This document shows positions 1-64,000 of a stretch of DNA of 64,000 nucleotides, piece by piece. The stretch is from Antechinus flavipes (lineage: Eukaryota). Position 1 is the stretch's first letter. Every line of letters starts with the position of its first letter. The DNA is taken from NCBI RefSeq assembly GCF_016432865.1, contig NC_067400.1:624216001-624280000 (forward strand), read 5' to 3'. The translations under genes and the position numbers were made by a program. The notes beneath the pieces were generated by a model. That model had not been told where the DNA came from. It saw only the letters and a list, made by a program, of their open reading frames with translations, and made no database searches.

Positions 1-71
1 TGGAGCGGCGCCGCTGGCTCAACTCGTACATGCACAAGCTCCTGGTGGTCAGCGACGCGGCCGCCGACTGA
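1..71 (+). CDS. PTH2: PTH2 (TIP39 precursor), 3' end of last coding exon
   Basis: Frame from nt 3 reads ERRRWLNSYMHKLLVVSDAAAD*, matching the TIP39 C-terminus (ERRHWLNSYMHKLLVLDAP). TGA is at 69-71. Position next to KASH5 is syntenic. Confidence 0.95.
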   Translation, partial: ERRRWLNSYMHKLLVVSDAAAD

Positions 72-89
72 GGCTCCCCGCCCCCCCTC

Positions 90-95
90 AATAAA
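90..95 (+). terminator. PTH2 polyadenylation signal
   Basis: AATAAA 19 nt after the stop. A second + strand AATAAA lies at 590-595. Confidence 0.8.
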
Positions 96-969
96 AGTGC
101 CCTGCTTTTCTCAGCTTCGCTGTCGTGGTTGCTCGGGGGGGGGGGGGGGGGGACGGAGCGCGGGTCTGCGCGCCACCCTGGCCGGCCCGGGGCCTCCCGC
201 TGCCTCAGCCCGCCCCTCTCGTGGGCCCAGGGCCGGGGTGTCGGCTCTCCGGGCTGCGCCCCGCCTCAGGCCCCGGCTGGACGGCTGCTCTTCCCGCTTC
301 CGCGGCCGGCTCTTGGGCTCGTCTGTAGCTCCCCGTTGTTCTTGGCCTCTCATGGGTTTTCTGGGCTCTGGGACCCGTTCTCCTCTCCCTCCCCTGCCCA
401 CTTCTCCAACCCCCTCCCCGCTCCATCCCCTCCGCCCCAGATAGGAAAGCAGAGGGCTGCAGTGGGCGGGAGGGGGCGCCGGAGGGATTCGGTTGCCCCA
501 CGTGACTTGGCCCCCAATCCCAGGAGTCCAGAGGGGCTGTGATGGGCACAGCCCCGGCCTTGGTCTGGAGCTAACTGGTCGCTCAGCCAAATAAAAGGTG
601 CCCGAAGCCTGACCCTAGGGTTCCTGTGTCTGGAAGGTTCCATCTTAGGTAGAAGAGGCCTCCTGGTCTCAGTTTCCCTGCTGCAGGACCCTGAGAGTCC
701 TTCCCAGCTGGGACGGCCTAGGAGGGACCTGGGAGGTGGCCCAAGTTCCAACAGCCCCATTTTCCCAGAAGAACCTGGGGGAAGCCGGGGCCCTAAGGGG
801 CAGAGCCACAATCGGAACAGTCAGCAGTCGGGCCCCTGCAGGGCCCCTGAGTACGGGGCTGTGATGACTCACGTGCCCGATTCCAGGGTGCCGGCACCCC
901 AAGTGACTCACTCTCAGTGCCGCCGCCCTCCCCCCAATAACAGCACTCCGGGACGGGGCATGGAGGGAG

Positions 970-975
970 TTTATT
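970..975 (-). terminator. KASH5 polyadenylation signal
   Basis: tttatt on + (AATAAA on -) 20 nt after the KASH5 stop. Confidence 0.85.
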
Positions 976-994
976 GGATCAGAGACTTCGGGGC

Positions 995-3900
995 TCACAC
1001 TGGTGGGGTCTGGAGGTAATGCAGCTGGAGTTGGGGCCAGGCCAGAGGCCTGGAGGAGACCAGGACCAGGAAAGAGAGCAGCAGCAGCAGGAACAGGAGG
1101 CCCAGGATGGGAGGCTGGGCCCCTGAAAAGCTGGGAGTCCTGGGGAAAAACAGACACAGCCAGAGGAAATAGGCTGGGGGCTGTCCTGCCCGCGCCCAGG
1201 CTGGAAGCCCAAAGGAGCCTACCTGTGTCTCGGGGCAGCCAAGGGGAGAGGGTAGATCTGTCCCCAGCCTGTCCTCCTCTCGGCCGAAACCAGTTGGCTC
1301 ATTACAGGCTCCGAGGCCTGATGGACAGCGGGCTCGCTGGGGCTGCTGGGAGCAAAGGAAGCCGAGGGCACCCTCAGCACCCAGACAGGGAGCTGGCCCG
1401 CCGGCCATTTGGCCCGGGAGAGAGACAGAGAGAAGGCAGAGAGACACGTGGCCAGACCCAGAGGCCAGGTCTCGGCCCCGGCCAGCGCCCTCCCCACCAA
1501 AGCGGCCCAGCCTGCCCCCCACTGCTGGGCTTCCTCACCTCCCAGCATCAGGGCAGGTCCTATCGTCAGGCTGCGGTCCCCAGAGGGCGGTTGGGTGTCC
1601 GGCCTGAGGGAGCAAAGGGGCTGACCTGAGGTACAGCGTCTAAAGGGCCGCTCAGATGAGTCACCCTGGAGCCATCACCAGCCGGTCACAGCCAGGAGCC
1701 CCAAAGTAACTGGGGCAGTCACAGAGTTGTCATCTTCCACCAGGGCCCCCGGCTCCCACATCCAAAGCTTTTCTCTTGCCTTCAGTTCCCAGTTTTCAAG
1801 TCCTGAGCGTTCCCCCTCCAAGTCTCCTGCCTCCATTTCTTTTTCACCTCCACATGTCTGGCTTTCATGACCCTTCCCTCCCTGTTCCCATAGCCCCTTC
1901 CCTGCGACAGGCCCTAATCATCTTCCCCAGGTGTAGCCCCAAAAGGCTCCTTAGCTCTGCTCTCAGCAGATTTATTCTTTGCACTGGTAACTTGGGAGAT
2001 GTGGGGTGCAAAGAACCTCAAAGCTAGAATCCATCTCCCTCCTTTAACAAGGAAATGGAGGCCAGAGATCACATGAAGGGGAGGCACTTGACGTGGGGAT
2101 GCAGCCAAGAAGCACTGCCCCCAGACCCTTTTTCCCCTAAGCCGCATGACCGGTCCCAGCTCTCAGAATCCTATTCACAGGCTGACTAAAGCCCTAACGC
2201 CCACCGAGTCAGGTCACAGAGCTCGGCCCTCCCCCAATCCTGCAGGCTGCGGGCCATCAAAGCTCTCTCTGGGCCTGGGCTCCCCAATCTCTGGGCCTTG
2301 GATTCCCCAATCTCTGGAATTGGGCTCCCCAGTCTCTGGGCCTTGGATTCCCCAATCTCTGGGCTTGGGCTCCTCAGTCTCTGGGCCTGAGCTCCCCAAT
2401 CTCTGGGCCTTGGATTCCCCAATCTCTGGGCCTGGGCTCCCCAATGTCTGGGCCTGGGCTCCCCAATGTCTGGGCCTGGGCTCCCCAATCTCTGGGCCTA
2501 AGCTCCCCAATCTCTGGGTCTGGGCTCCCCAATCTCTGGGCCTGGGCTCCCCAGTCTCTGGGCCTTGGATCCCCCAATCTCTGGAATTGGGCTCCCCAAT
2601 CTCTGGGCCTTGGATTCCCCAGTCTCTGGGTCTGGGCTCCCCAATCTCTGGGCCTGGGCTCCCCAATCTCTGGGCCTGGGCTCCCCAATCTCTGGGCCTT
2701 TGCTCACACATCGCACTGTTCCCTGTGCTCAGAGCGCCTCCCTCTCCTCCCTGCCTGCCAAATGCCTTCCCACCAGTTCTTACAGATGGGGAAATGGAGG
2801 CACTGACTAGGGAATGGGCTTGGCCTGCAGATGCAGAGCTCTGCTCTTTCTGCCCCACACTGCTGTTTCCTTCAGGGCCCCATTTTGCTCTTCTGGTGGT
2901 CTTGTTGCCCCCCGGCCTCGCCTGTCCCTTCCGCCGCCCTCCCCACTCGCCCTCCGACGCACAAGTGCTGAAGGGAGGCTTGCCCTGACCCCTCCTGGAA
3001 GCTCCCCAGGGCAGGGATCGTGCCCATCTGGACTCTGCTTCTCCCCCAGCAGCCCCACTATGTCTTGTGGAAGCTGAGCCGGGGCCTCGCCCCACGTCTG
3101 CCAACCACAGCTAGCCCTGGGCCTGCCGCTGCCTTCCACAGCCGGGGACCCTTCCACCATCTCCTGTAACCTGGCTCTGCAGAAGGGGAAACTGAGGCTC
3201 CCACAAGGGAAAGCCCGGCATTCCCCACAAAGCAGGAGGGCCGGGAGCCAGCCTTCCGCAGCCTGTGGCGCTGGGCCCTTCCTCCGTGTGTCCAGGCCCT
3301 GCCGGGGGGCCGGGAGCGCTGGGGCTGCCCGCCTGCCTTCCACGGCCTGACACGGCCGGACGTACCCCAGGCTCCTGTGTGTGCGTGCGTGTCCGCGGGC
3401 TCCCCAGGGACCAGACTCGCCTCCCACAAGCCTCCAGGTTTCTTCAGGCTCATTAGAGGAATTGAGTGGCTTATTATGCAGCCCTCCGCNNNNNNNNNNN
3501 NNNNNNNNNNNNNNNNNNNNNNNNNNNNNNNNNNNNNNNNNNNNNNNNNNNNNNNNNNNNNNNNNNNNNNNNNNNNNNNNNNNNNNNNNNNNNNNNNNNN
3601 NNNNNNNNNNNNNNNNNNNNNNNNNNNNNNNNNNNNNNNNNNNNNNNNNNNNNNNNNNNNNNNNNNNNNNNNNNNNNNNNNNNNNNNNNNNNNNNNNNNN
3701 NNNNNNNNNNNNNNNNNNNNNNNNNNNGCACAAAAACGAGTCCATCTGTGCAGTCATTGGCAAGAGAAGGGCTGGGGCTTCCATACCGCATCTTGGGGCT
3801 TCGTCCCCGTCTCGTCGGCTCTTTGACCGTCCCTCTCGAGTGACCTGGGAGGAGGACTTAAGGTCAGCCCCTCGTTCCCTGCTGTCCCCAGCCTGACAGG

Positions 3901-6900
3901 CCCCTTTGCCTTTTGGGGCTCCCCAGGTTCATCCACCCCCTTTGCTGGCTATGGGCTCCAAGCCTCTGCGCCCCGGCCGGGAAAGCCCCCGGGCTCCCGG
4001 TTTTGGGGTCCCCCCGCCTCCCCGGCCCATGGGCCACCGTGTTCAGACCTTGGCGCCCGGCGCTCCCTCAGGGAGCGCGTGCCTCGTGCTGGGGGGAGGG
4101 TCACCTCTCTGGGACCCTCCGAGCCTATCTCAGCTGGCAGACAAGCCCAATTAGGCGCCAAGGCAGCAGCCTTATTAGGAGCAGCACAGGAAGGAAATGG
4201 GCCAGCGGGGAGCGCGAGGGAGGAGGGAAGCAGAAGGGATGTGGGGGAGGGAGGCCGGAGGCGGGCGGCCAGGCCAGGCTGGGAGCACAGGAAGTTGGGT
4301 TCCCCCGCCTCGGGGGGGCTCGGAGGGCTGGGGCCCTGACAGGAGGTGCCAAGGGGTAGGAGCTGGGCCCCCGGATGGGCTGGGCTGAGAGTGACCGCAG
4401 CCAGAGGGATTGTGCTGGCCGGGCTACGGCCTGGGGGGGAGAGGGGAAACTGAGGCAGGCGATGACGGCGGGGGGCGCACCAGGAATTTTCCTCCTCCCA
4501 GCTGCTGTGCGATTCATGTGACTTCTCTTGGCCTGTGTTCTGGGAAGGGAATGGGGCGGGCTGGGCGGCTCATCCTGCAGACCCCCTTCTGCTCTCCCTG
4601 CCCCCACCTCACAAAATCCCCCTCTCCCCCCATTCTCCCTCCGGGGAAGGGCTCCGGGCTCCAGGACCGCAGTTATTTTTAATTCCGATAATGATTTCAA
4701 TGTAATCCGTTCCTTTCTCATGTTCACTATTTTTAAAATTTGAAATCATCGGGAGAAGGGACCCACGGGCTTTATCAGGTAACAGAGAACTACCAGCCCC
4801 CCATTCTAGGCACCCCAGAGGCCTAAGGCAGCACAGGAGGCGCCTCTATCAGACCCCGCGGCCCTCAGCCGAGCCCCGAAGCCCTCACTCACCGGCTCCT
4901 CGGTGGGGGCCCCCGCTCCTCCGGGGCCCTCCAGGGGCTCTCCCCAAGGCTGGGACCGCACAGAGGGTTGAGGAGGCTGGTCCCCAGCTCTTGTCTCTGA
5001 GAGAGAAGGAGGGAAGTGAGCAGGGCAGGGCCCCTCGCAGAGAATGAACACGTGGGATTGTGGGTGGGCTGCAGTGGGGCAGGACGCAAAGGGATGAGGT
5101 GACCTTGGGTGGGAAGTGGAGGGGGAGCTGGGGGAGGGGGAGTGCTTTGGGGAGAGGGCAGTGTGAGGAGACAGGTCCAGCTGGGGGACGGGATCGAGGC
5201 TCGAATCAGGACTGGGCCAGACTAGGGCAGGAGGCCCTGACAGGGCGAGGCCCCCGGGAGGGGCAGCAGCTGACTTACTAGCCCCCTCTGTCCTCCAGGA
5301 AGCCCCCCGAGCCCCAACCCCAGGGGAGGGAAGGGTGAGTCGGCTCTTCTTTGGAGCCCCTTGAGTCCTGTCTCTGAGGGCTTCTCAGAAGGGAAGGGGC
5401 CCCCTGCAGGTCAAGGGTCAGGCCCCCCTATTCCGCTTGGAGCTTAGGCAAAGAGCTGCGGCTGCTCTGGGCGACCCGGAGGAGTTAGAGCCCACCCCCG
5501 GCCCTGAGTCTCACCTGCCGAATGGCCTCGATCTCCACGCACAGCGACTGGGGGTGCAGCTTCATCCATCCGCCCATTAGCTCGTGGGGCCCTTCCTGAA
5601 ACCTGAGCGGGCCATGGAGAAGTCTTTCCCGGGTCTTCCCTCCGGCCTTCCCTCACTTCCCGCGACCCCCGGTCACTCCCTGGGGGCTCCAGGCGATACG
5701 GCCCCCTCCCCAGCTGTCCCCTCCCTCACTCACCCCTCAGGCCCCTCCCGGCTCTGACTCAGCTGCTCCTCCAGGTGGGAGATCTTCTGCTTCAGCTCCT
5801 AGGGGCGAGGGAGTGTAAGCAGCCGGCCCTGTGTGTCCTCTCGGGCCCCCTCCTCTGTGGCCCCCCAGGGGTCCCCGAGCCTCCCTTCAGAGACGTCCCG
5901 TGGGAAGCGGGGCGCGGCCCAGGGCCTGGCACCCACCTGGATCGTGGCCCTATACTCCTCCAAGGCCTCGGTCAGATTTTCTGTCCGATTTGTCCGCTGG
6001 CAAACCCAGAAGCAGACCCAGAGTCACTGAGGGGGATTGGGGGGCGGGGTCCCTGGGTCCCTGAGTTAACGGGCAGGGGGAGACTGAACGAGGGCTCCTG
6101 GGGCGAGTGGCGCCCCGGCCTCCGGCCGTGCTGGGTGAGCCCAGGGACGGCCCCCGTCCCCCGGTCCTCGCCCCTCAGGGTGAGACTGAGCGGGAGGAGG
6201 AAGGGAGGGTGGCCCACCTGGCACGCTGACCCCCCCTCGCGTGTCCCCCGCCACTCACCTCGGAAAGGACATGGTCTCGATGGCAAATGAGGCTCTCATA
6301 CTCACACAGCTGACGCTGCAGGGGGGGAGAGGGGCCAGTCCATCTGTTCATGCCTGAGCTGGACCTGGAGCTCCCAGGAGGTCAATTTGTTCTCCCCCCA
6401 GCCCAGCCCCGACGACAACCTCGCCTTCAACCTTCCCTAAGGGCCCCCCCCCCCGGGGTCTCAGCACCCTCGGTCCCTGGAGCGGAAACTTGGAGTCAGG
6501 AGACCCGGGGCCCAGTCCCAGAGCCGCCTCAGCAGCCGTGTGATCTTGGGCAAGCCTGCTCCCTTCTCCTGGCCTCAGTTTCTCCAGCCATCCAGAGCCC
6601 TGCCGATCACCAACATTCACTCCAAGCTCTCCCCTAGACCAGGGGACCTGAGGAGGTGGGGGCGGGCCCGGAGGCCCCCGGGGGGGCTGGGGCAGTACCC
6701 TCAAGGCCTCCTTCTCCACGACCAGCTCCTCGCTCCTCTTCTTCACGCCGTCCCTCTCGGCCAGCAGCTTCCCGTTCTGGCGGGACACAGGAGAGAGCAG
6801 GCGGGCTGCTCGGGCAGCGGCCCCGGAGAGGAGGGGGGCCCCGGGACGAAGGCCCGGCCCGGGCGTCCGGCCAGCTCCCCGCCGAGTCGCCTTCGTCAGC

Positions 6901-9900
6901 CGCCTCAGGCTGCCCGGTGAAGGGCAGGGCAAGGCCGGGGCGGCCCGGCTGCTGAGTCACGGCCGGCTCGGCTGCCAGGAGCAGGGCTGGGCCGGAGGCG
7001 CTCGGCTCTTCCTTCCCGCCCCGGTCTCATCCCCTCAGCCCTGCTCTGTCGGCCCCGAGGGGCCCGGGACGGCCCTCTGGGTCAGGCCGCAGGATCCCCG
7101 CCTTGGCTCCTGCTCCGGCCCGTGGCCCGGCCCCTCCCGGTCCCTCCAGGGTCTCTGTGTGACTCCATGGGCCATCCTGCCTGACCCTTGTGACCGCCAG
7201 AGACACAGAGGGGGACCGGGCCCGAGCGGGGGGCGACTGGGCTCCTGCTTTTCCCATTGCTCCGGCCCCTGTGGCTGGCAGTGATGGAGGCTTCCCGGGG
7301 GCTCTGGGCTAGCTCCCGGTGCAGAGATGACTGTTCGGTTAACTTGGGGCCAGAGCCCCTGGGTCCCGGCCTGGCCCTGCTTCTCATTCCTCCTGGCAGC
7401 TCCCCCTGCTCTGGGCCTGAATGTGCTCCCTGGCACAGCGCCAGGTTTAACCTGGAATACTGAAGTGCCCCGACCCGATGCCTGTCTAACACAAGCCTTT
7501 CCTTCCTTGGGCCTCAGCTCTGCCTCCTGCAAGCCCAAATTCTGGCTCCCAATGACCCCGAGAGTGGCTTCTCTCCTGCCCTGGGGGCCCCTGGGCACTG
7601 CAGGCCCCGGTTTGGGGCTGGGGTTGCCGCCTGCGCCCTTGTGGGTGATCTGGGCCCGCCTGGCGCTGCCCCCTTAGCCCAAACCGCCGGGGCAGTGCCG
7701 GGGCCATTCTGGGCAGCCTCTCAGAGCTGGGGGCAGCGGCTCCCGCCTCAGCGGCGGGCAAAGCCCGGAAGCGGCGCTCGGCTGTCCGGCCTTTGAAAGG
7801 GAGCGGGAGCATTCATCGTGCAGACGGGGGGTGATGAGGGCTGCTCTCCCCGGGAAGCTCCTGCTGCTCCCTGAGCCCCTGCCCACAGCCCGCCCTCACC
7901 TCCCAGGCCTACCTCCTCCTGCAGCGTCTCCACCTCAGCCACCAGCTGCTGCTGTTCTCTCTCCTGCCCCAGGATCACAAGGGAAAACCGAAGCCCTCAG
8001 TGGGGGCCCGGGGCCTGCCTCCCCTCCCGTGCCAGGCTGGAGGAGCCACAAGGAGCCGGGCCGGTCTGTGGCAGCGAGACCTCCCCGAGAGCCTTGGCCG
8101 AAGTCTCGGGGGGCTCTGTGCCAGCAGGTGAGGGTGGGGCCGAGGGAAGAATGGGCCGGGGGCAAGGGGGACTGGCCGGGACCCGCTCACCGTCTGCCGG
8201 GCCTGGGCCACAAGGCTGCGATTCTTCTCCTCCAGGCTTTTGGCCAAACTCTTCATGTCTTCTAGTTCCTCATCCACTGCCTTGGCAAACTGCAAAGCCT
8301 GCTGGGAACTGAGTCAGGACAGAAGAGAGAGGGCGGACTCTACTGGGTGCTAATGGGGACCCTGGGTCAGAGACAACGTGGAAAGGGGATCCTGGGCCCA
8401 GAGTTCACATTCGAGGCACTGGGAGAGGTCAGAAGAGGTGGTTAGGGGAGGCAAGGACCCCCAGGCAAGTGTGGATGGGGGAAGCACGGGGGTGGGAGCG
8501 ACCCCAGGAAGAGGTCAGAAGCGGGGGCCTCGGAGCTTCCTGGGGGGAGGGTCTCGAAGGGCAGCTCGGGGTCCCAGGGGGACGGGGAAGGTCCCGGGCC
8601 GGGGGGCGTGACGCGGGGCACCTGCGCAGCTGCTTTCGCAGGGAGGCCAGCTCCTCCCCGAGGCGGGCGGCCCCCTCATCGGCCGTCTCCACGCTCCTCT
8701 GCAGCTTGGCGTTCTCACCGGCTAGCCGGCGATTGCTGAGTTCCAGCTCCTCCAGGTTGCTGAGCAGCTCGGCTGTGGCCGGCCTGCAGGGCGAGGGAGG
8801 GTCAGCTGGGTGGCCCCGGCTCCCCCTGATTAAGGAGGCCCCCCCTCTGCTGTCCCCTTCTGCCTTCCTCTCCCCCGGGCCTTTCCCCAAGAGCCAAGGG
8901 CCTCCTGCCCGAGCTTACTGGTGCAGGTGCTCTCCCCTGGCTTCCCGGGGCCCAGGGGCTGGGCACAGGAAGGGCTAAGGGTCCCCGGGCCCCTCCCAGG
9001 CCTACTTACAGCTCCGGCCCCGGCTCCTCGTCTCCATAGCTCTCCAGCTGGGCCGGGATTCCTACGTCAACATGGACACACAACGGCCAGGAGGCCGTGA
9101 GCCGTGATGGACGCGGTCCGTGAGACCCTCTGCCCGCCACGGTCAAGGAGCCAGGCCCTCCCCGGGGACAGCCTGAGCCCCTCCCCCATCACAGGACCGC
9201 AGGAAGGAACATTAGGGGTCATCCGAAGAGGAAGGCGAACGGGCGGAGGGAGGAGGAGGCCTGGCTTGGCTCAGAGTGGGCAGCAGGCAAAGGGGCCGAA
9301 GGCGCTCATCCCATCGGGAAGGGTAAAGCCGGGGAAGGGAGAGCCTGCAGGGCCCGGAAGGGATGGGGACGGCAGAGCGGACCGGCACTTTGGAGGGCAT
9401 CCACTGGCATGGGGGGGAGGGCCCCGGGCTCCCTGGGAAGTCCCCCCGCTGCCTGACCCTGGGCCGGCCTGCTTCAGGCTATAAATAGCCCTTACCAGAT
9501 GGCAGGAGGCTGGGTTCCACGGCTGCCTCCTCCTCCAGTTCTAATCCCCTGCAGCAGAGGGAGGAAGCTCAGAAAGCCTGCAGGCCCAGCCCTCCGAGCT
9601 AGCAGCGGGAGGAAAGCCCAGCCAGAGGAGGGGGCCCAGCAGGGCGGAGCGCAGGCCAGATGGCCAGAGCCCACTCGGGCCCGTTGGAAAGCACGAGGGG
9701 AGGTGGGGGAGACAAGGAGGATGGATGGCCAGGGACCGCCTCCCACCCCCACACCGGGCTCCCACAGGGCATCTGGGCTCACTCCCGGGGTTAGGGCCCA
9801 GGGGCCAGAGAAGGAGAGGGGACACCCACGGCCCCAGCTGGCAGGTGGCGATCCAGTCCTGCATGATGCTGAAGAAGGTGGCTCGGTTTACAATGGCGGT

Positions 9901-10595
9901 GGGGCCCTCCCCGCTGGGGTCCAGGGCCTGGGCCAAGCTGCACAGGTCACTGTCCTGGGGACTGCGCCCCGTCACTGCTTCGAGATAGGCCAGAACCTGC
10001 CCCACAGCCACCACACCTGCAGATGGCAGGGAGGAGATTGGGCTAAGTCCAGGCTGGCCCTCCCCCGGGTTCTCCCAGGCTCCTGTGGGCCAGTTCTAAG
10101 GATTCTCAGGGCATCCCCTTCTCCAAGACATCTGGCCTTCACCTGCCCCCACCCCAGTGCTCTGTGCTCCCAGAGACCCCCAATCCACCCTGTTCCCTCA
10201 TCCAGGTCAGTCCCTCGGCCGGGTCGGTCCCTCGGCCGGGTCGGTCCCTCGGCCAGGTCAGTCCCTTGGTTGGGTCAGTCCCTCGGCCAGGTCAGTCCCT
10301 CGGTTGGGTCGGTCCATTGGCCAGGTCAGTCCCTCGGCCGGGTCAGTCTCTTGGCCAGGTCAGTCCCTCGGCCGGGTCAGTCCCTTGGCCAGGTTGGCTG
10401 CTATGCACTAGAGTTCCACCTTTGGCCCCCTAAGTCACAAGGTTCTCAGGCCTTCTCCTCCCCAGGATTTCCCAGTGCCCGCCTCCTCACCTTTCTTTTC
10501 CGAGTCACAAGCTTCAAACGTGGAATTGAGCACCTGCTCCTCCAGGCTGAGTGTGGCCCCAAGCCCCCAGTCCTCAGGCTGATCCCAAAGCACTA
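995..10595 (-). CDS. KASH5: KASH5/CCDC155, meiotic LINC complex protein (multi-exon, start exon not resolved)
   Basis: Phase-consistent GT-AG exons: 10491-10595 (LSLEEQVLNSTFEACD), 9830-10016 (VAVGQVLAYLEAVTG...QDWIATCQL), 9496-9548, 9010-9061, 8622-8783 (ELLSNLEELELSNRRLAGENAKLQRS), 8191-8308, 7913-7963, 6699-6776 (NGKLLAERDGVKKRSEEL), 6259-6315, 5937-5996, 5734-5798, 5515-5602, 4893-4996 and 3787-3844. Exons between about 1500 and 3480 are uncertain because of the N gap. Final exons are ~1223-1350 and 995-1139 (TM ILGLLFLLLLLSFLVLV plus KASH peptide WPQLQLHYLQTPPV*). Confidence 0.95.
2250..2700. repeat. Minisatellite, ~22-bp unit ctctgggcctgggctccccaat, about 20 copies (KASH5 intron)
   Basis: Tandem copies are visible directly and account for the repetitive ORFs in the track. 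Confidence 0.95.
3490..3727. other. Assembly gap (N run) inside KASH5
   Basis: N bases. Confidence 1.
10205..10395. repeat. Minisatellite, 18-bp unit gggtcagtccctcggcca, about 10 copies
   Basis: Tandem copies in the KASH5 intron between 10016 and 10491. Confidence 0.9.
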
Positions 10596-10799
10596 CTAGG
10601 GAGAGAAGAGACGGGAAGGGCAAAGGGGGAGCTGGTTAGATCCCAGTCACCAAGCCTTCTGCGGGCACCAGTCTTTCCCTCCCTCCCATTTGCTCCAACA
10701 GATCTACCCTCTGTCTCTTCAATGTCTCCCAGCCCTGGCTGCCTCCAAACATGCCCTTGTCTCCTTCAGCCCCACAAACCTTCACTCGATCCCTGAGAA

Positions 10800-12103
10800 G
10801 TCCCGTCCCACCCCTGGCCCTCTTTTTGTGGCTCCACTCCTTGGAAAGGCCACTTAGGATCTGTCTCCACTTCCTTCCCTTTCACTCTTTCAAATTCTCC
10901 TCATTACTAAAGTAATTGCCTTTTCTGGTTGCTTTCTCCTCTTGACTTCTGCCGCCTCGGACACTTCCTCATTCTCTCCTAGATTTTTATCTTGGAGAGA
11001 AAACTCTCTCCTCTCTCGGGTGTCCCTGGGGTCTGCCTCTCAGGGTCTCTGCCTCCCACCCTCTCACCCTGCTCTTTTCCTCCTTCTCTACTCCTTTTCA
11101 GTCTCCTCTGCTCAATCCTCTTGCTCATCTCACCCTCTCGCCACAGGTGTCCCTCGGGGTCTGTCCCGGGCCCACTTCCATCCTCACTTGTGATCTCACT
11201 GGCTCCCAAAGATTTGACTACTGCTGAATCTCACACCTACTCACAGGGCTCTAACTTCTCCGCTGACTTCCAGACTTACCTCTCCGGCTGCCTTCTGGAC
11301 TCTCCAATGGGATGGCCCATAACCTCTTAGTGTGGCCCCAAAAGTACTCGTTATATTTTCCCCAGAGCTCCGCCTTTTCTAACCTCACTCTTGAGGTTAC
11401 ACCATATCCTCCCGGTCCCCAAAGTTCGCTCCAACACGCTGCTCTCTCACCTCCCCCCCAGTCAGTCCCTCACCAGATTTCACTCTCACGACACCCCTCT
11501 TTCCCATCTTTTTCCCTCTTTGGTCCTGGCCCTGTCTCTGATGTAAGCCCCATCACCTTATCCTGGACCAGGCAGGTTGATCTCCCTGCTTCAGATGTCT
11601 CCCCAGCCCAGGCAACCTTACACTCGACTTCCAAATGGATCTTCCAAAGAAGGAGGACTGTGACCGTGTTCTCCCCCACCAATAACTCCAGCTGCTCCCT
11701 CTCCAGGGTCACAATCCCTCCTAACCTGCCCTCCTGCCCTTCCTGTCGAAGACTTTCCTCCTTTCCGTGTACTTTAGGATCCAGCGACCCCCTTGCTGGT
11801 CCTGCCACAAGAGCCTCCATCTCCTTCCTTCTGCTGTTTCCCTTGGTGATCCTCCATGCTTGGAAGTCTCCCTCCTCCTCTCCGCCAGGCTTCCCTGAGG
11901 CCCCACTCAATCCTAGGAAGCATTTCCCAATCCTCCATTCTAGGAGTCATTCAATTTTCTCCAAGATGTCCAGTGTATCGCTCTCCCATTAGACTGTGAG
12001 TTCCTGAAAAATGGACTAGTTTTCCATGTTCTTTGTATCCCTAGAATTTAGTGCAGTGCCTGGCACATAGTAGGCACTGAATAAATGTCTGTTGACTGAC
12101 TGC
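10800..12103 (+). mobile_element. Old L2 LINE 3' fragment
   Basis: Pyrimidine-rich L2-like body ending in the typical L2 terminus ...gtgcctggcacatagtaggcactgaataaatgtctgttgactgactg. Confidence 0.75.
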
Positions 12104-14059
12104 ATGAGATCAGACCAAGCTATTCTTCAGACACAAACACTTAGGTTTCCTTGAAAATATGGGCTAGTGGAACGACTGGAGGGACTGGGAGTGGGGAGTA
12201 CTGATAAATTATTGTCCCTCGAGAAAGGGTGAGGGAAGAAAGGGAGAATAGAGGAGGGGGCTAACTCGCAAGGTCTTTTTAATTCCAGTCTCCTCTCTCT
12301 CTTGCATAGCCAACAGGACCCTTGAAGATCTCTATGATAGGCAGAGAGGTGGGCTGAGCAGGAGCACAGAATACTGGGAGGAAGGAGCCTGGAGTCCCAA
12401 GCGGCAAGAACAATCCAATAACTGTCGGGAAGCTACATCGATCCCTGGCGGAACTGTCTCCGGCTGTCTGACCCCAGCCCCCGACCTGAACCTCTCCTTA
12501 TCCCATCCAGCTGCTCTGCTCCGTCCAGACGTCATCAACTCAGAAATTAAAGCAGGCAGGCAGGGGGAGGGATCCTTGGAGTGGAGCCAAGGTCTCTCCT
12601 ATCTTTGGGCACATCTTCCCTGATTCTGATAGGACAATATTCACACCTTCGCCTATGTGTGTCCACATCTCCCACCCTGGAGTCTATCTCCTTCCTGTGC
12701 GTGTCTTTGTGCTTTATTCCTAAATCATCCATCAGTTGTACATCTGGCCTTCAGAGACCCACTTCCTGAGACCTTTTCCCTCTCCTTGCCCATACCTCGC
12801 ACCTTTCGGACACTCTGTCTCGGTCCACACAATTGTGCCCATTTCCTTATCGTCCCCGTCTCTCCATCTGTCTCACATGGCTCTGCCCTCATCTGCCATG
12901 TCTGACTCCCTTCTCTGTGCTCATCCTGGCCCCGCTGCACCCATCTCTGCCTCTCCCCCAGCTCTCTCCTCCACCTGTCTTTCCTGTTTCTCTCCTACAA
13001 AACAAACCTTTCAATCTTTGTCTCTCACTTATGACTGTCTTTACCCACCCCATCCTCTCATCTGTCTCTGTGCACACTCAGAATCACAGAAAATTACAAT
13101 TGGAGCTCAGCAAGTTAGGCCGAGCAGAGGACAAGGACAGCCTTCATTTTTGTCCTTCTGTCCTTAGTGACTAGAACAGTGTCCACTATACCTCTAATGA
13201 GGGGGCACCCACTACTTCCAGACGTGGCCCATTCCATATTTGGGTAGCTCAAATCGTTGGGAAATGTTCCCTAAGATTAAACCTAAGCCCGAGTCTCAGT
13301 AACTTCCATTTATTCTTACTAGTTTTGCCCTCTGTGGCTACCCTCAAGGCTAATTATTCCTTTAATGGCTATTTGGTGCCCTGTAATTCTTTTACAGGTT
13401 AACCATCTCTGGTGCCTTCACAAAACAGTTCTCTCTTATACTAGCGTTGCTCCTGATAAATGAACAGAACAAGATGCTCCAGATGTAGTACAGCTGGGAT
13501 GGGGGCCATGGGATCACCATTTCCCTAGACCCGGACACTGTGCTTTTCAAGGGACCTGAAGATCCCATTCACTTTTGTGGCTGTCATCACAGGAATTCTT
13601 ATTGAAAATGGGGCTTTCTCCAAGCCCCGGATCTTCTGCAGGTGAACCTCTGTGGAGCTTCGTCTTCCATCTCGCAAACTTGCTCACTTTCTGACCTTGA
13701 TCCGACATTATCCCTGCATAATTCCCAGCTGGCATGACTTCTGGGATCTTGGTTTGACACTCTGGATCACCCTTTCCTGCAGTGGGCGTCCCGGAGAGCC
13801 TCATGGAGACTCTTCCGATTGGTCTGGTGACTCCTCAGGCCCCTTTTTGAGTGCTAGGTTGGAGGAGAAAACCTGATCTCCAATTCCAGCTCTGTGGCTT
13901 CTGTGTGCGTGGGCAAGCCTTGGTTGGGGGTGGGGGTGGATTAGGTAATCTGTAAGATATCTTCCAGTTTTAAATCAGTGACTATTATTCATGTCTGTCT
14001 TCTTCACCGCTGTACCCCAAGGCTCTTCTCCCACCCTAACTCTCTTCTCTTTTCTGTGC

Positions 14060-15215
14060 TTTCTCACTTGGTGACATCATCTTTCATGGGTTTAATTCTA
14101 GCAGATGACTCCCTGAGCTGTGTATGAGAACTGTCTCCAATTACTCGGCTTTGGCTGCACGGGGTGTCTGGTAGGCACTGAAGATGCAACACGTGCAAAA
14201 CAGACCTCCTTCCCCCAAACCCAGCCCTCTTCCCAGCTGCCCTATTTTTACTGAAAGCATCACCATCCTTCCAGTCACCCAGGTTCCCAACCTTGGAGTC
14301 CCTCTCAGCTCTTTCTTCTCTCACTCCCACATAACCAATCAATCGCAAATGTTTCTCCCATCTTTGCAGCATTTTTCCCATCTGTGCCTTCCTCTATCAC
14401 ACAGCCCCCACCCTCCTTCAGGCCTCAGCCTCTCTTGCCAAGACTTTCTCCTTAGTCTCCTAATTGATCTCTCCCACTTCAAGTCTCTCCCTCTTCAGTC
14501 TCTATTCTACACAGCGGCCAAAGATATCTTCCTAATATGCAGGTCGCTCCTGCACTAAACAAATTCCAAAGGCTATTTATTGCCTTTAGGATCAAATATC
14601 ACAGGGTCATGGAATTGGAGATTTGGAAGAGCCAGCTCAGCTTGGATGCTGGTGAGTGCACGTAAACTCTTTGTTTTGCTTTTAAAGCCGTCACCAGCCA
14701 GCTTCAACCTACCTTTCCAATCCTGCTATATATAATTTATGTACAACAGGGAACTCTGAGGTCCAGAAAAACCAGGCTTCTCGGTGTTCCTCACATAAAA
14801 CCTTCCATTTCTAGTCTCAGTGCCTTTGAACTGTCCGGAACCCACGTCTTCATTTCTCTCTTAAAATCCCATATTGGGAAGGTACAGTGAATAGAGCATC
14901 ACTTCTTGAAGGCAGGAAGATCTGAGTTCAAATCTAGCCTCACTTACTACCTGCATGACCTGAGCAAGTCACTTAACCCCAATTGCCTCCAAAAAAATTT
15001 AAATCCTATTCTCTTCAAAATTCAATCCAAGCCAGTATCTTCTATGGGAAACTTCACTTCTCTGATCATTCCACATCTGCTAATTTGTATATTTATATGT
15101 GTACACGGCGTCTCCGCCTCCCACCAAACGAAGTTCCACGAGGATGGTGACTTTTTTTATTTTTGTATCCAAAGCACTTAGCCATTGTGTCTGGTACAGA
15201 GCAAGTACTGAATAA
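14060..15215 (+). mobile_element. L2 fragments interrupted by a WSINE1/MIR-core SINE (~14880-15000)
   Basis: The SINE core is ctgagttcaaatctagcctca...gcaagtcacttaaccccaattgcctcc followed by an A tail. An L2-type 3' end lies at about 15160-15215. Confidence 0.65.
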
Positions 15216-15219
15216 AGCT

Positions 15220-15900
15220 TTTCGATTTTCATCCACTGTGTTTGCAGCTTTTCCCAACTTTGTTTCATCTGCAAATCTAATAGTCATTTATGTCTTTAGC
15301 CAAGTCATTAATAAAAATGTTCTCTAGAATAACTCATGCCTGTTGTCTGGGAGTGTTCTGAAAACCTTGCAGTCCGGGACAGTCTAGCCCACATCTCTTC
15401 ATGTAATCAGGGGCATGAAAGACTGTAATCTTAGTGAATTTCTTCGCTGTATTCCTCAAATTTACTTAGGATAACTTGGTCAAAGGAGGAAATAAGAATA
15501 AGCCTGGCATGAAATATTCTTGAGCAGGCCATGAAGCTCTGTCACCACTGCTTCCTGTTCAGTACATTTAACAAATCCTTCAATAAGAGATTATAGAATC
15601 TGGACAGGAGTTAAAGTCAAGCTCACTGGCCATTTTCTGCCTGTGTTGGGAATGGGGATGCTTGCCCTTCTCCGGTCCCCTCCATCCGGCCTGGGAGCCA
15701 GCATTCATGTTTATTGTACATGTGGTTCTTGTGGCATTCTGGGATAGTGCTTGTCTGCACCAGTGACTTGGAATTCACTCATCAAAGGCTACTCGGCATT
15801 CTCGCCATCTCCTTTTCTTAGCTTGGATTTCAATAGACTATTAGCCAATTTTGCATGTCAAGATTTTCTCTTTCACGGGGCAAATAGAACAAAAAGTTTA
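15220..15900 (-). mobile_element. L3/CR1 LINE reverse transcriptase fragment
   Basis: The minus frame reads IRFADETKLG, the CR1 KFADDTKLG motif. Confidence 0.7.
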
Positions 15901-17639
15901 AAAATGGAGAAACTTCCCCACACACAGCCCAGCCCCCTTTTCGTGCATTATCAGTATTGCGATGAGCAGTGACCTCCCTCCTTCCTCGCTCCTCCGCTAG
16001 GCAGAAAGCCCTTCTCCTCTGCTCCCTCTCAAACAATTTTGTCTCCATCTTTGGTGTTTCCTCTGCATCTCCAGAATTTCCTCCTGGGAGCCAGCCTGGG
16101 CCATCCTTGGAGCCATTTTTGATCTACCCTTTCCAATCCGGAGCGCCAGCCCCTAGCTCGCTTTCTCCGCTATCACAAATTCTGAGATGGCACAGGGACT
16201 TGCCCGGCCCCTCCCCAAGACCGCTGGGATTTCTGCTCCACTTTGGGAGGGTCGCTTCCAGGACAACCCTTCCTTTCTGCTCCCACTTTGCCACTTGGCA
16301 GAGAGACTTCCTGAGCCATTAACCCTCTTCTCCGGGTATGGAGGGCCGGGAAGGACTCCCCAGAACGCAGCCCAAGGTTTGGGGGTGCCCCCTGAGGGCC
16401 CAGGCTTGCTGATGCCCAGGCTAGTTCTCGGTCTGAGCGGTGCCCTCCTGCTAGAGGCTGAGAGGGGTCACCCACGGACAGTCACCTCTCTTCCTCCATG
16501 AAGGAACACCAAGGCCGGGCCGGGACCCAGCCCGGGACACTCTAAGTCTTCCCCACTGAAGCTTTCCGGGGTCCCCCTGCGGTCTCCCCACCAGCAATGT
16601 GGCCTTCCACCTTGGGGCCCACCCCCAGGATGCTGCCCTGACACACACGCCAGCTCTCGGCTGGCAGCTGAACCCCACAAAATCCCTTGCCTTGGCTCAC
16701 TCCCCAGATTCATCCCTTAAGGACGTCTTCCTGAGACTCATTAGAGGCCATTTCTTCTGAATTTACATGCCAGGCAACTGAGGCCAAGAGAAGGTAACCT
16801 CTCACCTAAGAGTAAAAACGTTTCATTTTTCTGGGAAGGGAATCGGGTCCAATGGAGTGAAGGTTTGGGCCCAAGGTGAAGGCTCCGAAGGGGGGCCCCC
16901 AGGCTGGGGCCATCCCCCCTGCCTTGAAGGGCCCTGCCCCAGGCCTTTGCCTTACCTGTGCCCGCTGCAGTGCCTGGCTCCCTGCCAGGCTCCTCTTTAT
17001 CACCGGGCCCACCTTGTCTTGTCCTCCCTAGAAGGGTCCTCACTGGGGGCTGCTTCCTTCCCTCACTCTCCCTTTATTTGCTCTCTAGGGCCCAGCCCCA
17101 CCCCCCCAGTAAGCTGCCTCTCCCCACCAGTTCGTGCCTACCCAGTCCCCCATAGAAGGGCTTAGTTACCCACTTTCTGGCGTAGGGCTGGCGGGTCTGG
17201 GGGTTTGGCTGTGGGCCCCCTGGCTCTGCCTGACGTCCATGGAGGCCAAGGGGGGCCGGCTCAGGCGGTGGCTGCTGTTTCCCTGTAAGCAGAGAGAGGA
17301 CTGAGGCCTGAGCCGGCCCCGCCTGCCCCCCAACATTTTAATTACTGAGCCTAGATCCTTATCCAGAGCCTGTTCCCCTTCTCCCCCGATGCCCTGGGGC
17401 CTGGGTTGGGCTGCCTCACGGGGGCCACAGAGGCCTTTTACCCACAGGATTGGGGGTTCAGCTCCCCAGGACCTCCCTGAAGGATCTGGAGCCTGAGGGG
17501 GGCAGCTCTCAGAGTCTTTGGGACGTTCAGCAGCATTTTGGGCCATTTCTGACAAAGTTTGCCATTGGGGTCCTCTCTCTGACCAGCTCTGCCTGACAAG
17601 ATTGGCTGCAGGGCTTTACCAACACTATTGGGGTCCTTT

Positions 17640-19090
17640 ACAACAGGGCTAGCAGTCTCTCTGACAAGCTTGGGAGTCCTTACAGGTTTGGGAGGCCCTT
17701 TCTCACAGGGTTTGGGGGATCCTTTCTCACAGGGTTTAGGGGTCCTTTCTCACAGGGTTTGGGGACCTTCTCTGACAAGCTTGGGAGTCCTTACAGGTTT
17801 GGGAGGCCCTTTCTCACAGGGTTTTGGGGGTCCTTTCTCACAGGGTTTAGGGGTCCTTTCTCACAGGGCTTTTGGGGACCCTTTCTGACAAGGAGTCCTG
17901 AGAGGTTGGGCGGCCCTTTCTCACAGGGTTTTTGGGGATCCTTTCTCACAGTGTTTGGGGACCCTCTCTGACAAACTTGGGAGTCCTCCCTGACAGGTTT
18001 GGGTAGCTCTTTCACACAGGGTTTGGGGTTCCTTTCTCACAGGGTTTGGGGAGCCCTTTCTCACAGGGTTTGGGGAGCCCTTTCTCACAGGGTTTGGGGA
18101 GCCCTTTCTCACAGGGTTTAGGGGTCCTTTCTCACAGGGCTTTTGGGGACCCTTTCTGACAAGGAGTCCTGAGAGGTTGGGCGGCCCTTTCTCACAGGGT
18201 TTTTGGGGATCCTTTCTCACAGGGTTTGGGGACCCTCTCTGACAAACTTGGGAGTCCTCCCTGACAGGTTTGGGTAGCTCTTTCACACAGGGTTTGGGGT
18301 TCCTTTCTCACAGGGTTTGGGGAGCCCTTTCTCACAGGGTTTGGGGACCCTTTCTCACAGGGTTTAGGGGTCCTTTCTCACAGGGCTTTTGGGGACCCTT
18401 TCTGACAAGGAGTCCTGAGAGGTTGGGCGGCCCTTTCTCACAGGGTTTTTGGGGATCCTTTCTCACAGGGTTTTGGGGTTCCTTTCTCACAGTGTTTGGG
18501 GACCCTCTCTGACAAACTTGGGAGTCCTCCCTGACAGGTTTGGGTAGCTCTTTCACACAGGGTTTGGGGTTCCTTTCTCACAGGGTTTTGGGGGTCCTTT
18601 CTCACAGGTTTAGGGGTCCTTTCTCACAGGGTTTTGGGGGTCCTTTCTCACAGGATTTTAGGGGTCCTTTCTCACAGGGTTTGGGGGTCCTTTCTCACAG
18701 GGTTTGGGGGTCCTTTCTCACAGGATTTTAGGGGTCCTTTCTCACAGGGTTTTTGGGGGTCCTTTCTCACAGGGTTTTTGGGGCCCTTTCTCACAGGATT
18801 TGGGGAGCCCTTTCTCACAGGGTTTGGGGGTCCTTTCTCACAGGGTTTGGGGGATCCTTTCTCACAGGGTTTAGGGGTCCTTTCTCACAGGATTTGGGGG
18901 ATCCTTTCTCACAGGGTTTTTTGGGGTCCTTTCTCACAGGGTTTGGGGGTTCCTCTCTGACAACCTTGGGAGTTCTGACAGATTTGGGGGACCCTTTCTC
19001 AGTGTTTGGGGGGCTTTTCTCAAAGGGTTTGTTTCTCCCAGGGTTTGGGGGGTCCTTTCTCACAGGGTTTGGGGGCACTTTCTCACAGAT
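17640..19090. repeat. Minisatellite, ~23-bp unit cctttctcacagggtttgggg, with a ~270-bp higher-order repeat present three times
   Basis: About 40 copies of TTCTCACA counted by eye. Marker block gacaaggagtcctgagaggttgggcgg recurs near 17888, 18158 and 18404. Confidence 0.95.
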
Positions 19091-19099
19091 TTGGGGCTC

Positions 19100-20400
19100 C
19101 CTCTCTCCCGGGAGGTCTTAGGGTACCCGGCTCCCCTTCTCTCTGACAGTCACGGTGAAGAGCTCGCCCCTTGAAGTTTGGGCTTCGACAACTGGCGGGA
19201 AGCCGGGGGCCGGTGCCGGGCGCCGCGCCTTTTCCCGCCAGAATCAGCAGGCCTAGGGCGTAGAAGCGGCGGCCGTCGTGGGTACGCATGCGCCTTGCGT
19301 TCACTGTGGCCCTGCCCCTCGGGCGCCCCGCTCTCGAGGCAGGGCGCAGGCGCCGGACTAGAACAACCGTTGCCAAGGTATGCGCATGCGTCGCGGCCAA
19401 AGTTTCGCGTCTGCGCAGAGACCCTCCTCCCTCCCGGTCCTATTCCGGGGCGGGCGAGCGCTGAGCTGGGCGGTTTGCGGCAGTCCCTTTCATCACCCCT
19501 TCCCTCCCCCTCCCCCTCCCTCCAGCCGGGTCTTGGTGGGCCCCAGCCTTTCCAGGGATGCTTTAGAACGCGCCAGGGAGAGTCGGGGGAGGCTTGACTG
19601 CTACGCTCAGCCGCCCCCGAAGCAGGAGCAGCGGCCCCTCCCTCCAGGAGGTGGGGGCGGGGGGCTCCCTACTCTTGGGTACCCACGTTGCCCGGGGTCC
19701 TCCATGGAAAACCCAAGCGTTGAATAAAAGTCGCCACCACGCCCCCTTTAGCGAAGAGCTCAGGCACTCCCGATCTCCCCCGGGCGTCCTGGCTTTTCCC
19801 GATTCAGCCCAGATTGCCTCCGTAAGCCGCCCACTCCTCTCTGCAGCTCCCCAGAACGCCCGGGGGGAGCAGCTCCGTCCGCCGCCTTCTGCTCCCCGAG
19901 CCGCACGAGCTGGGGAAGGAAGCTGGGGTGCAGGGTGGGAGCGGTCCCGGGACGCCGAGCGCGCGCCCTCCGGAGCTCCCACAGGGCTGCCGGCGCCCCC
20001 CCCCCCCCCCCGGGACGTGGAGAGGCTCGCTTATGCCCCGCCCCCCAAACGGAGCGATGGAGAGTCCGCTTGGGGGCACCGAACCTCCGACTGCCGGGAG
20101 AGGCGCGCCCAGTGCCTCCAGGGCGCGGTTAAGCTTTCCATCTCTCCGGACAGCTGTGTTCTATTTTAGCCAACGGCTGAGCGAGGCAATTGTCCGCGGA
20201 AGAGCGGACCAGCTTGGCCCGGCACGGATCGGGAACGCGGGGGCGGGGCCCGCGGGAGGCCGCCGGCGGGGGCGGGGGGAGCTGCGGGAGCTAGCCGTGA
20301 GCAGCACCTGGCGGCCCAGCCTGTTCGGGCGCTCCCAACAGCCGCTCCCGGCCACCCCACCCCCGGCAGGCGGCAAACTCGTTCTGGGAAGGGACAAGAG
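19100..20400. promoter_or_regulatory. CpG island, probable KASH5 promoter
   Basis: CpG-dense. Motifs: E2F6-type GGCGGGAA at 19194-19201 and 19232-19239 (inverted), NRF1-like at 19283-19293 and 19381-19390, MYB-like CAACCGTTG at 19364-19372, RFX-like GTTGCCAAGGTAT at 19369-19381. It lies upstream of KASH5 on the minus strand. Confidence 0.65.
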
Positions 20401-20942
20401 GCTCCCAGCCTGGCTGTGCTGGAGCCGTGGCAGCTGGCCCACGGAAGATCCTCTCAAGATTCCGTGTCTACGGGGCTCCCTTTTGCAAGATTGGCAAAAC
20501 GCTTTTCCAGTTCGGTGACAGGGCACGTTTGGGAGAGACGCAGGGAAGGCAGGGGCCAGTCAGGGCTGAAAAACAAATGCCTTTTCCTCCTTTTGGCTCC
20601 TTTGGGTTACAACTTTCTAACCCTGAATCTATGGGGGGGAACGAATTTCCCATCAACACCAGACACAAACAAAAAACCAGGCTCTTAGAAAGGGGCCTCT
20701 CTGACTGGTGGTTTAAAGCCTGTGGCTCTTCTGGCATGACACCGGTACCAACGAGGAAACAAGCAGAAAGCACTGGGGGGAGGTGGAAGCCAAGTCTCCA
20801 TTCCTAAGCCCAGAGCTTTCTTTCCTGGTCTGCAGTGAGCCCGGGGAGAGACGCGGCACAGAGAAGCCACAAAGGAAAGCCTTGCGCAGTCAGAGCCTGG
20901 CCGCAGATGAAGCCTCGATGCCATTTTCATTGAGGACAGAAC

Positions 20943-20948
20943 TTTATT
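20943..20948 (-). terminator. DKKL1 polyadenylation signal
   Basis: AATAAA on - about 90 nt after the DKKL1 stop. Confidence 0.85.
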
Positions 20949-21039
20949 TATTTCCAAGGGGACTGAGGGACTGATGCAAGCATCCTCACCTCTCATCTCT
21001 GCTACTGCCCTCAGCCTGCCTCTCTGCCAACCCCGGGGC

Positions 21040-23030
21040 CTACAGCTGCCGGGGGGGCCTCAGGAGGTAGAGGAAATGGGCCCGGCGAGGCGCAGAGCGA
21101 AGGCGCAAGGGGACCTCCTCGTGGGCTCCCTCCCGAAGCCCATCCCGGATAGCCTGAAGCCGATGACGTTTCTCACTGAGCCAGCGGCTTCCAGCCCTGC
21201 TCTCGCCCCGGGCCAACTGATGGGGCAGCCTGACAATCCAGAAGGACACTTTGGGCTGGGTATCGCCGTGGAAGCCGCTCAGTCCAGTGCTAGGGAGAGT
21301 CTGGGATGGCTCATTCTCTTCGTCCTCGGGCACCTAGAATCACAGAACCACAAGGTCTCTGACTTCAAAGGGACTTCTCTACCTGAGCAGGAATCCTCCA
21401 AGACATCATCCTGAAAAATGGACACTGAGCCTTTGGCTGGAGACTTCCTGGCGCGGTGAACTCACTACCTTTGTGGCTAACTCTTAACTTCCTCCTTCCC
21501 TGTCCCCTTCTCCTGTCACCGACTGCTCCTGGGCCCACCAGCCAGCAGCATTCATGGCGAGAGGGCCCACGTTTCTTGGAAGCCTTGGCCTTGGACTTGA
21601 TCTCGCTTCACTCTTCCACAGGAAGAGGTCCCCTGTCCCTTTCCCTCCTGCCTCACTCCATTTCTTTCCGGCTCATCCCGGCTTACAGAAGCAAGGACAA
21701 AGGGGAAGAGCAGCAGGAACTTGTTTCTTGGTCTTGCTCTCCTGTGCTCAAAGGCAGCGGTTCAGTCCCCCCCAATCCCCGAGCCCCCGGCCCCCTTTCA
21801 TCCTCTTAATCCTTGGAAGGGTCCAACACTGAAATGTACTGGGCAATAGAAATGTCTCTGACCTTCCAGTCATCCTCCACATTCCCTTCTGAAGGCTCAA
21901 TTGCAGCCACCACCTTCTCTGAAATCATTACATCTCCGGTCCGATTATCCGTCACCTGTGTGGGTACGTGTAGAGTATTGGGGGACAGCAGAATGAACCC
22001 CACTCCCGGCACCGTCGAGTTTCTTTCTCAGCTGTTGCCGGTATTGGGGATGCGGCAAAGACAGAATCCAACAGATTTGGGCCAGAGATGGTTGGCTGAC
22101 TAGAGGCAGGGACATGGAACTGGGAGGCTGAGAAGGTCAAGGAGGCTGACCTTGTCTATCTGGTGGTGGCTGTAGACAGTGCTGTTACCCAAGTGGCGTT
22201 GTTTCTGGTCCTCATTATGGTAATTGGCTGGGAGGCTTCTAAAATCCACCGAAGGTGACATGAGGCTGTCCACACCCTGAAGCAGATCCTCCTGAGAGAG
22301 CCCCGGTCAAGCGGAAAGGAAGCCGGAAAGCCAACGGTGGGGAGGAAGGGAATCCAGAAAGGAATATGGGGAAGGGGTGTAAGCCACTCAATCCCTCATG
22401 AGCTCCTCCTCCCATGCTCCCTCTTCCAAACTCCGGCCTTTCTGCCGCCTCCCTACCCAGTCCTTCCTGTCTTCCCCCTCTCTCTATTTCTGAGCCTCAG
22501 GCCCTCGCTCCTCCCATCTCTATCTCCCTTCCCTACCGGCCCCAGTCTCCTTTGTATCATCGTTAAGTTTCTCCTGACCAAGTCATTTTTGTTCTGTGCC
22601 CCCTCTTCTCGCCTCCCACTTTTCGTCCTCCAGCCCCCATCGCTTTCCCTCATCCCTGCCTCATGATTTTGCCCAGCATCCCTCCAGACCCATGCCTTTG
22701 TCCTCCTGCTCCCCCGTCCCACCCTTCCCTCGGTTTCGGACCCTGTCAGAGCCGGCGCTTGTCGCCCGGCTGGCCGCTGGGCCGGGCTCTGTCCCCCTGC
22801 CGGCGGCCCCCAAGGCTCACCCGAAGCAGGAGGCGGTTGAGGCTGCGGAGGAGGCTGTGGATACCCAGCAGGCCCATGGAACCCAGCTCCGGGCCCTCGG
22901 AAGCGTCGGGACCCCCGGGGGCGTGGCTGTGTCCGTGGATACGCTCCGGGACGGAGACGGGAGCAGCTCGGTCCTCGGGGGTAGCTGCCAGGAGCAGGAG
23001 CAGCAGCAGCAGCGGGGGCTGCGGCCACAT
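21040..23030 (-). CDS. DKKL1: DKKL1 (soggy), about 245 aa secreted protein
   Basis: Exons: 22821-23030 (MWPQPPLLLLLLLLAA signal peptide...SLLRSLNRLLLR), 22151-22291 (DLLQGVDSL...NYHNE...LGNST...QIDK), 21863-21955 (VTDNRTGDVMISEKVVAAIEPSEG), 21040-21333 (FWIVRLP...WLSEKRHRLQAIRDGL...HFLYLLRPPRQL*). All junctions are phase 0 GT-AG. Confidence 0.95.
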
Positions 23031-23700
23031 GGCGGGGCGGGGCCTGAGCGTGGGACAGGGGCGGAGGTCAGAAGCCCCGCCTCCGCAAGCAGGCCCCCGC
23101 CCCTCCCCAGGCGAGACCCCTTCTCTTTCCCAACCGCGTATGTCTCCGGGGCCTCGGCCCCTCAAGTGCGAGCGGCCACACAGAGGCGGGCTGCCGACCG
23201 GGAGAACTGCCGCGTCCCGCACAACCGCTCCGGCCCGTGCCGCGCCTCGGGCCCCTCCCCGCCCCGGGGGTCTCAGAGAACTTGCTGCAGGGGACCCCGC
23301 GCTGGGCGCGAGATCTCGATCCCCCACCAGGGCTCGGCTCTGGGCTCTGTCGGGGGTTGGGGGGCGTCCTAAACAACGATGGAGCCCGATCGGACCGGAG
23401 CAGGCCCGGGCCGGCCCTTTAACATCAGGCCCTCCCGAATCTAGGCGCTCCCGCGTCCTCCTAACCCAAGGGCGCCCACCGGCCTCCCGGCCTCCAATCC
23501 AGAGCCTCCTAGAGCCAGATCCTCCAAGACCACCTCCCTGTGCCGCCCCCGCCAGGACCCAAGCTCCCCGGCCGCTGGTCCCGTTGCACCGAAGCCCAGT
23601 CCCTTTAGAGACCCAAGGATTGTGTCCAGCGGTCCGGACTCCCAGCTAGCCCCCCTGGGAGGAACTCGGAGGCCCTGGTCCGTTCCTCTCTCCGTACCCT
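22700..23700. promoter_or_regulatory. CpG island over the DKKL1 5' end (the DKKL1/TEAD2 head-to-head position in human)
   Basis: High CpG density and GC boxes. Position matches by synteny. Confidence 0.6.
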
Positions 23701-23787
23701 GTCACCTCCTGGCTCCGCTTTCTCAAGGACCCAGTCGGCCTGTCCCCCCAGGCCCTTGTCTCTCTCAGACCGGGTCTCCTTGCGCAG

Positions 23788-23919
23788 GTGCCGAAGACCG
23801 CTGACTGTGTGCTGAGGGCGCGAGGGAATGGGCACTGCCCCCACCCCACTGAACTGAGGTCACAAGAGGCCCCGGCTGTCACAGAGAAGGCTGGAACGCC
23901 CCCCACCCTTCATTCCTAA
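23788..23919 (+). pseudogene. Possible relic of the first TEA-domain exon of TEAD2
   Basis: After acceptor ccttgcgcag the frame reads ...RARGNGHCPHPTELRSQEAPAVTEKAG...*, weakly resembling TEAD [25 protein letters not shown]. Strand and position are as expected, but the similarity is marginal. Confidence 0.2.
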
Positions 23920-24179
23920 AAGGGCCCCCACCACTCAGAGAGCGGCTAACTCTTTTCTGATCCTGGAAGGATGCTGTGCCTGAGAGACAGCTTACACAAA
24001 GGGGTAGAGAGCCCGAGTCAGGAAGACCTCGAGTCCCAAAGCTGACCCCCACACATCCTGACTGTGTGACCCTGAACAAGTCATTTACCTCTCAGTACTC
24101 TAGAACAGGGTTTTTTAAGCTTTTTTTCCCCAAGTTTTTGCTGACTCCCGGTATGCAGGTATAAAAAAATAGGTATATA

Positions 24180-25030
24180 CATCAAACATTACTGATTATA
24201 AGATCCCATGTGAGGTGCAGAATCACTCTTTAATAAGAAGCTGGGCTCTAGAGGACTGTAGAACCTCACTTTAAGGTACTGGGATTTAGACAACTCTAGA
24301 ACCGTATTTAAGATGCTGGGATTTTGGATGACTCTAGAACCTTGTTTTAAGCTGGGCTCTAGATGACTTTAGAACCTGGCTTCTCTAGGAAGCTGGTATC
24401 TAGAGGACTCTAGAACCCAACTTCTCTAGGAAGCTGGTATCTATATAACTAGAACCTCACTTCTCTAAAAAGCTGGGATTTAGACAACTCTGGGACCTCA
24501 CTTTAAGAAGCTGGGATTTAGATGGTTCTAGAACCTCACTTCTCTCTCTTTTTTTTTAAATAACTTTTTATTGACAGAACACATGCCAGGGTCATTTTTT
24601 ACAGCATTATCCCTTGCACTCACTTCTGTTCCGATTTTTCCCCTCCCTCCCTCCACCCCTTCCCCCAGATGGCAAGCAGTCCTTTACATGTTAAATAGGT
24701 CACAGTATATCCTAGATACAATATACGTGTGCAGAACCGAACAGTTCTCTTGTTGCACAGGGAGAATTGGATTCAGAAGGTAGAAATAACCCGGGAAGAA
24801 AAACAAAAATGCAAGCAGTTTATATTCATTTCCCAGTGTTTTTTCTCTGGGTGTAGCTGCTTCTGTCCATCTTTGATCAATTAAAGCTCTCTTTATCGAA
24901 GAGATCCACTTCCATCAGAATACATCCTCAAACAGTATCGTTGTTGAGGTATATAATGATCTCCTGGTAGAACCTCGCTTCTCTAAGAAGCTGGGATCTA
25001 GATGACTCTGGGATCTCACTTGAAGAAGCT
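24180..25030. repeat. ~39-bp tandem repeat (ctagaacctcacttctctaagaagctgggatttagatgact) interrupted by an L1
   Basis: Units are visible at 24180-24545 and 24968-25030. Confidence 0.8.
24546..24967 (-). mobile_element. 5'-truncated dasyurid-type L1 3' end
   Basis: T-run followed by the L1 3' UTR (cccttgcactcacttctgttccg...ccccagatggcaagcagtcc). Flanked by tagaacctc(a/g)cttctct at 24529-24545 and 24968-24984, consistent with a target site duplication. Confidence 0.85.
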
Positions 25031-25329
25031 CTCAGTTGCAGGGGAGATTTTCACCTGCATGAGTTTTTTTCTCACCTGAGGGTTCCCTATACCAATAGGA
25101 CCACCCACTCAGGCCCTAGCCCTATTTGTCCTGAGTGCCTTGTAGACAGTAGGAACTTCCTGTTTACTGTGACTTGACGGGCACCGACTTCTCCAAAGTA
25201 GGCACAATGTGACATCCTTTGTCCCCCAAATTCCAGTTCTGGAAAGGACCTCAGGGGCCTTCGATTGAACCCAGATTTGAAGTCGGATCTTTACAACACA
25301 CCTGACAACGGCTGATCTTGCAGCCTGAC

Positions 25330-26215
25330 CATCTCTCTCCCTCCTCCCCCCCAGCTTTTCTCAATAGTTTTTAATTTTCCAAATACATGCAAAGATAGTT
25401 TTCCACATACGTTTGAGACTTTGTGTTGCAATTTTTTCTCCCTCCATTGCTCTTCCCCTTCCCTATGATAGCAAGTGATCTGATACAGGTTAAATATATG
25501 CAGTCCTTTAAATATATTTCCTCATTTGTCACGCTGTGCAAGACCAAGGGGGGAGGGAAACACAAGGAAACAAACAAAAAGGTGAAAATACCATGCTTCC
25601 ATCCACATTCAGACTCCCTATTTCCCATCTCAAGCCTGTTGGAATTGCCTTGAATCACCACCTCATTGTTGAGAAGAGCCAAGTCCATCTCAACTGATAA
25701 TCACATCATCTTATTACTGTGGACAATGATCTCCTGGTTCTGCTCACTCCCCTCAGCATCAGTTCCTGTAAGTCTCTCCAGGCCTCTCCGAAATCATCCT
25801 GCTGGTCATTCCTCATGGAACAATCCTATTCCATTACCTTCCTATCCCATAACTCATTCAGCCATTCCCCGATTGCTGGGCAGCCACTCAGTTTGCAGTT
25901 GCTTGCCACTACAAAAAAACATTTTTTGCACTTATGGGTCTTTTCCCCTCTTTTATGATCTCTGTGGGATACAGACCCAGTAATGGCACTACTAGTCAAA
26001 GAGTGTGCACGGTTTGATAGCGCTTCGGGCACAGTTCCACATTGCTCTCCAGAATGGTTGGATCAGTTCACAATTCCACCTACCATGTATCACTGTCCCA
26101 GTTTCCCACATCCCCGCCAACATGCGCCATTATCTTTTCCTGTCATCTTAGCCAATCTGACAGGTGTGTAGCGCTATCTCAGAGCTGTCTTAATTTGCAT
26201 TTCTCTACTCAATAG
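25330..26215 (-). mobile_element. L1 3' end / ORF2 C-terminal fragment
   Basis: Typical marsupial L1 antisense sequence (ctcactcccctcagcatcagttcctgtaag...ttccacattgctctccagaatggttgg). Confidence 0.8.
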
Positions 26216-28169
26216 AGCATTCTTTCATAGGATTCGAAATACAGCTGGGCTTATTGACCACTAGGAATGGCAAGCTTACTGTTCCCTAAGGGAGCCAGTA
26301 AATCTTAAGCTCTCTCTCCCACATAGGGATTCAGAGGGATGAGCATCAGATCCAGAAAGAAATGAGACAAGGGGCAGTCACACATGAGCAAATGTGTCCA
26401 GGGCCTGGCATGAACATGTAAACAGGTCACATAAAAAAGCACTTTCTAAAAATTGTCTTTACAGATAATGGGGGAAATAAAATTAATAAATATTATAAAT
26501 ATTTATATAATATATAATAAATAAATAATTAAAATTTAAAAAAATCCAAGTGAATGAGCTTTCTCAATGGGAAGAGGGCATTTCAGTTCAACCAAGAGAG
26601 TCCTTGAGCTCATACATGGGAAAATTCCCCAAATCTCTAAGGAATCACAGTTGAGAAACCTATATTTGCCCTATAAGTCTAAATCCTTCCCAAAGCCTTT
26701 TCTTGCCTCTTAAAGACTCTCTCTACAGAGAGTTTGGAAGCAGGTGCGTCCTTTCTTGAATCCGTTAAGTAGAAAATGTATCTTCTCCCAAGCTGTCGCC
26801 CCAACTCCACCTCTTAAGCAGTTCGCCAGTATAGTAGCAACCGCTTAACCAACGAGGAGAGTCCGATGCAAACGTGTTGCAAGCTCGAAGCCAGGGTTGC
26901 ATATGTAACCTTGTGTAGTACCCATTTCCAAGAAGCTTTTTTTTTTTGCCTTGTTCATTTTTTTATCAATTCTAAATTTTTTTCTTATACTTATTAATTG
27001 GTCTTTTTTGTTCCTTCTTTGTTCTAATGTTCCCTATGAACGTAGTGTTTCTGGAGTCGAAGGCGAATTTAGCGTTAGGATTAAAGTTAGAACAGAAAGC
27101 AGACTCTTGACTCTTGACTCTTAACAGTGATATCATTTTGATCCTTTCTGAGAACAAAGGACAACAAACAGCCAGAGTTTCTGGAATACAAAATCTGAAG
27201 GCCTTCCTTCACTATTGCTGCATTTATATGTTTTCAACCAATCACCCAGCAAGTGTTCATCAATCTTATCCTGGGTATTGGGGATGGAAAACATAAAGGG
27301 TCTTTTCTGTCAAGATGCTTACCTCTTAGCAGAGGAAATGATACGTACATATCCACATCTCTAGGCAAGCTAGAAAAAGAATAATTTTGAGGATGGGGAT
27401 GAGAAAAGGCACTATTTTTTTTCCTGTCGTCTCTCAGGAATATCAATGAACGAAGGAAGCAATGTTAAACGTTGTGGGATTCACTCTGTGACCAGGGTTC
27501 AAACTAGCCAATCCCATTCCCTACTCCCTACTCTTACTATAATGACTCAAAACACCTAAGGTCAGGTAACATCTCCGGTTCTACACCTCAATCTCCCCTA
27601 GCAGCCTCGGTAAAGCTGGCCCATGGGGAATCATACCTCTTCTCTCTTGAAGGTGAAATGCAGATGTAGGGGGTACAACTTTTTCTTGGAAAAGGCGATT
27701 TTCTTACATGTAAATCTCTGCTCAGATAAAACCCATGAGCTTTCTTTTGCCATACATGCACACCTCCCCCTCCTGAGAATGGTCTTTGGTGCTGTCTTCT
27801 CCTTTCCCCACCCGGCTCAAGTTTTACAGTCATCTGATGTGATTTTATGTTTTACCTTCTGTATTGTTTATATGGATTCAGCTTAAGTTACTTTACTTTT
27901 TGTAGCTTTTTTTTTTTAAGGCACTGGAGAGATTTGTGGAGAATAGCCATTCCACCGTGTCTGGAAATTGAGGTTTTTTTTTTTTTTGTTTTTTTTTTTT
28001 GTTTTTTTTTTTTTTTTAGTTTTTCTAGTGACAATACCAAATCTTGGACTATTTAAAACTCAGGTTGTTTTCAAACTACTCCCTAGGTACTCTCATATTT
28101 CATCTTTCTGGTACTGACTTTTTTTTTAAGCTCAAGTGAAAGACAGTTCATTTATTCTTTTGACATCTT

Positions 28170-28445
28170 TTTTTGGGAGGCAATTGGAATTAAGTGACTT
28201 GCCCAGGGTCACACAACTAGACAATGTTAAGTATCTGAGACCACATGTGAACTCAGAGCTGCAGCTCTATCCATTGCACCACCTAGTGCCCCAGTACATG
28301 TCTTCTTCTTCTTTTTTTTTTTAATAGCTTTTTATTGAGAAAACATAGGCATGGGTAATTTTTCAACATTGACCCCTCAGAAACTTCTGTTCCAACTCCT
28401 TCCCCCCACCCCCTCCCCTAGATGGCAGGTAGTCCTATACATAGG
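28170..28445 (-). mobile_element. WSINE1-like SINE followed by a short L1 3' end
   Basis: gggaggcaattggaattaagtgacttgcccagggtcacac...gcaccacctagtgcccc, then a T-run and L1 3' UTR. Confidence 0.75.
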
Positions 28446-28660
28446 ACACTTATTCTTCACACATTTCTTCCGACCAGATTTTGCCCAGGATTCCAGTCCA
28501 TCAAGTTCTCTCATATACAAGTGACTCCAGGATGGAGCCATTCCTGATTCCCATTGGAGTTGCCAGTTTGGATTGAGAAGGGCAAATGGACCCTTCTAGG
28601 GACAGGCAGGAGCAAATACCTTCCTCTACAGAGTCAATTTTACCAGCAGATTAAATGATT

Positions 28661-28691
28661 TTTATTTCTTACCCAGAGCTCAAGGTTTATT
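28661..28691 (-). terminator. CD37 polyadenylation signals (two AATAAA)
   Basis: tttatt on + at 28661-28666 and 28686-28691, about 800 nt after the CD37 stop. Confidence 0.7.
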
Positions 28692-29485
28692 CGACAGAAA
28701 GGGAATTGGAAAAGGAGAAGGATGAGAAGGAAACAAATTGGGCAGGGGGTTAAAGGGTATTCAAAGGCAGTCAGTGCATGGTGTCCCTGCAGAGGGGAGA
28801 GAGAAAATCGTGGGTGCTTGAGAGTAGAAAAGGAGCAAAGGCAGAAGGACACAACAAAGTGGGGGTCCTAGAATAGAGACAAGAGAGTGGGGGATAAAAT
28901 ACTAGGTCTTCCCAGGGGCAGGGAAAAAAGGAGGGGACAGAATGTTGAGGAACCCAGGAAGAAGATAGAATAGTCCAGAGCGAGAAGATAGGGGTTTGTG
29001 GTGGACACCAAAATCCCTGGGGAAAGAAAAGGAGGCCGGAGGAAAGGACACGGGGGTAGTAGAGGGGAGGTGGTAGGAGGAGGGTTTGGGGGCTCCGACA
29101 TCAGGGCTCCAGGTGGGATGAGACAGGGATGGAGAACGAGAGACCTCGATCGTTAAAGTAGGACACTATTAGTCACCACCTCCGGACTCTGCGTGAATAT
29201 TGTGGAGGGAGGGGGGCTCAAAGACTAAATGCAGGAGAATCCTCGGGAAGGGGCGGGGTGGGACAGAATATTTCTAGGGTGCTCAAGGGAAGGACCTGGT
29301 TGGCCCAAGGAGGGAGAGGACTATTAGGAAACAAGGTGCCAGGGTTCTGGAGGATGAAAGAAATCTGGGAGAAGAGGGCGTTTCGGGAGAGAACTCCAGG
29401 GTCTCCTGGAGGAGAGTGGATGGGATGGGGGGGAGGCAGAGCTCAGGGTCCCGGGTAGGATAAGGTGGTGGCGGGGGGAGGGTGT

Positions 29486-32400
29486 CTAAGAGTATCGCGA
29501 GAGCTTGTTGTAGACGTGATCCAGGTTCCTGCAGAGGAACATCGAGAGCGACATGACCCCGAGCTAGGGAGAGAGGAAGGAGACATGCGTGGGTCAGAGG
29601 CGGAGCTGACAGCGGCTAGGGATAAGGGTGGGGACGGACGGGGTGAGGGCAGAGGCGCAGAGGCCGGCGGGTACAGAAGCAGGGGATCGCCGTCCTGGGG
29701 CTGAGCTGGTCCTTTATTCGCAGCTCGGGGACCCTCCCAGCCGGCAGGCTGACCACAAGAACGACCGCCTGGAGGTCAGACGCTTCCGCGGCAGCCAGCA
29801 CCCCACCACGGTGGGCTGGGACCCCCACGAAGCGCTCCCGAATAGCGTGCCCTGGTTGGACAAGGGCGTCCCTGAACCGCTGTTCCCGACCCCCCCTGAC
29901 GCAGATGTCTCTCCCTCCAGCCCCTGGCAGCGGGAGCCCCAGGCCCGGGCGTGGGGCAGCAGCACCAGCGTCAGCGCCACCGCCACCACCTGCAACGGGA
30001 CACGCGCGTCAGCTCGCCCCCGGGCCTGCTTATCTGCGGGTGCCCGAGCACGTCTGGGCACAGGGGAGAAGGGCCGCCTTCCCGCCCACGGCTCGGCTGG
30101 CTCCCACCGTGACCAATCGCGATGCAGCGCTCTTGCCCCGCCCCGCCCACTCCCCTTCCCCAAGTTAGTGCCGGGCTCCGGCTTCCACCGAGCTGGCGGG
30201 GAAGGGCTCGGAGCAGCGCCCCCGGAGCCGGCCGGGGAGGGGCCGCTTTGTTACTGACCTGCATCGGGGCTGGGGTTCATCTGACCGCAGCTGACTGAGG
30301 GAGGGACCCCCCCGGCCCCCCATCTTTGATCAATCTGGGAATGCCCCCGCTAAGAGAGAATGGGTATGCTCGAGCTGCCCCGGCTAAATCGCCCGGCGTC
30401 CCTCGCCCAGAGGCAGAGGGGGAGTGGCCGCCGTCCGGTCCCGCTCTTGCTGGGAGCCATCAGGGCGGACCTGGGACGGAGCGGGAAGGCTTTGGTGGAG
30501 AGGAGACTTTGCGAGAGAGAGGACACTGGGAAAAGGTCCCCCCGGCGCGAGAAAGTGGCTTGGCTTGAGCCCCTTCTGGAGACGGGAGGCGGGGGGAGAT
30601 GGGGGGGCAGAGAGGCTGGGGGAGGGGAGGAGGAGGAGTGGGTACCCAGGCGTCCCTGGTGACTGGCTCCTCACCTCGAGCAGCCCCAGGCCCAGGCTGA
30701 CGCCCACGATGGAGATGAGGTTGTTGTGCAGCCACGTGAAGATGCTCCGAGAGCAGCCCTGCGGGAGCCGGGCCAGGGAGTCAGGGAGCTCGGGCTAGCT
30801 CCGTCCTCCCCTGGGTACCAAGCCCATCCCTCCGACCCCCGGCAGCGCCCCCTCGCCCCCTCCCCCCCAGCCCTCACCTCCTGGTAGACTCCGCTGTCTG
30901 CTGACGTCAAGCAGAGCTCGCCCGAACGCAGGCGGGCCGGGGTTCCGGGGCTGCCCACGCGGGGCAGGATCACGGCCATGCCCGGGGCAGAGACCGCGGT
31001 GGCCCTGGCCCCGGGCGCCGCGGCAGGCGGGCTGGCTCTCGGGGAGTCCCCAAGGCCCTGGGATGTGATCATCACCGAAGTGTTCTGGCAGGAGCAGGGC
31101 ACGCGCTGAAGCGGCCCAGGCGGCTGCGCCGACGGCTCCAGGTCGCCCCTCGGGGTGGAGGAGAAGGTGGAGCCCCTTCCGCTGCTGCCGCTGAGGGAGG
31201 AGATGTTGAACTCGAGGGAGGGTGCCCGCAGCCAGTCCTGGGGAGAGGTCCAGCCGCAGCAGCGAAGCTGGAGACAGGCCCGAGTCAAGGAGGGAAAGAG
31301 AAGCTCCTCAGGGAGCCTCCCGGGGGACCAGGGGCGCCCGCGGCAGCTCTCGGGCCACAGGAACAGTGGGTTTGGAGGGGCGGGATAGGGTGGTGGGGGC
31401 TGTGGGGGGACAGATGGGGAAACGGGGCTCCCACCTGGAACTGCACAAAATCCCAGTTCTCAGCGGTGCTGTACGTGTCCGGGTACTTGTGGTAATTGTC
31501 GATTACGTCCAGCACGATGTCCTTCACCTTGCGCTCCAGCTGAGCCCGAGAAGGGGGGGAAGAGACACAGACCGTATCTTTGCTTTCCGGATCTGGGGGA
31601 TCTGGGCTCTCCCTCAGCTCTGTCTCCCCTCCTCAGTCTCACTGGCCTCTCAAGTCCCCCAATCTGCTTCTTTATCCCATAGCATTCTTTTTCTGCTCCC
31701 CACCCCCACGGGGCGCTTCTTGGCTACTTCCCCTCCCCCGCTGTGCCCCCTTTTCTGTGTCTGTCTCTGCACTGGCTCCTTTCTAGGGGCTGCCTCTGCC
31801 TCGACTCCTTTCCGGGCCTAGCCCCTTCCTTTCCTCCTGCCGGTTTTCCCCTGGCCAGGGCTCCTCTCTCTCACTTAGTCTCTAGCTCCCCGATTTTGTC
31901 GTTGCTGCTGTCCTTTTGCTCTGTTTTTTAAATTTCCCCCAGGGTTCACTCACCAGGCCGTGTTGGGTGTAGATGAGGACTCCTACTGTGATCTGGGTAG
32001 CAAGCAGGAGCAGCAGAAGACCAAAGTACTAGGGAAAGGGGGCAGAATTAGGACCTCCATCTAGGCCTCGGGAAAGGGGGCTGGGAGAAGAAGGGGAGAG
32101 CCCTAGAGCAGCTCGGGCGGTTGGAAGGTCCCTAAGGAGACATGAATGAAGACATGGGGACTAGGGGACCATCCAAGAGGGAGGGTCTCAGGGGATTTTC
32201 AGGGGCGTGTCCAGCTTGTGGCGTCCCAGGGAATATTGGAGGATCACTCACAAGGCCAAGGAGGCAGCGGATCTCTTTGATGGCTCCAAGGCAGCCAAGG
32301 AGGGACAGGAGGCCAGTGAGAACCCCCGAGGTGGCGAGCACGTAGGACCATACCTTCAGCGGTGTAAAGGACAGGCCTGCAAAACACCCCCAGGATAGTT

Positions 32401-32884
32401 GGGGGGAGGGAGGTGAAGACAAAGCCTGGATGAGGCTCACAGAAGGGCCACAGCCGGAATCCAAACGCCCTCTTTTGGTAAGCGGGGAAATGGACTCAGG
32501 AAGAGAAATATACTTGATTCTGGGCAGACAGGAAGCTTCTAATTCACCCCCCCACCGCTGCTCTAGGGCCCCGAGGAAGATGTCCCTGGGTGGGGGCTCA
32601 AAGTTAAGGGCTAAGACAGTCAGGATTGAGTTAGAGATTCCCTCACCCAGGAAGGAGGCAAAGCTGTTCTTGTCGATGAGAATCCAGAGACCAAAGCAGA
32701 AGACAAGGCTGCCCAGGACCTGAGGAGGCAGGGAGGGTTGAGTCGGGGACCAGACATGGCTGCAGGACGGTGTGGGCGGGGTGGGGGTGGGAGCAGGGGT
32801 TGGGGTGGTTTAACTCACGAAGAAGAAGACGTTGAAGACAAAAAGGAAATATTTGATGAGGCTGAGACAGCCCTTATCCACCAT
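29486..32884 (-). CDS. CD37: CD37 tetraspanin, canonical form about 331 aa
   Basis: Exons: 32819-32884 (MVDKGCLSLIKYFLFVFNVFFF), 32647-32719, 32252-32376 (LLGCLGAIKEIRCLLGL), 31954-32028, 31435-31539 (WDFVQFQ), 30878-31267 (LRCCGW...RVPCSC...LC), 30675-30758 (GC...WLHNNLISIVG), 29486-29563 (FLCRNLDHVYNKLSRYS*). Phases are consistent. Confidence 0.97.
29714..29989 (-). CDS. Candidate alternative terminal exon of CD37 (91 aa)
   Basis: Branch point CTGAC and acceptor gtcccgttgcag. Phase 0 matches the donor at 30675. It begins with hydrophobic VVAVALTLVLL, and the stop TAA overlaps AATAAA (29713-29718). Confidence 0.55.
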   Translation of the reverse strand: MVAVALTLVLLPHARAWGSRCQGLEGETSASGGVGNSGSGTPLSNQGTLFGSASWGSQPTVVGCWLPRKRLTSRRSFLWSACRLGGSPSCE

Positions 32885-33229
32885 GTTCTTCACTTGGGTG
32901 TTACTGACAGAAGACCCAGGGGACACAGAGACTTGGAGATCCTGAGAGACACAAGTCAAGATTTCAAGTCTCACTCCTGCCTCGGAGTGCCTTGACTCTT
33001 CTCCCACTGTCACCCCCGAGACACCACGGGCTCCAAATCTTATCAGTTCTGAATTCACTCATCGGCGAGAGAAAGAATAGAGCAACAAACTGCGTATGCA
33101 ACTGAAAAAAGAGCTAGAAAATGAAACCACGATATCTATCTAGTTATCAAGGATCATCGACAAAAAAAGAAAAAACAAAAGGGTCAGTCCCTGTCCCAGA
33201 AAATTTTTTATTCTACTGGGGCACACAGG

Positions 33230-33450
33230 TCAGCTAAGAGGGGAAGTAGCTAGGACCAAGAGTCGTCTTGACTGAGTTCAAATCCAGCCTCCAACTCTTA
33301 GTAACTGTGTAACCCTGGGCAAGTCACTTTAAGTGTTTGTCTCAGTTGTTCATCTGCCAAGTGAGCTGGAGAAGGAAATGGCAAACCACTCCAGTATCTC
33401 TGCCAAGAAACCCTAAGAGGGTCGTGAAGAATTAGACACAACAGAGACCC
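33230..33450 (+). mobile_element. Mar1/MIR-type marsupial SINE
   Basis: Core gttcaaatccagcctc...ctgggcaagtcactt and tail ggagaaggaaatggcaaaccactccagtatctctgccaagaaa. Confidence 0.75.
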
Positions 33451-34419
33451 ACAACGTAAAAAAAGAATTCTGGGGTTTGGTTTTTGGACAGAAGGAGGAA
33501 GCACTATGAACTGAGGGAAATGGGAAAGAGCTCTTGTAGCACTTGAATCTTGAATCCACTCCAAAGTGAAACAATTGAAATAGCCTTTGATTTTCTAGGG
33601 CCTTCAGGCTCTCCATTTCTTCTCTCCCTTTTGCCCTGCCTAAGACCTCTCATGGCTCCCCTCTGACTCTAGGGCCGTTTTCTCTCCCCAGCCTGCATTC
33701 CAGTCTGTTTGAGTTCTCTTTCCTGAACTAATTTTCCCCATCTTCTCCACTCTAACTACAAGAAGGTTCTCTTTCTGTGTTCTGGTCTTTCCCCACTACG
33801 CCTGTGCATTCACATTGCAGGTCTATGGCTGTAGCCTCTGAGGTCTCCGTGCTCTGACCAATGGACAGAATCTCCATGTTGGTAAGAACAAGATTCCCTG
33901 AGGAGGGAAGGGATTCCCTGAAGAGATTCCCTCTAGAGGGAAGAAGTTTGGAAAGAGGAGTGCTGATTCTGTAGTCCTGAGGACTTGGCTTCAAAGCCTG
34001 CCTCAGATTCTTGCTTCTAGTGTGAGCCTGGCCAAGTCACTTTAGCTCTCTTGGTCTCAATACTCTCTTCCCCACAATTCTCATGATTTTTCATGCTGTG
34101 ATCTTTCTTCAACCCCCCAACTCTAGCATAGCTTCCTTCAGGAAGCCTTTCCTGATCCCTCAGCCCAGGGCACCTCTCATCAGATTGTCCCAAAGCCTTA
34201 GCTTTGGCCCCTTTGCTGCAAGGAATAGCGCTCTCAGAGCTTACAATCTAGTGAGGGAAACGTGAGCAGAAATGAGCTCGGTGCTTTATAAAATAGCCGG
34301 TGCTGAATGTGGAAGGGAGAGAGAGGCTGAGAGAGGGAGAAAGGGAGGCCATCAGAGGGAGATTCCCAAAGAGGAAGCAGCCGCAGTCCCCCTCCTCCCA
34401 GCTTCGCAACAAACACAAA

Positions 34420-35840
34420 TACAGCAACAGATCCAGACTCACACACAGACACAGACACAGGTACAGACACCGACACAGATATAGCAACAGACCCAAAGTC
34501 ACACACAGACACAGACACAGACCCAGATACATCAACAAACACAAATACAGCAACAGACCCAGATTCTCACACATAGACACAGACACAGGTACAGACACCG
34601 ACACAGATATAGCAACAGACTCAGACTCACACACAGACACAGACACAGACACAGGTACAGACACCGACACAGATATAGCAACAGACCCAAAGTCACACAC
34701 AGACACAGACACAGACCCAGATACATCAACAAACACAAATACAGCAACAGACCCAGATTCTCACACATAGACACAGACACAGGTACAGACACCGACACAG
34801 ATATAGCAACAGACTCAGACTCACACACAGACACAGACACAGACACAGGTACAGACACCGACACAGATATAGCAACAGACCCAAACTCACTCACAGGCAC
34901 TGACACAGACACAGGTACAGACACTGACACAGATATAGCAACAGACCCAAACTCACACACAGACACACACACAGACACAGGTACAGACACCGACACAGAT
35001 ATAGCAACAGACTCAGACTCACACACAGACACAGACACAGGTACAGATATAGCAACAGACTCAAACTCACACACAGACACAGACACAGACACAGGTACAG
35101 ACACCGACACAGATATAGCAACAGACCCAAACTCACTCATAGGCACTGACACAGATATAGCAACAGACCCAAAGTCACACACAGACACACACACAGACCC
35201 AGATACATCAACAAACACAAATACAGCAACAGACCCAGATTCTCACCCAGACACAGACACAGGTACAGACACCGACACAGATATGGCAACAGACTCAGAC
35301 TCACACACGGACACAGACACAGACACAGGTACAGACACCGACACAGATATAGCAACAGACCCAAACTCACTCATAGGCACTGACACAGATATAGCAACAG
35401 ACCCAAAGTCACACACAGACACAGACACAGACACAGACCCAGATACATCAACAAACACAAATACAGCAACAGACCCAGATTCTCACCCAGCCACAGAAAC
35501 AGGTACAGACACCGACACAGATATAGACACACAGCACGGATATACAGACAGATATAGACACAGACAGAGACAGACATAGACATCGATGCATCATAGATAC
35601 AGGACATAAAACACACACACATACATATAGACGCAGATGCAGACACGCACACACATATACAAAAACAGACCCACAGACACAGATACCGATAGACACAGAT
35701 ACACTGACATAGGTACAGACACAAGACACAGATTCAGGCACATAGACACAGATATGGACAGAGTCACAGACAAACACACAGAGACACAGATATGGATAGA
35801 CACACAGACCCAGACCGATCACAGACACAGGTACACACAC
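34420..35840. repeat. (ACAGAC)n-derived compound repeat with higher-order units; UG-rich on the minus strand
   Basis: acacagacacagac runs alternate with atatagcaacagacccaaa blocks. Minus frames are broken by stops. Confidence 0.95.
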
Positions 35841-37858
35841 ACCTCCTCTAGGTCCCTGGTCATCTTGGTTTTCTCTGAGTCCCAACTTTCCTTGGGGTCC
35901 CTGATCTCCTCAGAACTGTCTGAAGTCCTGGTCTCAGGCTCTTCAGGTTTTCTGCTATCCTCAAATCTCACAAAACCTTTTCTCTTTCTCTCCCTCGGGT
36001 AGCTGGTCTCTTTAGAATTCTCTGAATCCCTGACCTCAGTCTTTTTTGGGGTCCTGATTTCCCCTAGCTCCCTGGTTTCTGCAGACTCCTCTGGACCCCT
36101 GATCTCAGTTTTCTCTGACCCTCTGGTCTCTTCAGTCTTCTCTGGGCCTTTGATCTCAATTTCTTCTGGGCCCCTGGGCCCCTGAACCTCCTCTGAGTCC
36201 GTGGGCCCCTGAGCCTCCTCTGAGCCCCTGAGCCCCTGAGACTCCTCTGAGCTCCTGGGCCCCTGAGCCTCCTCTGAGCCCCTGGGCCCCTGAGCCTCCT
36301 CTGAGTCCCTGAGCCCCTGAGACTCCTCTGAGCCCCTGGGCCCCTGAATCTCCTCTGAGTCCCTGAGCCCCTGAGACTCCTCTGGGCCCCTGATCTCAGT
36401 TTTCTCTGACCCTCTGGTCCCTTCAGTCTTCTCTGGGCCTTTGATCTCAATTTCCTCTGGGCCCCTGGGCCCCTGAGCCTCCTCTGAGTCCCTGAGCCCC
36501 TGAGCCTCCTCTGAGTCCCTGAGCCCCTGAGACTCCTCTGGGCCCCTGATCTCAGTTTTCTCTGACCCTCTGGTCCCTTCAGTCTTCTCTGGGCCTTTGA
36601 TCTCAATTTCCTCTGGGCCCCTGAGCCCCTGAGCCTCCTCTGGGCCCCTGAGCCCCTGAGACTCCTCTGGGCCCCTGATCTCAGTTTTCTCTGACCCTCT
36701 GGTCCCTTCAGTCCCTTCAGTCTTCTCTGGGCCTTTGATCTCAATTTCCTCTGGGCCTCTGGGCCCCTGAGCCTCCTCTGAGTCCCTGAGCCCCTGAGAC
36801 TCCTCTGGGCCCCTGATTTCAGTTATCTCTGACCCTCTGGTCCCTTCAGTCTTCTCTGGGCCTTTGATCTCAATTTCCTCTGGGCCCCTGGGCCCCTGAG
36901 CCTCCTCTGAGTCCCTGAGCCCCTGAGTCTCCTCTGGGGTCCTGAGCCCCTGAGCCTCCTCTGAGTCCCTGAGCCCCTGAGACTCCTCTGAGCTCCTGGG
37001 CCCCTGAGCCTCCTCTGAGTCCCTGGGCCCCTGAGCCTCCTCTGAGTCCCTGAGCCCCTGAGACTCCTCTGAGCCCCTGGGCCCCTGAACCTCCTCTGAG
37101 TCCCTGAGCCCCTGAGACTCCTCTGGGCCCCTGATCTCTGTTTTCTCTGACCCTCTGGTCCCTTCAGTCTTCTCTGGGCCTTTGATCTCAATTTCCTCTG
37201 GGCCCCTGGGCCCCTGAGCCTCCTCTGAGTCCCTGAGCCCCTGAGCCTCCTCTGAGTCCCTGAGCCCCTGAGACTCCTCTGGGCCCCTGATCTCAGTTTT
37301 CTCTGACCCTCTGGTCCCTTCAGTCTTCTCTGGGCCTTTGATCTCAATTTCCTCTGGGCCCCTGAGCCCCTGAGCCTCCTCTGGGCCCCTGAGCCCCTGA
37401 GACTCCTCTGGGCCCCTGATCTCAATTTTCTCTGACCCTCTGGTCCCTTCAGTCCCTTCAGTCTTCTCTGGGCCTTTGATCTCAATTTCCTCTGGGCCTC
37501 TGGGCCCCTGAGCCTCCTCTGAGTCCCTGAGCCCCTGAGACTCCTCTGGGCCCCTGATTTCAGTTATCTCTGACCCTCTGGTCCCTTCAGTCTTCTCTGG
37601 GCCTTTGATCTCAATTTCCTCTGGGCCCCTGGGCCCCTGAGCCTCCTCTGAGTCCCTGAGCCCCTGAGTCTCCTCTGGGGTCCTGAGCCCCTGAGCCTCC
37701 TCTGAGTCCCTGAGCCCCTGAGACTCCTCCGGGGTCCTGATTTCCTCAGATGTCTGTAGACCACTGGTATCTTGAAAGCTATGAGGGGCTCCTGCTTCCT
37801 CTCGTTTTCTGGTCACTGTTGTCTCTGAGGCCTGAGGGGATCTCTCCCTAGGCTTCAT
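35819..37858 (-). CDS. 679-codon Glu/Gly/Arg-rich tandem-repeat ORF; probable large coding exon upstream of CD37
   Basis: Acceptor cccacgtccctag lies 4 nt before gccATG. The frame is uninterrupted through about 1.8 kb of 24/27-nt units and through degenerate non-repeat flanks. A phase-0 donor GAG|gtgtgt lies at 35843/35842. Confidence 0.7.
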   Translation of the reverse strand: MKPRERSPQASETTVTRKREEAGAPHSFQDTSGLQTSEEIRTPEESQGLRDSEEAQGLRTPEETQGLRDSEEAQGPRGPEEIEIKGPEKTEGTRGSEITEIRGPEESQGLRDSEEAQGPRGPEEIEIKGPEKTEGTEGTRGSEKIEIRGPEESQGLRGPEEAQGLRGPEEIEIKGPEKTEGTRGSEKTEIRGPEESQGLRDSEEAQGLRDSEEAQGPRGPEEIEIKGPEKTEGTRGSEKTEIRGPEESQGLRDSEEVQGPRGSEESQGLRDSEEAQGPRDSEEAQGPRSSEESQGLRDSEEAQGLRTPEETQGLRDSEEAQGPRGPEEIEIKGPEKTEGTRGSEITEIRGPEESQGLRDSEEAQGPRGPEEIEIKGPEKTEGTEGTRGSEKTEIRGPEESQGLRGPEEAQGLRGPEEIEIKGPEKTEGTRGSEKTEIRGPEESQGLRDSEEAQGLRDSEEAQGPRGPEEIEIKGPEKTEGTRGSEKTEIRGPEESQGLRDSEEIQGPRGSEESQGLRDSEEAQGPRGSEEAQGPRSSEESQGLRGSEEAQGPTDSEEVQGPRGPEEIEIKGPEKTEETRGSEKTEIRGPEESAETRELGEIRTPKKTEVRDSENSKETSYPRERKRKGFVRFEDSRKPEEPETRTSDSSEEIRDPKESWDSEKTKMTRDLEEVCVYLCL

Positions 37859-38999
37859 GGCTCTAGGGACGTGGGGGACAGAGAGGGATGGACTGGGGGT
37901 GCAGAGCAGCCCCTGCTTGGGACTCTGCCTTCATCCAGGTCTCCTTAGCCTAGCCCAAATCAGAGCAGGCTCTACCTCATAGAGACCAGATGACCTCATG
38001 GATGAGAGGCTCCGGGTCACTTGGCCCGGCCCTCTGTGTACCTCTCTCCCTCAAAGGCTGAGAGGAACCTGGAATGCCCAGCAGGAGGGGACCTTGGAGA
38101 GCGCCGTGGGTCTGAGGAGGAAAGGGAGGCTGGGGGGGGGGTCCTGTGGCTGCCTCAGGACTCCTCCCTGTCCCAGAGTCCCCGGCCTGCACCTGTCTTC
38201 CTCAGTGTTTGTCTCCTCTCTCCCGGACCCACCATGTGTTTCTATCTCTGTGCCTCCATGCCTCAGCTTATGGGCTGAGCCTCTCCCTTTCTGTGTAGCT
38301 GGGTCTTCCCCTGAGTCTCTGCCCCCTGGGGACACAGCGCCCGTCACCTCCCTCAACAACCCCCTCAGGAAGTATAGTGACTTCCTCCCAGGTCGCAGCC
38401 GCCGCCTGAGGAAGTGGGGGGAAGGGAGGCCGCCCAAGAAGGGGAACACCAGAGCTCTCGATGGCGCGCGGGGCTTGGGAAAGGGGGGGCTCATAGGCAA
38501 GGACCTCGTGTCGGAGGGGCGCGGGGACAGCAATGGAGGGAGCCCCGGAGTCGCCCGGTAACGAATAACGGGCTTGGAGAGGCTTCCCTCTTGATAGCTA
38601 GAGATCTCTGGCTGAGCTTCTGTTGGGAGAGGCGCTTGGCGCAAGGAAAACGGGGAAGGGGCTTGGAGATCGTTTCCGAAGGCGGCGGGGAGCTCGGGGG
38701 CCGTGTGTTGTGCGGGCGAGCGAGGGGGGGTCCAAAATGCCGGACAAAAGGCGGACGTGGGAAGGAGAAAGCTGGGCTTCGGCCTGAAGCGTCCCACCCC
38801 GCGTGGCTTGGGGGTGCAGGTGTGCGGGACCCCCGGGGTGCGGAGAAAGCCGCCACAGGGCCCCTCAAGCGCTTAGACGCCCCCCGGGCTAGAAGGGAAG
38901 GTGCGCTCACCTGGCAAGAAGCCTCGGCTCGGGGTCGGGAGGCCAGCGGCTAGGCTGCGTGACCGCCCACTCGAGTTTGGGATGGACTGTGGGAGACTT

Positions 39000-39200
39000 G
39001 ACCTCCCAGGGCGAGCAGGCAGGCGGGGGGGGCGGCATCCAGGTTCCCCGCCTCCCTTGTCCGGGAAGGGTCAGAAGGCGATGATTGGCTTGTGCTTAGA
39101 GGGGGCGGGGCATGCTTCCGGAGGCCCCGCCCCCGAAAGACTTGGCTTGGGGAGTGGGCGTGGTCGTCTTGGGCTCTTCCCGCCCCTCCCAAAGTGACAA
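39000..39200 (-). promoter_or_regulatory. Candidate upstream promoter (GC boxes plus CCAAT)
   Basis: CCAAT on - at 39084-39088. GC boxes at 39101-39110, 39125-39133 and 39156-39163. Downstream GT-AG mini-exon candidates at 38348-38405 and 37976-38057. Confidence 0.4.
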
Positions 39201-39589
39201 TCCCATCAGCTCCAGTTCTGGGTTTGCGCAGTGTTCCCGAGTTGAGTGGGAGGAAGGCTCCTGGGTTCTAGTCTAGGGTCTAGGTGGACTGAGGCAGCCC
39301 CCGAGTTCTAGATCTGAGTTCCCTCTGGGGGCCGGGGGAGGGAGGTGCCCTAGAGTCCAGGTTCAGTCTTTAGCTGGAGGTTTGTTGGGGGTCGGGACGT
39401 GACTCCCGGATTCCAGGTCCAGGGCGACTTTTAGTGTCTAGGTTTGGAGGTACCCGAGTCACTTCCTGATTGGGGTTCTGAGCTTTGGGGGGTGGCTGTT
39501 CGGTGGGCTCGGTCCTAGGTGTGTGTATTTGTGGGGGAGGTGACTCCCAGGTTCTAGCATCTGGGGAAAGCTCGCAGGGTGCCTGTGTG

Positions 39590-40280
39590 TGAAAGAGAGA
39601 CAGAGAGGGAGAGACACAGAAAAGGGGGGGGGGAGGGAGGGGGAGGGACGGAGGAGAGAGGGGGAGGGGGGGAGAGAAGGGGAGAGAGGGGGGAGAAAGG
39701 GAAAAAGAAGGGGGGAAACCAGCAGGAGGAGACAGAGAGAGGGAGAGACACAGAAAAGGGAGAAAGGGGAGAGAGAGGGGGACAGAGGGAGGAGAGAGGG
39801 GGAGAGGGGGGGAGAGGGGGGGAGAGAGGGGGGGAAGAGAGGGGGAGAGAGGGGGGAGAAAGGGAAAAAGAAGGGGGGAAACCAGCAGGAGGAGACAGAG
39901 AGAGGGAGAGACACAGAAAAGGGAGAGAGAGGGGGAGGGAGGGGGAGGGACGGAGGAGAGAGGGGGGAGAGGGGGAGAGAGACAGACAGATAGAGGCAGA
40001 GAGAGACCGGCAGGAGGAGACAGAGAGAGGGAGAGACAGACAGAAAAGGGAGAGAGGCAGAGAGAGGGGGAGGGAACGGGAGAGAGAGGGGAGAAAGGGA
40101 AAAAGAAGGGGGGAGAGACAGACAGAGGCAGAGAGAGACAGAGAGGAGGGAGAAAAGGAAGAGGAAAGTGGGGGGAGAGACAGAGAGAGGCAGAGAGAGA
40201 CAGAGAGAAGGGGAAAAGGAAGAGGAAAGTGGGGGGAGAGACAGAGAGAGGCAGAGAGAGGCAGAGACACACAGAGACAG
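39590..40280. repeat. Purine (GA)-rich low-complexity tract with internal duplications
   Basis: Almost pure A/G on +. Block gaaaaagaagggggaaaccagcaggaggagacagagag is repeated. Confidence 0.95.
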
Positions 40281-42799
40281 AGCCAGCAGTAAGGGACCCC
40301 TAGTGGAAGAGCTCAGTTCTAGATATCCCTTGGGAAATGGGTGTGAGGAAGGAGTGTAATGGAAAGTGAGGCCATTTTCCCTGGGCCTCTCCTGGCTCCG
40401 CCTCTGGGATCTCAGACCAGGTGTCCCCCTCAGACCTAGTTTGTTTCTTCCCCTGCAAAGGGAGGGGCTCAGGCTCTATCTCTGTGGGCCGGCACTCTTT
40501 GGGCCCCGTGAGGTCTGCCCTTCCCCCACACACTCTGTCACCCATCTACAGGATGGGGATTTGGGAAGGCGGGGCAATGGCCGAGGGGCCGGGCTGGGGC
40601 ATCAAGGATGGAGAGCTGGGGGCCCAAGGGGGTATTTCTGTGGGGCCGGGCTCCTTTGGGCCCTCCCTACCAGCACGGAAGCGGGGGCCTGGGTGCCATT
40701 TTCCAAGCCATGCAGAGTGCAGGGAGGCTGGGACAGGGAGGGCTGGCTCCCTGGGGAGGGCCCTGCTTAGCTCTGGAGGCCTCCTCTTCCGCTCTCACCC
40801 AGCAGACACCTGTCTCTTCTGCTCTTTACCTGGGGGATTTCCCTGTTATTTACAGAGATGCCTTGGGGAAGCCCCTGAACTTCCGGGGGGGGGGCAGGTC
40901 TGGAGGTGTGGGCTCAGCGAGCTTCCTGATGGCCCGTCCGGCCCCGTACGAGAGGGGTCTGCAGTGGGCTGCCTCCCAGGAGTCCGGCTCCGCTCAGCCC
41001 GGTGGCACCGGCCCGAGCGGCTCTCACTGTTGTCATTGCTGGGGGGGTGGGGGGTGCTGCTGCCTGCTCAGGTGGGGGAGCACTGGGGCTGTGTGGGCTG
41101 GGGGTCAGGGAGGAGCCCAATCTGGCCCCGAACTTTCTTGCTCCCCTTGGGGACGCAGCTGAGTGTTCCTGGGTGACACCGACAGTTGATTTCTGGTACC
41201 ATAATGCCTTGGAGTGTGGGGGGCGGGGCTCTCTGTCTCTTCTTGGCCCAGGGCACCCAGTCTAGGGGAAGGCGGATGGCTGTGGCCACTGCTCCCGCAG
41301 ACACTGACCCTGCTGATCGTGTTGCCCCATGCGCCTCCTTGCCCTGGAACCCGTGGATCCCTGAGCTCTCTCCTAGCCCAGCCTAGCTGTGGCTCCTGAC
41401 GAATGTCTCCCTTCCCGGATTTTGTATTTCTCTGTGAGGTTTCCCTCTTTTTCCTGCTTTGCGTCCTCATCCAGGGCTCCCTGTGGCTGATGGGCTCTTG
41501 CACTCGGGAGAACATCTGGAGTCACTGCGTGAGCCCCGAGCCTGGGGCGTCCCAAGGGTGAGCCCTGAGCCCGGAGCCTGGGACAGGCCCAAGGGTGATC
41601 CTGGAGCCCGGAGCCCGGAGCCCCGGGGCAGTCCCACGGGGGAAGGCTGCCTCTCCGAGCCGCTGTTTTCCCGTAGTTGGGTTCATTTCCCCAGCCATTA
41701 AGCCCCTTATGGGCCGCATACAAACCGGAAAAGAAGCGCCCCGACCTCCGGGAGTTCCCAGGCTACGGGAAACAAGCTTTACCCAGAGAAGCAGACGCAA
41801 AGCGAGGGGGGGGTGGGGGGGGAACATCCGGGACTTCAGCGTGGGGGTGGGGGCCGGCCCCGGGGGCGAGCTGGGAGCCGGGGGCTTCAGGAGAGCGGCG
41901 AGCAGCAGCCTGCCCCGCGGCAGGAAGGTGAGGGCCTGGCGTGCGCAGCCAGGAGCGGGAGCCAGTGCGCTCCCGTGGCCTCCCCGATGTCTCTCCGGGG
42001 AGGGAGCGAGCGCCCCGGGACAGGCTGGCAGCCCGGCACAGGCCCAGCGGGAGGAGCTGCTCCCAGCAGGAAGTGACCCGGTCACACTTGCACTTGAGGA
42101 AACGCCGCCCGGGGCCGGGGGGAGGGCCAGGGCCAGAGGCCAGCTGGAAGGCGGTTATGGAAGGCCGCGGGCTGCCGGGGCTCCTCTGGGCGGGGTGAGG
42201 AAGGTGTGCCGGGGTGGGGGCCTGGCACCTAGGGCCGGGAGCACCCAGACACCAAACGGCTCCGGCCCGTGCCTCTGGCAGACGCAGGGGAGCAGTGGGG
42301 GGAGGGGGGAGTTAGGTGTGGGGGCTCCACGGGCCTCCCCGTCCCCGACTGGTGGCAGCCACAGCAGAGACTTTTTCTGGGCTTGTGGTCGGGAAGATCT
42401 CAGCCGCTTCCCAGCTGCGAGACCCCAGCCAAGTGACTTAGCTGCTGTCGGCCTCAGTTTCCCCACCTGTAAAATGGGCTAAATGAGATGCTGTTTAAGC
42501 TCTTCTGGAGCCGGTGCACTCTCGATTGGACTTGATGCCACAGAGGTCCTGTTCGGTTCTGGGATTTATTGCGTCTATGATTCAGAGATGGAGACAACAG
42601 CGAAAGATGGGGAAGGTGGAGGCGGCAGGACCATCGTGGGCATTGGGCTGGGAGCCGCGGGAGGTCGCGGACAGTCCGAGGTGAATGCAGTGGTGGGGGA
42701 TTAGTCCCTTTCTGAAGGGGCGCCTTCAATAGGAGAGAGAAAACTGAGGGAAAACACAACTCTGGGCTCCTATTAGAAGGGCAGTTGGAGGGAAAAGTT

Positions 42800-43260
42800 G
42801 GGCTGTTCATTGTGCTCCGTCTGGGAGCCGCGGGGGAGGAGATGGAGCGGAGGCTGCGGGGGAGGAGATGGAGCAGACGCTGAGCTCGGTCTGGGAGCCC
42901 GGGGGGGAGGAGATGGAGCGGAGGCTGCGGGGGAGGAGATGGAGCAGACGCTGAGCTCGGTCTGGGAGCCCGGGGGGAGGAGATGGAGCAGAGGCTGCGG
43001 GGGAGGAGATGGAGCAGACGCTGAGCTCGGTCTGGGAGCCCGGGGGGAGGAGATGGAGCGGAGGCTGCGGGGGAGGAGATGGAGCAGACGCTGAGCTCGG
43101 TCTGGGAGCCCGGGGGGAGGAGATGGAGCAGAGGCTGCTCTCGGTCTGGGAGCCGCCGGGGAGGAGATGGAGCAGACGCTGAGCTCGGTCTGGGAGCCGC
43201 GGGGGAGGAGATGGAGCAGACGCTGAGCTCGGTCTGGGAGCCGGGGGGAGGAGGTGGAGC
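42800..43260. repeat. Minisatellite, ~40-60-bp unit ggggaggagatggagcagacgctgagctcggtctgggagcc
   Basis: Tandem copies are visible directly. Confidence 0.9.
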
Positions 43261-43599
43261 GGAGGCTGCGCTGGGTCTCGAGCCACGAGGAAGGTGCAGC
43301 AAGACCAATTTAGGCTTCATGTAGGCGTAAGGTGCACTGTTAAAGTCTCCCCAGGCTCATGTGCACAGGCGGACCAGCAAGTGGACAGAAGTGAGTCTCC
43401 GAGCATCTCCTTGTCTTCAAGGGCTCCCCACGTGGGCCCCTTTGAATTCTGTATGTCCCCCGCCCATGAGACGAGAGACTGGCCTGGATTCCGTTACAAC
43501 TCCCCGCATACTCTTGAGTGCCTCGGAAATCGGAGCAGGGTCTCATCGACTCTATGGTTGTCTGTGTAAAGATGGAGGTGATTTGTTCTCATAACTTTA

Positions 43600-44981
43600 T
43601 GGAAATGACTGAGCCCCCATTCTCTCCCTCTCCTTTTCACAGAACCCCAAGGACCGCATGCTCAGACCACGATTACTGCCCAACCCCCTGGCGCTTGCGG
43701 CAAGGCCTGGACTTCTGGCTCGTCAGAGATCACGGCCATTTCCGTTATTATCTTGAGTCCTTAGCTCCACGTCCCCAAAAGGCCATCTGGAGAGAGAGCG
43801 CAATTAGGCATCTCCCCAGCTTCCAAGATGAGCTGTGGCTTCCACTAGAGGCTTTCTACTAGTCCTGATCCCACTGGCCTGGGCACCCCGGGGGCTGTTG
43901 AATGGACCTTGCCCCTCCTCCATCCCAGCTTCTCCCTCCAGATCTGTGCACTATTACTCACATCCTCTGGGCACATTTCCCATGGAGCAGTGCCCTATAT
44001 TTGAGCATCCCTCGCTAGGACAACCCTTCATTTTGGCAGCTCCCTGGAAATGACAAGGACTTCCTGTCTCTCTTAAGCCTTCCAGATGGGAATGATACAG
44101 AGAAATTCAGAGGCAAGGAATCAGCCCAAACTCTAGTTACATAAGGAAAACGGTAACCGCTCCAAAGTTGGACTGGATTCCCCTTTCTGGAAGCCTCCGA
44201 GCAGGGGCCGGAGGACCATCGTGGATGACGGTGGGGATTCTTATTCAAGTAGATTGGCTCAGGTGGCTGTCAGTCTCCCGTGCTTTGGGGGTATCTTCAG
44301 TTCAGAGGTTTTGTGGTTGTCTAGCCTAAGGAGTGTGGGGAGGGAAATGGGGAGGATAGAGGAGTCTCCTTTTTCATTCTCCCCAGGAATGCAGAGAAAC
44401 TCCAGCTGCCAATAGAGGCTGGCAAATACCCAAAGAAGTGTGGCCAGGTGACCTGTCTGCAAGGCCAGCCAACATCCACACTATGTGGCTAACCCAGCAT
44501 AACACAGGACAGAGCACCAGGATCAAGGAGGGAGGGTAGCTCGGTGGGACACAGACTGAGTTTATTTAGGGGAGTGGGGGAGAACACTAGGGAGACACTG
44601 TCAGATTTACTGAGGACCTGGTCAGGCCCAGGGCAATCTGGAAGGACCTGGGGTGCCAGGGTCTAGACTGGGTGTCTCTGCCCCCCACCCACCCACCAGA
44701 AGCCTGAGTCTGCTTATTGAGCCCTATCCACCTGTCCTGGATAAGCATAATTTGCCCAGAGATCAGTAACATCTATTTCCCCAATGACTCAGTTTACCTG
44801 GAGAGCACATGTACCACACTCTGTCCTAAAGATGTAGTGATCAGTTGTACCGCTCCTTCTCCCTGGAAATCAATCTGCTCATTCAGATGTCCTGAAGAGA
44901 AACAAGGGGCTGCTTAATATTCTCCAGGAACTCTGGAGAATCAGCGCTGAGCCTAGGTTAAAAATGGTGCAGATGAATAAA
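43600..44981 (+). pseudogene. Degraded SLC6A16-like gene relic, head-to-head with CD37
   Basis: Colinear exon remnants behind acceptors: 43942 (CCA TGG -AG CAG TGC CCT, about PWE.CP); about 44170-44340 (FW...IVDDGGDSYSSRL...LSSLRSVGR vs FWY...RIEDGGSPVYSL...INGLKSTGK); 44387 phase 2 (NAEKLQLPIEAGKYP...QPTST, frameshift, WLTQ vs NAEILLKLINLGKLPP...NPTSIYNAWLS); 44700 (LIEPYPP vs VLRPYPP). AATAAA at 44976-44981. Stops, frameshifts and missing exons are present. Confidence 0.55.
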
Positions 44982-45175
44982 GGGTGCTGAGGGCCAATGC
45001 GCAGACTCACCTTTGCTTCAGGCTGAAGCATCCAGGCCTACCTCTCTTACTCTTCAAAATCCAAGGTACTGGGACCCAGCCTTCGCCTCAGGACCCCTAC
45101 ACCCCCCAAGAAGCAGATATAATGAAACTGATAGGCTTTTTTAAATCAAAATTTCTTTTTCAATCAGCAAAAATC

Positions 45176-47329
45176 GGGTGATACATACAGAATAAAGGTA
45201 AAAGGTTGGAGCAGAATCTACTATGCTTCAGGTGAAGTCAAAAAAGCAGGGGTAGCCATCCTGATCTCAGATCAAGCTAAAGCAAAAATGGATCTAATTA
45301 AAAGAGATCAGGAAGGAAATTATATCTTGGTAAAGGTGCCATAGATAATGAAGCATTATCAATATTAAAAATATATGCACCAAGTGGTGTAGCATCTAAA
45401 TTCTTAAAAGAGAAATTAAGAGAGCTGCAAGAAGGAGGAATCCAGAGAGGCTTGGAGAGACTTACATGAAATGATGCTAAGTGAAATGAGTAGAACCAGG
45501 AGATCATTATATACCTCAACAACGATACTGTATGAGGATGTATTCTGATGGAAGTGGATCTCTTCGACAAAGAGAAGATCTAACTCAGTTTTAATTGATC
45601 AATGATGGACAGAAGCAGCTACGCCCTGCATTTTTTTCTTCCCAGGTTATTTTTTACCTTCTGAATCCAATTCTTCCTGTGCAATAAGAGAACTTTGGTT
45701 CTGCACAGATATATTGTATCTAGGATATACGGTGACATATTCAACATATATAGGACTGCTTGCCATCTGGGGGAGGAGATAAAGGGAGGGAGGGGAAAAA
45801 TCGGAACAGAAGTGAGTGCAAGGGATAATGTTGTAAAAAAAAATTACCCAGACATGGGTTCTGTCAATACAAAATTATAATTAAAAAAAAAGAGCTGCAA
45901 AAAGAAATAGACAAACCATAATAGTGGGAGATCTCAACCTTGCGCTCTCAGAATTAGATAAATCAAACCACAAAATAAGAAAGAGGTCAAAGAGGTAAAT
46001 AGGATACTAGAAAAGTTATGATAGATCTTTGGAGAAAACTAAATGGAAATGAAAGGAGTACACTTCTCAGCATTCATGGAATCTATACAAAAAATGATCA
46101 TATATTAGGACATAAACACCTCAAACTCAAAGGCAGTAGGCAGAAATAGAAACTGCAGCCTTTTCAGACCACAATGCAATGAAAATTACATTCAATAAAA
46201 AGCCAGGGGAAAATAGACCAAAAAATAATTAGAAATTAAATCTCATACTAAAGAATGATTGGGTGAAACAGCAAATCATAGATATAACTTCACCCAAGAA
46301 AATGACAATAATGAGATATGATACCAAAATGTGTGGGATGCAGCTAAAGTGGTACTAAGGGGAAATTTCATATCTCTAGAGGCCTACTTGCATAAAATAG
46401 AAGGTCAATGAATTGGGCTTGCAACTAAAAATGCTAGAAAAGGAACAAATTAAAACCCCCCAGTCAAACACTAAACTTGAAATTCTAAAAATAAAAGGAA
46501 AGATTAATAAAATTCAAAGTTAAAAAACTATTGAATTAATAAAACAAGAGTTGGTTCTATAAAAAAAACAAAATAGACAATCTAATTAATAGCAAATCTG
46601 ATTAAAAAAGGAAAGAGGAAAATCAAATTGTTAGTCTTAAAAATGAAAAGGGAGAACTTGCCACAAATGAAGAGGAAATTAGAGCAGTAATTAGGAGTTA
46701 CTTTGCCCAACTTTATGTCAATAAATTTGACAACTTAAATGAAATGGAAGAATACCTTTAAAAATATAGCTTGCCCAGATTAATAGAGGAAGAAGTAAAT
46801 TGGTTAAACAGTTCAATCTTAGAAAAAGAAATAGAACAAGCTATTAACCAACTCCCTAAGAAAAAATCCCCAGGACCAGATGGATTTACATGTGAATTCT
46901 ACCAAATATTTAAAGAACAATTAACTCCAATGCTAAATAAACTATTTGAAAAAATAGGGATTGAAGGAGTCAAAAAATTCCTTTTATGACACAGACATGG
47001 TACTGATACCTAAACCAGGTAGATTGAAAACAGAGAAAGAAAATTATAGACCAATCTCCCTCATGAATATTGATGCTAAAATCTTAAATATTAGCAAAAT
47101 GATTACAAAAAATCATTCCCAGGATAATACACTATGACCAAGTAGGATTTATACCAGGAATGCAGGGCTGGTTCAATATTAGGAAAACTATTAACATGAT
47201 TGGCTATATCAATAACCAAATTAACAAAAACATATGATCATCTCAATAGATGCAGAAAAAGCATTTGATAAAATCCAACATCCATTCCTAATAAAAACAC
47301 TTGAAAGGATAGGAATAAATGGACTTTTC
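45176..47329 (+). mobile_element. Internal L1 ORF2 fragment (endonuclease to RT) with a nested younger L1 3' end at 45431-45890
   Basis: Degenerate ORF2 ([20 protein letters not shown]; [23 protein letters not shown]). The nested insert has an A tail and duplicated agagctgcaa (45421-45430, 45891-45900). The outer direct repeat caatcagcaaaaatc is at 45161-45175 and 47330-47344. Confidence 0.9.
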
Positions 47330-47499
47330 CAATCAGCAAAAATCCACCTTCTCTCCTTCCCGTTCTCCTACCCCCAATTGAGAAAAACATCAAAATCACC
47401 AAAAAATGTTATAAATATAGTCAAGCAAAATCAATTACTCCATTGGCCAAGTCCCACCAAAATATTTCATTTTGCACTCTTGAGTTGTTCAACTATCAG

Positions 47500-50400
47500 A
47501 AGAAGAGGGCAGCATGTTTCATCATGACTCCTCTGGAACTCTTGGTTGGCCATTACACCCATCCCAGTGTATTCATATAGTTAACTCATTTAGCCATTCC
47601 CCAAGTGATGGACAGCCAAATCTTTATTTTGCTTAAAACTAATTTTTCCCTTAATCTATCTTCTCTCTGATTTTTTCTTTTATCCTTTCCCCTCTAATTT
47701 CCCTCTAGAGTGAAATGTGTTTGTCAATTATGTGTGCTTGTGTCTTCCCTCCTTTGACCAATTCATATGGGAGTCATTTTGAAAGTCAGCCACTCCCCCA
47801 AGCCTTCCTCCTCTGCTTGTGTAGACTTTTCCTTGCAGACCCTGATAAAATGAGATATTCCTAAAGCAGTCAGTACAGTGCCTGGCACAGAGTAGCCACT
47901 TGATAAAGATTTGTCTCTCTACTGGTCATGCACAATAATTTCCCCTCACTTTCTTTTTCTTCTCAGTGCATTCCCTCTTCCCTTTCCATTTTTTAAAAAC
48001 TTGTGGTGGGGGGGAGGCAATTAGAGTTAAGTGACTTGCTCAGGGTCACAGAGTAGTAAGTATTAAGTATCTAAGGTTAGATTTGAACTCAGGTTCTCTT
48101 GATTTTAGGGCTGGTGCTCTCTCTAAATGCCCCATTCATTCTTTTAAGATCAAATCATAATAAAACCAGGCCTTCTTCTAATCAGATTCCCTCTAGGACC
48201 CCTGTTGATGATAAGGTTTAGAGGGGACGTGTATGATTTCCCCATATTAAAAAGTAAGGAATCCTAACTCGTTTAGTTCCTTATGTTTATGTTTATCCTG
48301 TTATATTTCTTTTTGTTTCCTGTGTTGGCACTTCATAGTTTCTAGGCAACTATGGTCTCTTCATCAGGAATGGTTGGAAGTCCTCTTTCATTAAAGGTCC
48401 ATTTTTTTTTTACCTGAAGGATCAGTTATGTTGGCTAAATTGTTCTCGGCTGTTAAGTCCATATCCCATTTTTCTGGAATATCGTATTCCAAGCTCTTCT
48501 CTTCTTTTTACAGTGGCTACTAAATCTTGTGTGATCCTGACTATGGTTCCTTGACACTTCTTTCTTTTTGGCTGTTTACAGTATTTTTTAACTGAACTGG
48601 AAGTTTGGGATTTTGATTTGGGTGTTCCTGGGAGTTTTAATTTGGGGACTCTTTCAGGTGATGAGTAGTTTCTTTCTATTCCATTTTGCTCTTTATTTTT
48701 GAGGGATCTACAAAGTTTTCTTTAGAGATGTCCTGAAATAGAATGTCTTGGCTCTTTTTGTGGATCACAACTTTCATGAAGTCAAATAATATTTTAATTC
48801 TGTTTTCCAGAGCAGTTGATCTTGCTATAAAATTAATCACATTTTATTCTATTTTTTTTTTCAGTTTTTGGAAATAGTTTAATTTAGTTTCTCTCACTTA
48901 CATGAACTGATGCTAAGTGAAATGAGCAGAACCAGGAGATCATTATACACTTCGACAACGATATTGTATGAGGACATATTTTGATGGAAGTGGATTTCTT
49001 TGACAAAGAGACCTAAGTAAGTTTCAATTGATAAATGACGGACAAAAGCAGCTACACCTAAAGAACGAACACTGGGAAACGAATGTGAACTATCTGCATT
49101 TTTGTTTTTCTTCCCGGGTTATTTCTACCTTCTGAATCCAATTCTCCTGTGCAACAAGAGAACTGTTCGGTTCTGCAAACATATATTGTATCTAGGATAT
49201 ACTGTAACATATCCAACATATAAAGGACTGCTTGCCATCTAGGGGAGGGGGTGGAGGGAGGGAGAGGAAAAAAAAATCAGAAAAGAAACGAGTGCAAGGG
49301 ATAATGTTGTCAATATAAAGTAATCATTAAATAAAAATTAAAAAAAATTTAGTTTCTCTCATGAAGTCACTGACTTCTATTTGACCCATTCTAATTCTTG
49401 GAGAGTTTGTTGCTTGAGCAAGATTTTGTATCCCTTGTGTCAAGCTTTTAATTCCCTTTCCAGTTCTTTCTTCCATAATTCTCATTTCTGCCTGGAGGGG
49501 AAGCAGAAGTTTGCAGGACATCACTCTGCTCTCCTCAGAGGAAGAGTACTATATTAAAATTATCTGTTCTAAGTTAGAACTTTGCCTAAAGGGTTATCAA
49601 GCTGTGCATGCCCTTTGACCCAGCAGTGTTTCTAATGGGCTTATATTCCAAAGAGATCCTAAAGAAGGGAAAGGGAATCACATGTGTAGAAATGTTTGTA
49701 GCAGCCCTTTTTGTAATGGCAAGAAACTGGAAACTGAATGGATGCCCATCATTTTGAGAATGGCTGAATAAGTGGAATATTATTATTATTATTATTGTAT
49801 TATTGCCAATTGTTTGATGAAGAGAACCATCTACACCCAGAGAGAAAACTGTGGGAACTAAGTGTGGATCACAACATAGCATTTTCACTCTTTTTGTTAT
49901 TTGCTTGCATTTTATTTTCTTTTTCATTTTTTTCCTTTTTGATCTGATTTTTCTTGTGCAGCATGATACTGTAGAAATATACAGAGAGGAATTGCACATG
50001 TTTAACATATATTGGATCACTTGCTGTCTAGGGGAGAGGATGGAGGGAAGGGAGGAAAAACATTTAGAACACAAGATTTTGTAAGGGTGATTGTTGAAAA
50101 TTATCCATGTATATATATTGAAAAATAATAAAAAGGTTTAACTAAAATATTGTTCATTTGGGGGATAGGATTGGGATTCAACTATTTTCTGATCACTCTC
50201 CTTTTGGGGGAAAAGAGGTACCCTAAGCACCATTCAAAGTTTGACTCCTTCCCCCCAAAAAGACAGAGGGATAAGAAATGAGATGGAATTTGATCCTAAA
50301 CCCTAAAGAAAAAATATTCAAAGGAGCTAATGGATAGAATTCTAGTCTCAGACCCCTTTTCCCCCTGTGCAGTGGCCTCCAGCTCCATTCTCCTGCTTCC

Positions 50401-52140
50401 TTTACTGAAAGGAATGAAAGTGTCTCTTGGATTTCACTTTTTTGTTTGCTTGCATTTATTTTTTTTTTAACTTTTTAAACTTTTTGATCTGATTTCTCTT
50501 GTGCAACATGATAATTGTATAAATATGTATACATATATTGGATTTAACGAAGATTTTTTTTAACCATGTTTAACATCTATCGGATTACTTGCTATCTTGG
50601 GGGAGGGGAGGGAAGGTAGGCAAAAATTTGGAGCACAAAGTTTTGCAAGGGTCGATACTGAAAAATAATCCATGCATGTGTTTTAAAAATAAGAAGCTTT
50701 CATAAAAAAGTCTCCCTTGGAAAAGGGTTGAGGATAAGAGGCTGGAGATATCCCCCTGCCTGGACACACTTGGGGCTTCATTCACTACACTCAGTACAGA
50801 CTCATGCCCACTGCTTACCCCCTGAGAGCGGCCTGGCCCAGATCCGTGCCCAGAACTGCTTGGTAAGTGTGAGAGCTGCCAGTTGGCCCCGTTCTTGGCG
50901 CCCATCTGTGAGGGCCCGGAAGGGCTTCTCGCCCCCATCACTAACTAGGACTGGTTCTCTTGGCTTTCCTGACCAGGATTTGGGCAGGGTCTGTTTGGAG
51001 GTGTTGGGGGGAACCTTCCTGCTACCTTTGGCTTCTGACTCTTGATCTAGGGACCGCTTTCTCCCAGTGACCATTGAGCAACGGTCACTTTTCCTCCTTC
51101 TCCCAGGAACTCACCCTCAACTCCTTAGACACAGAAGGCTTTCTTTCATATTTTTTGAACCACAGTGAGCAATGATGTCACCCATCCCCCCCAGGGACTG
51201 GGGATTTCCTCCACTCCCAAATGCTCAAATGGGGCACTGGGAAGGGATCTCGGAAATCATCTTAGTCTGCTCTCTTCTTGGCCACGAATTCCCTGCAAGT
51301 GAATTTCCACCTTCGTTTGAAGACCACAAAGGGAGAGAACCCCACCACCTCCCAACCCCTCTAATTATTTTCCCCTTAAAACCTAAATTTGCCTTTTGCT
51401 ATTTCCCTCCGTGGCCAGTAGGTGACGCGAAGGAGCCATTGGTGGCTCCCTTAATTAGGAAGATGGGTTCAAATTGTGCCTTAGACAAGTCCCTTCAGCT
51501 CTGACTTACTTTCCTCATCTGGAAAATGGGCAGAACAGCGCTTTCAGAGTTATGTCCAGGATTAAATGAGAAAACATTGGTGAATGAATGGGCCTATTTC
51601 CCCCCCCCCTTTGCTGTTCTGCACCCTGGGGTCCAGCAGAATAAATCCCAGCTGAATCCAGTGTTTTTAAGCCCTTCATATGTACCAGACTCTGTGCTAA
51701 ATGCGGGAAAAGAAGGCAGACTCCCCAAAGCAGTCCATACTCTCCGACTGACCTCACGATGTCACGGGGAGAATGCGCAAACAACCGTAGCCTTTCCGAT
51801 TTTTTCCCCTCTCCTAAATCTTCTCCACGCTGGTCACTGACAGATCCTTCATCTGGGTCTCATTATCAACCACTTTCCAATCAAATACTATGTATCTCTA
51901 TATCTATGTATGCTATGTATCTAAGTCCTATTTTTCTTGTGAAGCAAAATCACTGTTAGGACATGTATACATATATTGTATTTAACTTATACTTTAACAT
52001 ATTTAACATGTATTGGTCTACCTGCCATGGGGGGAGGGGGGAAAGGAGAGGAAAAGTTGGAACAAAAGGTTTGGCGATTGTCAGTGCTGTAAAATTACCC
52101 GTGCATAGAACTTGTAAATAAAAAGCTATAATTAAAAAAG
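47500..52140. mobile_element. Cluster of L1 3' end fragments in both orientations plus a WSINE1-like SINE (~48005-48130)
   Basis: Repeated marsupial L1 3' UTR motifs (gaaatgagcagaaccaggagatcatt; ttgtgcaacatgataattgtataaatatg; ggggaggggagggaagg). Confidence 0.75.
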
Positions 52141-53329
52141 AGAGGTTGTATTCACATTTTCTTTTTCTCTTTTTCTACAGGCTGCCATATTATACTGTTG
52201 ACATATCTTGAGCTTTTAATGCCTTAACCCCGCCTCCCCTCCCCTCCGCCCCCCCCCCCCCCACTTCCTTAGGCTTATACAGATAGAACAGATATTTTAA
52301 TCCCATAGTACAACTTCCTCCCTCTTGGATGGGCTCTAGGCTGGCAGCAACTTTTGGGGCCCGACTTTGCCAACTTGGGCGGGAGCCATCATGGCCTTGC
52401 CAAGCATCTATGCCCCATGATTATCTATGCAGGGCGGGTGTGGCTCAGGCAGGTGAGCAGGGAGAGCAGAGAGCTCCGAAGCCCCTTCCCCCCTTCCGAA
52501 AAGGCCCGGCTGGAAGCAAGCCACCCTTGTGCCCAAGGGGAGTGTCCCCTATAGTGTAAGGGGTGCTTCGCCCCCACCACGTGGCTGCTCCCAGGCAGCC
52601 TCGGGAATCAAGAACAACCTGGGTGAGCCGTCGGGACCCGGGACCGGCCCCTCCAGGAACGGCGCTGGCCTCCCGCAGACTCTGGCCATGCTCCCCGCTG
52701 CTCCCTGAGCTCCCCAAGGCCCGCCAGAGCGCTGCCCACACTGGCGCCCCACCGTGGAGAGGGTTCGGCTGGGACCCTCCGGCAGGACTCGTGGGGCTGC
52801 GGCCCGGCTTCCTCAGCCAGAACCGCAGAGTCAGTGCTCCCAGTCTCGGCGATGTGCTCCCGGACTCGGTGATGTGCTCCTTCTTTCCGCCCTGGTCTGC
52901 GGGTCTCTTTGCGTTCACCATGGGGTGCATGAAGAGCTTGTGTGGCAAGGACTGCACCGCCCACCCCGGTCTCCTTTTAAAAATTATCCATCGTCATTAA
53001 ACATTTTCACACCTGGTGCCCCGGGTCTTGCTGCGGAGCGGGCCATCCGTGGGAGCGCGTCATAAACCTTGTGCGGGCACCGTCCCCGAGGAGCCGGGTC
53101 TCCGTGAGAGAAAGGCCAGAGCCCGGCCCAGGACCGAAGGGAAATTGCCTCCTGAAGGGGAAGGCGCGCCTCGAGCTAAAGATATCAGTTAATATTGGAA
53201 TACACACGGGGCTATTTACACACATCTGAGCTTTCGCCTCAGCCTTCCCAAGTCTCCCCTTCTCCAGGATGGCGGCTGACAGAGCTCTCAGACTCCTGAA
53301 CACTTTCTAACCAAACTGCTAGATGTTCC

Positions 53330-53512
53330 NNNNNNNNNNNNNNNNNNNNNNNNNNNNNNNNNNNNNNNNNNNNNNNNNNNNNNNNNNNNNNNNNNNNNNN
53401 NNNNNNNNNNNNNNNNNNNNNNNNNNNNNNNNNNNNNNNNNNNNNNNNNNNNNNNNNNNNNNNNNNNNNNNNNNNNNNNNNNNNNNNNNNNNNNNNNNNN
53501 NNNNNNNNNNNN
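53330..53512. other. Assembly gap (N run)
   Basis: N bases. Confidence 1.
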
Positions 53513-53519
53513 TGTCCGT

Positions 53520-56050
53520 CTCTGTCTCTCTCTCTTTCTCCAGGCAAGTCCCAATGATCTTGGGATAAAGAGAGCCATCTGTATTCACAGAGAGGACTGT
53601 GGGCACTGAGTGTGGATCAAAACACAGCGTTCTCAATCTTTTTGTTGTTTGCTTGCATTTTGTTTTCTTACACCACCTACTGCCTACACCAGCACCTACT
53701 GATGTTAAAAGTGTATTAGTATCCCCTCCCCAAACATTAATTAGTACTTTAATCAATTTGTCAATATATGTAAATCCAATATATGTATACATATTTACAC
53801 GTTATTGTGCTGCCCAAGAAAAGTCAGATCCAAAAGGAAAAAAAAATGAGAAAGAAAATAAAATGCAAACATCAACAGAAGAGTGAGAATGCTATGTTGT
53901 GGTCCACACTATTCCCAAGGTTTTCTCTCTGGGTACAGCTGGTTTTCTTCATTACTGAACAATTGGAGCTGGTTTGAATCATCAGAATTCATCTTCATAT
54001 AGTCTTGTTGCCGTGTATAATGGTCTCCTGGTTCTGCTCATTTCACTCAGCATCAGCTCCTGTAAGTCTCCTCAGGCCTCTCTGCCATCCTCCTGCTGGT
54101 CGTTTCTTATAAAACAATAATATTCCGTGACATTCATATACCACAACTTATTCAGCCAGTCTCCAGCTGATGGGCACCCACTCCGTTTCCAGGGAACTTT
54201 AATATTCTTTAAATATATATCTCCACACTAGCCTGGTTTTGGGTCATCTCTGTTCTATTTTGGACCATAACCAAATTCATTTGATATGAAGATTGTTCTT
54301 CTAGTTGATTGCTTTTTTATCTTGGCTGCATTAGTTTGATGCAGCCGCTCTTCACTTTCATGGGAGATACAGGAATCTGGCTAACACAGCACAGACAGAC
54401 CTGCCTGATCTGGCTCTGGATCCCTGCTCCTCCCCAGGGCTTCTGATTTCCACCCTCGGGAGCTTCCATCCGATTTGTTACCCAGAATCACTGGCACTGA
54501 GATGGTTCCTTGCCTTCACCCTCTAGGCTTTGACTACAGGTGCCGCTATACCTGGTCCGGGGCCAGACACTGGGCTGTGGCCCTTGTGAATTTTAATGGC
54601 CCATGAACCTCCTTCCAGTGAATGTTATCTAATTTGTAATCGCTATAAACACCTTCCTGTTAAGCCAAGTTAGGAAAGAGATAAAAATCTCAAATGAGGT
54701 GGAGACGAATGGAACCAAATGAGTCATGTTTTCTATATCGGTGCCTTAGACTTTTCTTCAGCAAGGGAAGAAAATCTGGTGCCTTTTGCCATGGCCGAAA
54801 AAAGGGACCTGGAAGCTGGGGAAGTCTGAGTGTGGAGGTCCATCTGCAAATTGGGAAGCTCTGAGCTAACCCTGCCCCCTACGAAACACACTTGCTTGGT
54901 GGACGCTTAGATGTGTCTACCTTTTTGTCTCAGTGGCAACGTGAGGCAAGGAGAACACTCCTAACACAGCAGCCCCATTCTCCCTTCTCTCCCCCGCAAA
55001 AATTGGTGGTTAACGGCTAAAAATTTAACGTGAGTCAACAGTGCAAGATGGAAGGCAAAACTGCCAGCAGGCTCTGTGGCTGCACTAAAAATGCCAGGAT
55101 TCTAGCATTGGAAAGGATCCCCACGGCGATCCAATTTCCCCCGGATCTATACCAGAATGCTCTCTCCAATACACCCGGCAAATGGTCACGCAGACTTTGC
55201 GCGAAGACCACCCATGATGGACATTTTTTATTTTTGTTTTCTACTGTTACATGTAAAACGTTTTTTTGGTTCTATATGTACATTGATTTTTTAATATATT
55301 TCCATATGAATCAAGTCGAGAGAGGAAACTCAGAACCAAAAGGGAAAACTACAAGGAAAAAAAGGGAGCGTAACTTGGGCTGCTTTACATTCATTCTCCA
55401 CAGTTCTCTCTGCGGATGAGGACGGCGGTTTCTGTCCAAAGATTATTGGGAATGCCTTGGATTGCTAGACCGCTGAGGACACCAAGTCTATCGGAGCTGA
55501 TCATCGCCCAGTCTTGCTGTTGCTGGGTACGTTTTCCTGGCTCTACTGGTTTCCCTCAGCATTAGTTCATGTAAATTTTCCAGGTCTTTCTAAAATGAGC
55601 TCGTTTATTTTTTTTAATAGGATAATATTCCATAACTCATATCCCTGAACTTCTTCAGCCATTTCCCGGCTGACGGGCATCCCCTCAGTTCCCAGTTTCT
55701 GGCCACTGCAGACAGGGCTGCCACAAACAGGTCTGCCCGCGGGGGCCCCTTTATGATCCCTTTGGGATACAGGCTCAGTAGAGACGCCGCTGGGTCAGGG
55801 GGCCTGCAGTTTGAGAGCCCGTTGGGCAGATTCCAGATTGCTCTGCAGGATGGTGGGATCATTCCACAGCTCCACCAACAGAGCATGAGTTTCCCCACAC
55901 CCCCTCCAACAATCATCAGCGTCTTTTCTTGTCATCTTTATCCGATGCGTGAGAAGTGGTACTTCAGAGTTCTAATTTAAATTTTCCCTCTAGGACTATC
56001 GATGGCGTTTCTTTATCTGAAAATTGTCCTTTGACCATTTATCAATTAAG
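53520..56050. mobile_element. L1 3' fragments (-) at ~53520-54190 and ~55200-56050, and an L3/CR1 fragment (+) at ~54600-55100
   Basis: L1 antisense motifs (ttcactcagcatcagctcctgtaag; attccacagctccaccaacag). CR1-like tgagtcaacagtg...ggctgcactaa at about 55030. Confidence 0.65.
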
Positions 56051-56199
56051 ACTTGCATATCTGACTCAATTCTCCATATATTTTAGAAATGGTCTTTATC
56101 AGAAACACGGGCTTGATGGGCATTTATTAAGCACCTAGTATATACTCTGGGGAGTTTTAAATGAGACAGAGCACCAGCCATCACGGTCCCTCCCCGAGA

Positions 56200-56800
56200 G
56201 AGGGCCCTTTCCATGGCGCCCGGGGCTGGGAAACGACTGCGCATGCTCTGCGCCAGGGACGAGCTCGCGCCGTCCACGGACGCCTCCTGGTCGCGTCAGC
56301 TGCCCCCAGTCCCCTGAGGTCCGTGACTAGTGTGGGACTGTGGGAAACCGCTGCCCGCGGAAGTGCGCTCTCGGAGGTCGGCAGGTGACTGCTCTGCATC
56401 GTGTTCCAGCGTGAACCCAAGGGCTTTAGTCCTTGCCAGTGTGCACGGTCCGGCGCCCCCTGCAGACCGGCGGCCGCCATGATTGTCCTTGCCCTACTAG
56501 CTGATGGATGACTGCTTACGCACGTGCCTGGAGCCGGTGGCAGAGCCGTAGGGGGCGCTCTGTCCTTGCCCCAGGAGAGTAACCCCCAAAGACAACAGCT
56601 CCTCCTCGGCCCCGCCAGTCCCAGGAGCAGAGGCTGCCAAGGGGAGGGGGCTTCGGAGCCTCGCCAGAGGCCGGCTCCGGGCCCCATGGGTGGTCCCACC
56701 CCAGACCCTCCAGGGGTGAGCGCGCAGGTCATTCGGGGTGAGCCGCTGACGTCACCAGGGGGTGGAGCGGACCCAGTCTTTGGGCGGGTCGGCGATCTCC
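56200..56800. promoter_or_regulatory. CpG island with promoter-type motifs and no recognisable gene
   Basis: NRF1 TGCGCATGC at 56238-56246, ETS CGGAAGTG at 56358-56365, E-box at 56521-56526, CTCF-like GCCGTAGGGGGCGC at 56545-56558. Confidence 0.5.
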
Positions 56801-56844
56801 CCTGCTCCGAGGCAGGCTTAGCTCAGGAGGAGGGAGTCACGTGT

Positions 56845-56980
56845 GCTACTGACCAGGGTGTAACTGACCAGGGTGTTACTGACTAGAGTGTTACTGACCA
56901 GGGTGTAACTGACCAGGGTGTTACTGACTAGGGTGTTACTGACCAGGGTGTTACTGACCAGGGTGTTACTGACTAGGGCG
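56845..56980. repeat. 15-bp tandem repeat gtgttactgaccagg, about 9 copies
   Basis: Visible directly. Confidence 0.95.
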
Positions 56981-57099
56981 CATGGTTTGTCCCTTACAAA
57001 GAATGACGTCATCGGTTCCTGTTCCTGGATACTTGGACTTAGGATGATCCGAGTCCCCATTTCAAAAGATCCTGGCAGGCCCGAGCATTGGTCCCAGCG

Positions 57100-57385
57100 A
57101 CATCAAGCGTAAGGTAGGAAAAGACCCTGGGCTGCGCTGACTGAACAGCCTGCCATCCAGCCGAAAAAATCTCAGTGAACCACAAGTTCCTTGAGCATTG
57201 GCTGTGGGGCGGATCAGCCAAAGGCGCTAACGCTACTGAGGTGAAGGGGATGCCCAGCCTGGGAGAGACTGCTCGTACTCTGCCATGGCGGCTCTCCTTC
57301 AGAAAATCTGGTCCGGTTCTGGGCACCTTTAGGAATGACAATAGGCAGGTGCAGGAGCTGTCCAGAGGTGACCTGGCAAAGGGCC
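57100..57385 (+). mobile_element. L3/CR1 RT C-terminal fragment
   Basis: gtactctgccatgg...gttctgggcacctttaggaatgac...tgtccagagg resembles the L3 3' region. Confidence 0.6.
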
Positions 57386-57885
57386 TCCAGTCCCTACCTG
57401 CTGGGCACCAGTCCCTACTCTGCTGGGCACCAGTCCCTACACAGTGGGCATCAGTCCCTACTCTGCGGGCACCACTCCCTACTGGCAGGCACCAGTCCCT
57501 AACCCATGGGCACCGGTCCCTACTCCGCTGGGCACCAGTCCTTACCCAGCAGGCACCAGTCCCTACACAGTGGGCATCAGTCCCTACCTGGTGGGCACCA
57601 GTCCCTACTGGCAGGCACCAATCCCTAAACCGCGGGCACCGGTCCCTACTCCGCTGGGCACCAGTCCTTACCCAGCAGGCACCAGTCCCTACCCATTGGG
57701 CACCGGTCCCTACTCTGCTGGGCACCAGTCCCTACTGGCAGGCACCAATCACTAAACCGCGGGCACCGGTCCCTACTCCGCTGGGCACCAGTCCTTACCC
57801 AGCAAGCACCAGTCCCTACACAGTGGGCATCAGTCCCTACCTGGTGGGCACCAGTCCTTACCCAGCAGGCACCAGTCCCTAACCC
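57385..57885. repeat. Minisatellite, ~17-22-bp unit ggcaccagtccctac
   Basis: Visible directly. Confidence 0.95.
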
Positions 57886-58049
57886 GTGGCTATCTGTTGA
57901 AAACCAGCACAGTCACCTTGGAAAAACCATGGTGAGGGGTTGTGGGTGGTGGCGGAAACAAGACGACCATGTGCTCCAAGGGCACATGGAGGGGGAAGGG
58001 AGGATCCAGAAACCCGAGGCCCAAGGGGCTTTGCTTGCTCGCAGGGAGA

Positions 58050-58064
58050 GCTGCCCCCTAGTGG
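58050..58064 (-). promoter_or_regulatory. CTCF core motif
   Basis: The reverse complement CCACTAGGGGGCAGC matches the CTCF core. It lies just beyond the SLC6 gene poly(A) site. Confidence 0.55.
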
Positions 58065-58280
58065 GGGTGAGGTGCCCCCTCATTGCAGGGCTTTAGGGAG
58101 AGGCCCTAGTATTTCTGTGGAGGGAGGAGCCGGGCTAGGCCATGGTGGGGGCTCTCCAGTGGGGGAGCCCCCCCCCCGACACCTTTGGGCCCCACGGGCG
58201 TTCCCAAGGATTTCCAGAGGGCTGAGGGGCCAGGCTGTCCCAGGCCGACACAGCACAAACTACCAGCGGCCCACCGGCCT

Positions 58281-58286
58281 TTTATT
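58281..58286 (-). terminator. Poly(A) signal of the SLC6 gene
   Basis: AATAAA on - 25 nt after the stop at 58312-58314. Confidence 0.85.
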
Positions 58287-58311
58287 GAACTTGGGCCTCT
58301 GTGGGCCGGGC

Positions 58312-61300
58312 TCAGAACTTAGAGGGCCCTGCTTGCGGCTCCTGCGCCGACTCGTGAATGGAGGATATCACGGGGAGCTCGGGGTACAGACTTTTGGGCA
58401 GTGGGGACACGGCGGACTTCTTGAACTTCTTGAGACACTTGAACATGCCGACCAGGATGGGCAGGAAGGTCACGAAGGCCAAGCTAAAGCCCAGGATGAT
58501 GGCCCACGTTGGGTAGAAGAGCTGCGCCTTTGTGCCCTACGAAGGCAGACATGGAGACAATCACTCAGGGGTCCTGTGGGCCAAGACTGGGCCATGAAGC
58601 CATTGGGTCTGGATGGGGGCTCAGAAAGAAGGGCTTCTGGGAAGGGGAGGTGAGGCACATGGGACCCCCGGGGTGGGGGATGGGGAAAGCACGTGTCTGT
58701 GTCCTCAGAGGGGGCTGGGGACCCTGGGAGCTCACAGTGTGCTTGTCCCAGGATTGGTAGGTGTGATCCTTCAGCACCAGATCTATCATGCTGCACACAG
58801 TCAGGATCACTATCCCCAGCAAGGTGAAGAAGCGCATCAGGTAATCATGCATGAGGCTGACCCTGAAGCCTATGATGTCCTGTATTTCATTGAAGAACCT
58901 GCGGGTCAAGCACAGGATGCTGAGGCAGGAAACTCCTGAAGCCCGGGTCCGGGATGGGGGGCAGTCGGGGCTCCTCTCGTCTCCCCAGACCCCCCCAGCC
59001 TGCTTCCCCCTGGCCCTGAAGGCCCAGGTCTCCCAGCTTCACCCTTCTTTGGGGATCTCCCAAAGTCTCTGTGGCCCCTCCACGCTGTCCCGGAGTCTCC
59101 CAAGACCTCCCTCGGTACCCCGGGCCATCGTGGCTCCCAGTCACCTCTTAGCCCCGTAGAACCAGGCCACGCTAACGTTCTCAAAGAGGACCACGACAAA
59201 GAGAATCACGGAAACCACGAAGTCATCGAAGATGGTCAGGAGGTAGAAGCCAGAGCGCTGGGTGAAGAGGAGGCTGACCAGGAAGCCCAGGCAGCTGATG
59301 CTCACTGATGGGTAAGAGGGAGCCCTGTCACGTGTCTGGGTGACCCAGTGGGCAAAGATGAGGGAAGATGGGGGAGTGGGGTCCAGCCGGGCGTCAGGAA
59401 AAGGGTCAGTGGGATGGGACTGCAGAGCCAGGGTCTCAGGGAGGCTCACTCTTTTTAAATTCTCCCCTCTCTTCTACACCCATCTCATCTTACCACCCTA
59501 CTGGCCCAGAGTCTCCTCCTCCAATCCAGCCTCAGATGACATCATCCCCATCTCTGATGACATCATCCCCATCCTCTCCTCCAATCCAGCCTCAGATGAC
59601 ATCATCCCCATCTCTGATGACATCATTCCCATCCTCTCTTCCAATCCAGCCTCAGATGACATCATTCCCATCCTCTCCTCCAATCCAGCCTCAGATGACA
59701 TCATCCTCATCTCTGATGACATCATCCCCATCCTCTCCTCTTCCAATCCAGGCTCAGATGACATCGTCCCCATCATCTCCTCCTCCAATCCAGCCTCAGA
59801 TGACATCATCTTTATCCTCTCCTCCAATCCAACCTTAGATGACATCATCCTCATCTCTGATGACATCATCCCCATCCTCTCCTCCAATCCAGCCTCAGAT
59901 GACATCATCCCCATCTCTGATGACATCATCCCCATCCTCTCTTCCAATCCAGCCTCAGATGACATCATTCCCATCCTCTCCTCCAATCCAGCCTCAGATG
60001 ACATCATCGCCATCCTCTCCTCCAATTCAGCCTCAGATAACATCATCCTCATCTCTGATGACATCATCCCCATCCTCTCCTCCAATCCAGCCTCAGATAA
60101 CATCATCCTCATCTATGATGACATCATCCCCATCATCTCCTCCTCCAATCCAGCCTCAGATGACATCATCTTTATCCTCTCCTCCAATCCAACCTTAGAT
60201 GACATCATCCCCATCTCTGATGACATCATCCCCATCCTCTCTTCCAATCCAGCCTCAGATGACATCATTCCCATCCTCTCCTCCAATCCAGCCTCAGATG
60301 ACATCATCCCCATCCTCTCCTCCAATCCAGCCTCAGATAACATCATCCTCATCTCTGATGACATCATCCCCATCCTCTCCTCTTCCAATCCAGGCTCAGA
60401 TGACATCGTCCCCATCATCTCCCCCTCCAATCCAGCCTCAGATGACATCATCTTTATCCTCTCCTCCAATCCAACCTTAGATGACATCATCCCCATCTCT
60501 GATGACATCATCCCCATCCTCTCCTCCAATCCAGCCCAATGACTTGGTGACCTTCCTTGTCCCCAGGGATTCCGGCTCTCAACCCCATCCTTCCCAAAGT
60601 TCCAAACCAGCCCTGATGCTCCTCCATCTCACTCCCACTGGCCCTCCTGGATCCCCGAATTTGGAGACCGCTGCCCAATCCTGGCTCCGTCTTTGGGAGA
60701 GTGAATTGTCCCTAATTTTGAGAAGACATTGGCTGCAGGGGGATTGACACGTTGGCGGGGGAGAGAGCTGAGTTTGGCCCAGAAGATTCCTCCCTTGGCA
60801 TTCTAACTCGCCGCACTCCTTTTGCTGAGACTGGGCTAAGACACCTACTTTTTGCTTTGGAGAAGTGGAGCATTTCAAATGTAAGGATGTCTCTGAGGGT
60901 GGGCAGCTAGGTGGCGCTGCAGTGGATAGAACGCTGACCTTGAAATTGGGAAAACTCATCTTCATGAGTTCGGATTCATCCCTTCCCCTGACTCCTTTCC
61001 GCCATCACCCAGGGTCTCACTCTCTGGGCCATCCTTGACTCCTCGTTCTCACCCACCCCCACGGCAATTCTCCCGGCTGACTCCTAGCCATTCTCCTAAT
61101 TCAGACCTTCATCGCCCCCTGCCTTAAGTGTCATGGTCGCCTCCTCAAGGCCTCCTTGCCACAGATATTCCTTCAGCCTCCACTCACTTGTCAAAGGGGT
61201 ATGCATACAGGTGTGCAAAGGGCCAGCCTGCCCAGCTGAGGGCGTCATCTTGGAAGTGGGGTATTTTGGGCCCTGAGAGGCAATGGGGAGCTATGGAAGG

Positions 61301-63970
61301 TTTTGGAGCAGGAGAATGACCTGCTCAAGTCTGACCAGTCAAGTCTGAGAATGACTTGGACAAGTCCAGAGTCCAGGCATTTGCAGGGGCTGCGCCCCCT
61401 GCCCGGCGTGCTCTGGCTTCCTCTGGGCTCAGCGAAGGGGCCTCCCGCCAGCAGCTTTTCCAGACCCCCCTTCCCCCTTACTCCTGCCTGCACATGGCTT
61501 CCCTGGTAGAATTATAGGCTCCCAGAGAGCGGGGATTGCTTAAGGATCGTCCTTGTTTCCCGGCGCCTGGCACAGGGCCCACGTGGCGCAGGGTGGGGGT
61601 TTCCTCCATGCTGGGTGGATTGAACAGAACCAGGGTTGGAGGTCAGGGGTCAAGGTGGAACGTGGCACCTACTCGTGACGGTCCAAGAGGAGCTTCGAAG
61701 GCAGGGGAAGGTGTCCTGGAGGGGGACCCGGATGGCCTGCATCAGCGCCAGGGAAGTCGTCAGCCCCAGGCTGACGATCATCAGGAAGAAGATGACCGAC
61801 CAGATGGGGGTCGAGGAGAAGTGGGCTATGGCCTCGGCGAAGGCCACAAAGATCAGGGCGGGGCCTTCCTTGTTCTGTGGGCAGGGGAAGGCTGTGATGT
61901 CCAGACTGGTCCCTGGCACCCCCGCTGCCCCCCATTGGGGCACGAATGAGTGTGGTGGGGGCCCCCTCCCTCAGGAACCCCCCCAAGCCCCGGCCCCACC
62001 AACATATATGAGTTCCTTCTCCAAGTTGCAATCCGACACGTGCTCCAAAATCTTGTTCCTCAGGGGTGTCTCAAGTTTGTAGAGCCATATGGTGAATGTT
62101 TTGATTGGCTTGCTCTGCATTTCTGGGGGAGGGCTCGCCTCTGGGGGCAGCTTCCCCATTTTGACCAGCTGCTCCAATTTCACAGTGTTCCTGTTTGGGG
62201 GGAGGGGGTCACTGTCTGGCTTCCTCCGGCCCTTCCGCCTCCAGGAAGTGCCTCAAACTGGCAGAGCCAGGAGGGCCCGAATGGGCAGTCTCACCGACAG
62301 AAGGAATGGCAGGACGGGCTGGCGCTCGGGATGGGAGGGATGAGGCTGAAGGGGGGGTCAGCTGGTGGGGCTCCTCTCCCCGGCTCCCGGGCCAGACCAC
62401 CCCGAGTCCCTCCCCAGCCAGACCATCCAAAGTCCCCCCTTCCCCCAGACCACCCAGAGTCCCCCCCTCCCTGGCCAGACCACCTAGAGTCCTCCCCCCT
62501 CCCTGGCCAGATCACCCAGAGTCCCCCCCTCACTGGCCAGACCACCCAGAGCCCCCCCCAGACCACCCAGAGTCCCCCCCTCCCCCCAGACCACCCAGAG
62601 TCCCCCCCTCACTGGCCAGACCATCCAGAGTCCTCCCCCACCAGACCACCCAGAACCCCTCCCTCACCCTCCCTCCCCGGCCAGACCACCCAGAGTCCCC
62701 CCCAGACCACCCAGAGTCCCCCCCTCCCTGGCCAGACCACCCAGAGCCCCCCCCAGACCACCCAGAGTCCCCCCCTCCCCCCAGACCACCCAGAGTCCCC
62801 CCCTCCCTCACTGGCCAGACCATCCAGAGTCCTCCCCCGCCAGACCACCCAGAGTCCCCCCCTCACCCTCCCTCCCCCCCCAGACCACCCAGAGTCCCCC
62901 CCTCCCTGGCCAGACCACCCAGAGTCCCCCCCAGACCACCCAGAGTCCCCCCCTCCCCCCAGACCACCCAGAGTCCCGTGGCTCCCTCCCAGAGGCGGGG
63001 TCTCGTTTCCCAGTTCGGGGTCCCGGCCACGCACTGGATGCTGCACTGGCGGATGGTGACGGAGGCGCGGAAGCCCAGCATGCTGAACACCACCTGGGTG
63101 GCCAGCAGGCAGGCGGTCAGGCTGGCGAACACCAGGATGAAGGCGTCCTGGGCGCTGTTGCTGTCCTTGCTCGTGAAGGAGGCCAGGACCACGAGGGTGC
63201 CGAAGCCCAGCCCCAGATTGAAGAACACCTGCATCCCGGCCTCGTGCCACACCCTCGGGGACGCCATGGCCGAAAACTGCGGGGAGGGGGCGGGGAGAGG
63301 GGGGCTGAGGTCTGCGGGGAGGGCACGGGGGGCGGGGAGTCCGGGGCAATGTCTGCCAGGAGGGGGGGCAGGGGCAACCCCAGCTCGGCCCGTACCTCCC
63401 GGAGCCCCAGGCTCCAGAAGCACAGGGGCGGCAGGGTGCCAGCGGCCGAAGCTCCGGGAGCGAGCCCAGTCTCCACAGGGACGCAGGGGAAGGGGAAGCG
63501 GGTCCCCAGAGAGGGAGGCCCAGCCCAGCTGTCCCCGAATGCCTCCCGGAGGGCTTTCCAGGCTGGGGCGGGGGCTCTGTGCGCCCCCGGCCCGGGCTGC
63601 TCACCCTGGTGAACATCAAGTGGCGGAGGCCGTAGACGGAGCCTTCCAGCAGGAAGCTCCGGATGAGGAAGCAGAGCAGGATGACGAAGGGGACGGTCAC
63701 GGAGAAGTAGAGGATCTGGGGGCGGCAGGGGCCCGAGGTCAGCCGGGCCGCGCAGGGCGTCGGAGCTCGCCGCGCTTCGGCCCCAGCCCCTTACCTTCCC
63801 CTGGCACTTCAGGCCCTGAATGGAGAGGAGCGTGACCGCGAGCCAGACCACCAGGATGCACAGGCCGAGGCTGGGGACGAAGCCCTGGCTCTCCTCGATG
63901 CTGCTGGTGATCTCCAGGGTCCGACAGAACCAGAAATAGGCGGCCGGGCTGGTGCAGGCGCAGCCAAGAT
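58312..63970 (-). CDS. SLC6A16/SLC6A21-like (NTT5 subfamily) transporter, 3' eight exons; 5' part beyond the window
   Basis: Phase-consistent exons: 63795-63970 (PAAYFWFCRTL...GLKCQGK), 63605-63715, 63035-63276 (VWHEAGMQVFFNLGLGFG), 62004-62190 (NTVKLEQLVKMGKLPPEASPP, an NTT5-type loop), 61673-61874 (EGPALIFVAFAEAI...PLQDTF), 59145-59304 (FENVSVAWFYGAKR), 58736-58898 (TYQSWD), 58312-58536 (YPTWA...PSKF*). No stops or frameshifts seen. Confidence 0.9.
59510..60540. repeat. Minisatellite of 39-bp and 21-bp units (tccaatccagcctcagatgacatcatccccatcctctcc) in an SLC6 intron
   Basis: About 25 copies of ATGACATCAT. Unit lengths are multiples of three. Confidence 0.95.
62390..62980. repeat. C-rich minisatellite, unit ccagaccacccagagtcccccc, in an SLC6 intron
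   Basis: About 21 units, 15 of them with exact GACCACCCA. Confidence 0.95.
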
Positions 63971-64000
63971 CTAGGGGGGCAGGAGCGGAGTGAGGGGGGG

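Follow-up and report, generated by a model that had tools for sequence, protein, structure and literature searches.

The tetraspanin CD37 of B cells is a target for drugs and CAR-T cells, and its short cytoplasmic tails are thought to bear signalling motifs. Skipped alternative terminal exons with intronic polyadenylation are a known class of alternative gene ends, in which a weak proximal acceptor with its own poly(A) signal is set against a strong distal last exon. For the canonical CD37 C-terminus, an ITAM-like tyrosine motif has been linked to PI3K-delta/AKT pro-survival signalling in a review that leaves splicing unmentioned (PMC7765243). In a paper on curated non-conventional isoforms of tetraspanins, the only CD37 variants listed are NM_001774 and NM_001040031 (PMC6773723), and UniProt CD37 isoforms 1-3 have been tested (PMC11228397). 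The exon described here resembles the curated tetraspanin isoforms of PMC6773723 in that alternative processing alters a terminal region, but the two CD37 variants differ from it, since their change is N-terminal and arises in exon 1, where another splice site is used. A curated or published CD37 variant that ends in the exon described here was not found, and a literature search returned no paper on a CD37 isoform with a long tail and none on intronic polyadenylation of CD37.

The window analysed is a stretch of 64,000 nucleotides of the Antechinus flavipes genome that carries CD37 on its minus strand. The eight coding exons, when joined, give the 331-aa protein XP_051845738.1, and the translation of exon 6 is 100% identical to XP_051845737.1, CD37 isoform X1 of the species; in RefSeq, both X1 and X2 of Antechinus end with the canonical tail. 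Exon 7 closes with ...CTGCTCGAG at 30675, which is followed by a gtgagg donor, and the gt of this donor (30674-30673) is common to both last exons. Contigs of RNA have joints at 30757/30877 and 29563/30675 on the two sides of exon 7. A peak of conservation at 28674-28625 lies near the canonical 3' end. A first-pass annotation of this DNA had proposed that the last intron hides an alternative last exon, and all of the features that it listed were recovered in place on the minus strand (Table 1). The CTGAC branch point occupies 30012-30008, with the branch A at 30009, 20 nt 5' of the exon, and no AG lies between this A and the acceptor, cccgttgcag, which ends at 29990 and is in phase 0 with exon 7. 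The exon encodes VVAVALTLVLLPHARAWGSRCQ...RKRLTSRRS...SPSCE, in which the basic RKRLTSRRS stretch is near the end of the tail, and its TAA stop (29716-29714) does lie within the AATAAA hexamer.

Table 1. Features of CD37 in the window and their divergence. K is the distance between Antechinus and four non-dasyurid marsupials.
Feature	Positions	Strand	K	Remarks
CD37 coding exons	32884-32819, 32719-32647, 32376-32252, 32028-31954, 31539-31435, 31267-30878, 30758-30675, 29563-29486	-		
Exon 6		-	0.25-0.29	
Exon 7	30758-30675	-	0-0.08 (exons 7 and 8)	First half of TM4, C-terminal ...GLGLLE; matches known CD37 proteins
Last intron	30674-29564	-	0.3-0.5 (CD37 introns)	1111 nt
Conserved intronic block 5' of the acceptor	30012-30119	-	0.28-0.33	Possible regulatory element; GATTGG and GC boxes
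Branch point CTGAC and acceptor, gcgcgtgtcccgttgcag	29990-30012	-	0-0.05 (acceptor, 22 nt)	Near-invariant in 7 marsupials
Alternative last exon, coding part	29714-29989	-	0.19-0.21 (exon body)	91 codons and TAA, phase 0 with exon 7
First 11 codons, VVAVALTLVLL	29957-29989	-		Would complete TM4
AATAAA poly(A) signal holding the stop codon	29713-29718	-		Invariant in 7 species
Likely cleavage region and downstream element, CTGCTTCTGT	29669-29712	-	0.02-0.07	About 45 nt 3' of the hexamer
Canonical exon 8, coding part	29486-29563	-	0-0.08 (exons 7 and 8)	LGVMSLSMFLCRNLDHVYNKLSRYS*; joint 29563/30675 in RNA and translation
Canonical CD37 3' end, two AATAAA	28691-28686 and 28666-28661	-		Motif scan

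The suggestion that the first 11 codons can complete the fourth transmembrane helix agrees with hydropathy. The best 19-residue Kyte-Doolittle window of ISIVGVSLGLGLLE+VVAVALTLVLL has a mean of 2.39 versus 2.08 for the canonical protein, so that the alternative TM4 is the more hydrophobic of the two, and by hydropathy a complete fourth helix of the tetraspanin family (PF00335) is present: ISIVGVSLGLGLLEVVAVALTLVLL. The Petaurus X1 ortholog, modelled with AlphaFold from 19 sequences, has a helix at 273-326 across the junction and an unstructured remainder (mean pLDDT 44); this is a weak hint that the helix may continue through the junction. The canonical C-terminus starts from the same exon 7 and donor and likewise completes TM4, with LGVMSLSMFLC. 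It then extends for only 14 residues, has two tyrosines and is nearly invariant (K 0-0.07), whereas the alternative tail has about 80 residues, no conserved tyrosine and an omega of about 1. The earlier observation that the alternative tail lacks tyrosine holds for Antechinus, but this absence is not conserved among species, since one Tyr is found in the tails of Sarcophilus, Sminthopsis, koala, Petaurus, Dromiciops and others.

Taken alone, the Antechinus sequence does not set the 91-codon frame apart from chance. The stretch from 29600 to 31400 is CpG-island-like (GC 0.67-0.74, CpG observed/expected 0.6-0.86) and contains long ORFs in several frames on both strands; two other frames across the alternative exon are open too. 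In the last intron of CD37, 91 or more open codons come after 14 of the 70 AG dinucleotides. The pyrimidine content of the tract before the alternative acceptor is 61%, versus 94% before exon 8. What does count for an exon in this one sequence is the poly(A) signal, because the AATAAA at 29718 is the only AATAAA or ATTAAA from the donor (30674) to about 28964. A functionless frame that is open by chance in a GC-rich intron, its AG and AATAAA being coincidental, would be in keeping with the abundance of such frames and with the lack of the alternative joint in RNA contigs. It is nevertheless extremely improbable and effectively refuted by conservation across species: the sequence, its frame, the acceptor and the poly(A) signal are kept in seven marsupial genomes and in more than 20 annotated species, and indels are eightfold fewer than expected.

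The seven genomes, all australidelphian, were those of Antechinus, Sminthopsis, Sarcophilus, koala, Trichosurus, Petaurus and Dromiciops, and their alignment places the alternative exon far beyond chance. The first-pass annotation had named conservation of the frame in related marsupials as a check, and in all seven the ORF runs uninterrupted to the same stop. CTGAC, the acceptor and AATAAA are also kept in 7/7 genomes (with CTGAT in Trichosurus). The 22 nt of the acceptor and the 45 nt 3' of AATAAA are conserved on a par with the canonical exons (Table 1). Three indels are observed in the alternative exon versus about 24 expected (P about 8e-8), the expectation being drawn from the non-coding alignment of the gene, which has 262 gap events in 2991 nt, 25% of them multiples of three. 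The three indels measure 3, 15 and 3 nt, thus all are multiples of three (P about 0.015), and exon 6 has a similar indel pattern. The reading frame of the alternative exon is itself protected. The Petaurus genomic locus translates to the tail of the annotated long isoform of that species.

The picture at the level of codons is different from that expected of an ordinary coding exon. Codon tests were made on marsupial DNA from the seven genomes, with exon 6 as the control. On the species tree, the maximum-likelihood omega of the alternative exon is 0.93 (F1X4) or 0.69 (F3X4), which cannot be distinguished from 1 (p 0.74 and 0.10) and exceeds 0.3 (p below 1e-4); exon 6 has 0.42 and 0.34 under the same models, which is below 1 at p 1e-8 to 1e-12. 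When the alternative exon is read in the shifted frames, omega is 0.86 and 1.31. Pairwise NG86 omega is 0.5-1.7 for the alternative exon, 0.35-0.53 for exon 6 and 0.09-0.23 for the other exons, and the respective pairwise dS values are 0.14-0.23, 0.22-0.55 and 0.18-0.37. The minimum numbers of changes at the first, second and third codon positions are 45/31/32 in the alternative exon, 57/46/79 in exon 6 and 29/11/75 in the other exons. The third-position excess expected of a coding exon is therefore present in exon 6 and absent from the alternative exon, the body of which changes at roughly half the neutral rate whichever codon position is considered. Thus, the dN/dS comparison that had been proposed as a check gave no sign of purifying selection on amino acids, and selection on the tail peptide is not detectable in marsupials. 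An equal slowdown at all codon positions indicates constraints that act on the nucleotides or that overlap. Taken with the conserved signals, this leads us to infer that the main targets of selection are the processing signals and the reading frame rather than the residues of the tail.

This pattern bears on the main rival explanation, in which the element is a conserved non-coding regulator, either an intragenic CpG island acting as promoter or enhancer or a poly(A) site within the intron that adjusts CD37 output, the frame is incidental and the tail has no function as protein. The same reduced rate at all codon positions, the low dS of the exon, an omega of about 1 and the CpG-island-like composition are all in its favour. 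So are the motifs conserved across the alignment, namely GC boxes, an inverted CCAAT and, at the acceptor, the E-box CAGGTG. The inverted CCAAT (GATTGG, 30118-30113) lies inside the conserved intronic block, which diverges less than the 5' part of the last intron (K 0.41-0.48) and is absent or replaced in Sminthopsis. Frames +2 and antisense 2 are open in 6/7 species as well. On this reading, however, it would be hard to account for indels that are all multiples of three, for a frame that is kept in marsupials, eutherians and probably monotremes, and for conserved signals that are exactly a branch point with its AG and an AATAAA with its downstream element. In many species, moreover, gene models made independently join exon 7 to the alternative exon. 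We consider a purely regulatory element unlikely, but a regulatory role could coexist with an exon, as the two constraints could overlap. As for RNA structure, a search with the covariance models of Rfam 15 gave no match in 29300-30800 at E up to 1, and RNAalifold around AATAAA allowed a GAGCTG/CAGCTC hairpin for which the covariation term (+0.29) gives no support, the sequences being too invariant.

Among annotated proteins, the same tail is found at the end of predicted CD37 isoforms. Public gene models already include the alternative exon in four marsupials other than Antechinus and in many other mammals; it lacks a RefSeq annotation in Antechinus, Sarcophilus, Sminthopsis, koala, Trichosurus and Dromiciops. 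The marsupial models are those of Petaurus breviceps (XP_068959492.1, X1, 401 aa; XP_068959493.1, X2), Notamacropus eugenii (X2 and X5, XP_072463464.1 and XP_072463467.1, the latter of 401 aa), Monodelphis domestica (XP_056652701.1, X1; XP_056652702.1, X2) and Macrotis lagotis (X1 and X3, XP_074075873.1 and XP_074075875.1). In the sugar glider, isoform X2 continues from ...GLGLLE into VAAVGLTLVLLPHTRAWGSR...STCRLEPQSCE. Long-tail CD37 models also exist in platypus and echidna, and eutherian long models of 366-409 aa exist in panda, stoat, elephant, pig, camel, rabbit, marmot, Mus caroli and Mus musculus (X1 and X2, X1 being XP_006540655.1). All of the long-tail isoforms are predicted XP or automatic models. 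They were recovered by cluster listings and a search with the whole protein, which covered non-primate mammals; a search with the tail alone gave a single match, the others being hidden by clustering at 90% or excluded by the length limits. In mouse, the curated isoforms have 303, 278 and 281 aa, and the long models are on one contig versus 391 contigs for the canonical protein.

The Antechinus exon shares with the RefSeq long isoforms its position in the last intron, the phase-0 junction after ...GLLE, the hydrophobic start V-x-A-x-G/A-L-T/S-L and the W/G/C/P motifs, and the ...C-E before the stop is shared among marsupials. Unlike the tails of other long isoforms, those of dasyurids lack five codons. 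The Antechinus tail is 52% identical to that of Petaurus, 53% to that of Monodelphis X2 and 26-33% to those of eutherians; the eutherian tails are 64-70% identical among themselves. Therian tails can be aligned over the hydrophobic start and the motif W-G-x-A-x-x-C-x-x-W-G...L-P...G-x-W, and this W/G/C/P motif stays in frame despite several indels between marsupials and eutherians. The element is thus likely to be a genuine and ancient terminal exon that CD37 can use as an alternative, and the last exon of the RefSeq long isoforms is its ortholog. The exon is unannotated in Antechinus, yet it is not new, because the same tail ends RefSeq models elsewhere; as an unannotated ortholog of an exon in the models of related species, it is an ordinary result. 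The isoform that had been postulated therefore stands insofar as a conserved alternative last exon, orthologous to predicted isoforms, lies where it was placed, but selection on its tail as protein is not detectable.

Expression was assessed in contigs assembled from four runs of related dasyurids; such contigs drop rare variants and do not give strand or ends. Three of the runs (X7, X12 and X10) are 90-95% like the Antechinus window and, to judge from their bases and a 6-nt gap in exon 6, are consistent with Sarcophilus or a closely related dasyurine. All seven canonical joints of CD37 are seen in the contigs, and the canonical joint 29563|30675 reaches a depth of 360-380 in X7 and X12, so the canonical junction is dominant in dasyurid RNA. 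The joint 30675|29989 was not present in the contigs of the four runs, from which rare variants are dropped, and its absence is for this reason compatible with a minor isoform. The candidate exon is covered by unspliced contigs: one in X10 (29686-30094, depth 7) crosses the alternative acceptor, and one in X12 (29536-29981, depth 13) continues past the poly(A) site and across the acceptor of exon 8. These contigs reach 2-4% of the depth of exons, as in other introns (in X12, 31999-32281 has a depth of 18 and 32348-32675 a depth of 11), and, since other introns are at a similar depth, this coverage resembles the level of pre-mRNA. The X10 contig ends at 29686, 27 nt past the hexamer, where cleavage is expected; the end of a contig is a hint of cleavage and not proof. 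The exon is probably spliced and polyadenylated in Antechinus, and the dasyurid contigs suggest a minor isoform with low-level use.

The fourth run, X4, carries bases specific to Sminthopsis and shows another pattern. It covers 29250-30020, 30253-30313 and 30427-30588 at a depth of about 20, which comprises parts of the last intron, exon 8 and the 3' UTR, and its contig 29250-30020 crosses the alternative acceptor unspliced. Exons 1-7 of CD37 are missing from X4, and for this reason its coverage may come from an independent transcript or from enriched DNA, a pattern that also speaks for a regulatory element. With coverage that lacks the upstream CD37 exons, a separate transcription unit may be considered, either a transcript from an intronic promoter or a read-through from CD37 to DKKL1. 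A Sarcophilus model (UniRef A0A7N4P022) fuses exon 7 of CD37 to a DKKL1-like C-terminus, and the loci of two relatives have a 245-aa gene on the same strand, 6-8 kb further downstream. However, this fusion skips the alternative exon, an ATG at the start of the exon is found only in koala among the seven genomes, and RefSeq models assign the exon to CD37, the contigs being without information on strand and ends. A separate unit thus appears quite improbable. The possibility that the exon is the first exon of DKKL1, encoding its signal peptide, was also considered, and it was ruled out because the ATG is confined to koala and there is no conserved donor.

If the element is a terminal exon of CD37, its use can be pictured as follows. 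The shared donor (30674) would pair either with the weak proximal acceptor (29990) or with the strong distal acceptor of exon 8 (29564), and use of the proximal acceptor would be coupled to cleavage about 15-30 nt past the AATAAA at 29718-29713. The resulting mRNA would encode a four-span CD37 with TM4 finished by VVAVALTLVLL, in which the tail of 14 residues with the ITAM-like tyrosines would be swapped for a probably disordered tail of about 80 residues, rich in Gly, Ser and Trp. This layout, as read from the sequence, is that of a skipped terminal exon, and the synonymous conservation of the CD37 exon is atypical of the class. The rewired signalling that had been proposed is putative; judged from its sequence, the alternative tail would be missing the ITAM-like motif. 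A swap of the C-terminal tail would alter signalling and leave the extracellular epitopes unchanged. It is speculative, and rather doubtful at present, that the exon defines a functional pan-mammalian isoform, more than 160 million years old, that is without the ITAM-like motif and modulates or opposes canonical CD37 signalling or trafficking, the exon having a second function at the nucleotide level. Such a second function, for example as an intragenic CpG-island regulatory element or in the control of splicing or polyadenylation, would explain why synonymous constraint equals non-synonymous constraint. An exon that is conserved mammal-wide and for which no study was found is a reasonable target for work on expression and function.

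The tails also vary among mammals in length and composition. A Pfam scan of three tails gave no match. Glycine and serine together make up 18-32% of the residues, and there are four to seven Trp and zero to two Tyr, the positions of which are not conserved. The long tails of eutherians, at 112-125 aa, exceed the marsupial tail in length and have an acidic end. Marsupial and monotreme tails have a basic net charge, and eutherian tails an acidic one.

In marsupials, the large extracellular loop of CD37 contains an insertion of some 50 amino acids in which proline, serine, glycine and alanine abound, and the marsupial protein has 331 amino acids, in contrast to the 281 of its eutherian counterpart. 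The insert, which is encoded by exon 6, evolves fast (omega 0.34-0.42). Its reading frame is nevertheless kept, since all four of the four indels observed are multiples of three. Several CD37 models are unusual: a Petaurus model (X2, P0006) is without the part of exon 6 that holds the CCG motif, and a Trichosurus model (X2, P0013) skips exon 7. At the N-terminus, acidic extensions are found in the models P0017, P0131 and P0138, which come from wallaby, opossum and bilby.

Features in the window and, for the 245-aa gene, in dunnart and devil genomic loci
Feature	Position	Strand	Remark
CD37 exon 6	30878-31267	(-)	codes for the large extracellular loop insert
Inverted CCAAT (GATTGG)	30118-30113	(-)	within conserved intronic block 30012-30119
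Long tandem array, units ~60 nt (ctgtgtctgtgtgtgag...ttgctatatctgtgtc...)	34400-35200		upstream of CD37
Runs of N (n=2)	3490-3727 and 53330-53512
245-aa gene	L006 (dunnart) 20222-22183; L007 (devil) 21453-23423	same as CD37	6-8 kb downstream of CD37

The conserved block upstream of the alternative acceptor also contains, in diprotodonts, a GGAAGATGGCC-like site. In Sminthopsis the block is absent or replaced, and a contig of X4, a sequencing run with Sminthopsis-specific bases, has 99 other letters in place of 30020-30253. Contigs of this run, at a depth of about 20, span exon 8 together with the intron before it and some of the CD37 3' UTR (window 29250-30650), and none among them corresponds to CD37 exons 1-7. 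This coverage fits either an independent transcript that starts from an intragenic CpG island or enriched DNA. Two more of the unusual CD37 models are a Dromiciops model (X1, P0015), in which the last intron is retained, and a metaclust entry (P0002), which follows frame +2 of the alternative last exon through AATAAA directly into exon 8.

In one gene model of the devil, Sarcophilus (P0011, UniRef A0A7N4P022), CD37 exon 7 is followed by a C-terminus that resembles DKKL1, VTDNRTGDVMISEK...LLRPPRQL. Taken together with the downstream 245-aa gene, this fusion suggests that CD37-DKKL1 read-through transcripts are produced.

Follow-up and report, generated by a model that had tools for sequence, protein, structure and literature searches.

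A long acidic open reading frame upstream of CD37 in Antechinus flavipes: a possible marsupial-specific extension of a tetraspanin

Introduction

Tetraspanins are defined by very short cytoplasmic tails. In a 64,000-nt stretch of the Antechinus flavipes genome (the window), the minus strand upstream of the tetraspanin gene CD37 carries an ATG-initiated open reading frame (ORF) of 679 aa with an acidic repeat domain, which raises the question of whether it is a coding exon of CD37, a gene of its own or non-coding DNA. A sequence-only reading of this locus had proposed an undescribed giant CD37 isoform, in which the ORF is spliced in phase to a short open stretch preceding the CD37 start codon.

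Results and Discussion

The open reading frame and the adjoining CD37 gene

The downstream CD37 gene is complete; all of its exons were found by tblastn (Table 1), its gene neighbourhood is the expected one, and its orthologues carry PF00335. The ORF runs for exactly 672 codons from its ATG to a GTGTGT donor, and the acceptor upstream of the ATG (...cccacgtccctag/AGCC ATG) is preceded by 82% pyrimidines. On a rough position-weight matrix, this donor is the second-best of the minus strand between 32800 and 40000 (8.4 bits). The acceptor upstream of CD37 (...tgtgtctctcag/GAT) leads in frame through 19 stop-free codons (DLQVSVSPGSSVSNTQVKN) to the CD37 ATG, so that 32941 is in phase with both 35843 and that ATG. 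The strong acceptor 4 nt 5' of the ORF start, the 672 open codons ending in GAG/GTGTGT and the 19 open codons into CD37 had all been described correctly; only the CD37 start needed correction, its A lying at 32884 and not at 32885. Joining a later GT of the (GT)5 run at the donor to acceptors at 32903 or 32892 was rejected, as those GT positions score 2.8 bits or less and high-depth RNA contigs are unbroken through both acceptors. The 1.4-kb compound microsatellite adjoining the donor is the source of both this (GT)5 run and the stop codon of the unspliced ORF.

Table 1. Features of the CD37 locus in the window (exon boundary marked by a slash).
Feature	Position	Strand	Remarks
Candidate non-coding exon 1 of CD37	38911..39037	-	no ATG; ends ...TGCCAG/GTGAGC, strongest donor of the strand
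Proposed ORF exon	35843..37862	-	acceptor AG 37864-37863; ATG 37858; 672 codons; donor GAG/GTGTGT after 35843
Full ORF if the exon is unspliced, 679 aa	35819..37858	-	ends ...RDLEE-VCVYLCL-stop; TGA 35821-35819 in GT-rich microsatellite
Non-repeat N-terminus, ~45 aa	37724..37858	-	MKPRERSPQAS...; common to bilby and opossum; M1 invariant
Higher-order tandem duplication	36159..37741	-	2.1 copies of a 741-nt block (247 codons) made of 24/27/36-nt units
Non-repeat C-terminal part, 86 aa	35843..36100	-	basic cluster and VRF (35989-35957); terminal RDLEE
Compound microsatellite, 1.4 kb	34409..35841		ACAGAC / GT-rich; 66-nt period; directly adjoins donor
AATAAA/ATTAAA	33207..33212	-	sole such signal of this strand from the ORF to the CD37 ATG exon
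CD37 ATG exon	32819..32941	-	acceptor cag/GAT, first base 32941; 19 open codons; ATG 32884; donor GTGAGT from 32818
CD37 coding exons (tblastn)	32896-32819, ~32720-32645, 32395-32252, 32028-31951, 31539-31432, 31270-30878, 30761-30624	-	followed by two alternative last exons

The predicted product has a strongly acidic repeat domain with a high content of E, G, R, S and P and is predicted to be disordered (its mean hydropathy of 0.315 lies below the Uversky boundary, 0.456). A Pfam search with the 679-aa ORF returned 0 families at E values up to 1, and its look-alikes in the ESM Atlas score at chance level (0.85 or less). The segment RKRKGFVRFED (aa 624-634) is present with its basic cluster, but the label of an RVxF-like motif given to it earlier does not hold: neither the window ORF nor the extensions of wallaby, bilby and opossum described below match the ELM-type pattern [RK]-x(0,1)-[VIL]-{P}-[FW], two residues separating the basic residue from the V. 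The V/T-(R/K)-F core and F632 are conserved despite this mismatch.

Homologous extensions in other marsupials

The only real homologues of the ORF are the "leukocyte antigen CD37 isoform X1-X4" proteins of the tammar wallaby Notamacropus eugenii, the greater bilby Macrotis lagotis and the grey short-tailed opossum Monodelphis domestica (isoform X1: XP_072463463, XP_074075873 and XP_056652701, respectively), which are automatic RefSeq (Gnomon) models from three marsupial orders. A single-sequence search aligned the ORF to these CD37 extensions with E values from 1e-18 to 2e-4, and in a profile search of 1.84 billion representatives only the CD37 cluster matched the full profile (E 4e-81, 289 bits, positions 1-271); the other matches, collagen-like GxxGxx or tandem-repeat proteins, were inspected and dismissed as noise. 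No stand-alone homologue was found among 5.8 billion proteins or the 1.84 billion representatives, every homologue being fused to CD37, and a query with the C-terminal 126 aa found no short homologous fragments (69-220 aa). The long model is absent in Gracilinanus, and only three annotated marsupials have one. Homologous extensions upstream of CD37, whose presence in other marsupials had been named earlier as a check, thus exist in the models of three species. By sequence comparison, then, the long CD37 extension is not new in kind, and the description of the isoform as new holds for the literature searched and fails for the sequence databases: our searches for marsupial CD37 isoforms and tetraspanin N-terminal extensions found no relevant paper.

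In the models, as in the window, CD37 is preceded on its own strand by an acidic repeat extension rich in E, R, G, P and T. The models share with the window the N-terminus M...ERSLQAS...TR..EEAG.P (missing from the wallaby model), the basic cluster with V(R/K)F, and an RDL-E end at the donor; these are the conserved parts of an extension that is 42-45% identical overall. In tblastn alignments the wallaby and bilby extensions end at window positions 35843/35840, with the next segment at 32896, and the VRF-to-RDL spacing is exactly 35 aa in the window, wallaby and bilby. Two differences stand out. The extension is 672 codons long in the window against 197-259 aa in the models, and the models join it two to five codons 5' of the ATG (...E/VKAM...), whereas the only strong in-frame pair in the window adds the 19-codon linker. 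The ortholog-type junction has no in-frame equivalent in the window: the sequence there is caa-gtg, with no AG directly before the GTG, and joining the nearest AG (32894-32893) to donor 35843 gives GAG/TGA, a stop. We tentatively prefer to read the ORF as a marsupial-only, very fast-evolving coding exon of the CD37 locus that is used in a minor long isoform, a reading that may well be right although we stop short of calling it probable.

Coding exon or purine-rich minisatellite

The alternative that survives best, although we consider it unlikely, is that the ORF is a purine-rich minisatellite in intron 1 of CD37 or upstream of the gene, weakly transcribed and open only through T-poor sequence and units that are multiples of three, and that the RefSeq long isoforms reflect a pipeline that picks whichever ORF is longest in an alternative 5' exon. 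Within the array, an open frame is indeed weak evidence by itself because the strand is T-poor and the repeat units (8, 9 or 12 codons, i.e. 24, 27 or 36 nt) are all multiples of three; a second minus-strand frame is open for 220-252 codons. Outside the array the case is different: the non-repeat N- and C-terminal flanks are together stop-free in only 28 of 5000 dinucleotide shuffles (p about 0.006), which bears out the earlier remark that the degenerate flanks stay open. Between 35500 and 38100, the frame of the ORF holds 4 stops, none of them within the ORF, against 15 and 41 in the other two minus-strand frames.

The substitutions favor the non-coding alternative. In the C-terminal part, all ten substitutions listed against a relative (part of all differences) are non-synonymous, where the neutral expectation is 0.77 and an omega of 0.5 or less is rejected (p < 0.01); between the two 741-nt copies in the array, four of five are non-synonymous. 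Purifying selection, sought as a synonymous excess, was detected neither among these listed substitutions nor between the 741-nt copies. The 35 nine-codon units vary at codon positions 1 and 2 and not at position 3, a test that is uninformative with only eight variable sites. The wide range of array length across species (197 to 672 codons), the absence of the conserved N-terminus from the wallaby model and the unspliced RNA contig described below point the same way. Against it, marsupial lineages that split roughly 80 million years ago have retained the ORF together with its ATG and its phase relative to CD37, and the flanks show no frame-breaking indels either among three Australian orders or against the close relative. 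Within the ORF, just two length differences set the relative's contig apart, a +3 insertion and one of 1509 nt (503 codons), whereas the adjacent non-coding DNA downstream of the stop carries indels of -2, -2 and -1. Frame-breaking length variants, which had been named in advance as evidence against a coding exon, are thus absent from the relative's ORF among the part of the differences listed. Judged from these sequence comparisons, the substitution pattern looks neutral-like, yet the indels look frame-keeping.

Transcription of the locus

RNA evidence comes from related species, in the form of Logan contigs from four RNA runs; such contigs drop rare paths and show presence rather than absence. 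In three runs from two related species, the CD37 exon contigs (depth 305-805) end at 32943/32944, matching the acceptor at 32941 within 2-3 nt, and low-depth contigs (14-22) continue colinearly past this point, with an overlap of exactly k-1 bases at the high-depth end, a sign that the assembly graph branches at the acceptor. A transcription start at 32944 was rated lower than an acceptor, given that the ends meet a strong acceptor motif in three runs with this k-1 overlap. The candidate exon 1 of CD37 lies inside a CpG island (about 38400-39200) with GC boxes and a CCAAT box, and its final CAG would account for the contig ends at 32944 instead of 32941.

In the related-species contigs, transcription of the ORF region amounts to about 5% of the CD37 exon depth. 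The sole contig on the ORF, from run X4 (879 nt, depth 25.7; adjoining non-repeat bins at 0-9), covers the ORF ends and follows the genome colinearly from about 37946, past the ATG, the donor and the stop codon, to at least 286 nt beyond the stop; it is thus unspliced through 37862 and 35843. No junction from 35843 to 32941 was found in the Logan contigs of these four runs, which is weak evidence of absence. For the giant CD37 proposed earlier, the homologous CD37 extensions, their end at 35843 and the RNA boundary at 32941 count in favor and the missing joint counts against; as a minor isoform, it is plausible in this genome.

The X4 contig and the missing junction would also fit a gene of its own, with the ORF translated from an unspliced or differently spliced transcript starting near 37946 into a soluble, acidic, disordered 679-aa protein that ends in VCVYLCL and, in this lineage, is separate from CD37. 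The relative keeps the stop at 35819, given that no differences are listed between 35797 and 35862. We regard this as rather improbable: no unfused homologue turned up in either protein collection, conservation ends exactly at the donor (RDL-E) and the seven-residue tail beyond it is microsatellite-derived, the unspliced transcript carries a 23-codon uORF that starts at an upstream ATG (37934), and the sole poly(A) signal lies 2.6 kb downstream and is read through by a low-depth RNA contig (X1, 32915-33390).

Growth of the repeat array

Tandem Repeats Finder reported periods of 27, 129, 156 and 267 nt between 36165 and 37741. The 741-nt copies differ at 5 of 841 compared positions (99.4% identity), and the 1509 nt missing from the array in the relative's RNA contig equal 2 x 741 + 27. 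The sequence-only reading rightly noted that length variants keep the frame, as is seen for the units of 24, 27, 36 and 741 nt and for both ORF indels (+3 and 1509 nt). On the evidence of these copies, growth of the exon to 672 codons in this genome is partly due to 741-nt tandem duplication. That the exon is real and only its 672-codon length is a mis-assembly of this near-identical duplication is very improbable: the identity of the copies, the exact size of the segment missing from the relative and the lower recovery of sampled words in the best same-species DNA runs (0.46-0.50 for 35800-38000 versus 0.67-0.94 for the CD37 gene) would fit it, but the five inter-copy differences argue for two real copies, and a short-read graph can collapse repeats, so that the relative's short form may be the artefact instead.

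A model for the CD37 locus

On the preferred reading of a coding exon of CD37, most CD37 mRNA would arise from the CpG-island promoter, with the short non-coding exon spliced from its donor at 38911 straight to 32941 and translation starting at the canonical ATG. The long isoform would be made when the ORF exon enters the transcript, either through acceptor 37862 or as an alternative first exon; splicing would then link 35843 to 32941, the sequence's only strong in-frame pair. The models of the three other marsupial orders put the acidic domain before the first transmembrane helix of CD37, as a predicted cytoplasmic N-terminal extension, which in-frame tandem duplication would have enlarged to 672 codons in this genome.

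A broader and more doubtful proposal is that a purine-rich minisatellite in the 5' part of CD37 gave marsupials a new cytoplasmic tetraspanin domain: a Metatheria-only exon that would have stayed open for ~80 million years with almost no residue constraint while varying from 197 to 672 codons, and that would set an acidic tail with a conserved basic cluster and VRF beside the ITIM-like tyrosine. If so, CD37 signalling would be isoform-dependent, and possibly VNTR-dependent, in marsupial leukocytes, and the locus would show cleanly how a minisatellite can give rise to a lineage-specific exon that evolves rapidly in length. The long extension has stood unremarked in the automatic annotations of three marsupials, and no paper on it was found in the literature searched. 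Should the isoform not be made, the locus would still serve as a caution that T-poor arrays of three-multiple units can yield long "isoforms" in annotation pipelines.

Comparison with known systems

As with canonical CD37 and other tetraspanins, the window encodes a complete CD37 downstream. The cytoplasmic tails of CD37 are reported to be 8 to about 14 aa long, with an ITIM-like tyrosine in the N-terminal tail (PMC7765243). An acidic disordered domain of 200-690 aa on that tail would be an unusual tetraspanin architecture, and an extension of this size directly before the ITIM-like motif has no described counterpart in the literature searched. In rod photoreceptors, the GARP / CNGB1 locus supplies a glutamate-rich disordered repeat in two forms, as a membrane protein's cytoplasmic N-terminus and as free soluble proteins, the same two alternatives as a CD37-fused or a stand-alone product here. 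This is an analogy and not homology: the membrane partner there is a channel subunit rather than a tetraspanin, and no such protein appeared in the profile search. Coding minisatellites are known as VNTR exons such as those of mucins or involucrin, which the window resembles in its three-multiple units, higher-order duplications, big interspecies length differences and weak residue constraint. Unlike these exons, whose products are extracellular or structural, the extension is acidic and predicted to be cytoplasmic, and its repeat array lies between conserved unique flanks.

The acidic repeat ORF upstream of CD37

A 679-aa ORF with an ATG start lies upstream of CD37 on the minus strand and runs through exactly 672 codons to a GAG|GTGTGT donor at 35843. 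A pyrimidine-rich acceptor (...gtccctag|AGCC) stands 4 bases 5' of its ATG, and about 2.9 kb downstream of the ORF an acceptor ...tgtgtctctcag|GAT at 32941 is followed by 19 stop-free codons in frame with the CD37 start codon. The sequence-only reading had joined these elements by a 35843 to 32941 splice into a giant CD37 isoform; the ORF, its 672 codons, both acceptors, the donor and the 19 codons are all present in the sequence, as is the CD37 start codon, at 32884 and not at 32885 as then read. The ORF body is a tandem array of units of 8, 9 and 12 codons (such as EESQGLRDS, EEAQGPRGP, EEIEIKGP and EKTEGTRGS) in which a higher-order block of 741 nt occurs 2.1 times, with mismatches at 5 of 841 positions. 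The predicted product has 184 acidic and 104 basic residues, no Pfam match, and a hydropathy (0.315 against a boundary of 0.456) that predicts disorder. Between 35500 and 38100, stops number 15 and 41 in the other two minus-strand frames, while none falls inside the ORF in its own frame, and the non-repeat ORF flanks stayed free of stops in 28 of 5000 dinucleotide shuffles. An unspliced transcript would carry a uORF of 23 codons whose TAG stop overlaps the AG of the ORF-proximal acceptor; splicing there would remove the uORF, and the first ATG of the spliced form would be that of the ORF.

Features of the CD37 region (window positions)
Feature	Position	Strand	Source or remark
Canonical CD37 last exon	29563-29489	-	tblastn; tail ...NKLSRYS
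Alternative CD37 last exon	29995-29717	-	tblastn; RefSeq X1 tail
Open CD37 frame upstream of ATG	32885-33058	-	58 codons
Short interspersed-repeat-like element	33350-33416
Compound microsatellite	34409-35841		1.4 kb, ACAGAC / GT-rich; 66-nt period, about 14 copies
ORF	37858-35819	-	ATG to stop
uORF	37934-37863	-	upstream ATG at 37934
CpG island	38400-39200		observed/expected CpG 0.56-0.93
Donor ...TGCCAG|GTGAGC	38911	-	last exon base
GA/CT-rich low-complexity block	39370-40292		tandem periods 10, 21, 54, 163 nt

The microsatellite adjoins the ORF-exon donor and, on either strand, reads as long spurious ORFs (VSVSVPVSV..., TDTDTD...). The GA/CT-rich block, which has open frames of 237-300 codons on each strand, is probably non-coding.

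Homologues in marsupial CD37 models

Among 5.8 billion proteins, searched by a word index, three matches were meaningful, all annotated in RefSeq as 'leukocyte antigen CD37 isoform X2', from the tammar wallaby, the greater bilby and the grey short-tailed opossum. Their clusters comprise isoforms X1-X4 of wallaby, X1-X2 of bilby and X1-X3 of opossum, in which MAEKGCLSL... is preceded by an acidic N-terminal stretch of 251, 197 and 259 aa, respectively, and also hold isoforms beginning at the canonical methionine. Isoform X1 is XP_072463463 in wallaby, XP_074075873 in bilby and XP_056652701 in opossum. The aligned extensions have in common an N-terminus (which the wallaby model lacks), a basic cluster with V(R/K)F after it, in which F632 is invariant, and an RDL-E end; the spacing from VRF to RDL is exactly 35 residues in the window, wallaby and bilby. 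When a profile built from the four extensions was run exhaustively on 1.84 billion representatives, only the marsupial CD37 cluster matched it over its whole length (289 bits); the other 56 matches were rejected as homologues, being collagen-like or other tandem repeats. A search across the extension-CD37 junction returned no further species with the extension, and a fragment search no short fragments of it. Because profile, junction and fragment searches match nothing else, the domain appears confined to marsupial CD37 models as far as the searched libraries show. Databases already contain it as an automatic prediction, and no paper on the marsupial CD37 extension was found in the literature searched.

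The ORF persists, with the same start and phase, in lineages that diverged roughly 80 million years ago, and the unique C-terminal segment has no frame-breaking indel across three Australian orders. The substitutions would suit a neutral, composition-driven ORF: relative to organism A, a close relative with RNA data, 10 of the 10 C-terminal substitutions among the differences listed are non-synonymous (neutral expectation 0.77; omega <=0.5 rejected for them at p < 0.01), as are 4 of the 5 differences between the 741-nt copies. Within the ORF, the differences of organism A in length are confined to one insertion of +3 and one difference of 1509 nt, whereas indels of -2, -2 and -1 occur in the 170 nt after the donor. 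We consider a non-coding ORF rather unlikely. Repeat-unit variation falls at codon positions 1 and 2. We read the whole as selection that keeps a tail open, acidic and disordered while constraining its sequence little.

Proposed splice junction and RNA of relatives

By tblastn, the wallaby and bilby extension ends map to 35843/35840 and the next segment to 32896; all CD37 exons were recovered, down to two alternative last exons, to one of which (29995-29717) the long Gly/Ser/Trp-rich tail of bilby isoform X1 maps at 59% identity. Since the orthologous extensions end at 35843/35840, the donor first proposed is the orthologous donor; it is the second best of the strand over 32800-40000 by a rough position-weight matrix. 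The RefSeq marsupial models place the junction (...E|VKAM...) two to five codons before the CD37 ATG, where the window has AA, not AG, before GTG, and its nearest AG (32894-32893) joined to 35843 gives GAG|TGA. The only strong in-frame pairing in the window is 35843 to 32941.

Logan RNA contigs from three closely related organisms (A, B and C) were compared over 32780-38700 at a likeness of at least 90%. Contigs of the CD37 ATG exon, with depths of 780-805 in run X1, 512 in X4 (organism A) and 305 in X11, span the exon 2 junction to 32943/32944 and stop there; low-depth contigs (21.6 and 14) begin 30 bases inside this end and run on colinearly upstream. Such a contig overlap of k-1 bases points to an assembly-graph branch at the 32941 acceptor, with a major partner that lies outside 32780-38700. 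The relatives have no indels against the window from 32941 to the CD37 ATG; upstream of 32941 they have +1, +1, -2, +1 and -1, which are not multiples of three, so the open frame beyond the acceptor is not coding. The interspersed-repeat-like element occurs in thousands of RNA contigs in all four runs, with a summed depth of up to 33,000, and every contig entering it is broken there.

At the ORF ends, an 879-nt X4 contig (depth 25.7) covers 37936-37687 and 36177-35673. Its depth compares with 0-9 in neighbouring non-repeat bins, and the ORF region is therefore transcribed above background, at ~5% of the CD37 exon depth. No joint of 358xx to 329xx was found in the Logan contigs of the four runs. 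As rare paths are lost from such contigs, the missing joint only weakens the case for a 35843 to 32941 splice. Of the giant isoform, then, the ORF, the orthologous donor and the in-frame pairing stand, whereas the joint itself is absent from the relatives' RNA contigs, and we hold to a long CD37 isoform tentatively. The X4 contig is colinear through the ATG-proximal acceptor, the 35843 donor and the stop codon, which would suit a stand-alone product of the ORF; such a product is nevertheless unlikely, the homologues found all being fused to CD37. In the array the X4 contig falls short of the window by 1509 nt (503 codons), the length of 2 x 741 + 27 nt. That the array length is an assembly artefact, a question separate from the others, is improbable. 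Long CD37 isoforms as such have been predicted before, in three marsupials; what is particular to the Antechinus flavipes genome is the 672-codon size together with the 19-codon linker.

Proposed 5' end of CD37

About 0.5-1.3 kb upstream of the ORF is a CpG island whose minus strand has GC boxes and a CCAAT box. A donor inside it scores highest on the entire 7-kb strand (11.0 bits by the same rough matrix), and the 127 nt before this donor are free of ATG. Island and donor form a candidate non-coding exon 1 and main CD37 promoter, a promoter that the neighbouring SLC6A16-like gene, on its other side, may share. Splicing of a CAG-terminated exon to 32941 would extend the match to the genome by three bases and put the contig end at 32944, whereas the ORF exon, ending in GAG, predicts 32943; the contigs of X4 and X11 end at 32944. 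Since this is the end predicted for a CAG exon, we propose the CpG-island exon 1 for most CD37 mRNA. In such a gene model, most CD37 mRNA would join the candidate exon 1 to 32941, and the ORF exon would serve either as a cassette of 2020 nt that can be skipped (acceptor 37862) or as an alternative first exon.

Possible function and comparison with known systems

The segment RKRKGFVRFED, earlier taken for an RVxF-like PP1-docking motif, is present and its core is conserved, but the RVxF pattern (of ELM type) failed in four of four species because two residues stand between the basic residue and the valine; to assign it a PP1-docking role would be guesswork. CD37 has a cytoplasmic N-terminus. 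Its cytoplasmic tails are described as measuring from 8 to about 14 aa, and an ITIM-like tyrosine lies on the N-terminal side (PMC7765243). The extension, if made, would stand directly ahead of the ITIM-like motif (...KGCLSLIKYFLF...), and its most likely effect would be changed access or recruitment at the CD37 inhibitory tail, exerted through a bulky polyanionic region with one conserved linear motif. At the GARP/CNGB1 locus, a glutamate-rich disordered region is made in two forms, one a free protein and the other the N-terminal part of a membrane protein. By analogy, the acidic region at the CD37 locus might likewise serve as either.
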